Positions 1 through 50,860 of a stretch of 50,860 bases of DNA are shown piece by piece (within the stretch, counting starts at the first letter, position 1; every line of letters starts with the position of its first letter). The notes beneath the pieces were generated by a model. That model was not told the origin of the DNA, made no database searches, and worked only from the letters and a program-made list of their open reading frames with translations. Source of the DNA: a virus (taxonomy: Duplodnaviria; Caudoviricetes); IMG/VR virus record IMGVR_UViG_3300047408_000275, positions 1 through 50,860 of that record, one strand, 5' to 3'. Both the position numbers and the translations under genes were made by a program.

Positions 1-127
1 GAAAGCCTCAGTTTAATAAGCTTTCAGAGATTGCAGAGATTGCAGAAGAATTTAAGCATGCAAAGCAGGAGTTGTTAAATACATCTGGAACGGCTATCGC
101 ATCTTCTGATATAGCAAAAGCAGAAAA
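1..127. repeat. Terminal direct overlap, copy 1 (identical to 50734-50860)
   Basis: gaaagcctcagtttaataag...gcaaaagcagaaaa is identical at both ends. 127 nt is a common assembler k-mer length. Confidence 0.97.
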
Positions 128-407
128 GCTTGTCAAGGGAACATTGGGCAGTATATTTAATGTCGGGGCTGGATATGCCATTGGAAACGCTGCGGGCGCT
201 GCTGTAGGCGTTGCAATGCCAAACCTCATATCTCGCCTTGTTGCCAATCCTAAGTTTGTCAATGAAGCACGGGCTTATGCAATTGCAAGACAGAATAATC
301 GCCAAGTTTATTCTGACACCATTTTAAAGCGCCTTATTAAGCTGACAGATGCAGAGCAAAGATTAATGATGGCGGAAGCTCATTCCGTTGAACACGAGAA
401 GGAATAA
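1..407 (+). CDS. 3' end of the junction-spanning internal virion/ejection protein that starts at 48993
   Basis: ORF 72..407 is in frame with the ORF opening at 48993 once the 127-nt overlap is collapsed (about 715 aa in total). Confidence 0.85.
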   Translation, partial: KPQFNKLSEIAEIAEEFKHAKQELLNTSGTAIASSDIAKAEKLVKGTLGSIFNVGAGYAIGNAAGAAVGVAMPNLISRLVANPKFVNEARAYAIARQNNRQVYSDTILKRLIKLTDAEQRLMMAEAHSVEHEKE

Positions 408-410
408 ACT

Positions 411-3047
411 ATGTTTACCGCAACCTATACCGACGTATTTTCTGGAAACTTGGTTACACCAGCATTTCCACAATATAGCGCTATCGCGCTTACATCAAAT
501 TTAACGCTTTCATGGCCAGCGCAATTTCAAAATACGAATGATGTCGTATCACTGATTATGGTTGTATCTCCCGATGTTGGCGGACGCACCCTCACATTGC
601 CGGATGCTAGAGAAGTTGGTACAGGGGATGAGTTTACGATAAATAACCCAACTGCTTTTAATTTTGATTTGCTAGACAATACTGGCGGCATTATCGTAAC
701 CATTGCGGGTCCAAGCGTGTCTGATTTTTGGTTAGATAGTAACGCAACACAGGCAGGAACCTGGACACGTGTTCCAAGGGGTGGCGGTGTTGCATCAGTA
801 ACGTCTGTGGGTGCGGTATCGACATCTCCAGACCTCGTTATCACTGGCTCTCCCATAACGACAGCAGGTACTTTTACTTTTTCATTTGCAGGAGACTTAT
901 TAGCCTTAGCATCATTAGGCGCCTCTACTGGGATTGCTGTTAGAACGGCTCCGGGCCTATGGGATTTAGTTTCTATACAAGGAACGGCGAATCAGATTGT
1001 CATTGTTAACGGTAGTGGCGTCCTCGGAGCCCCCACTGTATCACTGTCACCAGCTATTAGCGGAATCAATTCAATTGCTTTACCTAATCTATCATTTGGT
1101 GTTGCCGGCCCAAATATTATCTCATCAACAAATCTAAACGGGCCAATCACACTAACGCCTAATGGAACTGGTGTTATACAGCTAAGCAAAGAAACTGATG
1201 TTATGGCTGGCAATACTTTGAAATTTTTCAATCCTACAAACACATTTTATATTTCATTTCGTTATGGTGCAGCCACAGTAAATCAGGATTTATTGTGGCC
1301 TACGACTGCTGCTCTGACTGGTCAAGTTCTGTCTTACAATGGTGCTGGTGTTTTATCTTGGGCTTCTGTTACAACGTTTGGCGGCCCCAGCACGTTAAAT
1401 GCGTTAGCTAGGTATTCTAATACTACAGGAAGCTTAAAAGATTCTATCCTTATATTAGATGATGTAGGACATGCCACGGGATTAATGTCTTGCACGGTGG
1501 GAGATATTTTATTAGGCGTTCCAAATTCTCAAACAATTTCAACTTTTGCAGCAAATGAAGACTTAATTGTATCCCCAAATGGTGTGGGTGCATTTCAGGT
1601 GCAAGGCGATGTTTTGGTTAAGCCAAGCTCAGGAAGCCAGAGAAGCTTAAGACTTTACAACACGGCGGGAACATTTTATGCATCTCTAAAATCAAATGCA
1701 GGGATAGGTGCGAATGTATCTTGGTTTTTACCTGCCACCGATTCAGCAGGAACATTTGTAAGCGATGGCGCGGGAAATATGTCGATCCAGCCAGCGACCG
1801 TATATTTCCCCGCCGTTAGTACCACCAATGCGGTTTCGAGGTATTCTAACACGACCGGATTTCCATTGAAGGATTCCTTATTTATTATTAGTGATGCAGG
1901 TGCTGGAACTGGCCTGATTTCATGCGTGATAGGAAGCATAAGCTTAGGCGTTGCTGCAAATAATACGATCACAACGACTGGTGTAAATCAAGATTTAAAC
2001 ATATCTCCCAATGGAACTGGATCGACAGTTGTTTCAGGAAACTTAAAAGTAGCACCTACGGCTGGAGCTGCTAAGTCTATACAGCTAATGAACAATGCTG
2101 GAACTTTCTTTTCTGGTCTAAAAGCGCCGGCTGCTATTGGTGTATCCACAACATGGACATTACCAGCAGCAGATGGGGCAGGATATATGGTAAGCGATGG
2201 TGCCGGCAACCTCTCTTTTCTAGCCTTAGCAACCGTTGCTACAAACATTCCGCAATTTACAAATACAACTGGAACCATAGGTGCTTCACCGATAAGCATT
2301 AGCGCGGGCGGTACTCTAACAGGCGTAACATCTTTAACTATTGGAAATATTAACCTAGGCACAGTCGCAAATACGATAGCCTCAACAAACGCAAATGGTA
2401 ACATTAACTTTGTTCCAAACGGAACTGGACTTGTTACTTCTACAGCGGATGTATCTCTATTACTTGCTGCTACGCAATTAAAGCTTAGACTATATAATAG
2501 TGCTGGCACTTTCTTTACGGCACTCCAAGCAGGCGCTGCTGCTGCCAACACAACCTTTACGTTACCGCTAGCTGCTCCTGCTACGCCTGGAATACTTAAA
2601 TGTGATAACGCAGGCGTAATGACGATAGATGCTTTAGCTGCTGCTGCCGGCCCATTAAGGGCCAGCGCGGGAGGGGTTGTAAGCGTAAATAGCTTTGCAA
2701 CTACTGCAAACCATATCGCAAAATATAGCGATACTGTTGCAACGTTTGCAGACTCCGGATGCTTTATAGATGCCAACAACAATATTTCTGTAGGATTGGC
2801 TACCATTGGCACTGGCGCGACACAGACGATTACCTTGGGGCAAGGAACAGCCGCAGGAGGAGCAGGCGGCACCATTCTTTCTATAGGCAATAGAACTACT
2901 GGTACTGGAAATGTGCTTGCATTATTTGGTGCTGGCGATGGAGGTGTTTCTGGTTCAAGCACTTTAACCGCGGCTATTAATACAAAATTATCTGTGTTCG
3001 TAAACGGCACAAGATATTACATAATAGCCAGTACAGCCGCTGGATAG
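411..3047 (+). CDS. Tail fibre / long virion structural protein
   Basis: 878 aa, rich in Gly/Thr/Ala/Ser. Four recurring modules contain (I/L)xxxPNG(T/V)G and FY/FF...W/FxLP motifs. RBS aagga upstream. Confidence 0.75.
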   Translation: MFTATYTDVFSGNLVTPAFPQYSAIALTSNLTLSWPAQFQNTNDVVSLIMVVSPDVGGRTLTLPDAREVGTGDEFTINNPTAFNFDLLDNTGGIIVTIAGPSVSDFWLDSNATQAGTWTRVPRGGGVASVTSVGAVSTSPDLVITGSPITTAGTFTFSFAGDLLALASLGASTGIAVRTAPGLWDLVSIQGTANQIVIVNGSGVLGAPTVSLSPAISGINSIALPNLSFGVAGPNIISSTNLNGPITLTPNGTGVIQLSKETDVMAGNTLKFFNPTNTFYISFRYGAATVNQDLLWPTTAALTGQVLSYNGAGVLSWASVTTFGGPSTLNALARYSNTTGSLKDSILILDDVGHATGLMSCTVGDILLGVPNSQTISTFAANEDLIVSPNGVGAFQVQGDVLVKPSSGSQRSLRLYNTAGTFYASLKSNAGIGANVSWFLPATDSAGTFVSDGAGNMSIQPATVYFPAVSTTNAVSRYSNTTGFPLKDSLFIISDAGAGTGLISCVIGSISLGVAANNTITTTGVNQDLNISPNGTGSTVVSGNLKVAPTAGAAKSIQLMNNAGTFFSGLKAPAAIGVSTTWTLPAADGAGYMVSDGAGNLSFLALATVATNIPQFTNTTGTIGASPISISAGGTLTGVTSLTIGNINLGTVANTIASTNANGNINFVPNGTGLVTSTADVSLLLAATQLKLRLYNSAGTFFTALQAGAAAANTTFTLPLAAPATPGILKCDNAGVMTIDALAAAAGPLRASAGGVVSVNSFATTANHIAKYSDTVATFADSGCFIDANNNISVGLATIGTGATQTITLGQGTAAGGAGGTILSIGNRTTGTGNVLALFGAGDGGVSGSSTLTAAINTKLSVFVNGTRYYIIASTAAG

Positions 3048-3055
3048 ATCAGTTA

Positions 3056-3451
3056 CTATGCAAGTTCTATAGCTCGCACGGCTTCATGTGGCGTTTTTAC
3101 CCATGTAACGGGAACGCCCATGTTGACGAGATTGCCAGTCAATGCTTTCCCAGACCATTGCAGCACAAATACGTGAAAGAAGGTTCTTTCTTTGGGCGGC
3201 TCTTGATATGGCTGCATTCCGTTTGGATTTTTGATACCTTGAACAGTGACGGTGTGCTTTTTAAGCATTAGAATTGTCCCTTCTGACTGCTCTAATATAA
3301 GTAGACCGTCGTCATAACAACATTGATCTATAACTATATCTATGATTGATTCTGTTATCTGCCTATCAATCGTAGATTTTAGTTTCCGGGGCTTCTTGTT
3401 TGTCTTTGCCTTACTTTTTGGCTTGGTTTTCTCTACTACTTTCTTAACCAT
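3056..3451 (-). CDS. Hypothetical protein, Lys-rich N-terminus
   Basis: 131 aa ORF with AGGAG RBS. Confidence 0.7.
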   Translation of the reverse strand: MVKKVVEKTKPKSKAKTNKKPRKLKSTIDRQITESIIDIVIDQCCYDDGLLILEQSEGTILMLKKHTVTVQGIKNPNGMQPYQEPPKERTFFHVFVLQWSGKALTGNLVNMGVPVTWVKTPHEAVRAIELA

Positions 3452-3460
3452 AAAAGCTCC

Positions 3461-3709
3461 TTAGATTTCTGGAACAATATTTCCACCTTTCTTCTTATAA
3501 GAAATATCAGAGAGACTCATTTCATTTGCAAGCGGTTGCCTATCGCCAACTAGCTCCATCTCAAATCCCATCTTGGCTATTAGACGCAAGTCTTTAATTC
3601 TAAGCGTATTTCTATTCTCCAATAGCTGAAACAGCGCTTCACTAACTGGGCAAGCCGACATAATGACATTTTCACCATTTATCCATCTTGATTTCAGTAT
3701 AATTTTCAT
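3461..3709 (-). CDS. Hypothetical phage protein, apparent paralog of 12797-13081
   Basis: 82 aa. CPVSEALFQLLENRNTLRIKDLRLIAKMGFEMELV aligns by eye with the 12797 product. Confidence 0.7.
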   Translation of the reverse strand: MKIILKSRWINGENVIMSACPVSEALFQLLENRNTLRIKDLRLIAKMGFEMELVGDRQPLANEMSLSDISYKKKGGNIVPEI

Positions 3710-3751
3710 TGGTTTCTCGATAGGCGGTATATTCTACCGCCTATCTATCGC

Positions 3752-4042
3752 TTATTTTAACTTTACAACAAAAGTAACGACAATTTCCTTCTTGCTAACC
3801 ACAACCCCATTTATGGACTTCGTTTGTTTTAGCAATTTACCTTCTGAATCCAGCGTAAAAGAGCCGGCAATCTTATAGGCCTTTGGCTTAATTTTCTTAG
3901 GCTTATCCACCTTTTTAACGACAACCTTAACTTTCTTAACCACAGTCTTTTTTGCAGACACTTTCTTGGGCTTAGCTTTGACTTTAGCCTTAGGTTTATA
4001 CGATGCAAATGGTTCGTCTTCATCGCCATTACAATAGAACAT
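3752..4042 (-). CDS. Lys/Val/Pro-rich basic, histone-H1-like protein
   Basis: KPKAKVKAKPKKVSAKKTVVKKVKVVVKK tract. AGGAG RBS precedes the ATG at 4042. Confidence 0.6.
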   Translation of the reverse strand: MFYCNGDEDEPFASYKPKAKVKAKPKKVSAKKTVVKKVKVVVKKVDKPKKIKPKAYKIAGSFTLDSEGKLLKQTKSINGVVVSKKEIVVTFVVKLK

Positions 4043-4068
4043 TAATAATAACTCCTTTAAATTAATAA

Positions 4069-4097
4069 TTGACAAGAGGCCGATAGTATCATATAAG
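4069..4097 (+). promoter_or_regulatory. Putative sigma70 promoter
   Basis: TTGACA-17 nt-TATAAG upstream of the 4129 gene. Confidence 0.5.
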
Positions 4098-4128
4098 TTC
4101 GATTCTTGCTAATTTAAAGGAGAGCAAA

Positions 4129-4452
4129 ATGTCACAGGTTACAGATATAATTCAAAACGAATATATTGGAAAATATGCACTTGTTAGAGCATATGCTTCG
4201 GGCGTTCATTTTGGAAAAATAAAGGCATACGATCCAGAAATCCGACATGCAGTATTAGAAGATACTCGCATAATTCATAGTTGGTCAGGAAAAAGATTAT
4301 CGCTTCATGAAATATCTCTGGAATCTATTGTCAATGGTCGGCTGACAGTATCGATTCCTCAGAATATGGTAACGGACGTAATAGACATTCTATTTGTTTC
4401 AGCAGAAGCTGAAGCACATCTGAAAGAATTCCCAGCGTATAAATGTGAGTAA
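4129..4452 (+). CDS. DUF6948-like phage protein
   Basis: LVRAYASGVHFG...RIIHSWSG..SLHEIS pattern. This family is typically followed by a Gly-rich repeat gene. Confidence 0.7.
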   Translation: MSQVTDIIQNEYIGKYALVRAYASGVHFGKIKAYDPEIRHAVLEDTRIIHSWSGKRLSLHEISLESIVNGRLTVSIPQNMVTDVIDILFVSAEAEAHLKEFPAYKCE

Positions 4453-4768
4453 GCTTAACTTTATCTTTAACGTAATCAACTGTAACTTGCTAGAGCGTTC
4501 TGGTCTTGGCAATGGCAATGGCTATGGCTATGGCTATGGCTATGGCTATGGCTATGGCTATGGCTATGGCTCTGGCTCTGGCTATGGCTCTGGCGATGGC
4601 TCTGGCGATGGCTCTGGCTATGGCTCTGGCTATGGCTCTGGCGATGGCTCTGGCGATGGCTCTGGCGATGGCTCTGGCTATGGCTCTGGCGATGGCTCTG
4701 GCTATGGCTCTGGCTATGGCTATGGCTCTGGCTATGGCTCTGGCTATGGCTCTGGCGATGGCTATTAA
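4445..4768 (+). CDS. Gly/Tyr/Ser/Asp low-complexity protein
   Basis: GYGSGDGSG repeats. Overlaps the stop of the upstream gene. Confidence 0.7.
   Translation: MSKLNFIFNVINCNLLERSGLGNGNGYGYGYGYGYGYGYGYGSGSGYGSGDGSGDGSGYGSGYGSGDGSGDGSGDGSGYGSGDGSGYGSGYGYGSGYGSGYGSGDGY
4508..4765 (+). repeat. Hexamer tandem repeat GGC(TAT/TCT/GAT/AAT)
   Basis: Directly visible run of about 43 six-base units. Confidence 0.95.
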
Positions 4769-4780
4769 ATTTTCATATGC

Positions 4781-4897
4781 CTATTTGGACATATCTATTC
4801 CGAACATATATTTTAATATTAAATAGAGCACTGATGCGCCTACCATAAACCAACATAGAACAACAAATGTGTCAAACATTTCACTAGCAATCATCAC
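4781..4897 (-). CDS. Small single-TM membrane protein (not in ORF track)
   Basis: MMIASEMFDTFVVLCWFMVGASVLYLILKYMFGIDMSK with AGGAG RBS. Confidence 0.55.
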   Translation of the reverse strand: MMIASEMFDTFVVLCWFMVGASVLYLILKYMFGIDMSK

Positions 4898-4944
4898 ATA
4901 ACTCCTGTCGCATGTTTTAGAACATGCCAATCCCTTTTCAACTA

Positions 4945-5100
4945 TTATTTATGTTTTTGTATACGATCCACAATGTAAGACGAAAGAAAATAACACGAAG
5001 ATCCAATCAATACGGTCTCTAGATTCGTCAGTTCCCACCCTATTATTTTTGCTAAAGTAGTACAAATTAAACCGATAAGAACAGATATTAACACTATCAT
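4945..5100 (-). CDS. Small two-TM membrane protein (not in ORF track)
   Basis: MIVLISVLIGLICTTLAKIIGWELTNLETVLIGSSCYFLSSYIVDRIQKHK, directly after the 5103 stop. Confidence 0.55.
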   Translation of the reverse strand: MIVLISVLIGLICTTLAKIIGWELTNLETVLIGSSCYFLSSYIVDRIQKHK

Positions 5101-5102
5101 TA

Positions 5103-5357
5103 TTAACACTTCTCCTTTATTTTTTCGATATCATAGTCTCTCTGCAAATTAAGCCAAAATATTACCTCTGTATCAGGCAGAAGAATCGTTAGCTTTTCTG
5201 CAATATTCGGCGTTATTCGACCACTGCTCTTAATAAAAGAATAAATACTAGGATAAACATCTGAACGCCTATATAGCTTTACTCCCGATTTTCGTTCCCA
5301 TTCCTTTATATACGTCTTTACAATATTGTATGGCGCTCTAGGGTCTTTTAAAGACAT
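5103..5357 (-). CDS. HigA-like antitoxin / XRE HTH protein
   Basis: GRITPNIAEKL...FWLNLQRDYD matches the HigA family C-terminal signature ITxxxAxxL...FWLNLQxxYDL. Confidence 0.7.
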   Translation of the reverse strand: MSLKDPRAPYNIVKTYIKEWERKSGVKLYRRSDVYPSIYSFIKSSGRITPNIAEKLTILLPDTEVIFWLNLQRDYDIEKIKEKC

Positions 5358-5358
5358 C

Positions 5359-5544
5359 TCAAGATTTCCTGAAAAAATCGTAAATATTTTTCATTGGAAC
5401 TGCGGATATACAGACCAAAAAAGCATCCTTCACGGATGGCTGAAAACCTAAAAATACGCATAACACAGCATATGACGGAAGTAGTACGCATAAAAATGGC
5501 GTAATTTCCTCTATACAATCTAAAAATTCGGTCATTATACTCAT
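5359..5544 (-). CDS. Small membrane protein
   Basis: Hydrophobic 61 aa ORF with tight operon spacing. Confidence 0.6.
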   Translation of the reverse strand: MSIMTEFLDCIEEITPFLCVLLPSYAVLCVFLGFQPSVKDAFLVCISAVPMKNIYDFFRKS

Positions 5545-5545
5545 A

Positions 5546-5791
5546 TTAAATCCTCCATGGGATTATCATTATAATCCCTTTGAGACAGGCTGTTAATAAC
5601 AGAAACAAGAACAAGTTCTCTAAAACACTTCTTGACATCATTCTTTTTCGGCTCTTTTCTATTGCATATTTTATCTTTTCTGGCAACTGTAGAACCGTAT
5701 ATTCAACAATGATATTCCGTATGCATATCGTTGCAATGATGAATATCTGTATTGCAATAAAAGCGCTGATAAAAAACGATACTTTTTCCAT
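5546..5791 (-). CDS. Two-TM membrane protein
   Basis: Two hydrophobic segments flanking a basic loop. Confidence 0.6.
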   Translation of the reverse strand: MEKVSFFISAFIAIQIFIIATICIRNIIVEYTVLQLPEKIKYAIEKSRKRMMSRSVLENLFLFLLLTACLKGIIMIIPWRI

Positions 5792-5793
5792 AA

Positions 5794-6126
5794 TTAACTA
5801 TCCTTCTCAAAGCTTAAAAGTTTAAACTCGGGTTTTGAAACGGGTCGCAATCTTTCTGCCTCTAAGATATCCTTTAAAACCAATAAAAATACATCGTGCT
5901 TTTCCTTAACAAGATGAACACCCCTCATATTATATATCGCCGCTGTATAACCACCTCGCTCATTCAAGTCAAATTGCATAATGATTGGCAGGTATTCGCC
6001 TTTCCTTGCCCTCTCTTGAAGGCTTTCGTCGGCAGATTTCTTTTCATTAACAATCATGGAAACTTTAACAATGTAGCCAGTTGCAAAGAAAAACAACGAA
6101 TTAATGATCATGATATACCAGGTCAT
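5794..6126 (-). CDS. N-terminally anchored membrane protein
   Basis: N-terminal hydrophobic helix. Overlaps the upstream stop by 4 nt. Confidence 0.65.
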   Translation of the reverse strand: MTWYIMIINSLFFFATGYIVKVSMIVNEKKSADESLQERARKGEYLPIIMQFDLNERGGYTAAIYNMRGVHLVKEKHDVFLLVLKDILEAERLRPVSKPEFKLLSFEKDS

Positions 6127-6416
6127 TTATGCCCTTCCTTATCAGTACCGACCGGATCCCATTCCGGTATTTCCGAAAGATTGCCATCCAACACCCCAAT
6201 CTTATACGTCTTTCCATCCTTTAGCTCACTGATTACCTCATATTCTTTATCTCTACAGATGGTGAACCGCTTAAAGTTAGGGTCTCTGATGTAATATTGA
6301 ATATGAGGGTGTCTCTTGAACTCATTCAAACTACAGAAATCGAACTTGATTCTCCAGACTCCTCTGACCGCTAGAGCAAACTCATACCGCGGATCAAAAT
6401 ACTGAATAAACTTCAT
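6123..6416 (-). CDS. Hypothetical protein
   Basis: 97 aa, coupled to csrA by an ATGA overlap. Confidence 0.7.
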
Positions 6417-6616
6417 TCTTGAGACTCCTCCTCGACTTCTTGCTGCCTAGCGTCTAATATGCGCGCGGCTATTTCTTCACGATGAACGGGTATATTTTTC
6501 GGCGCATCAATGCCTATCTTAACTTGGCATCCATGAACCCCTATGACCGTGATGCAAATTTCCATGTTTTCGCCGATTAGAATATTTTCACCAGGCTTCC
6601 TCGTTAATATTAACAT
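6413..6616 (-). CDS. csrA: Carbon storage regulator CsrA/RsmA
   Basis: [13 protein letters not shown]...[18 protein letters not shown] is the canonical CsrA sequence, including the VHREE motif. Confidence 0.96.
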
Positions 6617-6617
6617 T

Positions 6618-7277
6618 TTATGCTCCTTGCTTAGCAGTCATCTCAGACCTAACTTTATTGACAATAGACCTTGCTTGTGTTTCGTTTAGTTTACATAGGT
6701 CGTCTACTTTGTAGTGCGTTTTCCAGGCATCCACCTTTTCCTTTGGAATTTGATGGATTGCTATCAAATCATTTATTTGTTTCATAAGCAAGTCAATGAC
6801 ATCTATTTCCCTGGGTTGATTTGGATTAAATTTGGCTTTCTGGCTACCATTATTATTTCGTTGTTGAGGAATATCGGCGTCGTCATCTTCTTGTGCCATT
6901 CCTAGAATAGACAATAATCCATAACGTCTTGCATAACTAATATTAAGCCCAACGAATTGGGCTCTATTAAGTGTTTCTTTGCCTTGACTATTTAGCATTA
7001 TATTTCCAGTTGCAAGACGCATTTTTTCAGAGAAAAATTGTCCAGATTTATGCAGAATTATGTTATAAATTTCAACATATTCTCCAGAGCAATCCCCGAT
7101 AAGTTGAGTCACGCCTAAGCCATGCTTAGCCAAAAGTTTTCTAGTGACCTGAAGAACCTGCTCTATTTTTGCATATTTTCCTTTTAACGATTGTGAATCA
7201 CGCTTTACATCTTCAACTTCTCCTTGAAATAGGCTAAAAGCTGCGAATACTTCGTTTGTTTCATTTGACATCTTCAT
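6618..7277 (-). CDS. ERF-family ssDNA annealing protein
   Basis: KYA...[10 protein letters not shown]...HKSGQ...[13 protein letters not shown]...EDDDA signature. Confidence 0.92.
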
Positions 7278-7437
7278 TTTCGTCTCCCCTGTTTAAAAAC
7301 TCTTGACAATTATTACCTACAAACTCTCCACCATCACATACGAGCTGAACATTATATGAATGCGGCTCTATTTCTGGCTCCCCTAATATAAAAGGAAGAT
7401 TAATAGTGGAGATGTTTTCCCAAATCTTATCTGACAC

Positions 7438-7704
7438 TTACTTTCCTCCATAAACCCTTGTATATGCTCTGGAGAAAGCTCTCAAGAAAACTTTGCTCAT
7501 ATCATCCACCTGATAATAGGTCAAATCACCTATCCTATAACACATTTCCTTTCTATCGATTTCTTCTTGCTTCATTAAAAGCATAATCTTAAGAACAAGC
7601 GTATCTGCAAGGAAATCTCGTGTAATATCTGGGAGAGGTTTCGACTCCTGCCAGTTATCGTTGACCCACTCTGAATTTCTACTTTCATCGTTATTTAGCT
7701 TCAT
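7438..7704 (-). CDS. Hypothetical protein, first gene of the leftward early operon
   Basis: 88 aa with AGGAG RBS. Confidence 0.7.
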   Translation of the reverse strand: MKLNNDESRNSEWVNDNWQESKPLPDITRDFLADTLVLKIMLLMKQEEIDRKEMCYRIGDLTYYQVDDMSKVFLRAFSRAYTRVYGGK

Positions 7705-7718
7705 TTTAACTCCTTTTC

Positions 7719-7768
7719 TGTTGACACCTGGCCCTTATAATAGTACGATGTAAACTATCTTGTCAACA
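7719..7768. promoter_or_regulatory. Overlapping divergent sigma70 promoters
   Basis: Plus strand: TTGACA(7721)-17-TACGAT. Minus strand: TTGACA(7766-7761)-18-TATTAT. Together they form the inverted repeat TGTTGACA...TGTCAACA. Confidence 0.75.
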
Positions 7769-7799
7769 CTTTAAAACAAATATTTTAAGAGGGTAGTGA

Positions 7800-7982
7800 A
7801 TGAAAAAAGTAGTAGGAGCCTTATGTGTCCGATTTATTGATGAGGATTTGGAGGCTATAAATAAGGCATCAAGTAAGGTTGGTCTATGGTCTAGTTCATG
7901 GGTTAGAAAAGTTGTTCTACAGTATTTAGAGGGGATGGGAGAGCGAACATCTGATGTTAAGATTGAGGACCGCGTTCGATGA
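7800..7982 (+). CDS. Ribbon-helix-helix (Arc/CopG-like) regulator
   Basis: LCVRF.DEDLEAI..AS...GLWSSSWVRKVV has a strand-helix-helix pattern. It is the first gene after the divergent promoter. Confidence 0.6.
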   Translation: MKKVVGALCVRFIDEDLEAINKASSKVGLWSSSWVRKVVLQYLEGMGERTSDVKIEDRVR

Positions 7983-8149
7983 TTGCAGATCCGAGGGCGA
8001 TTAGAAAAGACAAGGCGTTAGATAGAATGCGCAGAGAACTTCAAGAAATAAATCGGATTAAAAGAAGCCCTGAAGGAAAGAGGGCTTTTATGAGTAGGTG
8101 GCTGGAAGAAAATTTTGGAAAAAAGACAGGAGCAATTAAAGATGAGTGA
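7979..8149 (+). CDS. Hypothetical protein (not in ORF track)
   Basis: 56 aa (MIADPRAIRKDK...) with an ATGA overlap. Confidence 0.5.
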   Translation: MIADPRAIRKDKALDRMRRELQEINRIKRSPEGKRAFMSRWLEENFGKKTGAIKDE

Positions 8150-8318
8150 ATTTAGAAGAGCTGAAGCAGAGATATTTAATATGAAACGATTAATAGATTA
8201 TTCAGATTCTATAGGTCATTTTAAACGAAGAGAACAAAAAAAAGCTTTTGATAAGATGCTAAAGAATGAGGGATATCCAGGATTAAAAGAGTTTAGAGAT
8301 ATGAACATTAATGAGTGA
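8142..8318 (+). CDS. Hypothetical protein
   Basis: AGGAG RBS before the ATG at 8142. Confidence 0.55.
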   Translation: MSEFRRAEAEIFNMKRLIDYSDSIGHFKRREQKKAFDKMLKNEGYPGLKEFRDMNINE

Positions 8319-8532
8319 CGATAAAAAAGAAGTTTATTGGTTTTATCCACACAGCACCAATGAATGCATTGGTTATTTTATATGGAAGATTCCCAAACCA
8401 AAAAAATACAAGAATTATAAGACGAGAAGGAAGGAAGAGAGAGCCGAACAGCGATTTAAATTTGTTCCCAAAGTTGAAGGCTATTCATTTGGAGTAAGGT
8501 TTGCGGATACCTACAGAGGGCCAATTAAATAA
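8311..8532 (+). CDS. Hypothetical basic protein
   Basis: 73 aa, overlapping the upstream stop. Confidence 0.5.
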   Translation: MSDDKKEVYWFYPHSTNECIGYFIWKIPKPKKYKNYKTRRKEERAEQRFKFVPKVEGYSFGVRFADTYRGPIK

Positions 8533-8899
8533 CATCTATCTCCCTCAGATAAGATGATGTAGCATCCATAGCTTCTTCAAGGCTTCGGCATACGGCGCAT
8601 CTATATCCCTGAGCAGACAATACAGACATAACTTGCTTTTGTTCTTTTCGAACAATTCCCTTATCGCTTTTGAATTCGATAAACATTCCATGCTTATCAC
8701 CTTTTGCCACAAAAATACCGATGTCGGGGAAACCTTTCTTTAACCCCTCACGCTTTAACCTTTTACCGTATCTGACATCGCGCTTACCACCATTGGCAAA
8801 TGAGGCAGTCACATCAGCTATAGCGGGGTATTGGAGATTAAGCCACGTAATGTATGTACTTTGGATTGCAGATTCTGATGGAGATAACCTCAGATCCAT
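8525..8899 (-). CDS. VRR-NUC domain nuclease (resolvase-like)
   Basis: SE..IQ...ANGG.R...G...GFPD...FIEFK...G....EQ PD-(D/E)xK pattern. Confidence 0.9.
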   Translation of the reverse strand: MDLRLSPSESAIQSTYITWLNLQYPAIADVTASFANGGKRDVRYGKRLKREGLKKGFPDIGIFVAKGDKHGMFIEFKSDKGIVRKEQKQVMSVLSAQGYRCAVCRSLEEAMDATSSYLREIDVI

Positions 8900-9123
8900 A
8901 AGGTCAATATCCTACAAAATTTGAGGTCAATGTCTTACGAGCGACCTATTCTAAGAAAGATATAGTGAAGGACGTTTTTTATTAAAGCGTAAAGCCCGCT
9001 CGACACGGGCTAACATCACGCTTATAGTGGCACTGCACCCCGCCAATATATACCTGAGTTAACTACGTGTCAAGCGCTTTCCCGTTTATTTTTTAGTTAG
9101 GATAATACCTTCAAGGAGTCCAT

Positions 9124-10176
9124 ATGTTAAATAAAGATACTGACCAAGATGAAGACATCTTCATCATCAAGTACAAAAAAGAATCGGAGTATACGACGAT
9201 TTTTAATCAGTGCTTGAATGATGAAGACCTTTCAACAGATTCGGTGGCGATTTTAGCTTACGTTATGAGCAAGCCGAATGATTGGAAAATAAATATAAAA
9301 AATATATCGAACAGATACAAAATAGGACGAGACAAGGTGCGTAACTCAATAAATAATCTAATTCAGTATGGATATATGAAGAGAGTTCGACGAAGAAAAA
9401 AAGATGGCTCTCTCTCTAATATTTTAATCTATGCCTCTGACAAGCCAATGTTTTTATCAGAAAATTCACAGCTTTCTGAAAACCAGGAAGCTGTTGTTGC
9501 TGAGAATTATAACAAACAACCAGAGACTGAAATCCAGGCGGTGGTTACAACAGAGCCTGCTAACAAACAACCACGGCCTGAAAATCCGGCGCTGGTAAAT
9601 CAGGCTGTGGACTCCTTATATTCACAAAAGAAAGATGTTAACAAAGAAAACAACAACAACAAGATCACTACTAATCCTAAAGGCGCGCGCGCGACCCCCC
9701 CTTCTGATGGGGAGGTCAACCTATATTCTGATTCTTCTGTTGTTGTTTTTATGAAAAAGATTGAGGGGAGCGGTGTCCCAGAATCGACCCTTGTTGGATG
9801 GCTCAAAAAGCATGGGACGGACTACGTGGCTGAAAAGATACGCATCTACCAATCCAAGGGCGCCTTAGCAAACCCTGGCGGCTTCCTGAGTGCGGCGATA
9901 GCATACGACTGGAAGGAAAAGACCTCCGTCCAAACGCCGGCACTTGAGCCAAAGGACTGTAGACCAACAGATTACCCAACGCCCGATGAAAACCGAGAAT
10001 GGTTTAGACAGTTATCAGACAATGAGAAGAGCGGACTTAGGCAGTTAGCGCTAGTGAAGCATAATGCGTTTGATGAGATGCTCAAGCAGGCCAAGACCTC
10101 TATTTTAGATCCAGGCTTTCCTGATACCTTCCTGTTCAAAATGTTAATGGAGTTTGTTGGAAGAGCTAAACGATGA
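9124..10176 (+). CDS. Phage replication initiator (N-terminal HTH)
   Basis: YTTIFN..L.D..LS....IL.Y.MSKP.DWKI...GRDKV...IN.LI..GY, followed by a repeat-containing linker and a C-terminal NPGGFL motif. Confidence 0.85.
   Translation: MLNKDTDQDEDIFIIKYKKESEYTTIFNQCLNDEDLSTDSVAILAYVMSKPNDWKINIKNISNRYKIGRDKVRNSINNLIQYGYMKRVRRRKKDGSLSNILIYASDKPMFLSENSQLSENQEAVVAENYNKQPETEIQAVVTTEPANKQPRPENPALVNQAVDSLYSQKKDVNKENNNNKITTNPKGARATPPSDGEVNLYSDSSVVVFMKKIEGSGVPESTLVGWLKKHGTDYVAEKIRIYQSKGALANPGGFLSAAIAYDWKEKTSVQTPALEPKDCRPTDYPTPDENREWFRQLSDNEKSGLRQLALVKHNAFDEMLKQAKTSILDPGFPDTFLFKMLMEFVGRAKR
9476..9610. repeat. Iteron-like repeats, probable replication origin
   Basis: CTGAAAACCAGG, CTGAAATCCAGGCGGTGG, CTGAAAATCCGGCGCTGG and AATCAGGCTGTGG. 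TAACAAACAACCA occurs at 9510 and 9561. An A-rich tract follows. Confidence 0.65.
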
Positions 10177-10293
10177 GTCCAGAAACGCCACCAGACTCGC
10201 AAGGATTCGCAAGGCGGAACGAAATAGATAATATTGAATATTCGGACGGCCTATTAATTAAAACGTCGCCACGGTCGTTTTTGGAAGTTTTAG

Positions 10294-10530
10294 ATGATAG
10301 AGATTAACTGGCCAGCCGAATGCCTCGATACACTAGCCAGCTTAGCCGGAAAATACGGGCGCTGGTTAAACGCAAACGGAAGGCGCGCATGTTTCCTAAT
10401 CTGGTCGGGATGTACGCTCTACTGGGCCGTGCGTGACTTTAGGCTAGGGCTTTACTCGCAATGTATCTCGTGCATATTTTCTGTGGGACTGAACCTGTAT
10501 GGTTATCATAAATGGGGGAAAAACATATAG
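10294..10530 (+). CDS. PnuC-like small membrane protein
   Basis: G.WLN......F.IW......W......LYSQ.........YG...W pattern. Confidence 0.6.
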   Translation: MIEINWPAECLDTLASLAGKYGRWLNANGRRACFLIWSGCTLYWAVRDFRLGLYSQCISCIFSVGLNLYGYHKWGKNI

Positions 10531-10550
10531 TTTGAAAGATAGTTTAATAT

Positions 10551-10579
10551 TTGCAATGTAAGTTGGTATGCAATAAGCT
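10551..10579 (+). promoter_or_regulatory. Putative sigma70 promoter of the OMP gene
   Basis: TTGCAA-17-TAAGCT. Confidence 0.5.
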
Positions 10580-10611
10580 AAATTTTTGGTAATTAACTTA
10601 AGGACATTTTT

Positions 10612-11313
10612 ATGAAAAATTTAGCATTGATAGCTATTGCATTGGCATTTCTTTCCGGTTCTGTGCAGTCAAATACCTTGAACAATTATTTAGATTTTTA
10701 CATTGGTGCTGATGGTCAGCTTCGAGTAACGAAATTTAAGAAAGGATTCGGTAATAATTTATTGAAGAAAACATATCCGCAGGGGAATATTTATGCTGGC
10801 GTCATGCTGAGTGAAAATATTGGGGCGGAAGCGGGTTATGAATCGACAACTGAGAGAGCGTGTGATGCTACGTTATGGGATGGTGAGTGTTGCGCAGGAC
10901 GACATGTGCCGCCTGCTGCTGGGGTTGCGACATTTAAAACTAAGTTGCGGATAAAGGGACCACATGTAGGCTTGATTTTATTTCATCCGTTAAAAGATTC
11001 TCGTATTAGTCTTTTGGGGTCTGTAGGCTTAAGTTTTGTTAAGGGCACAGCAGAAATTAAAACAACGAGACTTGGTTTCCCGCCTATTGAAGGCGCTACA
11101 CGCTGCCTTAGCAAGCATAAAGAAGCTTTACGATTTATGGGGGGCGCCCAATATTTAACTCGGAGCGGATTAGGCTTTAGAGGAACCATGAGCTTTATTA
11201 AGACGCGAAAGATAGTGTTAAAGAAAAGCGATGACAATAGCAGCATTCAAATCCCAAGAATTAAGCTAAGAGATAGCGTTGTTTATGGGCTTGGAGCCTT
11301 TTGGGTATTCTAG
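10612..11313 (+). CDS. Outer-membrane beta-barrel protein (OmpA-TM/Ail-Lom-like)
   Basis: Signal peptide, FYIGA and IGAEAGYE strands, and C-terminal VYGLGAFWVF ending in Phe (BAM signal). Confidence 0.85.
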   Translation: MKNLALIAIALAFLSGSVQSNTLNNYLDFYIGADGQLRVTKFKKGFGNNLLKKTYPQGNIYAGVMLSENIGAEAGYESTTERACDATLWDGECCAGRHVPPAAGVATFKTKLRIKGPHVGLILFHPLKDSRISLLGSVGLSFVKGTAEIKTTRLGFPPIEGATRCLSKHKEALRFMGGAQYLTRSGLGFRGTMSFIKTRKIVLKKSDDNSSIQIPRIKLRDSVVYGLGAFWVF

Positions 11314-11531
11314 GCAGATAACGACAGACCTAGCGTTAACTAGCGCTTCCATGAAAAGCGTCCGCAGAGAAACAGGAGTAAAGCCGCGGAAGTCTGTCGC
11401 GATAGCATTATAGCATAGGTTCTGGCTGTTTGATAATACTAAGACGTTTATTAAGCTGTAGATCTCCACCATAAAAACTATTGCTTGAATTTCTGAAGTC
11501 TATTTTACAGGTTCCTTTATATGTATAGATA

Positions 11532-11768
11532 TCATATTGGCTCTTCCTTTCGTTCAACCCAGCATAAATGTGGCTGAATAGTTTCTATGTAACGAATGTT
11601 TCTAAATAAGCACCTGAACTGATAAATGCCATCTTCAGCTTCAAAATGTAGACCAAATCTTACAGATTCTCCGGTCGCGAGATCTAAAAATTCTGGTTCT
11701 ACGATGCGAACGGATTTAATAAGTTTACCTTTAAGGTCTTTGAAGTCATCTTCTTTATCTATGCTCAT
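11532..11768 (-). CDS. Hypothetical protein
   Basis: 78 aa with AGGAG RBS. Confidence 0.65.
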   Translation of the reverse strand: MSIDKEDDFKDLKGKLIKSVRIVEPEFLDLATGESVRFGLHFEAEDGIYQFRCLFRNIRYIETIQPHLCWVERKEEPI

Positions 11769-11889
11769 TTTAGCTCCTCTATTGGCTGTTTAGGCATTAT
11801 TTTCTTCTCTAGCATATCTTCGTACGAAAAATCAGGATTTCCAAGCTCACCCAGAGGGCTGAAGTCGTTTTCAAAGTCTCTATCGGAGT

Positions 11890-12135
11890 TCATTTGCATA
11901 CTCCTAGGAATGGAATGCCTTTCTTTCTTGTAGCTCTTTCAAAATTTACTATTTTATCTTTAATGTTATCGATTCTTGTTATGAAATCCGTGCTGTATTT
12001 CTTTAGGCGTTCATCTAAGTAATTTTCATTTATTTTCTCTTCTGCGTCTGAAAGATATTCAATGAGCGCGACGTGAATGTCACATGCTTCCTCCTCAGAA
12101 AAAGTTATGTGATTCATATAGATTGACTTGTCCAT
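11890..12135 (-). CDS. Hypothetical protein
   Basis: Strong AGGAGG RBS before the ATG at 12135. Confidence 0.65.
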   Translation of the reverse strand: MDKSIYMNHITFSEEEACDIHVALIEYLSDAEEKINENYLDERLKKYSTDFITRIDNIKDKIVNFERATRKKGIPFLGVCK

Positions 12136-12258
12136 GGTTTCCTCCTGCTTGCGATCCATAATGGTGAATTGCAATGGAGTTTAGTCTCAGGATTCGTGGT
12201 TGTCAATACCGCCAAAGAAAAGGTTTACGGCATTCGTTGCATACTATATGATGGCCTC

Positions 12259-12424
12259 GAGTAATAGCGGCGTTGACAGCGAAACGCGCTTAACCTGACT
12301 ATAGCGTATGAAACATCTAAAGGTACTGCTTTGCAATGGCTCACGCTTTCTTGGTATATAAGACGAGTGAGGATAGTGATGTGGCTATGTTCTTTAGCAG
12401 GTGCAATTCCTGCCGGTTGCTCAA
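12259..12424 (+). ncRNA. tRNA-like structured RNA with about 110 nt insert
   Basis: GAGTAAT/GTTGCTC closing stem, GCGTT/AACGC D-arm-like hairpin, GCAGG-TGCAATT-CCTGC T-arm-like hairpin, and internal hairpins. Confidence 0.55.
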
Positions 12425-12445
12425 TTTATGTAGGAGATGAACAAT

Positions 12446-12568
12446 ATGCGATATCGGATATTAACTATGGTTGCATTCTTATTGCTGAGCGCGTGCTCTC
12501 CCGCTGGTATAAGGATAACAGAAGAAGTGATTGAAGATGTTGCTGAGAAAGAGCTTTTAAGTTATTAA
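12446..12568 (+). CDS. Small lipoprotein (not in ORF track)
   Basis: MRYRILTMVAFLLLSAC-SPAG...: basic n-region, h-region and LSAC lipobox. AGGAG RBS. Confidence 0.7.
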   Translation: MRYRILTMVAFLLLSACSPAGIRITEEVIEDVAEKELLSY

Positions 12569-12603
12569 TTTTCATTGCTATTTTATTCTCACCATGCCGT
12601 GTT

Positions 12604-12783
12604 ATGGCTAGCTGTTGTAAAAAAATTGTTGATTATATGGTTGTTAGACAGTCCCTTAGAGAAGATTTTAGCGAAACAGTGGGAAGACTTATCAGGGAAG
12701 GCTGGCAGCCATTTGGTGGTGTTGCGGTTATTAGATATGTGACAGCTCAAGCAATGGTTAAGTACGAAGAGTGTAGTAATTAA
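12604..12783 (+). CDS. DUF1737-like small protein (not in ORF track)
   Basis: V..LIREGWQPFGGV......QAMVKY motif, 59 aa. Confidence 0.7.
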   Translation: MASCCKKIVDYMVVRQSLREDFSETVGRLIREGWQPFGGVAVIRYVTAQAMVKYEECSN

Positions 12784-12796
12784 ATTGGGAGGAAGA

Positions 12797-13081
12797 ATGA
12801 AGATTATACTGAGGGCATGCATTGAGAAAAGTATTGATGGTAATGATGATATTGTTTTTTATCAGAGTTGTGCGTGTAACTCAACTGCCAAATTCTATGC
12901 GCTTATGGGAAGAAGCAGGTTATATGTCAAAGACATTCCGAGAGTGATTGCTATTGGTATAGAAGTGCAGATTGTAGAGGTTAGCGGCGAAGATATTTAT
13001 CGCATTTCCCTTGCTCTGAGAAACGAAAAGCTTTCTTGTAAATCTTCATACGTTCTTTCTATATCGGAAATACGTGAATAG
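12797..13081 (+). CDS. Hypothetical phage protein, apparent paralog of 3461-3709
   Basis: GGAGG RBS and a shared C...F..L......L..KD....I..G.E...V pattern. Confidence 0.65.
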   Translation: MKIILRACIEKSIDGNDDIVFYQSCACNSTAKFYALMGRSRLYVKDIPRVIAIGIEVQIVEVSGEDIYRISLALRNEKLSCKSSYVLSISEIRE

Positions 13082-13305
13082 CGATGGAATAGAATTATTC
13101 CCAGGGAATAAAAAAGCATAATGGTCTGCTCAGGGTTTTTCCACATACCCCTAAAAGTAGTGTAATAGCGCTCTGGGCAGGCCGCCATTATTGGGCGTAA
13201 CATTTAACAAGGTGGTTGTGAGGATTTAACATATTTTGGAATATATTGTTTTATAACAATGCGTTATAATGGATTTATTTTAAAAACATTTAACGGAGCA
13301 GGAAA

Positions 13306-13614
13306 ATGAGTATATGTGATGTATGTGAGAAAGTAGAAATAGTTAAGTGTGACTATTGCAAAAAATCAGAGCTTCGTGCTAGAGAATGTGCGAATAAAGA
13401 TATCGTTTTTGGATTAACAGGTCAAAAACTGACAGCGGACCAAGAATTGTCTATTCTTAGGATAAAAGCTATCGCTAGAGAGCTTTATGAATATGTTGAT
13501 AGTCTTAATGACAATTTCTCTGCAGCAGAGTTTTCATTAGCTAAGCACAAGCTAGAAGAATGCGTGATGTGGGCCAGTAGAGGGATTACTAAATACGACA
13601 GAACCAAGCTTTAG
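13306..13614 (+). CDS. Acb2/Tad1-like helical-hairpin protein with N-terminal CxxC pairs
   Basis: LT.DQ...I..IK..A..L...AEFSLAKHKLEECVMWASRGI resembles the RE.S.A.T.LEE..MW motif of nucleotide-signal sponge proteins. Confidence 0.65.
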   Translation: MSICDVCEKVEIVKCDYCKKSELRARECANKDIVFGLTGQKLTADQELSILRIKAIARELYEYVDSLNDNFSAAEFSLAKHKLEECVMWASRGITKYDRTKL

Positions 13615-13701
13615 CTTTGAAGTGTTGACAAGACTGTTTACATCTGGCAATATTTCTTCTGTTGTCCTGCGTGCTGGGTATCTATTTTATAGAGGTATAT
13701 T

Positions 13702-13893
13702 ATGTCTTGTCTTATTTACCATAAATGGACGCGCTGGAATCAATACACCAGGAAAGGAAATATGGTCATAAATGGTATTATGTTTGACATGGTCGAATTT
13801 AAAGACAAGTTTCTCAACTATAAAGAAAATTATCAAGTAAGATTTTGTAAGGAATGCGGGAAGAGACAGGACGAGTTTATATCATATGAATAG
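13702..13893 (+). CDS. Small Cys/His phage protein
   Basis: C...HKW..W ... R.C..CG pattern. Confidence 0.65.
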   Translation: MSCLIYHKWTRWNQYTRKGNMVINGIMFDMVEFKDKFLNYKENYQVRFCKECGKRQDEFISYE

Positions 13894-13911
13894 GAGAAAC
13901 AGGAGTAAATC

Positions 13912-14121
13912 ATGTCAAATGAGACGATCAAAAGGTTAACGGGAAGATATCAAGATTGGCTTGTCAATTGTCTATCAGACAAGAATGAATTAATTGCCTA
14001 TCTGAAAGCATGTCTAGAAGATTTTGAGTTAAACGAACAAGAAGAATCATTTATAATTTTACAATGGTCGCTTGAAAGGGCGCTCGAGGCTCTGTCTAAA
14101 AAGGAGAAACAGGAATGCTAG
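13912..14121 (+). CDS. Addiction-module antidote-like N-terminal domain, lacking the HTH
   Basis: YQDWL...LSD.....AYL.ACLE...F...L....EA resembles the N-terminus of HI1420-type antidotes. Confidence 0.5.
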   Translation: MSNETIKRLTGRYQDWLVNCLSDKNELIAYLKACLEDFELNEQEESFIILQWSLERALEALSKKEKQEC

Positions 14122-14567
14122 AATTTTTCACATGGTACATGGTCGCATCCATTGTAGGTGCGTGGGCACTAATAGCCTATGTATTCTATAGGCTATCGCG
14201 GATGTCTGAGGACATACGTGAACTTGTAATGTCAAAAGTAAACGTTAAGAGCAATGAATTACAGATTGTTTCTATTGATAAACGATTAACAAAACACTCA
14301 GAAATATTGAGTGATCGCGCAAAAGATATCGGAATCCTTGAAGACACTCAGGCAGCGCTTCATCGGAAGATCTCAGACGAGACCACCAAACGGCAAGCGA
14401 TGATAGGAGAAATGCTTGAAATGTCTGCCAGCATGATTGCGCTTAAGTCTTACATAGATGAGCACATTAATGGTCGGCATAAAGACCTTTGTGATGACTT
14501 GAGAACATTAGACACATGCTTTAAGGAATCGCTTGATGACATAAAGGAGAAACTACTAAATGACTGA
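14115..14567 (+). CDS. Membrane-anchored coiled-coil protein
   Basis: N-terminal TM helix followed by a heptad-rich region. Confidence 0.7.
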   Translation: MLEFFTWYMVASIVGAWALIAYVFYRLSRMSEDIRELVMSKVNVKSNELQIVSIDKRLTKHSEILSDRAKDIGILEDTQAALHRKISDETTKRQAMIGEMLEMSASMIALKSYIDEHINGRHKDLCDDLRTLDTCFKESLDDIKEKLLND

Positions 14568-14994
14568 CGACGATATGACTTTTGTCGAAAACGACAAAAA
14601 CCTAAAGCGCGATGACCCATCCGATTGCAAAGATTCTGATGATGCGATGAGCCTGCTAAGAAAGCGCGCTCAAAAGCAAGCAACACAAGAAGTGGCATCA
14701 CTTATGTCTGGCGAGGTTATTGAACTTACGCCAGAGATTCTAGAAGAGCTTGTGGTAAAAGCTCAAGAAACTAGCGATTACTTTAACGGTAAGCTTGACG
14801 ATTTCATGACGCTAGAGCTCGCGACTGCTGCGAGAACGTTGAGGCAGGCTGGCTTTACGTGGCGTGGGATTGCGCAAGAATTCAACGACATGCTTGATGG
14901 CGATTGGGGTAGTAATCAGATTATGGGTATGGAAATTTGCACAGCCGCGGCTAAGTTGTTGGGCGAAGATTCTGATGCGGAGCCTTGGAATTGA
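14560..14994 (+). CDS. Hypothetical protein, paralog of 16881-17210
   Basis: Shared DGDWG..N..MG....AA..L motif. Confidence 0.7.
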   Translation: MTDDDMTFVENDKNLKRDDPSDCKDSDDAMSLLRKRAQKQATQEVASLMSGEVIELTPEILEELVVKAQETSDYFNGKLDDFMTLELATAARTLRQAGFTWRGIAQEFNDMLDGDWGSNQIMGMEICTAAAKLLGEDSDAEPWN

Positions 14995-14995
14995 T

Positions 14996-15457
14996 ATGAG
15001 CAAACCTTTCCTCTTTATTGATACAGAATTTAACGGCTCACCCCTAAACGGGTTTTCCGGACAACTTATTTCAATGGCCATTCTTGATAAATTCAATGAG
15101 TTTTACGAGGTAATAAGGTTGTCAAATGACATACCAATCGACCCGTGGGTAGAGGAAAATGTAATCCCAGTTCTTAACAAGACCCCTATTTCATTCAAAG
15201 AGTTTCAGGGAAAGCTAGAATCTTTTCTAAATAAGTGTTTTTTTCCAGATGGATTTATTATTGTAGCCGACTGGCCAGATGACATTAAGTATTTCTGTGA
15301 TTCCTTGATTACTGATCCTGGGTATATGATTTCTGTGCCGTCCTTTGAGACGCGCGTTATATTAGATATAAACTCTAGTAATTCGAATATACCTCATAAT
15401 GCTCTGGAGGATGCGAAAGCTATTAGGGATTCTTGGTTAACTAAAATTTTAGGATAA
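14996..15457 (+). CDS. DEDDh 3'-5' exonuclease (Rv2179c/RNase AS-like)
   Basis: FIDTEF, LISMA, WV.ENV.P.L, ADWPDD and HNALEDA motifs. Confidence 0.88.
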   Translation: MSKPFLFIDTEFNGSPLNGFSGQLISMAILDKFNEFYEVIRLSNDIPIDPWVEENVIPVLNKTPISFKEFQGKLESFLNKCFFPDGFIIVADWPDDIKYFCDSLITDPGYMISVPSFETRVILDINSSNSNIPHNALEDAKAIRDSWLTKILG

Positions 15458-15604
15458 ACCGTCATGAAAGACTTTAGCAGCAAATCTGGTCATATAATGT
15501 TATGTTGGCCGCGTTAGAATAACGGGCGCCTTTTTTTATACTATGCCAAAGGGGTATTTCCCAGAGCACTTTAATAGAGATGATTATATTTCAGGGGAAT
15601 AACA

Positions 15605-15811
15605 ATGGCAGATGAAAAAATTAGAACAATAACAGCATATGCGCATAAGCCATTCGCGCTATCTTGGCAACTAATAATAAACTCTGTTTTGTATGACCTT
15701 AAAGAAAAATATGGTCGAGAGTTTTCGGCAGATGATAAAGAGGCGGATGATATCTTGAAAGTGCTTTTCGAAAAACATAAACAGTGGTGGGAAAAGGAGC
15801 CTTGGAAATGA
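15605..15811 (+). CDS. Hypothetical protein
   Basis: 68 aa with RBS, coupled to the next gene. Confidence 0.6.
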   Translation: MADEKIRTITAYAHKPFALSWQLIINSVLYDLKEKYGREFSADDKEADDILKVLFEKHKQWWEKEPWK

Positions 15812-16305
15812 GAGAGCTTAAATTTAGAACCTGGTTTGAAGACACCAATGAAGTAACAAAACCATGGACTATATGCGATGTTTCGGAGGGAAAAGATCCG
15901 AACTTTGGGTTCATAAGAAAAGAACCTTTTGGAGCTGGAACAGGAGGAACAGCAGTAGGAGGTATTTATTTAAGTCAGGTTAGAAATCATAGAATAATGC
16001 AATACACCGGACTTAAAGATAAAAACGGCAAGGAGATTTATGAGGGTGATATCCTGTCATGTTTTAGTTCATGGATAACGTGTAATAAAAGTAATAGAAT
16101 TAGAAGGCAAGAATTACAAGCAGGAATTGTTACTTTTAAATTTGGACATTTTAGGATTGAAGACGAAAAAGGATATTGTATCAAAGATATTGATGATGAG
16201 GAAGATTTGCAAATAATTGGTAATATATATCAAACTCCTGAAATTGAAATTGGAAAAATTGATATTTTATCTGAAATTCCTATGGGAAGCTGGGAGAGAT
16301 ATTGA
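15808..16305 (+). CDS. YopX family protein
   Basis: MRELKFR.W, MQYTGLKDKNGKEIYEGDI and IIGNIY motifs. Confidence 0.92.
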   Translation: MRELKFRTWFEDTNEVTKPWTICDVSEGKDPNFGFIRKEPFGAGTGGTAVGGIYLSQVRNHRIMQYTGLKDKNGKEIYEGDILSCFSSWITCNKSNRIRRQELQAGIVTFKFGHFRIEDEKGYCIKDIDDEEDLQIIGNIYQTPEIEIGKIDILSEIPMGSWERY

Positions 16306-16359
16306 AATAATCCGAAACATCTACGAAAACCACGACCTATTGGAAACCCCTGAATAGTT

Positions 16360-16404
16360 TGTTATACTGCCCACACATGGATAGAGCTTCAAGGAACAAG
16401 GATA
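16360..16404 (+). promoter_or_regulatory. Extended -10 promoter and leader with three ANGGA motifs
   Basis: TGnTATACT at 16360-16368, ATGGA at 16377, AAGGA at 16391 and 16398. Confidence 0.55.
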
Positions 16405-16884
16405 GTGGGAGTGGCGCATAGCAAGAAAAGGATAAATCCATTCGCAGGAGCAAGGATTGATACCTTTAAAGCGCTATGCCAAGCATATGCTCCAGAAGCA
16501 CTTGCGCTAATCAAGGATATGATTGAAGATAGGTCTACACGAGAAGCCATAAGATTTCAGGCATTAAAATTCGTGGTAGAGCAGGCTTATGGAAAAGCTT
16601 CTCAATCGCTTGTGATTAGAGAAGAACAGGAAGTTTCGGCTGCGATGATGTCTACAGCGCAACTAAGACTAGCAGCAGCAGGGCAAACACAGGAATTAGT
16701 TTGCAGCCTTATAGAGTCAGGGAAGCTCGATGAATACACTCGTGCGTATAAAGGATTACGCGAGGAAAAGGATATAACACAGCCGATAGAAGCGCTCAAG
16801 GATAAGCGCGAGGCTGAGGCCAGGGATGGCCTCAAGGATGGACGTGTGTCAAAAATAAAAGCTAAGAGGGCGTCTAAGAAATGA
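16405..16884 (+). CDS. Candidate terminase small subunit
   Basis: L.QAYAPEA...I..M.......R..A...VEQAYGK.SQ helical pattern seen in TerS-like phage proteins. Confidence 0.5.
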   Translation: MGVAHSKKRINPFAGARIDTFKALCQAYAPEALALIKDMIEDRSTREAIRFQALKFVVEQAYGKASQSLVIREEQEVSAAMMSTAQLRLAAAGQTQELVCSLIESGKLDEYTRAYKGLREEKDITQPIEALKDKREAEARDGLKDGRVSKIKAKRASKK

Positions 16885-17210
16885 GGTCTCTGCAAAATGT
16901 AAAATTAATTTTGTTTGGGCACGCACTTGAATTCGTGAACTCAGACGAAAGAGCTCGCCTTATCATTTATCTTCGCATTAATAAAAAAAGAAGTTACGAA
17001 ATTTCTGAGGAATGCCATAGGTTATGGGATGGTGATTGGGGCAATCCCGAATTAAATTATGATATGGGAGAAGCCCTGTACAAAGCCGCTGAAGCGTTTT
17101 TAACAAATGATGTTCCGACTTCGTGGAATCATATAGGGAAAGCTCTCGAAGAGGCAATATACAAGAATGATCAACAAGATGAAAAATGGTGGGAGGGAAT
17201 GCTAAAATGA
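16881..17210 (+). CDS. Hypothetical protein, paralog of 14560-14994
   Basis: DGDWG motif and ATGA coupling. Confidence 0.7.
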   Translation: MRSLQNVKLILFGHALEFVNSDERARLIIYLRINKKRSYEISEECHRLWDGDWGNPELNYDMGEALYKAAEAFLTNDVPTSWNHIGKALEEAIYKNDQQDEKWWEGMLK

Positions 17211-18202
17211 CTAGAAAGCTCGCTTCAATACGTATGATAGGGTCAATCTCTCCAATTGAAGGTGCTGACAATATAGAACTTGCTCATGTTGATGGCTGGC
17301 AATGTGTTGTTAAGAAAGGCGAGTTCATCGCGGGACAGCTTTGTGTTTATTTTGAGATAGACTCATTTTTGCCTATCCGACCAGAAAAGGAAGGGTTTAG
17401 GCTTCGGACGATTAAGCTGAGGGGGAAGATATCTCAGGGGTTAGCGATTCCTTTTCATTCTTTCCCCGGTATTGAATGTGATAAGGCTGACATTCTTGGA
17501 AGTGATGTTACAGAGCTTCTTGGAGTCTTAAAATACGATCCGCCTATCCCAGCTCAGCTTGCGGGAATCTGCAAAGGGAATTTCCCTTCTTTCATTAGAA
17601 AGATAGACCAAGAGCACGTGCAGAACCTATGGCATAAAATTAAAGATTGTGAAGAGCATTTTGAAGTTACGATTAAACTTGATGGGTCAAGTTGTACCTA
17701 TTACCTTAACGATGGAATATTTGGCGTATGCTCTCGAAACTTGGAGCTTAAAGAAGATGAGAATAATACCTTCTGGAAGATAGCTAAAAGGCACGATATT
17801 GAGTCTATTTTGAGAAATTACGGTAAAAATATAGCATTACAGGGAGAGGTCATAGGTGAAGGTATTCAAGGTAACCCGGAGAAGATAAAAGGTCAGGAAT
17901 TCTATTTGTTTGATATATGGGATATTGATAGGCAACAATATTTAGATCCGGAAGAACGAGCAGTATTGTGGAGCAAATGTCTTAAAGACAGAGGAGTTTG
18001 TTGGTGTCCGTATGCTGAAGAGTTTAAGATGCTTGCGCCAAGATTGTCTCAATTTAAAGACATTAATGAGCTTCTTGATGCTGCAAATGGAAAGTCATTG
18101 AATTCTGGAATGCGAGAAGGAATTGTTTTTAAGTCTATGGAAATTGGCTCCGGCTTAAGATTTAAGGTTATATCTAATGAGTATCTTTTAAAAGGATATT
18201 AA
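17207..18202 (+). CDS. ATP-dependent RNA ligase, DRB0094/Rnl5 family
   Basis: N-terminal RKLASI...IEGADNIE OB domain, then motifs KLDGSS, CSRN, QGE, LFDI, EGIVFK and FKVIS. Confidence 0.93.
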   Translation: MTRKLASIRMIGSISPIEGADNIELAHVDGWQCVVKKGEFIAGQLCVYFEIDSFLPIRPEKEGFRLRTIKLRGKISQGLAIPFHSFPGIECDKADILGSDVTELLGVLKYDPPIPAQLAGICKGNFPSFIRKIDQEHVQNLWHKIKDCEEHFEVTIKLDGSSCTYYLNDGIFGVCSRNLELKEDENNTFWKIAKRHDIESILRNYGKNIALQGEVIGEGIQGNPEKIKGQEFYLFDIWDIDRQQYLDPEERAVLWSKCLKDRGVCWCPYAEEFKMLAPRLSQFKDINELLDAANGKSLNSGMREGIVFKSMEIGSGLRFKVISNEYLLKGY

Positions 18203-18265
18203 TTGCGCCAGACCAGTCAATAGAATATATTAAATATTTGGGAATTCAATAGAAGGAGACATAGC

Positions 18266-18703
18266 ATGAAAGATAAAATAGTAGCAGGCCTAATGCTTTT
18301 TTCTCAAGCAGCTCAAGCAGTAACAACTATAGACAAGAACAACTATCGCCAGCATTTATGCGATTCTGGTTTATTTATACCAGTTGTTAGAGAGGGTACG
18401 ACTCCTGCCGAAAATTGGTGGGAAAAAGGATTTATTAATCAAGATTACCAAGTATATTGTGGAACTAAAGCAAACTACGAGCGAGCTGTTGAGGATAGCA
18501 ATAAGAGGGGGGTTAATCATTATCCTTGTCTTGGAAACCAGAAGGATATGATTACAAAAGATGCTTGTGTAGAAAAGCATGGCATTGAATATGCCCAAAC
18601 TTGTGAACGATTAAAGGAAGATAGAGAAAAATATCGGGCTGCATGGAATTCAATGATGCCAGTCACATCATGTAACAATATGAGACGTATGAGACGAAGA
18701 TAG
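18266..18703 (+). CDS. Secreted Cys-rich protein (moron-like)
   Basis: Signal peptide ending AQA, six Cys, and a terminator downstream. Confidence 0.7.
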   Translation: MKDKIVAGLMLFSQAAQAVTTIDKNNYRQHLCDSGLFIPVVREGTTPAENWWEKGFINQDYQVYCGTKANYERAVEDSNKRGVNHYPCLGNQKDMITKDACVEKHGIEYAQTCERLKEDREKYRAAWNSMMPVTSCNNMRRMRRR

Positions 18704-18726
18704 TCAACAGTCATTGGTCATGTGTT

Positions 18727-18764
18727 GCCCTATATGTTCCTTTCCTGGCGTATAGGGCTTTTTT
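18727..18764 (+). terminator. Rho-independent terminator
   Basis: GCCCTATATG/CGTATAGGGC stem followed by a T run. Confidence 0.8.
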
Positions 18765-18810
18765 GTTAGCGGTTTGTGATATGATGTTATTCGTGTAGAG
18801 GAGAATTAAT

Positions 18811-19566
18811 ATGGAAATTAGTATAATCAGTATTTTCGCATTGTCGTCATTAGCGACAGCAGTAATGCTTGGAGCATGTTATTTATTTATCTCGCGTGAT
18901 TCAAAAGAGATAGAGCGACTGAACATCAGAAATGCGGAGCTGTTTTTCGATAATTCTATGCTTAATGCTCAAGTTGTTGAGCTAAAGAATGCGTTAGATA
19001 AAAGCATTGTCAAATGTAAGCTAATTGAAGATAAGGATTACTTTTTTAATCGCTTTATCTCACCAGCTTATGTAAAGTTAGATTCTGATAAACAGTTATT
19101 ATGCAAATCGCTCGGTGTTACCAAGGAGGAGTACGATAATGAAATGCGGAGGTATGAAGGCCTAGAAGAAACGCTTTTAACTTATCGTGTTCATGACTTG
19201 CTTTTAGAGTCTGGATATCTTTACTCCAAGAAGTTTAAGAATAGATTTTCAACTGGTGAATGCGACAACTGTAATCAGAAGATAAATAAGCTTATTGAAG
19301 AGATTCAGGATGTAACGCAATCGGAATGTCATTGTAAGGAAAAATTTAATGGGGAATTTTCTGTCGAAGATATTTCGAAATCAGACGCCCTGTCTAACGA
19401 AACTTTTGGTCTGCTGATAAAGAACGCGAAATCGAAGAATATCGGGCGAAGGAAAAGTGAAGATATTTCTGACGCAGAAGCACTGGCTGACGCAATTAGC
19501 AAGGGGATTAAACTGAAGATAAAGGCATCTGCTAAAAGCCAGGATAGCTATAGTTTCGACTTTTAA
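18811..19566 (+). CDS. Membrane-anchored hypothetical protein
   Basis: N-terminal TM, coiled coil and CxxC/CxC motifs. Confidence 0.7.
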   Translation: MEISIISIFALSSLATAVMLGACYLFISRDSKEIERLNIRNAELFFDNSMLNAQVVELKNALDKSIVKCKLIEDKDYFFNRFISPAYVKLDSDKQLLCKSLGVTKEEYDNEMRRYEGLEETLLTYRVHDLLLESGYLYSKKFKNRFSTGECDNCNQKINKLIEEIQDVTQSECHCKEKFNGEFSVEDISKSDALSNETFGLLIKNAKSKNIGRRKSEDISDAEALADAISKGIKLKIKASAKSQDSYSFDF

Positions 19567-19633
19567 ATAACATGGGAATAGACATGGTTAAAATAAATGG
19601 TGTCTATAAGTATGCTTTTTGTGACTCAAGTTT

Positions 19634-20131
19634 ATGGTCGCTTACATGAGCGATAATAGAAATCTAAGGATGTTGGAATTATTTCTTTCTCGGAAAGATG
19701 GAGCCCCAGAAGACGAATATCGTAAATGTCTTGCAGAATTTGAGGATATGATAAGAAAGCATGGATATTATAAGCTTGTGTGTAATTTCGATGTATCACA
19801 ATCTCTGACTGAGCCACCGATGTCACCTACGCCAATGCCAGTCATAAAATTATATCCAATTGAAAAAGACCGCGAGTCATTTTCTTTTAAATATATAAAA
19901 ATAACAGAGGAGGTTCTCTCAGATGATGATATTGAACAAAAACGTCAAGAATTTGAAAAACTTGATAAGATAAAATGTTCAGAGGATTTGGCTATGGCTA
20001 AGAAAATTACTTGCGATAGAAGAATTGAAGGTCGTGGACATTATTTCAAATATGAAAACCGCTATGAAAGCCACCAGGATTGTTGCGCATTCTGTGGAAA
20101 ATATGTGTGCGATATTATAAATGAATCTTGA
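19634..20131 (+). CDS. Hypothetical protein with C-terminal Cys/His motif
   Basis: 165 aa ORF overlapping the next gene. Confidence 0.65.
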   Translation: MVAYMSDNRNLRMLELFLSRKDGAPEDEYRKCLAEFEDMIRKHGYYKLVCNFDVSQSLTEPPMSPTPMPVIKLYPIEKDRESFSFKYIKITEEVLSDDDIEQKRQEFEKLDKIKCSEDLAMAKKITCDRRIEGRGHYFKYENRYESHQDCCAFCGKYVCDIINES

Positions 20132-20849
20132 GCCAGAAGACTTAAAAATAGACATATTCGGCTACGGCCTTCCATCAGGAGAAAGCTATTATAGGGTAAC
20201 TCATATACCTACTGGGAAGATAGGCTGCTGCGACCAGCATTGTATTCGTCATTTTGAAATGAAAGACATATCAGACTCAGATAGAAAAGAATGTGCAATC
20301 CAAAGGTTGTTTAGTTTACTTAGAAACCAGCATGAATCTTATAAATCTGTTGCTCATGATATCTGCAATCATATGGCGGAGCGCGATATCGAGGATATCG
20401 GCATAAATGACGCCATAAATCAATATATCGAACATTATGATAATGCGTGGGAATACTTCAAAACAAACAATAAATTTAATCACCCTATAATTCCAAAATT
20501 CTTGCTTTCTAGAGAAATCGTGGAGCGCTTCCATGGAGAGGCGGCAGCAAGAAAAGCTTTCGATGATTGGGTGTATGAGTTTAAGAATAGAAAGCCATCG
20601 AGTATAGAAGAGAAAAATCTTTCGCATCATGAGGACAAGATTCCATTAAAGAACCTTCTTAAGAATTGTGGCCTGGTGAGCAGTACGTCAGAAGCATTGC
20701 GAATGATAAAACAAAATGGTGTTAAGATAGATGATATTATAGCATCAGAAGATGTTCCTATAGCGGCTGACAATGTATATAGGGTTTTCCAGGTCGGTAA
20801 AAAACGTTTTTTAAAGGTAAGAGCGTCAAATAGCAAGGGGTTTGCGTGA
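20121..20849 (+). CDS. Fusion: degenerate RF-1-like domain plus TyrRS C-terminal helical/S4 domain
   Basis: N-terminus EDLKID....RVTHIPTG. C-terminus REIVERFHG..AA...GLVSSTSEALRMIKQNGVKID...FQVGKKRF. Confidence 0.8.
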   Translation: MNLEPEDLKIDIFGYGLPSGESYYRVTHIPTGKIGCCDQHCIRHFEMKDISDSDRKECAIQRLFSLLRNQHESYKSVAHDICNHMAERDIEDIGINDAINQYIEHYDNAWEYFKTNNKFNHPIIPKFLLSREIVERFHGEAAARKAFDDWVYEFKNRKPSSIEEKNLSHHEDKIPLKNLLKNCGLVSSTSEALRMIKQNGVKIDDIIASEDVPIAADNVYRVFQVGKKRFLKVRASNSKGFA

Positions 20850-21295
20850 TGACTGATTACATATTTTATAAAGGTGATCCCCATGTGTTTTCAAACTTTC
20901 ACATCGCGCCTATACATATAGATGGTAAGGTTTGGGCTACATCTGAGCATTATTTTCAGGCGATGAAATTTCATGGTTATGATGATGAGCATAAAGAGAA
21001 AATAAGATTAGCCGAGACTACTGGTAAAGCATATAGGTTAGCATGGGAAAAAAAGATACCCTGCTCTAACTGGGATGAAATAAGAAATGATGTTATGCGA
21101 AAGGCTTTGCTGAATAAATTTGGTCAACATGTTGAGCTTGAAAAAATACTTCTTGATACTGGAGAAAAGAATATAGTACAGCGTTGCAGTAAGGATAAGT
21201 ACTGGGGCGATGGATATCCCGGTAAGGGGGAGAATATGTTAGGAAAGCTTTTGATGGAAACTAGGGAAAGGATTCGACGATATGAAAGCATTTGA
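20846..21295 (+). CDS. NADAR (YbiA-like) family hydrolase
   Basis: FSNF, SEHYFQAMKF, KF.QH..L...LL.TG, D.YWG and G.N.LG.LLM..R motifs. Confidence 0.93.
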   Translation: MMTDYIFYKGDPHVFSNFHIAPIHIDGKVWATSEHYFQAMKFHGYDDEHKEKIRLAETTGKAYRLAWEKKIPCSNWDEIRNDVMRKALLNKFGQHVELEKILLDTGEKNIVQRCSKDKYWGDGYPGKGENMLGKLLMETRERIRRYESI

Positions 21296-21488
21296 TAATC
21301 AGGATCAATTCGATTCAGAGATGGCCTTTGTGCCTAAGCATAAGTTTTTCCCAACGATACAAGCGTGGCGTGACAGTATGGTTAAGCGTATGGCGTTCCT
21401 GAAGGTATTGGATAAGTCGGCCACTGCTTCAGGTGTGTTTTTGGTTACAGATTCTTTTGCGGCTGATTTTTTAGAGAGGAATGATTAA
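21282..21488 (+). CDS. Hypothetical protein
   Basis: 68 aa, overlapping the NADAR stop. Confidence 0.55.
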   Translation: MKAFDNQDQFDSEMAFVPKHKFFPTIQAWRDSMVKRMAFLKVLDKSATASGVFLVTDSFAADFLERND

Positions 21489-21549
21489 CAATGATTTTAG
21501 TTATTCTTATCGTGTCTGCTCTAATGATATATTTTAAGGACAATGATTG

Positions 21550-21675
21550 ATGGGTATCAGAGAAAAATGTGACGTTTGTGAAGGATATACTAACGCCATT
21601 TATAATGCGTTTATTGTTGGCGAAGAATGTCCCGATTGTGGGGCTTGTTACGAAATAATTAGAAAGCTTCGCTAA
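21550..21675 (+). CDS. Small zinc-finger protein (not in ORF track)
   Basis: MGIREKCDVC...ECPDCG, 41 aa. Confidence 0.55.
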   Translation: MGIREKCDVCEGYTNAIYNAFIVGEECPDCGACYEIIRKLR

Positions 21676-21695
21676 AATTGTCGATTAATTCTTGC

Positions 21696-22010
21696 TTATC
21701 CATCTAATCCAAATCCATATCTGCTTAAGTTTAACCCAAAATCGTCTACTTGTTTTTGACCACTATCGATTAAGTTGATTTCTTTAACGCATTCATAAAA
21801 GCACCTTAAGCAGTAATTCCCAATGCCTGTCTCTACCCATGTCTCATCATTTTCTCTATATGTTCCGTCATATACTTGCGTTGCACATGTTTTGCAATAT
21901 ATCTTCTCAGATACGAGCGGATGGTTGTCAGGAAGCGGGCTATTAAATTCGCCTGTGGATAAATCACTATTCGATATATCGCTGTGTATCTTAGGTTCTT
22001 GCTTGCTCAC
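21696..22010 (-). CDS. Zn-finger-like hypothetical protein
   Basis: YCKTC ... WVETG.GNYCLRCF. Confidence 0.65.
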   Translation of the reverse strand: MSKQEPKIHSDISNSDLSTGEFNSPLPDNHPLVSEKIYCKTCATQVYDGTYRENDETWVETGIGNYCLRCFYECVKEINLIDSGQKQVDDFGLNLSRYGFGLDG

Positions 22011-22037
22011 CTAATCCAAATCCATGCGTAAGCTTTC

Positions 22038-22322
22038 TTAGTCATACATATTCTCACTTGTGCCAAAAAGAAGAGCGTTAATAATTTTCTTTTGAATTCT
22101 ATCGTCATCTTCTTGCGACCATGATTTATTTAAAAAATCCTCTAGTAGACTCTTAGTTTTCTTTGTTTCTTCCGAGTCTTCTTCTTTTGATTCTATCTTA
22201 AATATAGGATTCCTTTCTTCGTATGACTTTAGCTTTCCATCCGGGCTATAAAAATCCGATACTGGAGCAGAATCCATCGCTTTGTTGTGCCATTTTCGGA
22301 ATTCTTCTAAAATGTCATCCAC
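22038..22322 (-). CDS. Hypothetical protein
   Basis: AGGAG RBS and GTG start. Confidence 0.65.
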   Translation of the reverse strand: MDDILEEFRKWHNKAMDSAPVSDFYSPDGKLKSYEERNPIFKIESKEEDSEETKKTKSLLEDFLNKSWSQEDDDRIQKKIINALLFGTSENMYD

Positions 22323-22333
22323 GCTTGTCTCCT

Positions 22334-22885
22334 TTAGTCTAAAGCCATATCTACTTCTAATCCAAAATAATCTGTTCTACTTGTTTTTGACTGATGAGGT
22401 TGGTACCAATAACAATTATCGCGGCTATATCCTGCTTGTGAATATATCCTTCTCAGCATACATGTTTCATTAGGCCTTCGTCCCATGTCTTCCAAGAAAT
22501 TACCATATCCATTCATATCATCCGTCCATCGTTCGCATATATGGAGCCCATTCTTGTTAGCCATATACTTTGCGTGAATCCAAGCTTTATTCTCTGGCTC
22601 TCCAACTACGCTTTTGCCATACTTAAATCTTCCTTGCTTATTAGGGTTGTGGCCAAAAGACAAGCACCCGCAGGATTTAGTATGCCCTCGGACAATATCG
22701 TTAACGTCTACAATTTTTGAGCCGCCACACTCGCATAGTATTTTTACCATTAGCCTACTTGATTTGTTAGAGCCTTTTCGCCCTGCTAGCTCGGATATCG
22801 TGACTTTTCCAAAGACTTGACCAACATACTTTTTGGAAAACCTGTTTAGACTTGTGCCAGAATATGGTATAAGTTCGCTTGTCAT
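22334..22885 (-). CDS. HNH-like (homing-type) endonuclease, probably degenerate
   Basis: FG..T...CECG...G.TKSCGC...ICERW...F..DMG.RP. The usual SLDRIDN..Y..NC.W site reads MLRRIYS..Y..NCYW. Confidence 0.75.
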   Translation of the reverse strand: MTSELIPYSGTSLNRFSKKYVGQVFGKVTISELAGRKGSNKSSRLMVKILCECGGSKIVDVNDIVRGHTKSCGCLSFGHNPNKQGRFKYGKSVVGEPENKAWIHAKYMANKNGLHICERWTDDMNGYGNFLEDMGRRPNETCMLRRIYSQAGYSRDNCYWYQPHQSKTSRTDYFGLEVDMALD

Positions 22886-22986
22886 TTCATGCTTCCCAGT
22901 ATAGCCTCAGCTAAATGATGCTGAGACAAGCCGACACTATAATCGTATTAGTGGCGGTTTACAATACTATGAAGTCGTATATTGAT

Positions 22987-23062
22987 TCCCCCTTAGCTCA
23001 GCTGGTAGAGCACGCGGTTGTTACCCACTAGGTCGGTGGTTCGAGTCCATCAGGGGGAGCCA
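22987..23062 (+). tRNA. tRNA-Asn(GTT) with encoded CCA and a mismatched anticodon stem
   Basis: TCCCCCT/AGGGGGA acceptor, GCTC/GAGC D arm, GGTGG-TTCGAGT-CCATC T arm, G73 and CCA. Anticodon loop TTGTTAC. Confidence 0.9.
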
Positions 23063-23114
23063 TTTTTATCATCTCTTATCTGTTTGACCTATTTCGTGCT
23101 ATCGTACTATCACA

Positions 23115-24716
23115 ATGGAATGTACTCAAACAGATATCTTCAAGGAATTATTATTAAGGCAACAAGCTTCAGATTCCCTGTACGAATTCATAAAACAGGC
23201 ATGGCCTGAGATAGAGAAAGGCACGCCATTCGTAGGCGGCTGGTATATTCAAGCGCTCTGCGAGCACCTAGAAGCCTTATATCGGGGTGATATTAAGAAC
23301 CTTTTAGTAAACGTTCCACCACGTAGCACCAAGACCACAACCTGCTCTGCTATGTTTCCGGCCTGGGTTTGGATTAACAAACCATCTACGCAATTCCTGT
23401 GTCTATCGCATTCCTTCGACCTAGCCATGGAGGCATCTCTAAAACATCGAGATATCATTACATCTCAATGGTATTCGCTCAGATGGGGGGATAGGTTCCA
23501 GCTAAAAATTGACCAGAACGAGAAGACCAAGTTTGCCAATGATAAGAGCGGCTACAGAAGCTCTACCAGCATGTTATCGCGCACAACTGGTAAGGGTGCG
23601 AACATGCTTATCGTTGATGATCCGAATAACGCCCTTGAGTCTGAAACAGATAGGGAATCTATCAACAAGCGATGGGATGCTGTGCTGTCTACCCGTCTTA
23701 ATGACATGAGTAAGGATACTCGTTTGGTTATCCAGCAAAGAACAGACTCAAATGACCTTACTGGCCATATATTGAATAGTGATGAAGCAGATGAATGGAC
23801 AAAATTCATCATTCCTATGGAGTTCGAAGAGAAGCGTCGATGCAAAACTATCATACTACCGTCGACTGATGGCAAGAAATGGCGAGACCCTAGAACGATA
23901 GAAAAAGAGTCCCTATGTCCTATTAGGTTTAATGAAAAGAACATAGAACGTCTTAAAAAGCGTCTTGGCTCCAATTACTTGATAGCGGGTCAGCTTCAGC
24001 AACGGCCGGCGCCCGAAGAAGGCGGGATGTTCAAGAAATCTTGGTTCCAGTGGTGGAAGAAAGAGAAGCCGCCTAATGTCTTCCAGATTATACAATCCTG
24101 GGATACGGCATTTAAGCGAGAAGATAAGCGAAAAGCCAATCAGAAGATATCCTATTCTGCCTGTACGACCTGGGGTCTATTCGATGATGATTTCGGTGTC
24201 ACAAACCTGGTTTTACTGAATCTTTGGAGAGACCGAGTTGAGTTCCCTGAGCTTAGGTCGATAGCACAGAAACTTGCAGAAGATTATCGTAATAATGGTT
24301 CTGTTAATATCGTTCCAGATGGAAAGCATGTGCCCGATATGATTCTCATAGAAGCAAAGGCTACTGGAGACCCGTTGATGCAGGAGCTTAGAAGAGCTGG
24401 TATCCAGACAACCATGTATGATCCAACTCTGGATGGCGACAAGATTAGGCGCGCAAGTCTCATAACACATATCGTTCAGTCAGGAAGGGTATGGTTACCC
24501 GCGAGACCGCCAAATTTCGACCGTCTTACGTCTTTTGCACATTTGTTCATGGAAAGCTGTGCTAACTTCCCAAACGATGAAGAATCGAAGGATATCGTTG
24601 ATACGTTCTCTCAAGTTGTTAGAAAGGTCACGAGAGGTGGTCTTGTTAGACATCCTACAGACCTTAAGGAAAAGCCAAGGAGCCAAGCACCGATTATTCT
24701 TTACGGAAATCGATGA
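23115..24716 (+). CDS. terL: Terminase large subunit
   Basis: NVPPRSTKT (Walker A variant), LIVDDP (Walker B), QQR.P, QSWDTA and DIVD nuclease motifs. Confidence 0.95.
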   Translation: MECTQTDIFKELLLRQQASDSLYEFIKQAWPEIEKGTPFVGGWYIQALCEHLEALYRGDIKNLLVNVPPRSTKTTTCSAMFPAWVWINKPSTQFLCLSHSFDLAMEASLKHRDIITSQWYSLRWGDRFQLKIDQNEKTKFANDKSGYRSSTSMLSRTTGKGANMLIVDDPNNALESETDRESINKRWDAVLSTRLNDMSKDTRLVIQQRTDSNDLTGHILNSDEADEWTKFIIPMEFEEKRRCKTIILPSTDGKKWRDPRTIEKESLCPIRFNEKNIERLKKRLGSNYLIAGQLQQRPAPEEGGMFKKSWFQWWKKEKPPNVFQIIQSWDTAFKREDKRKANQKISYSACTTWGLFDDDFGVTNLVLLNLWRDRVEFPELRSIAQKLAEDYRNNGSVNIVPDGKHVPDMILIEAKATGDPLMQELRRAGIQTTMYDPTLDGDKIRRASLITHIVQSGRVWLPARPPNFDRLTSFAHLFMESCANFPNDEESKDIVDTFSQVVRKVTRGGLVRHPTDLKEKPRSQAPIILYGNR

Positions 24717-24858
24717 CCAATATCAAATCTATCTTTACAAGCGTTGGCACAATGTTTACGATATAAATATTGGAAATATGGTTGCCGTATCGACATGTCG
24801 TATATTGGTACATTTCGTACATATAGAAATTTGTAACTTGTTAAAAAGGGAGAATATC

Positions 24859-25320
24859 ATGATTAGTACTGAGAAAAAGTTTAAGGATAAAGTGACATAT
24901 GAACCAGGTGATTTAGAATTTTATCAAAAAATGTGGAGAATAGATCCAGATGCGGCAAAGAGCTGGATTGTAAACAGACTAAATACATTGATTGAAATTC
25001 AGGAGTATATAAAGACTGAAATAAAGCAATTGCGAGATATGTCAAATTATCCAGAAGATAAAAAAGCACTCGATTATTATAATTCTACTGGCGGCGAGAA
25101 AAGAACGTATTCTAGAACCGGTAATAATAAAACGATAGTTTTAGATTATATGCGTGAAAATCTTAATAAGAACGTTAGGATGAAGGAAATTATTAATAAA
25201 TTTCTTTCATTGGGTTCTGCTTCCGTTAATGTATATAATGTTATGAATGACATGGTTAAAGACGGTTCCATAAAGCGTGTAGGATATGGGACATATTCAC
25301 TTTCAGAGACAGATAATTAA
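24859..25320 (+). CDS. Coiled-coil plus C-terminal winged-helix DNA-binding protein
   Basis: GGGAG RBS before the ATG at 24859. IVLDYM...MKEI...VYNVMNDMVKDGSIKRVGYGTY is wHTH-like. Confidence 0.65.
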   Translation: MISTEKKFKDKVTYEPGDLEFYQKMWRIDPDAAKSWIVNRLNTLIEIQEYIKTEIKQLRDMSNYPEDKKALDYYNSTGGEKRTYSRTGNNKTIVLDYMRENLNKNVRMKEIINKFLSLGSASVNVYNVMNDMVKDGSIKRVGYGTYSLSETDN

Positions 25321-25339
25321 TTCAAGCAGGAGCATTAAA

Positions 25340-26122
25340 ATGTTAAGTTATCACAACGACGCTAACCTTAAGGGCTTGGTGGTTGCAGAGATGCGTAAGC
25401 ATCAGGAATCGGACCAGTTTATAAAAGGTGCATATGAAAGGTTAAATGGTAAATTCAAAGGCTGTGCCGTTGGGTGTACGATTGATTCTCTGAATATAAT
25501 CCTTTGTAAATCGTACAAAACTGATGATCATAAGGTATTCGAAGAAGCTATTGGAGTTCCTGAGTGGTTAGCGAGGCTTCAGGATTTGTTATTTGAACGG
25601 CTTCCGATAGGGGGGAATAGTCAATTTGCAGTAGATTTTCTTGAAGCGATTCCGGTTGGTATAAATCTTGATCGAGTAAAATGGAAGTTCTGTTCTTTTA
25701 TATTAAAAGAAGGAATAGACAGGATGCTTTCTCAGCCTAACTTATCAGATGAATTACGAGAACAGGTCGTAAATTCTATGAGAGGGGTTTTAAGTCTACA
25801 TGAATCAGCAATAAATACAGGTGAATGGAATATTGAAGCGGCGGAGTCGGCGAGGTTGGCGGCGGAGGCGGCGGCGTGGTCGGTGGCGAGGTCGGCGTGG
25901 TCGGCGGCGAGGTCGGCGGCGTGGTCGGCGGCGTGGTCGGCGTGGTCGGCGGAGTCAGCGGCGAGGTCGGCGGCGGAGTCGGCGGAGTCGGCGGCGTGGT
26001 CGGCGAGGTCGGCGAGGTCGGTGGCGAGGTCGGCGGAGGCGGCGGCGGAGTCGGCGGCGGAGTCGGCGGCTTATAAACGATATGCAGGGGAATTGATTAG
26101 ATTATTAAAAGAAGAGAGATAA
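25340..26122 (+). CDS. Phage protein with Ala/Ser/Trp repeat (AAWSA/AAESA)
   Basis: AGGAG RBS, KGCAVGC...G.P.WLA.L.D..FE domain, then the repeat tract. Confidence 0.8.
   Translation: MLSYHNDANLKGLVVAEMRKHQESDQFIKGAYERLNGKFKGCAVGCTIDSLNIILCKSYKTDDHKVFEEAIGVPEWLARLQDLLFERLPIGGNSQFAVDFLEAIPVGINLDRVKWKFCSFILKEGIDRMLSQPNLSDELREQVVNSMRGVLSLHESAINTGEWNIEAAESARLAAEAAAWSVARSAWSAARSAAWSAAWSAWSAESAARSAAESAESAAWSARSARSVARSAEAAAESAAESAAYKRYAGELIRLLKEER
25838..26071 (+). repeat. GC-rich degenerate 9/12-nt tandem repeat
   Basis: (GCG)1-2-(TGG/AGG/GAG)-TCG units. Confidence 0.92.
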
Positions 26123-26445
26123 TGGAAGATATCTGCCCATATTGCGAGAAAGTGACAAACCTTGAGTTTATTAAACGACAAGGCTCGATAACTATTAAAG
26201 GAAAGCCTATTGATGTGGAAGACCAGTTTTTTCGTTGTATTGAATGTGGAAAAGATTTCGATGATCCAAAATCCACGTACGATGTCCTGGAGATTGCCTA
26301 TAAAAAATCAAACCCGAATAACCCATACATAAAGCGAATAGTGCTTCCGTCAAGAATATGTCCAGACGACTTACCGGGAGAAGTAATGGAATGGCTAGAT
26401 GGAAAAGAATGGCCAATTCTAGAAATTCCGATAGATAAAGACTAA
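26122..26445 (+). CDS. MqsA/YgiT-type zinc-finger protein without HTH
   Basis: CPYC...ITIKG..I.V....RCIECG..F pattern. Confidence 0.7.
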   Translation: MEDICPYCEKVTNLEFIKRQGSITIKGKPIDVEDQFFRCIECGKDFDDPKSTYDVLEIAYKKSNPNNPYIKRIVLPSRICPDDLPGEVMEWLDGKEWPILEIPIDKD

Positions 26446-26580
26446 TATTGACACACTGTTAATCAGGTCTTGTGTTGCAACAATAATCATTATATAATCA
26501 GGACGCTGCTAATTTCTTTCCTAGCGAGCATAGTTTCTATCATTCGATAGTTCGTAAACTTGCTAGGATAAGTTTCACCA

Positions 26581-28986
26581 ATGTATTCCCAAAATCCGTA
26601 TGAGCCAAGCTTAGACCAGCTAGAGAACGATCCGAATTTCTCGCCGGAGCTTATGGATTTAAATGAAATTCAAAAACACCAAGAATTACCTGATGGTTCA
26701 TCTGTATTCGTTGTCGGAAAGAAAGCAGGCGATACTGAAACATCGCCTGCTGACGACGATTTTTACGCTAATCTTGCCGAAGACCTTGACGATGGCACGC
26801 TTAATTCCCTATCTGCCGAACTCCTTTCTAATATTAAAGATGATAGGTCAAGTCGTGCAGAATGGGAAGCTACTTGTAACCTTGCTATTAAATACCTAGG
26901 CTTTAAGGTAGAAGAGTTCCATAACATTCCATTCGTTCGTTGCTGCGCTGCTTTTGATACAACCCTATCTACGACCCTTATGAATTTCTTTGCATCAGCT
27001 AAGGCCGAGCTATTCCCACCTGGGGGCCCAGCTAAAAGCATGATTGAAGGTTACCCATCGGAGCAGATGGAAGACCGCGGCGATCGAGTCCAAATGTTCA
27101 TGAACTTATTCTTGACGACCATAGACAAATCATATTATCCAGATTCAGATAGGTTATTAATGTATGTAGGTCTTTTTGGAAGCGCATTCAGGAAGGTTGT
27201 AATGGATCCAATTCTGGGTCGTCCAGCGCCTCGGTTTGTGAAACCTCAGAATCTTATCATCAATAATTTTACGACGTCCTTATTGGAATCTACCAGAATT
27301 ACAGAAGAGATATATCTTACACGTAAGGAAGTGTTGATTAGGCAACGAGATGGCGTATATAAAGAAGATTCACTACCTAAGAATGCAGATGATAACGAAG
27401 ACATGGACTCTTCAGTCAATAAGACCATAAAAAAAGCAGAAGGCGTTCAAGAATCTCAATCAGAAAACAAATCGTTATTTAAGTTCTATGAGTGCCATGT
27501 CGAACTTGAACCATCTGAGGTAAAAGATGTCTACGGAATGCCAAAGAAAGGCAAAAAGATTAAGAAAGACAATATCCCTAGACCTTATATTGTAGAAATT
27601 TGCGAAGCAACTAAGAAAATTGTATCAATTAGGCGTAATTGGGAAGAAAACGACCGAAATTTCAAGCGCATCGAATGCTATGTGCACTATTACTACCTGC
27701 CAGGATTTGGCATTTATTCTACAGGCCTTGCACAGTTGCAAGGCTCAAATGCTATTATGCTTACGGATATATTGCGTCAGCAGATTGATGCAGGAACGTT
27801 AAGGAACTTCCCGGGAGGCCTCAAGAAGCGTGGGATGCGCGAAGAAAATAACAATAAAGCTGTTGGTCCAGGTGAATTCTTAGAATTTGATACAGAAGGA
27901 CCTATTCAAGAATCTGTAATGCTGATGCCCTATCAGGAACCATCTTCTGTGCTGGCTCAGCTTAGAACAGAAGTGAAGACTGATACGATGGCATTAGGCG
28001 GCGCATCTCAACAAGGTGCTAACGTAGGTGGTTCTAACACACCTGTTGGGACAATCTTAGCTCAAATTGAGATTCAGAACCGTATTCCGTCTACTATCTT
28101 GAAGTCATTGCATTCAGCCTTAGGCTATGAGCTTCAACTATTAAAGAAATTATTTGCAAAGTACTTTAGTGATGAACCCTATCCATTTAGTGTTCCTGGA
28201 AACCACCAAAGTATTATGCGGGAGGACTTCAGTGACAACATTAATATTGTGCCTGTTTCTGACCCTAACGTTATTACCACCACCCAAAGAGTAATCGTTA
28301 ACGAAATCGTTCTCAAGATGGCGCAAGCCAATCCAACGATGTTTGACCTTCGGGAAGCGAATGAGCGCATGTTACGTGCCATGAAGATTGATGGCGTAGA
28401 AAAGCTCATGCCTAAGCCTCAAGAGATTATGCCTTTAGACCCTATCAGTGAAAATATGGCTATCATATTAGGTAAAGGTGCTAAAGCAGGAATACAGCAA
28501 GACCATCAGGCACATATTATTGTGCATTCTCAGGCTGGTCAGCAATTAGCACAAGACCCAGCCAAGGCAGCGCTTATGCAGGCGCATATTAGTGAGCATC
28601 AGGCATTTATGTATCTGATGCAAATGCAACAAGCTATGGGTATGCAGATGCCACCTGAACAAGCCCTCAAAGACCCACAAGTACAGAATCAAATTGCCAT
28701 GGCTGCCGCTCAAGCTGCACAACAATTACAACAACAGCAACAGGCGCAGAATCCGCCACCATTAGATCCGAATGTGGTGATGTTGAAAGATATTGAGCAA
28801 AGACGCGAAGCATCGCATCTTAAACATGAGGAAGCTCAGCTACGAGCCGAGACTGAAGCCTTTAAGGTACAGACTCAGTTCGAAAGCAGCAAAGTTAAAA
28901 TGGATGTTGACAAAGAAATGGCGAAAGATAGAAACGAAGTGACGTTAGCTATCGCCAAAATGAAGCAACCTAATAATTTGGAGTAA
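26581..28986 (+). CDS. Portal protein
   Basis: 801 aa. D..SR.EWE, GSAFRKV, FVKP.NL and YLPGFG.Y..GL motifs, a Gln-rich C-terminal extension, and position after TerL. Confidence 0.9.
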   Translation: MYSQNPYEPSLDQLENDPNFSPELMDLNEIQKHQELPDGSSVFVVGKKAGDTETSPADDDFYANLAEDLDDGTLNSLSAELLSNIKDDRSSRAEWEATCNLAIKYLGFKVEEFHNIPFVRCCAAFDTTLSTTLMNFFASAKAELFPPGGPAKSMIEGYPSEQMEDRGDRVQMFMNLFLTTIDKSYYPDSDRLLMYVGLFGSAFRKVVMDPILGRPAPRFVKPQNLIINNFTTSLLESTRITEEIYLTRKEVLIRQRDGVYKEDSLPKNADDNEDMDSSVNKTIKKAEGVQESQSENKSLFKFYECHVELEPSEVKDVYGMPKKGKKIKKDNIPRPYIVEICEATKKIVSIRRNWEENDRNFKRIECYVHYYYLPGFGIYSTGLAQLQGSNAIMLTDILRQQIDAGTLRNFPGGLKKRGMREENNNKAVGPGEFLEFDTEGPIQESVMLMPYQEPSSVLAQLRTEVKTDTMALGGASQQGANVGGSNTPVGTILAQIEIQNRIPSTILKSLHSALGYELQLLKKLFAKYFSDEPYPFSVPGNHQSIMREDFSDNINIVPVSDPNVITTTQRVIVNEIVLKMAQANPTMFDLREANERMLRAMKIDGVEKLMPKPQEIMPLDPISENMAIILGKGAKAGIQQDHQAHIIVHSQAGQQLAQDPAKAALMQAHISEHQAFMYLMQMQQAMGMQMPPEQALKDPQVQNQIAMAAAQAAQQLQQQQQAQNPPPLDPNVVMLKDIEQRREASHLKHEEAQLRAETEAFKVQTQFESSKVKMDVDKEMAKDRNEVTLAIAKMKQPNNLE

Positions 28987-28989
28987 ATC

Positions 28990-30075
28990 ATGAGTTACGA
29001 ATACAAGTCTGGTTTTTGTGGTCACGATAGTATGCGCGATAAGGCAATGAAAGAATTTGGGCATGAGCTCAGAAGGGAAACAATGCATGTTCCTGAAAGC
29101 AATTCATCTAAAGCTAGAACTAATATGCCACTTTATAAAAAGGGCGGAAAGGTTCATGGTTTAACTAAAATGCAAACTGACCTATATATTCCTACCCGTT
29201 CTAAGCAGCATCATCAAAAGCAGGTTCGATTTGAGAAGGTAGAACATAAAGCTGATGGCGGCATGATGGGCGTTCCAGATATTGCTGCGCGCATCCAACA
29301 AGCAAATCAAATGCTAAGCGGTGCAGCAGCTCCTGTTGGCGTTAAGAGAGGCGGAAAAGTTCATCATGGGCACCGTCGAGTTCATAAAGCCAATGGTGGA
29401 ATGCTCGGTATGAGCGAAATGGGTAATCGTGACCTGGTGGCTGGCCGAAACGCTGTTGGATTAAAACATGGCGGCAAAGCACATCATGGTCGTGTAAAAA
29501 AGGATATCGGTGGAATTCTGAAAGATATTGGAAATGCAGCAACGTTTGGCATTCCCGGGGCTCTTGGCAAGGCGCGTGGCGGCCGCATGGGTAGTGGCAA
29601 GAATCAAGATGATAGTCAACGGATGTTACGGGGAGAGCCCTTACAGAAGGGTTACCACGGCCATGGGTTGAGACATGGCGGAAGAGCCCATCGTAAGTCT
29701 GAAGGTGGTCCTATGCGCGGCGAGAACCCAGGAATGGGCGCATCGAACAACTATGAGTCAAACATGAAAGGCGAGCATGAAATGAATGGCGCAATGAGAC
29801 ACGGCGGAAAAGTGCATCGCAAGTCTGAGGGTGGCCCTATGAGAGGTGAGCATCCTACACATCATATGTCTCGAAATAACTATGAATCCAATATGCGTGG
29901 TGAGCATGGCCATCATTCCACAATGCATCGCGGTGGAAAAATGCACCGTGCCGAAGGCGGAAGAATGTTAGCTGAAGGTGGTTATGCTGCTGGGGGGGTA
30001 GGTAAAATTCGGCATCGGCAGATGACAATGGGTGGCAAGCAAATCTCGCGAGCTGATAAATTTAGGCATGAATAA
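28990..30075 (+). CDS. His/Gly/Met-rich protein with repeated xxGG motifs
   Basis: More than 12 copies of KxGG/HGG/EGG-type motifs and an internal duplication RKSEGGPMRGE...NNYESNM. Confidence 0.8.
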   Translation: MSYEYKSGFCGHDSMRDKAMKEFGHELRRETMHVPESNSSKARTNMPLYKKGGKVHGLTKMQTDLYIPTRSKQHHQKQVRFEKVEHKADGGMMGVPDIAARIQQANQMLSGAAAPVGVKRGGKVHHGHRRVHKANGGMLGMSEMGNRDLVAGRNAVGLKHGGKAHHGRVKKDIGGILKDIGNAATFGIPGALGKARGGRMGSGKNQDDSQRMLRGEPLQKGYHGHGLRHGGRAHRKSEGGPMRGENPGMGASNNYESNMKGEHEMNGAMRHGGKVHRKSEGGPMRGEHPTHHMSRNNYESNMRGEHGHHSTMHRGGKMHRAEGGRMLAEGGYAAGGVGKIRHRQMTMGGKQISRADKFRHE

Positions 30076-30078
30076 TCG

Positions 30079-30318
30079 ATGTTAGAAAAGTTTATTGAAA
30101 ACTTATTAATGAAGAGCCGGATAGAACAGGAAGTGTATGCAAAACATATACTTCCTGGGAATCTGTCGGACTTGGAGTACAAGTTTACCTGTGGAAAGCT
30201 GAAAGGATTGCAACAAGCTGATGATTTGGTTCGGTCGCTCTATAACGCGATGGTGAATCAAGTTAGATTCAGTGATATCAAGGAGAGATTAATAGATGAC
30301 GAACCGGAGCGCTACTAG
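30079..30318 (+). CDS. Conserved head-module hypothetical protein
   Basis: G...D..YK...G...GL pattern, located before GroES. Confidence 0.7.
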   Translation: MLEKFIENLLMKSRIEQEVYAKHILPGNLSDLEYKFTCGKLKGLQQADDLVRSLYNAMVNQVRFSDIKERLIDDEPERY

Positions 30319-30748
30319 TCTTATTGAAGACTGTGAAGAGCAAGAAGCGAAGGAATGTGTTGAAAAGCATTTGGGGTTTTCTCCATTTTCTGCTTTTAGC
30401 AAACAAATCGCCGTAAAGATTTATGTTAGGCCTGACGAACTTTGTACATTCACAACAGATGAAGGAAAAGTTGTCAGCCTATATCTGCCGCCTACCATTT
30501 CTGCGAGTGATAAATTTAGAAACTGCACAGCATTAGTAATTGATGTGGCAAAAGATTGCTATATCGGAGATGAATATCAGGAATCTGGACCGTACTGCAA
30601 AGTCGGTGACTGGATAATGATGCCAAGGAACGTTGGAACACAAATCAACTATAGAGGAATTCCGATACAGATTATACCGGAAGACTCCTTCTATTGTGTG
30701 ATTGAAGATCCAACGCATATAGAGCGGTTATACAAAGGGAGAAAGTAA
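30296..30748 (+). CDS. GroES-like co-chaperonin 1
   Basis: LYLP mobile-loop region, A.V..V..DCY, PYCKVGDW...R..G, I..ED....VI.DP. Confidence 0.8.
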   Translation: MTNRSATSLIEDCEEQEAKECVEKHLGFSPFSAFSKQIAVKIYVRPDELCTFTTDEGKVVSLYLPPTISASDKFRNCTALVIDVAKDCYIGDEYQESGPYCKVGDWIMMPRNVGTQINYRGIPIQIIPEDSFYCVIEDPTHIERLYKGRK

Positions 30749-31288
30749 ATGGAAGTTAAAGACTGTGTCATAAGCCCCATTATTACATCTGATGGTTTGA
30801 ATATCATCAGAGAAAATATAAAAAAGGTTGATTTAAATAGCGTAGTTGAGGGAAGTATTGAAAAAGAAACCAACATAACGATTGCAGCTTTAGAAAAGAA
30901 TGCTTTGCAAAAAAAATATGATGAAATGCCAAGGTCGGAATGGACTTTTGAAAATCAGCATGGTTTTGCACCGTTGAGAGCAGTTGGTGCTTATATCGCA
31001 GTTCAAATATACACACCGATAAAATCTGATGTGTTAATTATGGCAGACTCTGTTAAGGCGATGCAAAAATGGACTAGTAATGTTGGCCGAATATTTTCTA
31101 TTGGGAGTGCTTGTTATAAGGGCGACAGATTCAAAGATTGGGATGAGCTCCCAGAAATTGGTGATTGGGTTGTTTTTAAGGTAAATGCCGGGCCTGTTTT
31201 CAAGTATCGTGGCATTGATGTCGCCATCATGTTTGATGATTCTGTGAATGGAATAACCGAAGACCCATCTTACGTTTCCAGAGATTAA
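30749..31288 (+). CDS. GroES-like co-chaperonin 2
   Basis: PLRAVG..I.V, VG.I..IG..CY, P.IGDWV.F...AG, DD.V.G...DP. Confidence 0.8.
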   Translation: MEVKDCVISPIITSDGLNIIRENIKKVDLNSVVEGSIEKETNITIAALEKNALQKKYDEMPRSEWTFENQHGFAPLRAVGAYIAVQIYTPIKSDVLIMADSVKAMQKWTSNVGRIFSIGSACYKGDRFKDWDELPEIGDWVVFKVNAGPVFKYRGIDVAIMFDDSVNGITEDPSYVSRD

Positions 31289-31298
31289 AGGAGTAACT

Positions 31299-32297
31299 AT
31301 GAGTAGAAATAACTTAGATGACGAAAATGAAATCCAGTTTGGTCACGATGACCCAGAGCCAGAGTTAGATGATGGCGATGAAGAAAATGAAGATGAAAGT
31401 TCGGAAGAGCCCTCGTTAAGCAGCGATGACGATTCACTTCCTGATTCGTTGCCGGAAGAATCAATGGCAGATGAGCCGGAGGTTAAAGAGAAATCGCCTA
31501 AGAAACGAGATAAAGCTCAAACGCGTATTAATCACATTATGCGCGAGAAATTTCATGCTGAAGCAGAGTTGCAACGAGCAAAATATCAGATTGCAGAATT
31601 AGAGAAGATGCATCAGCTCTCTTCTGGTGCTGCAATGCGTCAATATGATGAAAATGCTAAAACCCGAATGGAGCAAGCTCGGGCTGCGCAAATTGCTGCC
31701 ATTGAATCTGGTGATGCTCAAGCTCAAGCAGATGCAATGACTGAAATTGCCGCCGCTACCAATGAGCTGCATGAGATAAACAATTGGAAGCAGAAAAATG
31801 TGTATGAGAGTCAGAATCAGCAATATCAACAGCCAGCTATAGAATATAGCCCGGTTGCAGATGAAGTTTTGAGAGATTGGGTTCAGGACAATGAGTGGTT
31901 CAATCCGCAAAGCGAGCGTTTCGATCGCGAATTGGCAGAATGCGTTAATCTTTGGGCAAATCAGTATGACCAACAGCTTATTCGGGAAGGAAACGCACGA
32001 AAGATTCGAAGTCCTGAATATTTCGACGTAATAGATGACATTGCCAATCAGGCTATTGAATTCCGAAACAATCAACTATCAGGGCAAAGGAGAGAGTTAA
32101 ATATGAAACCAGTTAGAGGCGGCGCATCCCCTGTTAGAGGATATGGCCAGGGAGCACAGGTCTCGTCTCAGCGCAAAGAGATGCTGAGTCCAGATGAGCG
32201 TGATATGGCAAGACGAATGGGCGTTACCGATAAAGTATATCTACAGTATCGATTACGTGATCAACAGGAAAATTCAAACAAACGTAGAGGGAGATAA
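31299..32297 (+). CDS. Capsid scaffolding protein
   Basis: Acidic N-terminus, coiled coil, W...N.WF and C-terminal LS..ER.MARRMGV....Y, in the expected position. Confidence 0.75.
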   Translation: MSRNNLDDENEIQFGHDDPEPELDDGDEENEDESSEEPSLSSDDDSLPDSLPEESMADEPEVKEKSPKKRDKAQTRINHIMREKFHAEAELQRAKYQIAELEKMHQLSSGAAMRQYDENAKTRMEQARAAQIAAIESGDAQAQADAMTEIAAATNELHEINNWKQKNVYESQNQQYQQPAIEYSPVADEVLRDWVQDNEWFNPQSERFDRELAECVNLWANQYDQQLIREGNARKIRSPEYFDVIDDIANQAIEFRNNQLSGQRRELNMKPVRGGASPVRGYGQGAQVSSQRKEMLSPDERDMARRMGVTDKVYLQYRLRDQQENSNKRRGR

Positions 32298-32299
32298 TC

Positions 32300-32788
32300 A
32301 TGGCTAAAGAACCTAGAGAGAATAGAGCGGTCGGCGGACGTTCTGCCGAAAGACGAGAAGCAGAAATTAGACGATTGAAAGACATGGATTATCGAAATCC
32401 ATTATATGTTCCACCTGAATACATTCCAGATGGAATGGAGTATGCCTGGGGGACCTATAGTCTATTAGGCGTACCAAGACCATCACGTATGATGGAGCTG
32501 CGCCAGAAAGGATGGGAGGCCGTTCCAGCCGATAGACATCCAGACTTGGCATTTGCTGAGTTTGTGGAGTCAAACGCGCAGATGCGTGGACATATCTGGC
32601 GAGATGGTCTGATATTGATTGAGAGACCCGCAGAATATGGAGTGATAGAGCGCGAGCAATTGGAGGCAAAGAACTATCAAACCTTAATATCGATGCCGGG
32701 TACTGAAAACTTCTTAGGCGAACCAAGCATCCCAACATCATTCAAGGGCGATACGGCTTTGTCACGAGCCGCCTCTTTTGGAAGATAA
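32300..32788 (+). CDS. Conserved head-module protein
   Basis: P.G..Y.W...GWE.V....P...GL.L.ERP pattern. Confidence 0.75.
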   Translation: MAKEPRENRAVGGRSAERREAEIRRLKDMDYRNPLYVPPEYIPDGMEYAWGTYSLLGVPRPSRMMELRQKGWEAVPADRHPDLAFAEFVESNAQMRGHIWRDGLILIERPAEYGVIEREQLEAKNYQTLISMPGTENFLGEPSIPTSFKGDTALSRAASFGR

Positions 32789-32842
32789 TCGAAAATTTTT
32801 TTCGAAAAAGCTTTTTCTTTGAAAAAAAGTAGTGTAGTATGG

Positions 32843-33030
32843 TTATAGGTAAGTTGGATATCGTCTGACTTACCTATAAACGAGTGAGCCAAATCTCGTA
32901 AAACAAGGCTGCGTAAATACGCCAATCATGTTAGTTACTTAAATGTACCTACTTGTTAAATCTAAGGCACGACTGCCTATAACGTCGGGTAGCAATACCG
33001 ATTCGATTGTAAAGATTTAATATGGAGATA
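32843..33030 (+). ncRNA. Structured leader RNA (hairpin, pseudoknots, GNRA loop) before the capsid genes
   Basis: 16-bp hairpin at 32843-32879, two H-type pseudoknot patterns, GGTA-GCAA-TACC hairpin, and a 10-bp closing stem next to the RBS. Confidence 0.55.
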
Positions 33031-33035
33031 CATTT

Positions 33036-33668
33036 ATGTCATACGGTACTAATGCGCCACAAGGCTTCCAGGATGATATTACTTTATCTGGTTCGACTTG
33101 GAATGGTGCTCTTTCGATTTATCCTATTCTTTCAGCTTATAACACATCTATTTTTACAGGCGACCCTGTAGTTTTTGTTAACAACGGTACGATTGGCCAA
33201 GGTATTGGTGGTGCTGCTGGAGAGGCTACTCTCGGAGTATTTAAGGGCGTTACTTATACTGATGCTAATAACAATAAAGTATATGCGCCGTATTGGACAG
33301 CGGGTACCGCTTTATTCGGTGGGAATGCTGCAACTGCTGATGCGCTTATTATTGATGATCCAAATGTCGAATTCAACATCCAAGTAGGCACCACAAATGC
33401 TGGTGCACATACGGCAACTGTTAACCAAACCGATTTAAACTTAAACGCAAACTACGTTATTGGCGCAGGTTCTACACGCTCCGGACAATCTGCAACATTC
33501 TTGGATGCTGCGACTATTGCGGTTACTGCGACATTTGATTGCAAGATTTTGCGATTAACTCCAATCATCACGCCAACACCTAACGTGTTTGGTCTTTTAT
33601 TTAACAACGTTATCGTCAAATTTAACAATCATGTGTTGAATGGCGGAACCGGAACCCTAGGCGTTTAA
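33036..33668 (+). CDS. Capsid decoration/cement-like protein
   Basis: NAP.GF, IF.GD.V, GVF.G..Y and DDPN..F motifs, immediately before the MCP. Confidence 0.7.
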   Translation: MSYGTNAPQGFQDDITLSGSTWNGALSIYPILSAYNTSIFTGDPVVFVNNGTIGQGIGGAAGEATLGVFKGVTYTDANNNKVYAPYWTAGTALFGGNAATADALIIDDPNVEFNIQVGTTNAGAHTATVNQTDLNLNANYVIGAGSTRSGQSATFLDAATIAVTATFDCKILRLTPIITPTPNVFGLLFNNVIVKFNNHVLNGGTGTLGV

Positions 33669-33679
33669 GGAGAATATTG

Positions 33680-34582
33680 ATGGCTATAAATACCACTGCA
33701 ATTGCAAATTTATTGAGACCAGGCCTAGCGGCTGTGTTCGGTGATTATCCATCGTATCCGTCACAATGGTCTGAGATTTTCGAGACGTACGATTCTGACA
33801 AAGCTGTCGAAATCGAAATCGAAATGAGAATGCTGGGCTTAGCTCAAATTCGTGGCGAAGGCGCGCCTACTGCTGTTGATAACGGAATGGGTCAGCGAAC
33901 AGTTACGTCATACGTACATAAGTACGTTGCATTGTCGTTCAGTATTACACGACAAGCGATTAAAGATAATCTTTATAAAACGAAATTCCCATTAATGGTA
34001 CGTGCTCTAAAGAAATCCATGGCTCAAACCAAAGAAATCTTAGGTGCATCTGTGCTTAATAATGGGTTTTCCGCTGCATTCCCAATTGGGGACGGTCAGC
34101 CATTATTCTCTACTGTTCATCCTATCGATGGCGGTGTTGTATCAAATCGTGGTGTTAATGCTGACTTAAATGAAGCGTCATTAGAGGCTGCAATAATTGC
34201 AGTTCAGCAATTTAGAGACCAGGCTGGATTAGTCGTTCAGACAAAGCCTGAGAAATTAATTGTTCCGCCACAAGTGCAATATTCTGCTGAAAGATTATTG
34301 AATTCTTCTTTCAGAACAAATACAGCTAATAACGACATTTCTGCGATTTATAACTTATCGAGTGTTCCTCAGGGTTATCGCGTTAATCAATATTTAACAA
34401 GCCCTTCGGCTTGGTTCATGTTGACGGATTCGCCTGATGGTTTCAAACATTATGTGCGAGAAGCAATCGAGACTGACGTTTACGCTGATTTCAATACTGA
34501 CAATCTGTTGGCTAAAGCATTAGAGCGATATTCATTCGGGGTTTCTAACTTCCGTGCTGGTTTTGCTAACTCGGGTGCTTAA
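33680..34582 (+). CDS. Major capsid protein (Mu gpT-like)
   Basis: LLRPGL..VFG, AL.F.IT..A..DNLY, GDGQPLFST.HP, P.KLIVPP and ERYSFG motifs. Confidence 0.92.
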   Translation: MAINTTAIANLLRPGLAAVFGDYPSYPSQWSEIFETYDSDKAVEIEIEMRMLGLAQIRGEGAPTAVDNGMGQRTVTSYVHKYVALSFSITRQAIKDNLYKTKFPLMVRALKKSMAQTKEILGASVLNNGFSAAFPIGDGQPLFSTVHPIDGGVVSNRGVNADLNEASLEAAIIAVQQFRDQAGLVVQTKPEKLIVPPQVQYSAERLLNSSFRTNTANNDISAIYNLSSVPQGYRVNQYLTSPSAWFMLTDSPDGFKHYVREAIETDVYADFNTDNLLAKALERYSFGVSNFRAGFANSGA

Positions 34583-34609
34583 TTAAGCGTTTAGATCTGG
34601 AGAAATATT

Positions 34610-35311
34610 ATGGCTTTAAATGCGCCGGCAACTGGTTACTTAAATGTTCTCGTGGGCGATCCTGGAACAAATAATGCGACACCATCTTCAACGTTAGTTG
34701 GCGGTGTTCCTATTAGTTCTGTCATTGAACTTCAATCTACGACACGTGGTTTTGTTCCGCCAAGAATGACAACTGCTCAGCGTTTGGCAATCGTCACAAC
34801 TACAGACAGTATGCAGGTTTACGATACGGACTTGGGCGCATTGTTCATGAGAGCAGGCGGCGTTTGGGTATTGGCGACATCGTCAAAAAGTATTCAATAT
34901 GCAACGGGTGCTTTAACGCGCGCTCAGTTGATAACAATGTTTACTGTGCCGACAACGCTTCTAGCGACGCCTGGTGCTGGATTCATAAATGTTGTTAATG
35001 GATTTATGTTGAATCTTACTTACGGCGTGGGGGCTGCCCCATTCGTCGGCGGTGGAGATATTACATTGCAATATACAGCTGCAAGTAACCCTGGTGCTGG
35101 CTTTGATGCTTCTGAAGATATTTCAGCAGCGATGTTTACTGGCGCTGCCGTAAATAAATCCTCGTTTGCAAATGGTCATATTGATTCAACAACCACAGCT
35201 AATGGTGGAAATGCAGTTATAGCGATTACAAATGCTGCGGCTGATTTCACGGTCGGTACAGCCAGTTCTGCTGTTTGGCATATTTGGTATTCAACGGTTC
35301 CAGTTGCATAA
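34610..35311 (+). CDS. Virion structural protein
   Basis: STTRGFVPPRMTTAQR...VYDTD motif shared with the N-terminus of the 38459 product. Confidence 0.7.
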   Translation: MALNAPATGYLNVLVGDPGTNNATPSSTLVGGVPISSVIELQSTTRGFVPPRMTTAQRLAIVTTTDSMQVYDTDLGALFMRAGGVWVLATSSKSIQYATGALTRAQLITMFTVPTTLLATPGAGFINVVNGFMLNLTYGVGAAPFVGGGDITLQYTAASNPGAGFDASEDISAAMFTGAAVNKSSFANGHIDSTTTANGGNAVIAITNAAADFTVGTASSAVWHIWYSTVPVA

Positions 35312-35337
35312 GGTTTTTTAAACGTAAGGAGACGAAA

Positions 35338-35589
35338 ATGAGCATGGAGTTAATCAACAAGATTGAGGCTAAGATTTCTGAATTGGAAAATCAATTTAAG
35401 AAAAATACTGATTTCATTGTGAGCGCGAACTCTAGTATCGACAAGCTAGTTGCAGATAAGAATTCTGCGACGAGTGAATGCAATGTCATCAATGGTATGG
35501 TTCAGGCGTTCAGAGGTGTCATAGCAGAGGTAAAAGCGATGCTTTCACCTAATGCTGAGGCTAAACCTGACATTCAACCTGTTGAATAG
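35338..35589 (+). CDS. Small coiled-coil protein
   Basis: AGGAG RBS and heptad pattern. Confidence 0.7.
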   Translation: MSMELINKIEAKISELENQFKKNTDFIVSANSSIDKLVADKNSATSECNVINGMVQAFRGVIAEVKAMLSPNAEAKPDIQPVE

Positions 35590-35597
35590 GATTTTAA

Positions 35598-36281
35598 ATG
35601 TCTAAGCCAGTGAAAATTTTATGGCCTTTAGCGGATGTTGTTGCGGTTTGCTTAACGCAAGCTAATACGGCTGGAATCCCGTTGTTAATCAATGGGACTC
35701 TTGCAACCACAGATACGACGGTTGCTACTTATGCTCAATTTCCTGGTATAGCAAGAACCGTTTCAATAACGTCTGGCGGAAATCTTGCAGGCGTTCAATA
35801 CACAATCCAGGGAACAGATGTTTTTAATAATCCTGTCTCAGAGACGAGAGCAGGTCCAAATGCGACCACTGTTTACACAGCTCAGAAATTTAATACCGTT
35901 ACATCTGTAACGCCTGACACAACAAATGCCACAACGGTTAGGATTGGAACAGGGCTTACGGGTCAAACAGTTTGGTATAGAAGTGATTTTTATCGTCCAT
36001 ACAATGCGCTTACTGTTGCTGCCTTTGTTAATGCGGGCGTAGTTAGCTATACATTTGATACTACATTGGATGATCCAGCAGACCCAGCGGGTCCGGTATT
36101 ATGGGACGTCATAGATGGAGTCACTACGCCAACGATTCCTACTGCAACCCCAATGATAAATGCTTCTGTATCTATTATATCGACTTATTATTTTCCAACA
36201 AATGCTTCTAGGATACTCATTAATGCTTCAGATGCAGCAACGCATATGGAAATATCATTTCTTCAACAGGGGCTAAATTAA
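35598..36281 (+). CDS. Virion structural protein
   Basis: R.V.ITS.GN..G..YTI.GTD......SET..GPN..TV motif, Thr-rich. Confidence 0.7.
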   Translation: MSKPVKILWPLADVVAVCLTQANTAGIPLLINGTLATTDTTVATYAQFPGIARTVSITSGGNLAGVQYTIQGTDVFNNPVSETRAGPNATTVYTAQKFNTVTSVTPDTTNATTVRIGTGLTGQTVWYRSDFYRPYNALTVAAFVNAGVVSYTFDTTLDDPADPAGPVLWDVIDGVTTPTIPTATPMINASVSIISTYYFPTNASRILINASDAATHMEISFLQQGLN

Positions 36282-36506
36282 ATGAGTCGCTCTAAAAAGA
36301 TGGATATGTATCGTGAAGGCGGGGAATCTGGAGGAAAATGGATCAAAGGCGCTATTGGAAAGCCTGGTGCGCTTCATCGTTCTTTGCATGTTCCAAAAGG
36401 TCGTAAAATTCCGGCCTCAAAATTAAACAGTGCATTGCATTCTAGAAATGCTTTAACGCGTAAGCGAGCTAATTTAGCTAAAACGTTAGAAAGTTTTCAT
36501 CATTAG
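36282..36506 (+). CDS. Small basic phage protein
   Basis: KWI..AI.KPGALH..L.VP.G.KIP..KL...RA.LA.TL motif. Confidence 0.75.
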   Translation: MSRSKKMDMYREGGESGGKWIKGAIGKPGALHRSLHVPKGRKIPASKLNSALHSRNALTRKRANLAKTLESFHH

Positions 36507-36526
36507 GATTTTTAGTGGATGGGTAA

Positions 36527-37579
36527 ATGTCAACATCAGGCACGTATAATTTTGGTTCTCCTCAGAATGTTGAGATTATAACAGACGCTTACGAGCGTAC
36601 TGGCGTCTTGCCTGACTTTATTACTCAGCAAAAAATCTACACTGCCTTACGTTCCATTAACTTCATATTGCAATCTTGGGTAAATAAAGGCCTAAATCTA
36701 TTCACTGTCAAGCAAGGGATGATATCTCTTAATAATGGCCAAACAGCTTATACGCTTCCAAATCATGGCATTGATATTCTTGAGGCTACGGTTAGAACCT
36801 CTTCCAGAAACTTAGGTGGAACGCCTGCCTCTGCTCCTGGCGGTATAGCTGGAAATGCGTTTGACGGAAATCCATTAACTGCCTGTACGCAAACGGGCCC
36901 AAATGGAAATATCTCCTATAACTGGGGCACTGGAAACTTTGCAATTTCTATGCTTGGCATTACATCATTTGCAACCAATGATTACACGTTGTCGGCTCAG
37001 TTTTCATTCGATGGCATTACGTGGACAACCTGTCTAACAATACCGACACAAACGTACGTTCAGAATCAGCTAACCTGGTTTGTCATTCCAGTTCCTGTTC
37101 CTGCAAGCAATTTTAGAATTCTGGAAACCGGTGGTGCTACCTTAAATATCAATGAGCTGTATTTCAATACAAACATCAATGACACGATTATTAACCGTGC
37201 ATCACGAAGTGAATACATAGCATTTCCAAATAAGACACAGACAGGGAGACCCTCAAGCTTTTGGGTAGACCGTCAGATTAATCCTGTTGTTTATATATAT
37301 CTGACGCCAGATGGCACATATAACAACCTGTTTTATACGTATACGCAGCAGATACAAGATATCGGCGCCCTAGTAGATACGGCAGGAATTCCAGCGCGAT
37401 TCTTGGAAGCATTAACAGCTGAATTAGCATTTAGGCTATCCATTAAGGAAGGAAAGCTCGATGTTGCTCAGACGTTGGCCGCACTTTCTGCGCAAGCGTA
37501 TTCCGAAGCCGCGATGGAAGATAGAGAGCGTGTACCGCTTAGGATTTATGGCGATTACATGCAGGGATGGACGCAATGA
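36527..37579 (+). CDS. Head-tail adaptor with inserted discoidin-like domain
   Basis: TSGTYNF, RS.N.....W.N.GLNL, SR.EY...PNK...GRP and P.RF..AL...LA motifs, with an AFDGN..T...S.DG.TW insert. Confidence 0.7.
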   Translation: MSTSGTYNFGSPQNVEIITDAYERTGVLPDFITQQKIYTALRSINFILQSWVNKGLNLFTVKQGMISLNNGQTAYTLPNHGIDILEATVRTSSRNLGGTPASAPGGIAGNAFDGNPLTACTQTGPNGNISYNWGTGNFAISMLGITSFATNDYTLSAQFSFDGITWTTCLTIPTQTYVQNQLTWFVIPVPVPASNFRILETGGATLNINELYFNTNINDTIINRASRSEYIAFPNKTQTGRPSSFWVDRQINPVVYIYLTPDGTYNNLFYTYTQQIQDIGALVDTAGIPARFLEALTAELAFRLSIKEGKLDVAQTLAALSAQAYSEAAMEDRERVPLRIYGDYMQGWTQ

Positions 37580-38085
37580 GTGATAGACCAAAAGGTAAGC
37601 ATGTCATTGTTGATCCAGATTCTCCAATGGCTCTTGGCATCTGCGATAAGACGGGATTTGTGTTTAGACGAATTGACCTGGTTCGGCAAATGGAATGGCG
37701 TGGAAACGCATTGGTTTGGACAGGCTTTATGGTTGGAAAGCCATATGCAGACCAACCAAATCAGCAATTACGTCCGCCCATATTACCGCCAGACCCGGTG
37801 CCTGTTCAATGGCCTCGCACGCAACAACCCTCATCGGTTTATTGGGCTAATCAGAGCGTCCCCTGGAGTCAATTGACCGTTGTGAACTGGGTTAGCTGGG
37901 GCGGAACCGAAGACGGAACACTGGCAGCACCTGAGAATCAAAGATTGTCGGCATTGCAGGCGGAAACGCAACCACCTGTTAATTTTCAAAGTGCTGGCGT
38001 TCCTCAATATCAGCAACCAACACAGGCTCAGATTTTGCAATCTTTGCAAGGATATAACTGGAATACGTATGGCAACATTAACTAA
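37576..38085 (+). CDS. Conserved tail-module protein
   Basis: A.GICD..GF......L...EW.G...D.P..QL...DP.P...PR pattern. Confidence 0.7.
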   Translation: MSDRPKGKHVIVDPDSPMALGICDKTGFVFRRIDLVRQMEWRGNALVWTGFMVGKPYADQPNQQLRPPILPPDPVPVQWPRTQQPSSVYWANQSVPWSQLTVVNWVSWGGTEDGTLAAPENQRLSALQAETQPPVNFQSAGVPQYQQPTQAQILQSLQGYNWNTYGNIN

Positions 38086-38449
38086 TTTAGCGCCGCAATC
38101 TAGCTTTGCGGGTTTATTAAATACACTTTCGACAGGTGGGCTAACGCCTGTTTTACAAGTTATTCAAGATGGTTTTGGCAATAACTCAATACTTTCGTTA
38201 TCTACGACTGCATTAGATATCAACGGAACACTTTCTTTTGGGGGTGTGCCACTTCTAGCAACTCCAGACCAGATTGATAACGTTTGTGTAAATGCTTCTT
38301 TTTCTGCATTTACGACCGCCGTTAGAGTTCCTTCTGGCACAACAGCGCAAAGACCCGGCGTACCTTTTAATGGGGATATTCGATACAACACTACGACCAA
38401 TAGAGGCGAAATGTTCGCAAATGGCGTTTGGCAAGATTTAACTGCATAG
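38069..38449 (+). CDS. Short fibre-type structural protein
   Basis: VPSGTTAQRP....G.IRYNTT...E....W motif. Confidence 0.75.
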   Translation: MATLTNLAPQSSFAGLLNTLSTGGLTPVLQVIQDGFGNNSILSLSTTALDINGTLSFGGVPLLATPDQIDNVCVNASFSAFTTAVRVPSGTTAQRPGVPFNGDIRYNTTTNRGEMFANGVWQDLTA

Positions 38450-38458
38450 GATTAAGAT

Positions 38459-40738
38459 ATGATTAATTTAAACTCTCCCACAACATTTACTTCTGGTTTA
38501 TTAGTAACGGACACTTATCGCCCTGTCGGCGGCTCCCCTGATTCTATTCCTACTCTATCTGAAAATGGTAATGGAGCTATCAGTTCTGCGCTTGAGATAA
38601 ATTCAACCTCTGGTGGTGTTCTTATTCCTAGGATGACGACTGCACAAATTAACTTGCTGAATGCTGATAACGCATTAATGGTTTATGACACAACGCTTAA
38701 CCAGTTTAAGTTTTTTCAAGGCGGTGCTTTCGTTGCATATAGTACAGGTGGTGGCGCTGGATATTCTCCAGGAAACCCTACATTTCTACAAGATACATCT
38801 GCTGCTGGTACATTTAATGTATCTGTTGGTACGCCACCTGCGACATTTGGTGGGGGCGGAATGCGAATCGTGGCTATTGGTGACCAAGCCGTAGAATCAA
38901 ACACAAACGGAACTGACCTGATTGCCATAGGGTACCGAAGCTTAATTGGAAATACGACCGGATCATTTAATATAGCCATCGGAACACAATCTATGCTTCT
39001 TAATACAGTCGGCTCTAATTGTACAGCTGTAGGATATAGGGCGCTATTTTCTAATGATGCCGATAATAATACTGCCGTCGGATATTTTGCCCTTAATCTT
39101 AATGCCGACGGAATTGACAATGTAGCTGTAGGCGGACTTGCTTTAGAGTCAAATGATAAAGGGGACTATAATACAGCCGTCGGATATCTAGCATTGGCTT
39201 CAATTCAAACTACGGATGACTCATCTGCATTTGGAAATCGAGCACTTACTAACAGTGTCGGTGGGGAAAACTCTGCTTTTGGTTCTCTCGCGGGAACGTC
39301 GAACGCTACTGGGATCATTGATTGTTTTGGTTTCTCTTCCTTAACATCTAATACAAGCGGTATTCATAATAGCGCATTTTCCGCACTATCGATGGCGGAA
39401 AACGTAGACGGCTCTAACAATAGTTCTTTTGGTACATTCTCTCTTCAGCATAATATATCTGGCTCAAGAAACTGTGCTTTTGGTGCATTCAGCGCAAGAG
39501 CTAATACAGGAAGCGATAACTCAGTATATGGTTATTTTGCATTAGATTCTAATGCTGCTGGGAATCAAAACTCATCATTTGGCGCTGCGTCCTTACGTTC
39601 AGCAACCGCAGTTTCCGATTGCTCTGCATTTGGATATAACGCGCTTACCGTTAACCAATCTAATGAAAACACTGCATTTGGATCACTTTGTGCTAGCTCA
39701 AATACGACTGGCGTAAATATAACGGCTATGGGATATCAATCCATAACTTCAAATATTAGCGGAAACGATTTAACTTCCATAGGATTTTTAGCGCTTTCTG
39801 CAAATACGACTGGTGATAATTGTACAGCTGTTGGTTCTCTGGCGCTATCATTAAGTAACGGGGATAATAATACTGCTGTAGGATTCCATGCCCTTCAATC
39901 TAACACGACTGGAACGGATAATTGTTCAGTTGGAACATCTGCATTAGGTTCAAATGTTGGAGGAAGTTTCAATACATCAGTTGGCTCTGGCTCAAATTCT
40001 GTTAGCACAGCAAGCAACAATAGCTCATTCGGATATCAAAGTTTAAATATCAATTCTGATGGTAACTCTAACTCGGCATTTGGTTATCAAGCCGGTGCGT
40101 TCATTGTGCACGGAGACAGCAACGTATTCGTAGGAGACGATGCAGGTGGAAATACAGCTGCCACTTTTAATAATTGTACATTCATAGGAAGCGGTGCTAA
40201 TGCAAGTGTGGATGGGTTGACTAATGCTACCGCTATTGGAAATAACGCTTCTGTTGCAATAAGTAATGCACTTGTACTTGGTGATTCAACGGCGCCTACA
40301 TTCGTTGGTATTGGAACGGATAGTCCAGAAAATGAACTGCACGTTCTTGGGGTTATTCAGCTTAGATCAACATCAGCCATCACAGGTTCAGGCGTATTTT
40401 TTCAACAATATACTGGACCGACAACAGTTGCAGGCAGAATATTCTTTCCGCTTGATACTTCGTTAACTATTCAAACAGTGGTTGTCAAGGTAACTATATG
40501 TATCACCGCTGGCGTTGGTTCTGCTGCTTATGGATCTTCAACCTGTGCAGCCATATGGAATGGAGCCTCAACGGTATCTGTAGGCGCAATCCCAACAATT
40601 ACGCTCACCAATGGTGGAGTAGTAACGCCTGCCGCCACCTGGAGCATATCTGGAAATAATTTAGCTTTGACAATGAGCACTGGCGGTCTTCCTGAACGGT
40701 ATATGGTGAGCGCTGAATATTTTTACGATGATGTTTAG
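38459..40738 (+). CDS. Tail fibre/adhesin with YadA-head-like 14-aa repeats
   Basis: Many N(T/S)A(V/F)G..(A/S)L..N..G repeats. Confidence 0.8.
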   Translation: MINLNSPTTFTSGLLVTDTYRPVGGSPDSIPTLSENGNGAISSALEINSTSGGVLIPRMTTAQINLLNADNALMVYDTTLNQFKFFQGGAFVAYSTGGGAGYSPGNPTFLQDTSAAGTFNVSVGTPPATFGGGGMRIVAIGDQAVESNTNGTDLIAIGYRSLIGNTTGSFNIAIGTQSMLLNTVGSNCTAVGYRALFSNDADNNTAVGYFALNLNADGIDNVAVGGLALESNDKGDYNTAVGYLALASIQTTDDSSAFGNRALTNSVGGENSAFGSLAGTSNATGIIDCFGFSSLTSNTSGIHNSAFSALSMAENVDGSNNSSFGTFSLQHNISGSRNCAFGAFSARANTGSDNSVYGYFALDSNAAGNQNSSFGAASLRSATAVSDCSAFGYNALTVNQSNENTAFGSLCASSNTTGVNITAMGYQSITSNISGNDLTSIGFLALSANTTGDNCTAVGSLALSLSNGDNNTAVGFHALQSNTTGTDNCSVGTSALGSNVGGSFNTSVGSGSNSVSTASNNSSFGYQSLNINSDGNSNSAFGYQAGAFIVHGDSNVFVGDDAGGNTAATFNNCTFIGSGANASVDGLTNATAIGNNASVAISNALVLGDSTAPTFVGIGTDSPENELHVLGVIQLRSTSAITGSGVFFQQYTGPTTVAGRIFFPLDTSLTIQTVVVKVTICITAGVGSAAYGSSTCAAIWNGASTVSVGAIPTITLTNGGVVTPAATWSISGNNLALTMSTGGLPERYMVSAEYFYDDV

Positions 40739-40747
40739 GTACATAAA

Positions 40748-41392
40748 ATGGTAATGACGTACACAAGTCTCGTTAATCAAGTGATAAGCTATCTCGATAG
40801 AGAAGGCGATGTTGCTACGTCTGAACAAATACCAAATTTCATCTATCAAGCGCAACAACGTTTAGCATTAGCATGCAAAACAATAGGCCTTGAATCATAC
40901 GTCGTAGGCGTATTTATACCTGGACAATCTGTTTATCAAAAGCCCGCAAATTGGCGACGTAACATCAGCATGAATGTCGGTTCAGGTGCGGGATTCAATA
41001 CACGTAATCCCGTCTTGCTCAGAACCTATGAATTCTTGCGTAGTTATACGCCAAATTCGGCCGATGTAACAAAGCGCGCGTTACCACAATTCTATTCAGA
41101 TTACGGGTTTTCCAACTATCTGGTAGCGCCAACTCCTGACCAAGCATATCCCTATGAGTATGCTTTTTTGAAGCTACCAGACCCTGTTACCGATATAAAC
41201 CAAACGAATTGGTGGACGAACTTTGCGCCACAAGTTTTATTAAACGCAACACTTCTAGAGGCAATGTATTTCTTGAAAGACGATGACCGTATTCAAGTTT
41301 ACAAAGCCGCTACAGATGAAGGGATACAACTTATCAACACCCAAGACGATATGAGAATCGTCGACAGGTCAAGTGCGAGGCAGTCTGACTAA
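40748..41392 (+). CDS. Second adaptor / tail tubular-like protein
   Basis: MTY.SL...V..YL.R......IP.FI..A..R, APTPD..Y and NW....AP..LL..TL.EA..FLK motifs. Confidence 0.7.
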   Translation: MVMTYTSLVNQVISYLDREGDVATSEQIPNFIYQAQQRLALACKTIGLESYVVGVFIPGQSVYQKPANWRRNISMNVGSGAGFNTRNPVLLRTYEFLRSYTPNSADVTKRALPQFYSDYGFSNYLVAPTPDQAYPYEYAFLKLPDPVTDINQTNWWTNFAPQVLLNATLLEAMYFLKDDDRIQVYKAATDEGIQLINTQDDMRIVDRSSARQSD

Positions 41393-42915
41393 TGGCTACT
41401 CCAGATAACATTTTTCCTCTTGCATGTCAGCCCGGAGTTCAGCGGGATGGAACGACTTTCGATTCACCAAACTATATCGATAGTAAATGGTGCAGATGGT
41501 ATCGCGGAAAACCACAAAAAATTGGCGGTTATAACAAAATGTTTAACTGGCCAACTAATGTTCCACGTGGAGTATTTGTTGTTCCTCAGACACCTTTGTT
41601 TAATATCTATGTTGGCGATTCTGACAGTCTTAAGTATTTTCCTGCTGATAATGCCACGGGATTAGCAGTTGGCCCTGCTGTTGATAGAACTCCTGCGTCG
41701 TTGACACCAAGCACTTTTAACACTTGGATTTTTGATGTCATGTATTCGACGGTAGATAACTCGGGAATTCTTATAGCAATGGCAACTCAGAATTTATACT
41801 CTATCGACCAAACGGTGGAATCTCCTATATTTTATGGTGATATAAATGCAAATACGCCATTAATAGAGACGGGATTTTATACCAGTGGTGGATTTGTTGT
41901 ATTGCATCCATTCCTGTTTTTATTTGGAAATGATGGAAATGTGACTTGGACAAATAGTAACGATCCAACCACAAAATTAGGCGATGCGAGAATCACAGGA
42001 AGTAAGGTTTTAACTGGTCTTCCTACACGGGGTGGAAATTTTTCTCCAGCTGGACTTCTCTGGAGCTTGGACAGCGTCATTCGTGTAACACAAGTGGGAA
42101 CCGATAGTATTGAGTTTAAATTCGATACGGTTACGTCGGAAAGCTCTCTTTTATCGAGCGCCGGTATCATTGAATATGATGGTAACTATTACTGGGCAGG
42201 TGTAGACAGATTCCTTTGGTACAACGGTGTGGTACAAGAGCTTCCAAACTCAATGTCATTACAGTATTTCTTTGATAACTTAAATTATTCTCAACGACAA
42301 AAAGTCTGGGCAACAAAATATACGAAATACGGTGAGGTATGGTGGCATTATCCTTCTGGAACCAATACCGAATGTGATAAAGCAATTATCTACAACGTCA
42401 GAGAGAATGTTTGGTATGACACATTAAGCGCACGTAGTTCTGGATATTTTGACCAAACATTTACAAGACCTATATGGGCAGACAATGTCGCAAATGCCGG
42501 AAATTATACAATTTGGAGGCATGAAATCGGTGTTGACCAAGTTGTTGATGATGTGCATACGGCTATTCAATCTAATTTTGAAATGAGTGTGATGGCATGG
42601 GTTGCAAATGGGCCTGGTGGTCAAAATAGCGCGACAGATAAAACCGTATATGCCTATCGATTTGAGCCAGATTTTGTGCAAACCGGCAATTTAACGCTCG
42701 TTGTTAAAGGAAGAGAATATGCAAATTCCATCGTAGAAGAATCTACGGGCTATATATTTAATAGTGATCCATTTTCCCCAGATTTTAAATTAAAAATAGA
42801 TTTGCGAGAACAGAGAAGATTAATGACGTTGCGATTTGATAGCAATGTCATCGGTGGATATTACCAGATGGGCAAGTGTTTATTAGTTCCAAGAATGGGA
42901 GATACAAGGCCATGA
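41392..42915 (+). CDS. Tail nozzle / head-closure protein (podovirus type)
   Basis: PG.QRDGT, W.R...G.P.KIGG, F..Y.G.V..LP, EVWW.YP...ECD....YN..E..WY. Confidence 0.75.
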   Translation: MATPDNIFPLACQPGVQRDGTTFDSPNYIDSKWCRWYRGKPQKIGGYNKMFNWPTNVPRGVFVVPQTPLFNIYVGDSDSLKYFPADNATGLAVGPAVDRTPASLTPSTFNTWIFDVMYSTVDNSGILIAMATQNLYSIDQTVESPIFYGDINANTPLIETGFYTSGGFVVLHPFLFLFGNDGNVTWTNSNDPTTKLGDARITGSKVLTGLPTRGGNFSPAGLLWSLDSVIRVTQVGTDSIEFKFDTVTSESSLLSSAGIIEYDGNYYWAGVDRFLWYNGVVQELPNSMSLQYFFDNLNYSQRQKVWATKYTKYGEVWWHYPSGTNTECDKAIIYNVRENVWYDTLSARSSGYFDQTFTRPIWADNVANAGNYTIWRHEIGVDQVVDDVHTAIQSNFEMSVMAWVANGPGGQNSATDKTVYAYRFEPDFVQTGNLTLVVKGREYANSIVEESTGYIFNSDPFSPDFKLKIDLREQRRLMTLRFDSNVIGGYYQMGKCLLVPRMGDTRP

Positions 42916-43145
42916 TAATACCAACAAAAGATATATCGTTAAATGCCTTAATCGGCTCAATGGTAATCGATTTTCCAAAAGATAATATCCCGTTATCAGG
43001 AAACGAAGAAAATTGGAAAGACTGGGCGAGCGCTCTATTGCTAGAGAGTTCGTTTCAAAATCTTGGAGCACCAGACCCAAACGCGTTTAAAGATAGAACC
43101 GCATGGGCGCAGGCGTTTTTTCACTCAGTGGCGTCAATTAGTTAG
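42912..43145 (+). CDS. Hypothetical tail-module protein
   Basis: W.DWA..L......PDP..F..W..WA-like pattern and ATGA coupling. Confidence 0.7.
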   Translation: MIIPTKDISLNALIGSMVIDFPKDNIPLSGNEENWKDWASALLLESSFQNLGAPDPNAFKDRTAWAQAFFHSVASIS

Positions 43146-43154
43146 GAGACAATT

Positions 43155-44423
43155 ATGTTCAGTAGTTTATTAGGTGCATTAGGTGGTCCATTAATCAGCG
43201 GTTTAATGGGCGGTGGAGGCGGCGGTGGTAGTAGCGGTGGTAGCTCTGGCGGCGGTTTGGCTGGCGGCCTGAGTAATGCGCTAGGCGGAATATTTAAAAC
43301 CTTTGCGCCATTAGCTGGAACAGCCGGTACGGCACTGGGGACATATTTTGGTGGTCCATTAGGTGGAATGCTGGGCGGAAGTTTAGGAAACGCTGTAGGG
43401 AATATGTTTGGTGGTGGTCAACAAGGACAGCAACAAGGTCAACAACAAGGTCAACAACAAGGTCAACAACAAGGCCAGCAGCAATATGGACCCCAGCAAT
43501 CCTATGGAAATCAAATGGGTACATCCATGGGCAATGCTATGAACCAAGGATTTAATCAATTCATTCCGCAACAATTGCAGGGTCAGACATTTGGCAATAT
43601 GGGAGGCGCCCTAGGCGGCTATCTCGGAAGCCAATTCGGACATCCCAATGCAGGCCGCGCGATTGGAGAAATGGTAAATCCATATATTCAGAGATATATG
43701 CCACAAGACATGCGAGAGCAACAAATGGGTAACTTTGGTGGCTACTTAGGCCAACAAGCCGGCCAACGATTTGATCAAGGAATGCAAAGTCGAGGGTTTA
43801 ACCCTTCAATGGGTGGGGGATATGGCGGCGGCTACGGTGGTGGCCAACAGTCCTATGGACCACCTGGCGGCGCTTCCTTTGGCGGCGAACAAGAGCAATA
43901 TGGCAACATTCCTGAAGCACCTCCATTCGGAGGAGGTGGACAAGAATATGGCAATATTCCCGAAGCCCCCCCATTTGGCGGTGGTGGATATGGCGGTGGA
44001 AACCAATATCCTCAACAAACGCCTTCTAGGCAAAACTTATTGAGCGATATTAGAAACTATCGAAGGCCTGGATCATCTCAGGGAAATTCCAGATCCGAGC
44101 AAGGCGGTTATGGCAACATTCCTGAAGCACCTGCATTTACACCGCCTACCATGGGCTCTTCAGGGATAAGAAGTGGTGCTCATATTGGCCTACGTTCTTC
44201 GACACATCCTGGAAGTTCTGGGAATATATTTGACGAGATAAGGAGCAGAGGTGGCCAGGGTCGTATGGGATTACGTCCTACGCAAACGCGAGCGAGCAGT
44301 GCATATCCCAGAGACGAAACGAATGATTTTATGGGTCGTATGATGGCTCAAAGAAGAGGCTCTATTGAACCATCCGATTACCAATATCAATCTGGTGGAA
44401 AGCCTTACGGCGGAGGATTCTAA
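43155..44423 (+). CDS. Gly/Gln-rich internal virion protein with Pro-rich repeats and WH2/central-like segments
   Basis: Glycine-zipper N-terminus, three copies of YGNIPEAP, SRQNLLSDIR, GNIFDEIRSRGGQGRMGLRPT and MMAQRRGSIEPSD. Confidence 0.75.
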   Translation: MFSSLLGALGGPLISGLMGGGGGGGSSGGSSGGGLAGGLSNALGGIFKTFAPLAGTAGTALGTYFGGPLGGMLGGSLGNAVGNMFGGGQQGQQQGQQQGQQQGQQQGQQQYGPQQSYGNQMGTSMGNAMNQGFNQFIPQQLQGQTFGNMGGALGGYLGSQFGHPNAGRAIGEMVNPYIQRYMPQDMREQQMGNFGGYLGQQAGQRFDQGMQSRGFNPSMGGGYGGGYGGGQQSYGPPGGASFGGEQEQYGNIPEAPPFGGGGQEYGNIPEAPPFGGGGYGGGNQYPQQTPSRQNLLSDIRNYRRPGSSQGNSRSEQGGYGNIPEAPAFTPPTMGSSGIRSGAHIGLRSSTHPGSSGNIFDEIRSRGGQGRMGLRPTQTRASSAYPRDETNDFMGRMMAQRRGSIEPSDYQYQSGGKPYGGGF

Positions 44424-44426
44424 AAA

Positions 44427-50860: not shown

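What the first reader, a model, noticed from the sequence alone, without database searches (positions are those of the whole stretch)
20121..20849. GGQ-less release-factor domain fused to the tRNA-binding tail of TyrRS
Seen: the N-terminus LEPEDLKIDIF-GYGLPSGESYY-RVTHIPTG...KECAIQRL follows the class I RF domain pattern (DLRID...GGQ...VRITHIPTG...K..A...L), but the GGQ loop is shortened and the motif is absent. The C-terminal 120 aa or so match the helical plus S4 region of TyrRS, with no HIGH/KMSKS catalytic domain. Inference: a non-catalytic chimera of two host translation factors. It could be a decoy for translation-targeting toxins, a tRNA shield, or a ribosome modulator.
Basis: partly seen in the sequence, partly recalled or inferred. 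Interest (0 to 1): 0.82.

Follow-up and report, generated by a model that had tools for sequence, protein, structure and literature searches.

The report
GGQ-less release-factor domain fused to TyrRS tail
A phage gene joins a release-factor-type domain that has lost its catalytic GGQ loop to the tRNA-holding tail of tyrosyl-tRNA synthetase, making a probable non-enzymatic tRNA-Tyr binder whose function is untested.

Summary
ORF 20121-20849 (+, 242 aa) lies in a complete 50.9-kb phage genome.

Residues 1-68 are a class-I release-factor domain 3. A profile of its small family hits RF2 at E 4.6e-11, with a 6-residue gap that removes the GGQ loop. The fold matches RF1, RF2 and mtRF1.

Residues ~72-242 are colinear with bacterial TyrRS from the KMSKS region to the C-terminus (35% identity, E 3e-26). 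There is no Rossmann domain and KMSKS is degenerate. The residue aligned with the G34-reading Asp is kept (D107).

Both halves are phage modules found elsewhere. The N-domain occurs as ~70-aa stand-alone proteins and once as a tandem duplication. The TyrRS tail occurs alone or with a different N-terminus. GGQ-less mini-RF genes are also common in cultured phages, annotated there as release factors (0 of 7 examined have GGQ).

The neighbours are NADAR, a DraRnl-type RNA ligase and an Acb2/Tad1-like sponge.

Most likely it is a non-hydrolytic tRNA-Tyr-binding accessory protein that shields or helps repair tRNA-Tyr. The function is inferred, not shown. I found no second copy of the fusion.

The parts
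20121..20849 (+). Whole gene, 242 aa plus stop. The ATG overlaps the end of the upstream ORF by 11 nt. The downstream NADAR gene starts 4 nt before the end of this ORF's stop codon.
20121..20324 (+). N-domain, residues 1-68: GGQ-less class-I release-factor domain 3 ('mini-RF', type B). Strands 8-14, 22-28 and 33-37; helix 52-68.
   Evidence: Profile vs PDB: RF2 E 4.6e-11. Fold.
20160..20183 (+). Residues 14-21 (GYGLPSGE): short loop in the place of the RF catalytic GGQ loop. It is 6 residues shorter than in RFs and has no GGQ.
   Evidence: Alignment gap; loop spacing.
20226..20294 (+). Residues 36-58 carrying C37, C41, H44 and C58. This C-x3-C-x2-H...C pattern is kept in 8 of 9 domain copies of the family. 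A zinc site is possible (inference only).
20325..20402 (+). Residues 69-94: low-confidence linker. Residues 76-80 (SVAHD) align with KMSKS of TyrRS, with none of the five residues kept.
   Evidence: pLDDT ~51 for residues 71-90; BLASTP alignment with P0007 numbering.
20403..20588 (+). Residues 95-156: helical region derived from the alpha-helical anticodon-binding domain of TyrRS. It includes D107 (20439-20441), which aligns with T. thermophilus Asp259, the residue that reads G34.
   Evidence: PMC1934993 (passages read).
20589..20846 (+). Residues 157-242: S4-like C-terminal domain of TyrRS, the variable-arm/anticodon-stem binder. It carries STSEALRMIKQNGVKID and QVGKKRF.
19634..20131 (+). Upstream ORF, 165 aa, no family found. 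Overlaps the start of the fusion gene, so translational coupling is likely.
20846..21295 (+). Downstream NADAR-domain gene (ADP-ribose-processing family), overlapping the fusion's stop codon.
   Evidence: PF08719 E 2.8e-32; TIGR02464 125 bits.
17186..18202 (+). DraRnl-type ATP-dependent RNA ligase (N-terminal OB domain plus nucleotidyltransferase), 1.9 kb upstream on the same strand. A terminator-like hairpin at 18727-18758 separates it from the fusion's unit.

Best explanation
The gene encodes a two-module, non-enzymatic RNA-binding protein.

The C-terminal 170 residues are what remains of a proteobacterial-type TyrRS after loss of the whole Rossmann catalytic domain: the end of the helical anticodon-binding domain plus the S4-like domain. 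In TyrRS this part holds the anticodon stem-loop and the long variable arm of tRNA-Tyr. It most likely still binds tRNA-Tyr. That is inferred from conserved residues, not shown.

The catalytic domain is replaced by a small release-factor domain-3 whose catalytic finger (the GGQ loop) is deleted. It cannot be expected to hydrolyse peptidyl-tRNA. It probably supplies a second RNA or ribosome contact.

The design copies the logic of RF1/RF2, ArfB and PrfH, which join a recognition module to a peptidyl-transferase-centre domain. Here the recognition module reads a tRNA and the chemistry is switched off.

The gene is translationally coupled to a NADAR gene and lies in an accessory arm with a DraRnl-type RNA ligase and an Acb2/Tad1-like sponge. 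So the most likely role is to keep tRNA-Tyr usable when a host defence attacks tRNAs, either by shielding its anticodon arm or by holding a cut tRNA for repair. This last step is the most speculative.
For: Shown:
- The N-domain is an RF domain 3 by profile (RF2 E 4.6e-11) and by fold. The GGQ loop is deleted in 9 of 9 family copies.
- The tail is colinear with TyrRS 219-396 (E 3e-26). The fold's best matches are TyrRS-tRNATyr complexes (E 1e-7, 100-105 columns, rmsd 2.2-3.4 A).
- Columns invariant between the phage tails and five TyrRS include K126, R136, R194, Q198 and K227.
- D107 is invariant in the three phage tails. It aligns with P0007 D250, which aligns with T. thermophilus Asp259, the G34 reader (PMC1934993, passages).
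- The two domains are modelled confidently and joined by a low-confidence linker (pLDDT 87.2, pTM 0.53).

Context:
- NADAR overlaps the stop. RNA ligase TIGR02306 scores 193.6 bits against a cut-off of 151. The Acb2/Tad1 hairpin domain scores E 1.4e-10, above its cut-off.
- In 3 of 3 Acinetobacter T4-like phages examined, a GGQ-less mini-RF gene lies in or next to the tRNA gene array.

Literature:
- The ArfB GGQ domain needs its tail to bind ribosomes (PMC3950681, abstract and section 16).
- PrfH pairs with the RtcB ligase in RNA repair (PMC6514570, section 2.4).
- Retron-Eco7 degrades tRNA-Tyr and phages evade it with their own tRNAs (PMC11555353 and PMC12673091, abstracts in search listing only).
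- NADAR is associated with RNA-repair systems (PMC9503650, passages).
Against: - No binding, expression or phenotype data exist.
- I found the exact fusion once only. Scans of viral, metagenome and genome collections gave no second copy.
- The D107 = Asp259 equivalence rests on a low-identity stretch of a pairwise alignment.
- T. thermophilus Asp423, the psi35 reader, is Lys here (K228), as in the proteobacterial TyrRS I compared it with (P0007). So anticodon reading cannot be transferred residue for residue.
- A terminator-like hairpin at 18727-18758 separates the ligase from the gene, and the promoter/terminator counts are no higher than in shuffles.
- No end-healing enzyme (kinase/phosphatase) was recognised nearby.
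- The tRNA-array link holds in 3 related phages. It does not hold in 4 other loci.
- The phage has no tRNA-Tyr gene, only tRNA-Asn.
- TyrRS-style anticodon binding is incompatible with a tRNA seated on the ribosome. If the N-domain works at the peptidyl-transferase centre, the two modules could not act on the same ribosome-bound tRNA.
Confidence: 0.45

Rival explanations
1. Ribosome-directed modulator. The mini-RF domain docks in the A-site side of the 50S peptidyl-transferase centre, as RF domain 3 does, but cannot hydrolyse. The S4-like tail binds rRNA or P-site tRNA in the manner of S4-family factors (Hsp15, RqcP). The protein would then block or tune termination or ribosome rescue, or hold 50S-peptidyl-tRNA complexes.
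For: - The N-domain's strongest relatives are ribosome-bound RFs.
- Stand-alone GGQ domains need a second anchoring module (PMC3950681 abstract).
- The tail's fold also resembles ribosomal S4 proteins and the S4 domains of RluF and RsuA at E ~1e-2.
- Inactive RF-type proteins proposed to plug the ribosome are discussed for the archaeo-eukaryotic-type RF superfamily (PMC6514570, passages).
Against: - The tail is specifically TyrRS-derived (45-47% identity). It keeps the helical anticodon-domain part and D107, which a generic S4 rRNA binder would not need.
- The loop that reaches the peptidyl-transferase centre is shortened by 6 residues.
- No Hsp15 or RqcP chain appears among the sequence hits.
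- The comparison with Hsp15/RqcP is recalled, not tested here.
Confidence: 0.25
2. Competitor for tRNA-Tyr. The tail sequesters host tRNA-Tyr away from host TyrRS or the ribosome, to slow host translation or reprogramme decoding of the UAN box, for example by favouring or disfavouring near-cognate reading of UAA/UAG. The RF-like domain would interfere with RF1/RF2.
For: - Both modules relate to the UAN codon box: Tyr codons UAU/UAC and stops UAA/UAG (established genetic code).
- The tail lacks the dimerising catalytic domain, so it could bind tRNA without charging it.
Against: - The phage itself needs Tyr decoding.
- There is no in-frame-stop signature. Same-frame neighbouring ORFs (11 on the + strand) are about what tight packing gives by chance, and stop usage is ordinary: TAA 21, TGA 11, TAG 6 for long + strand frames.
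- No suppressor tRNA is present.
Confidence: 0.1
3. The N-domain has left translation altogether. It would serve only as an oligomerisation or scaffold module replacing the lost TyrRS dimer interface, or as an Acb4-like nucleotide sponge built on the same dsRBD-like fold.
For: - P0121 is a tandem duplication of the domain.
- P0003 carries a different N-terminus on the same tail, as expected if N-termini are interchangeable accessory modules.
- Acb4 (9e4w) appears at Z 5.7 in the fold scan. The Acb4 paper notes fold likeness to release factors (PMC11722364, passages).
- An Acb2/Tad1-like sponge is already in the genome.
Against: - The sequence signal is specifically RF. No Acb4 chain appears in the 44 profile hits.
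- dsRBD-like folds at Z 5-6 are within the background range given by the tool.
- The RF-typical motifs DLxID and RITHxPTG are strongly kept, which argues for a retained RF-type contact surface.
Confidence: 0.1
4. Artefact or relic: an assembly chimera, or a decaying fragment of a phage-borne tyrS gene with no function.
For: I found only one copy of the fusion, and the only run holding it may be the source sample.
Against: - The frame is uninterrupted in a complete genome with terminal repeats.
- A second assembler's contig agrees, with 0 differences and no alternative joint.
- Both halves have relatives that conserve the same residues.
- Both domains are modelled confidently.
- The start matches the family's N-terminus (MNLEPEDL against MKLNPEDL).
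Confidence: 0.03

Closest known systems
Class-I bacterial release factors RF1/RF2, domain 3 (Pfam RF-1, PF00472)
   Same: Same fold and clear profile-level homology. The DLRID, RITHxPTG and following-helix motifs are kept.
   Different: No GGQ and a loop 6 residues shorter. No codon-reading domains 2/4 and no domain 1. Extra Cys/His cluster. Below the Pfam gathering score.
ArfB (YaeJ) / ICT1 and PrfH: RF domain plus a different recognition module
   Same: Same design logic: a stand-alone RF domain 3, a linker and a module that decides where it acts. PrfH is paired with an RNA ligase in RNA repair (PMC6514570, section 2.4; PMC3950681, abstract).
   Different: Those keep the catalytic Gln and recognise the ribosome (empty mRNA channel or damaged decoding centre). 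Here the Gln loop is gone and the partner module is a tRNA-Tyr binder. ArfB is not among the 44 profile hits, and PrfH scores only E 0.23.
Small 'RF-1 domain peptide chain release factor' genes of cultured phages (phrog_20323; e.g. Acinetobacter phage ZZ1 p0148, Pseudomonas phage 73 ORF037)
   Same: About 70-aa RF domain 3 without GGQ (0 of 7 examined have it). Related to the window's family at E 1.8e-7 (P0125 vs phrog_20323). 118 phage records match ZZ1 p0148 by tblastn, but at least five listed rows lie on genes annotated as full-length RF1/RF2 or on a bacterial record.
   Different: Those (type A) carry a Trp where GGQ would be in 5 of 7. Loop length was measurable in three (18 residues) and near canonical in the two of them with the Trp. 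They lack the C-x3-C-x2-H...C cluster and are not fused to a TyrRS tail. They are annotated as release factors or peptidyl-tRNA hydrolases, which the missing GGQ makes doubtful.
Bacterial TyrRS (proteobacterial ~400-aa type; T. thermophilus TyrRS-tRNATyr complex 1h3e)
   Same: Colinear from the KMSKS region to the C-terminus. Same helical plus S4-like fold. The G34-reading Asp position is kept.
   Different: The whole Rossmann domain is missing, and with it HIGH, tyrosine/ATP binding, acceptor-stem binding and the dimer interface. KMSKS is degenerate. There is a 15-residue deletion after W110-F113. Below the TIGR00234 cut-off (50.4 vs 113.8 bits).
Stand-alone tRNA-binding domains derived from aminoacyl-tRNA synthetases (e.g. 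the LysRS KTSC domain protein noted in jumbo phages)
   Same: An accessory RNA-binding part of a synthetase living on its own in a phage, proposed to support translation or ribosome rescue (PMC7824862, passages).
   Different: Different synthetase and fold, and no fusion to an RF-type domain is described there.

Membership tests
Class-I release factor / RF-1 domain (PF00472) | Domain-3 fold (three-stranded sheet plus helix) | tested here: met
   Foldseek: 44 of 45 listed rows are RFs, TMq up to 0.71. VIA: RF1 Z 7.8 (rmsd 2.8, 66 aligned), mtRF1 Z 7.4, RF1 Z 7.0. Atlas: TM 0.72.
Class-I release factor / RF-1 domain (PF00472) | Significant sequence homology to RF domain 3 | tested here: met
   Family profile A3 vs PDB: RF2 E 4.6e-11, RF1 E 1.4e-9; 41 RF sequences at E<1e-3.
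Class-I release factor / RF-1 domain (PF00472) | Reaches the Pfam gathering score (35 bits) | tested here: not met
   No hit at E<=1 for the protein and none at E<=10 in the record. Relatives P0124-P0126 score 16 bits.
Class-I release factor / RF-1 domain (PF00472) | Catalytic GGQ motif in the loop between strands 1 and 2 | tested here: not met
   The loop is GYGLPSGE. A 6-residue gap sits at GAGGQH in the alignments. 0 of 9 family copies have GGQ there.
Class-I release factor / RF-1 domain (PF00472) | Stop-codon-reading domains 2/4 (PCRF) | tested here: not met
   No PCRF hit. The N-domain ends at about residue 68 and is followed by TyrRS-derived sequence.
Class-I release factor / RF-1 domain (PF00472) | Peptidyl-tRNA hydrolysis on the ribosome | not testable with these tools
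   Needs a biochemical release assay.
ArfB/YaeJ-ICT1 rescue factors | GGQ domain plus a basic C-terminal tail that enters the mRNA channel | tested here: not met
   No GGQ, and the C-terminal part is TyrRS-derived. No ArfB/ICT1 chain is among the 44 profile hits, which by itself is inconclusive.
Tyrosyl-tRNA synthetase (TIGR00234; PF00579 catalytic domain) | Rossmann catalytic domain with HIGH motif | tested here: not met
   No PF00579 hit. Homology to TyrRS starts at TyrRS residue 219.
Tyrosyl-tRNA synthetase (TIGR00234; PF00579 catalytic domain) | KMSKS motif | tested here: not met
   KMSKS (P0007 residues 223-227) aligns with SVAHD (76-80), 0 of 5 residues kept. This is a low-identity stretch.
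Tyrosyl-tRNA synthetase (TIGR00234; PF00579 catalytic domain) | C-terminal S4-like tRNA-binding domain and end of the helical anticodon-binding domain | tested here: met
   6byq E 4.9e-7. TIGR00234 E 1.7e-13 over profile positions 292-404. Foldseek 1h3e/9sfq E 1e-7 to 2e-7. pLDDT 91-98 for most of residues 131-240, with one block at 85.
Tyrosyl-tRNA synthetase (TIGR00234; PF00579 catalytic domain) | Asp that reads G34 (T. thermophilus Asp259) | tested here: met
   D107 aligns with P0007 D250, which aligns with 1h3e D259. D107 is invariant in P0001-P0003. This rests on alignment only.
Tyrosyl-tRNA synthetase (TIGR00234; PF00579 catalytic domain) | Binding of tRNA-Tyr | not testable with these tools
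   Needs binding assays or a protein-RNA structure prediction.
S4 RNA-binding domain (PF01479) | Pfam gathering score / S4 alpha-L motif | tested here: inconclusive
   19.9 bits against a cut-off of 22.8. At fold level, S4 ribosomal proteins, RluF and RsuA appear at E ~1e-2.
Acb4-type nucleotide sponge | Sequence or fold membership | tested here: inconclusive
   Only a fold-level row: 9e4w Z 5.7, rmsd 3.1, 65 aligned, within the tool's stated background. Not among the profile hits.

The most novel reading that the evidence does not exclude
GGQ-less mini-RF domains are a widespread, mis-annotated phage family of non-hydrolytic tRNA-end or peptidyl-transferase-centre binders. In this gene one of them is aimed at a single tRNA species by a captured TyrRS tail. 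That would create a protein 'tRNA-Tyr guard' which protects the tRNA from, or rescues it after, tRNA-Tyr-directed immune nucleases such as retron-associated PtuAB. This would be a protein-based counterpart to the known strategy of carrying decoy or replacement tRNA genes.
Probability: 0.2. Interest if true: 0.85.

Novelty: new variant of a known kind. Interest (0 to 1): 0.66.

Why it matters
The fusion works as a 'Rosetta stone' for a family of small phage proteins. These are annotated as release factors or peptidyl-tRNA hydrolases in many cultured phage genomes, yet they lack the catalytic GGQ. The fusion ties that domain physically to a tRNA-binding module.

If the protein binds tRNA-Tyr, it would show that phages can recycle the non-catalytic parts of host translation enzymes as targeting devices. 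It would also give a testable candidate for a protein that counters tRNA-cleaving defences.

It also corrects annotation: 'release factor' is very probably wrong for the 7 GGQ-less phage genes I examined, and the other 111 matching records need checking.

In the searches and sections I read, no bacterial-type RF domain without the catalytic Gln is described. Searches. Read: PMC6514570 section 2.4.

Tried and rejected
- INPHARED phages: no DNA match to 18000-23000 and no tblastn match to the protein or to P0121.
- IMG/VR scans with A2, P0125 and P0124 found no relative. The scan with A4 gave 9 loci, all ordinary GGQ-bearing RF2/PrfH-like genes.
- The metagenome scan (139 relatives, best 80 kept) and the genome scan (340 relatives, best 80 kept) returned only ordinary TyrRS, with no second fusion.
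- Word-index searches: region 1-90 found only the protein itself; 'shorter' proteins gave none.
- tblastn of P0125 vs phages: the best two rows (H1, H2) are bacterial RF2/RF1 on unverified 'phage' scaffolds.
- Four long hits (P0122, P0127, P0130, P0131) are internally repetitive proteins with none of four core motifs, so I dropped them.
- Homodimer of the N-domain (complex prediction): no verdict.
- No RNA holder is listed for the stretch, so expression is unknown.
- Atlas search by features: no usable hit for the N-domain or for P0003's N-terminus.
- CYT-18-like group I intron cofactor idea: Rfam finds only the tRNA-Asn and no intron.
- Readthrough/recoding idea: no signal.
- Promoter and terminator counts do not exceed shuffles. 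Only the 12-bp hairpin at 18727-18758 looks convincing.
- Upstream ORFs 18266-18703, 18811-19566 and 19634-20131, and ORF 21282-21488, have no family in Pfam, PHROGs or NCBIfam.
So the contigs of P0002, P0123/P0125 and P0124 could not be read.
Full report
**What is there.** The window is a complete virus record of 50,860 bp with direct terminal repeats. It carries terminase, portal, tail and virion genes, a replication initiator, RNase H and one tRNA-Asn(GTT). Its ATG overlaps the end of an upstream 165-aa ORF by 11 nt with no obvious Shine-Dalgarno. A NADAR gene starts at a GTG 4 nt before the end of the fusion ORF's stop codon. The three genes are therefore probably translated as a coupled block.

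**N-terminal domain.** With the single sequence the RF signal is marginal:
- RF1 E 0.29 and RF2 E ~0.6.
- phrog_20323 E 0.0037.
- No Pfam RF-1 hit.

An exhaustive phmmer of residues 1-90 over 1.84 billion representatives gave 11 non-self hits at E<=1e-3. Seven are small proteins: P0124 (69 aa), P0128 (70), P0126 (71), P0125 (77), P0129 (90), P0123 (109), and P0121 (155 aa, two tandem copies). The other four are long, internally repetitive proteins that carry none of the four core motifs, so I discarded them.

The family shares DLRIDIF, RITHxPTG, SCDxxCxxH and R(R/K)KCA. Its profile matched 44 PDB sequences at E<=10. Of these, 43 are class-I release factors and 41 have E<1e-3; the best are RF2 at 4.6e-11 and RF1 at 1.4e-9. 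The printed alignment has a 6-residue gap exactly over 'GAGGQH'.

An AF2 model built only from this family contains no canonical RF in its alignment (pLDDT 78). It has three strands and a helix. In Foldseek, 44 of the 45 listed rows are release factors (TMq up to 0.71). In the independent VIA scan the top three are RF1 Z 7.8, mtRF1 Z 7.4 and RF1 Z 7.0, with PrfH at 6.5 and mtRF-R at 5.9. dsRBD-like folds at Z 5-6 form the background. The ESM Atlas model gives an RF1 cluster at TM 0.72.

So the domain is a genuine RF domain 3, and GGQ is genuinely gone. None of the 9 domain copies has GGQ in the loop. The spacing between the DLxID motif and RITH is 12-13 residues, against 19 in canonical RFs by my hand count on the fragments printed. 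P0126 has a stray GGQ in its C-terminal tail, outside the domain. Eight of the 9 copies keep C-x3-C-x2-H and a later Cys (C37, C41, H44, C58 here). I read this as a possible zinc site, by inference only.

**C-terminal part.**
- Of the 120 listed homologs, one is the protein itself and two are close relatives: P0002 (156 aa) and P0003 (262 aa). The other 117 are full-length TyrRS of 276-409 aa at about 45% identity over the last 46% of the query.
- BLASTP against one of them (P0007) is colinear over residues 72-236 vs 219-396 (35% identity, E 3e-26). There is a 15-residue deletion, and KMSKS aligns to SVAHD (with numbering).
- There is no PF00579 hit. TIGR00234 gives E 1.7e-13 but stays below its cut-off.
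- The full-length AF2 model has pLDDT 87.2 and pTM 0.53. Its linker (residues 71-90) is modelled with low confidence.
- The model's best PDB matches are T. thermophilus TyrRS-tRNATyr complexes (E 1e-7 to 3e-7, 100-105 columns, rmsd 2.2-3.4 A). RF1 and RF2 follow at E ~4e-3.

According to PMC1934993 (passages read), the bacterial C-terminal domain recognises the long variable arm, Asp259 reads G34 and Asp423 reads psi35. Asp259 corresponds to P0007 D250 and to D107 here. D107 is invariant in the three phage-type tails. Asp423 corresponds to Lys in P0007, the proteobacterial TyrRS compared, and to K228 here. Columns invariant across the phage tails and five TyrRS include K126, R136, R194, Q198 and K227. 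The tail therefore looks constrained rather than decaying.

**Modularity.** P0003 shares only residues 111-262 with the window protein (65% identity) and has an unrelated N-terminus. No family was found for that N-terminus. P0002 is the tail alone. I could not read its contig, so a separate upstream gene cannot be excluded.

Further scans found only ordinary TyrRS or ordinary RFs, and the nearest TyrRS tails are gammaproteobacterial (47%; SAR86 45%):
- IMG/VR.
- Metagenome contigs.
- Species genomes.
- INPHARED phages.

I therefore found the exact fusion once only.

A Logan contig of 38,727 bp (depth 20.5) from the one run that holds the stretch covers 19600-21300 with no difference and no alternative joint. 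It is an independent assembly but probably comes from the same sample.

**A wider family.** tblastn with P0125 and with the ZZ1 protein showed that small RF-domain genes are common in cultured phages. 118 records match ZZ1 p0148, 67 of them Acinetobacter phages. Some of these records are ordinary RF genes: at least five listed rows lie on genes annotated as full-length RF1/RF2 or on a bacterial record. The small phage genes are annotated 'RF-1 domain peptide chain release factor', 'peptide chain release factor 1/2' or 'putative peptidyl-tRNA hydrolase'.

Of the seven I translated, none has GGQ: ZZ1, Konradin, Acj9, Pseudomonas phages 73 and LPPA15, and two Vibrio phages. In five of the seven a Trp, usually as 'WV', sits in the loop about where GGQ would be. 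The loop was measurable in three (18 residues) and is near canonical length in the two of them that carry the Trp. I call these type A, and the window's short-loop Cys/His family type B.

In all three Acinetobacter T4-like phages examined, the gene sits in or beside the tRNA gene array. In the other four loci it does not. The three phages are related, so this counts as one observation rather than three.

Burroughs and Aravind (PMC6514570, section 2.4 read) list RF1, RF2, ArfB and PrfH as the bacterial-type RF families and describe ArfB and PrfH as retaining the catalytic Gln. I found no description of a GGQ-less bacterial-type RF domain.

**Context.**
- Upstream on the same strand is a DraRnl-type RNA ligase (TIGR02306, 193.6 bits, cut-off 151).
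- A strong terminator-like hairpin follows at 18727-18758.
- Then come two unknown ORFs, the fusion, NADAR and two small ORFs.
- Further upstream, ORF 13306-13614 carries the Acb2/Tad1 hairpin domain above the Pfam cut-off.

This is an accessory arm with counter-defence content. NADAR and RNA ligases are discussed together as phage RNA-repair components in PMC9503650 (passages). The jumbo-phage survey PMC7824862 (passages) groups phage tRNAs, ligases, peptidyl-tRNA hydrolases and a stand-alone LysRS-derived RNA-binding domain under 'RNA repair / ribosome rescue'.

**How it most likely works.** What is shown: a fusion of two RNA-directed modules with the catalytic parts of both parents removed. 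What is inferred: the tail still clamps the anticodon arm and variable arm of tRNA-Tyr, and the mini-RF domain adds a second contact without chemistry.

The architecture follows the rule seen in RF1/RF2, ArfB and PrfH, where a recognition module decides where an RF domain 3 acts. The ArfB tail is required for ribosome binding (PMC3950681, abstract and section 16). Here the recognition module reads a tRNA.

Defences that degrade tRNA-Tyr exist, and phages evade them with tRNA genes (PMC11555353 and PMC12673091, abstracts in listing only). Given that and the neighbours, the best single guess is a tRNA-Tyr shield or repair scaffold. I put the whole statement at 0.45.

The main rival is a ribosome-directed, non-hydrolytic plug (0.25). 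The other rivals are tRNA-Tyr sequestration or decoding change (0.10), an N-domain that is only a scaffold or a sponge (0.10), and artefact or relic (0.03).

**Verdict.** It is best filed as a new variant built from known domain kinds: an unreported architecture, plus evidence that a whole set of phage 'release factors' lacks the catalytic motif. Interest 0.66.

Noticed in passing
window 13306-13614 (+): A 102-aa ORF with the Acb2/Tad1 hairpin domain (PF24729, E 1.4e-10, 41.7 bits against a cut-off of 27). It is a likely cyclic-nucleotide sponge against CBASS/Thoeris-type defence.
   Followed up: no
window 17186-18202 (+): RNA ligase of the Deinococcus DraRnl type (TIGR02306, 193.6 bits, above its cut-off; PHA02142 OB domain plus RNA_ligase). 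No end-healing kinase/phosphatase was recognised nearby.
   Followed up: partly
L092 2498-2728, L175 1483-1719, L176 1501-1731 (Acinetobacter phages ZZ1, Konradin, Acj9): Genes annotated as release factor or peptidyl-tRNA hydrolase are ~76-78-aa RF domains without GGQ. They lie in or next to the tRNA gene arrays, so the annotation is probably wrong.
   Followed up: partly
L091 2501-2995 (Pseudomonas phage 73 ORF037); L179 1495-1860 (LPPA15): GGQ-less RF domain with a C-terminal extension of 60-100 aa that I did not search against any family library. This is another case of the domain joined to something else.
   Followed up: no
P0121 (155 aa, metagenome protein): A tandem duplication of the type-B mini-RF domain in one chain. 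Both copies lack GGQ and both keep the Cys/His cluster.
   Followed up: partly
P0123 and P0125: Two different type-B mini-RF proteins are both recorded on a contig of 7,048 bp. They may be paralogs in one phage genome. The contig could not be fetched.
   Followed up: no
window 22334-22885 (-), 22987-23062 (+), 23115-24716 (+): An HNH endonuclease, tRNA-Asn(GTT) and the large terminase subunit lie side by side. The tRNA is the only RNA family Rfam finds in the genome.
   Followed up: no
window 10612-11313 (+): A 233-aa ORF with a weak outer-membrane beta-barrel match (PF13505, E 9e-6, just below its cut-off). This is unusual for a phage early region.
   Followed up: no
window 21547-21675 (+): A 42-aa ORF with two CxxC pairs and a weak match to LysW-type zinc-ribbon carrier proteins (E 4.9e-4, far below its cut-off). 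It is the last gene of the fusion's block.
   Followed up: no
L093 and L094 (MT839396.1, MT836128.1): 'Bacteriophage sp.' scaffolds from faecal samples that carry ordinary full-length bacterial RF2/RF1 and housekeeping genes. They are probably bacterial contigs filed as phage.
   Followed up: partly
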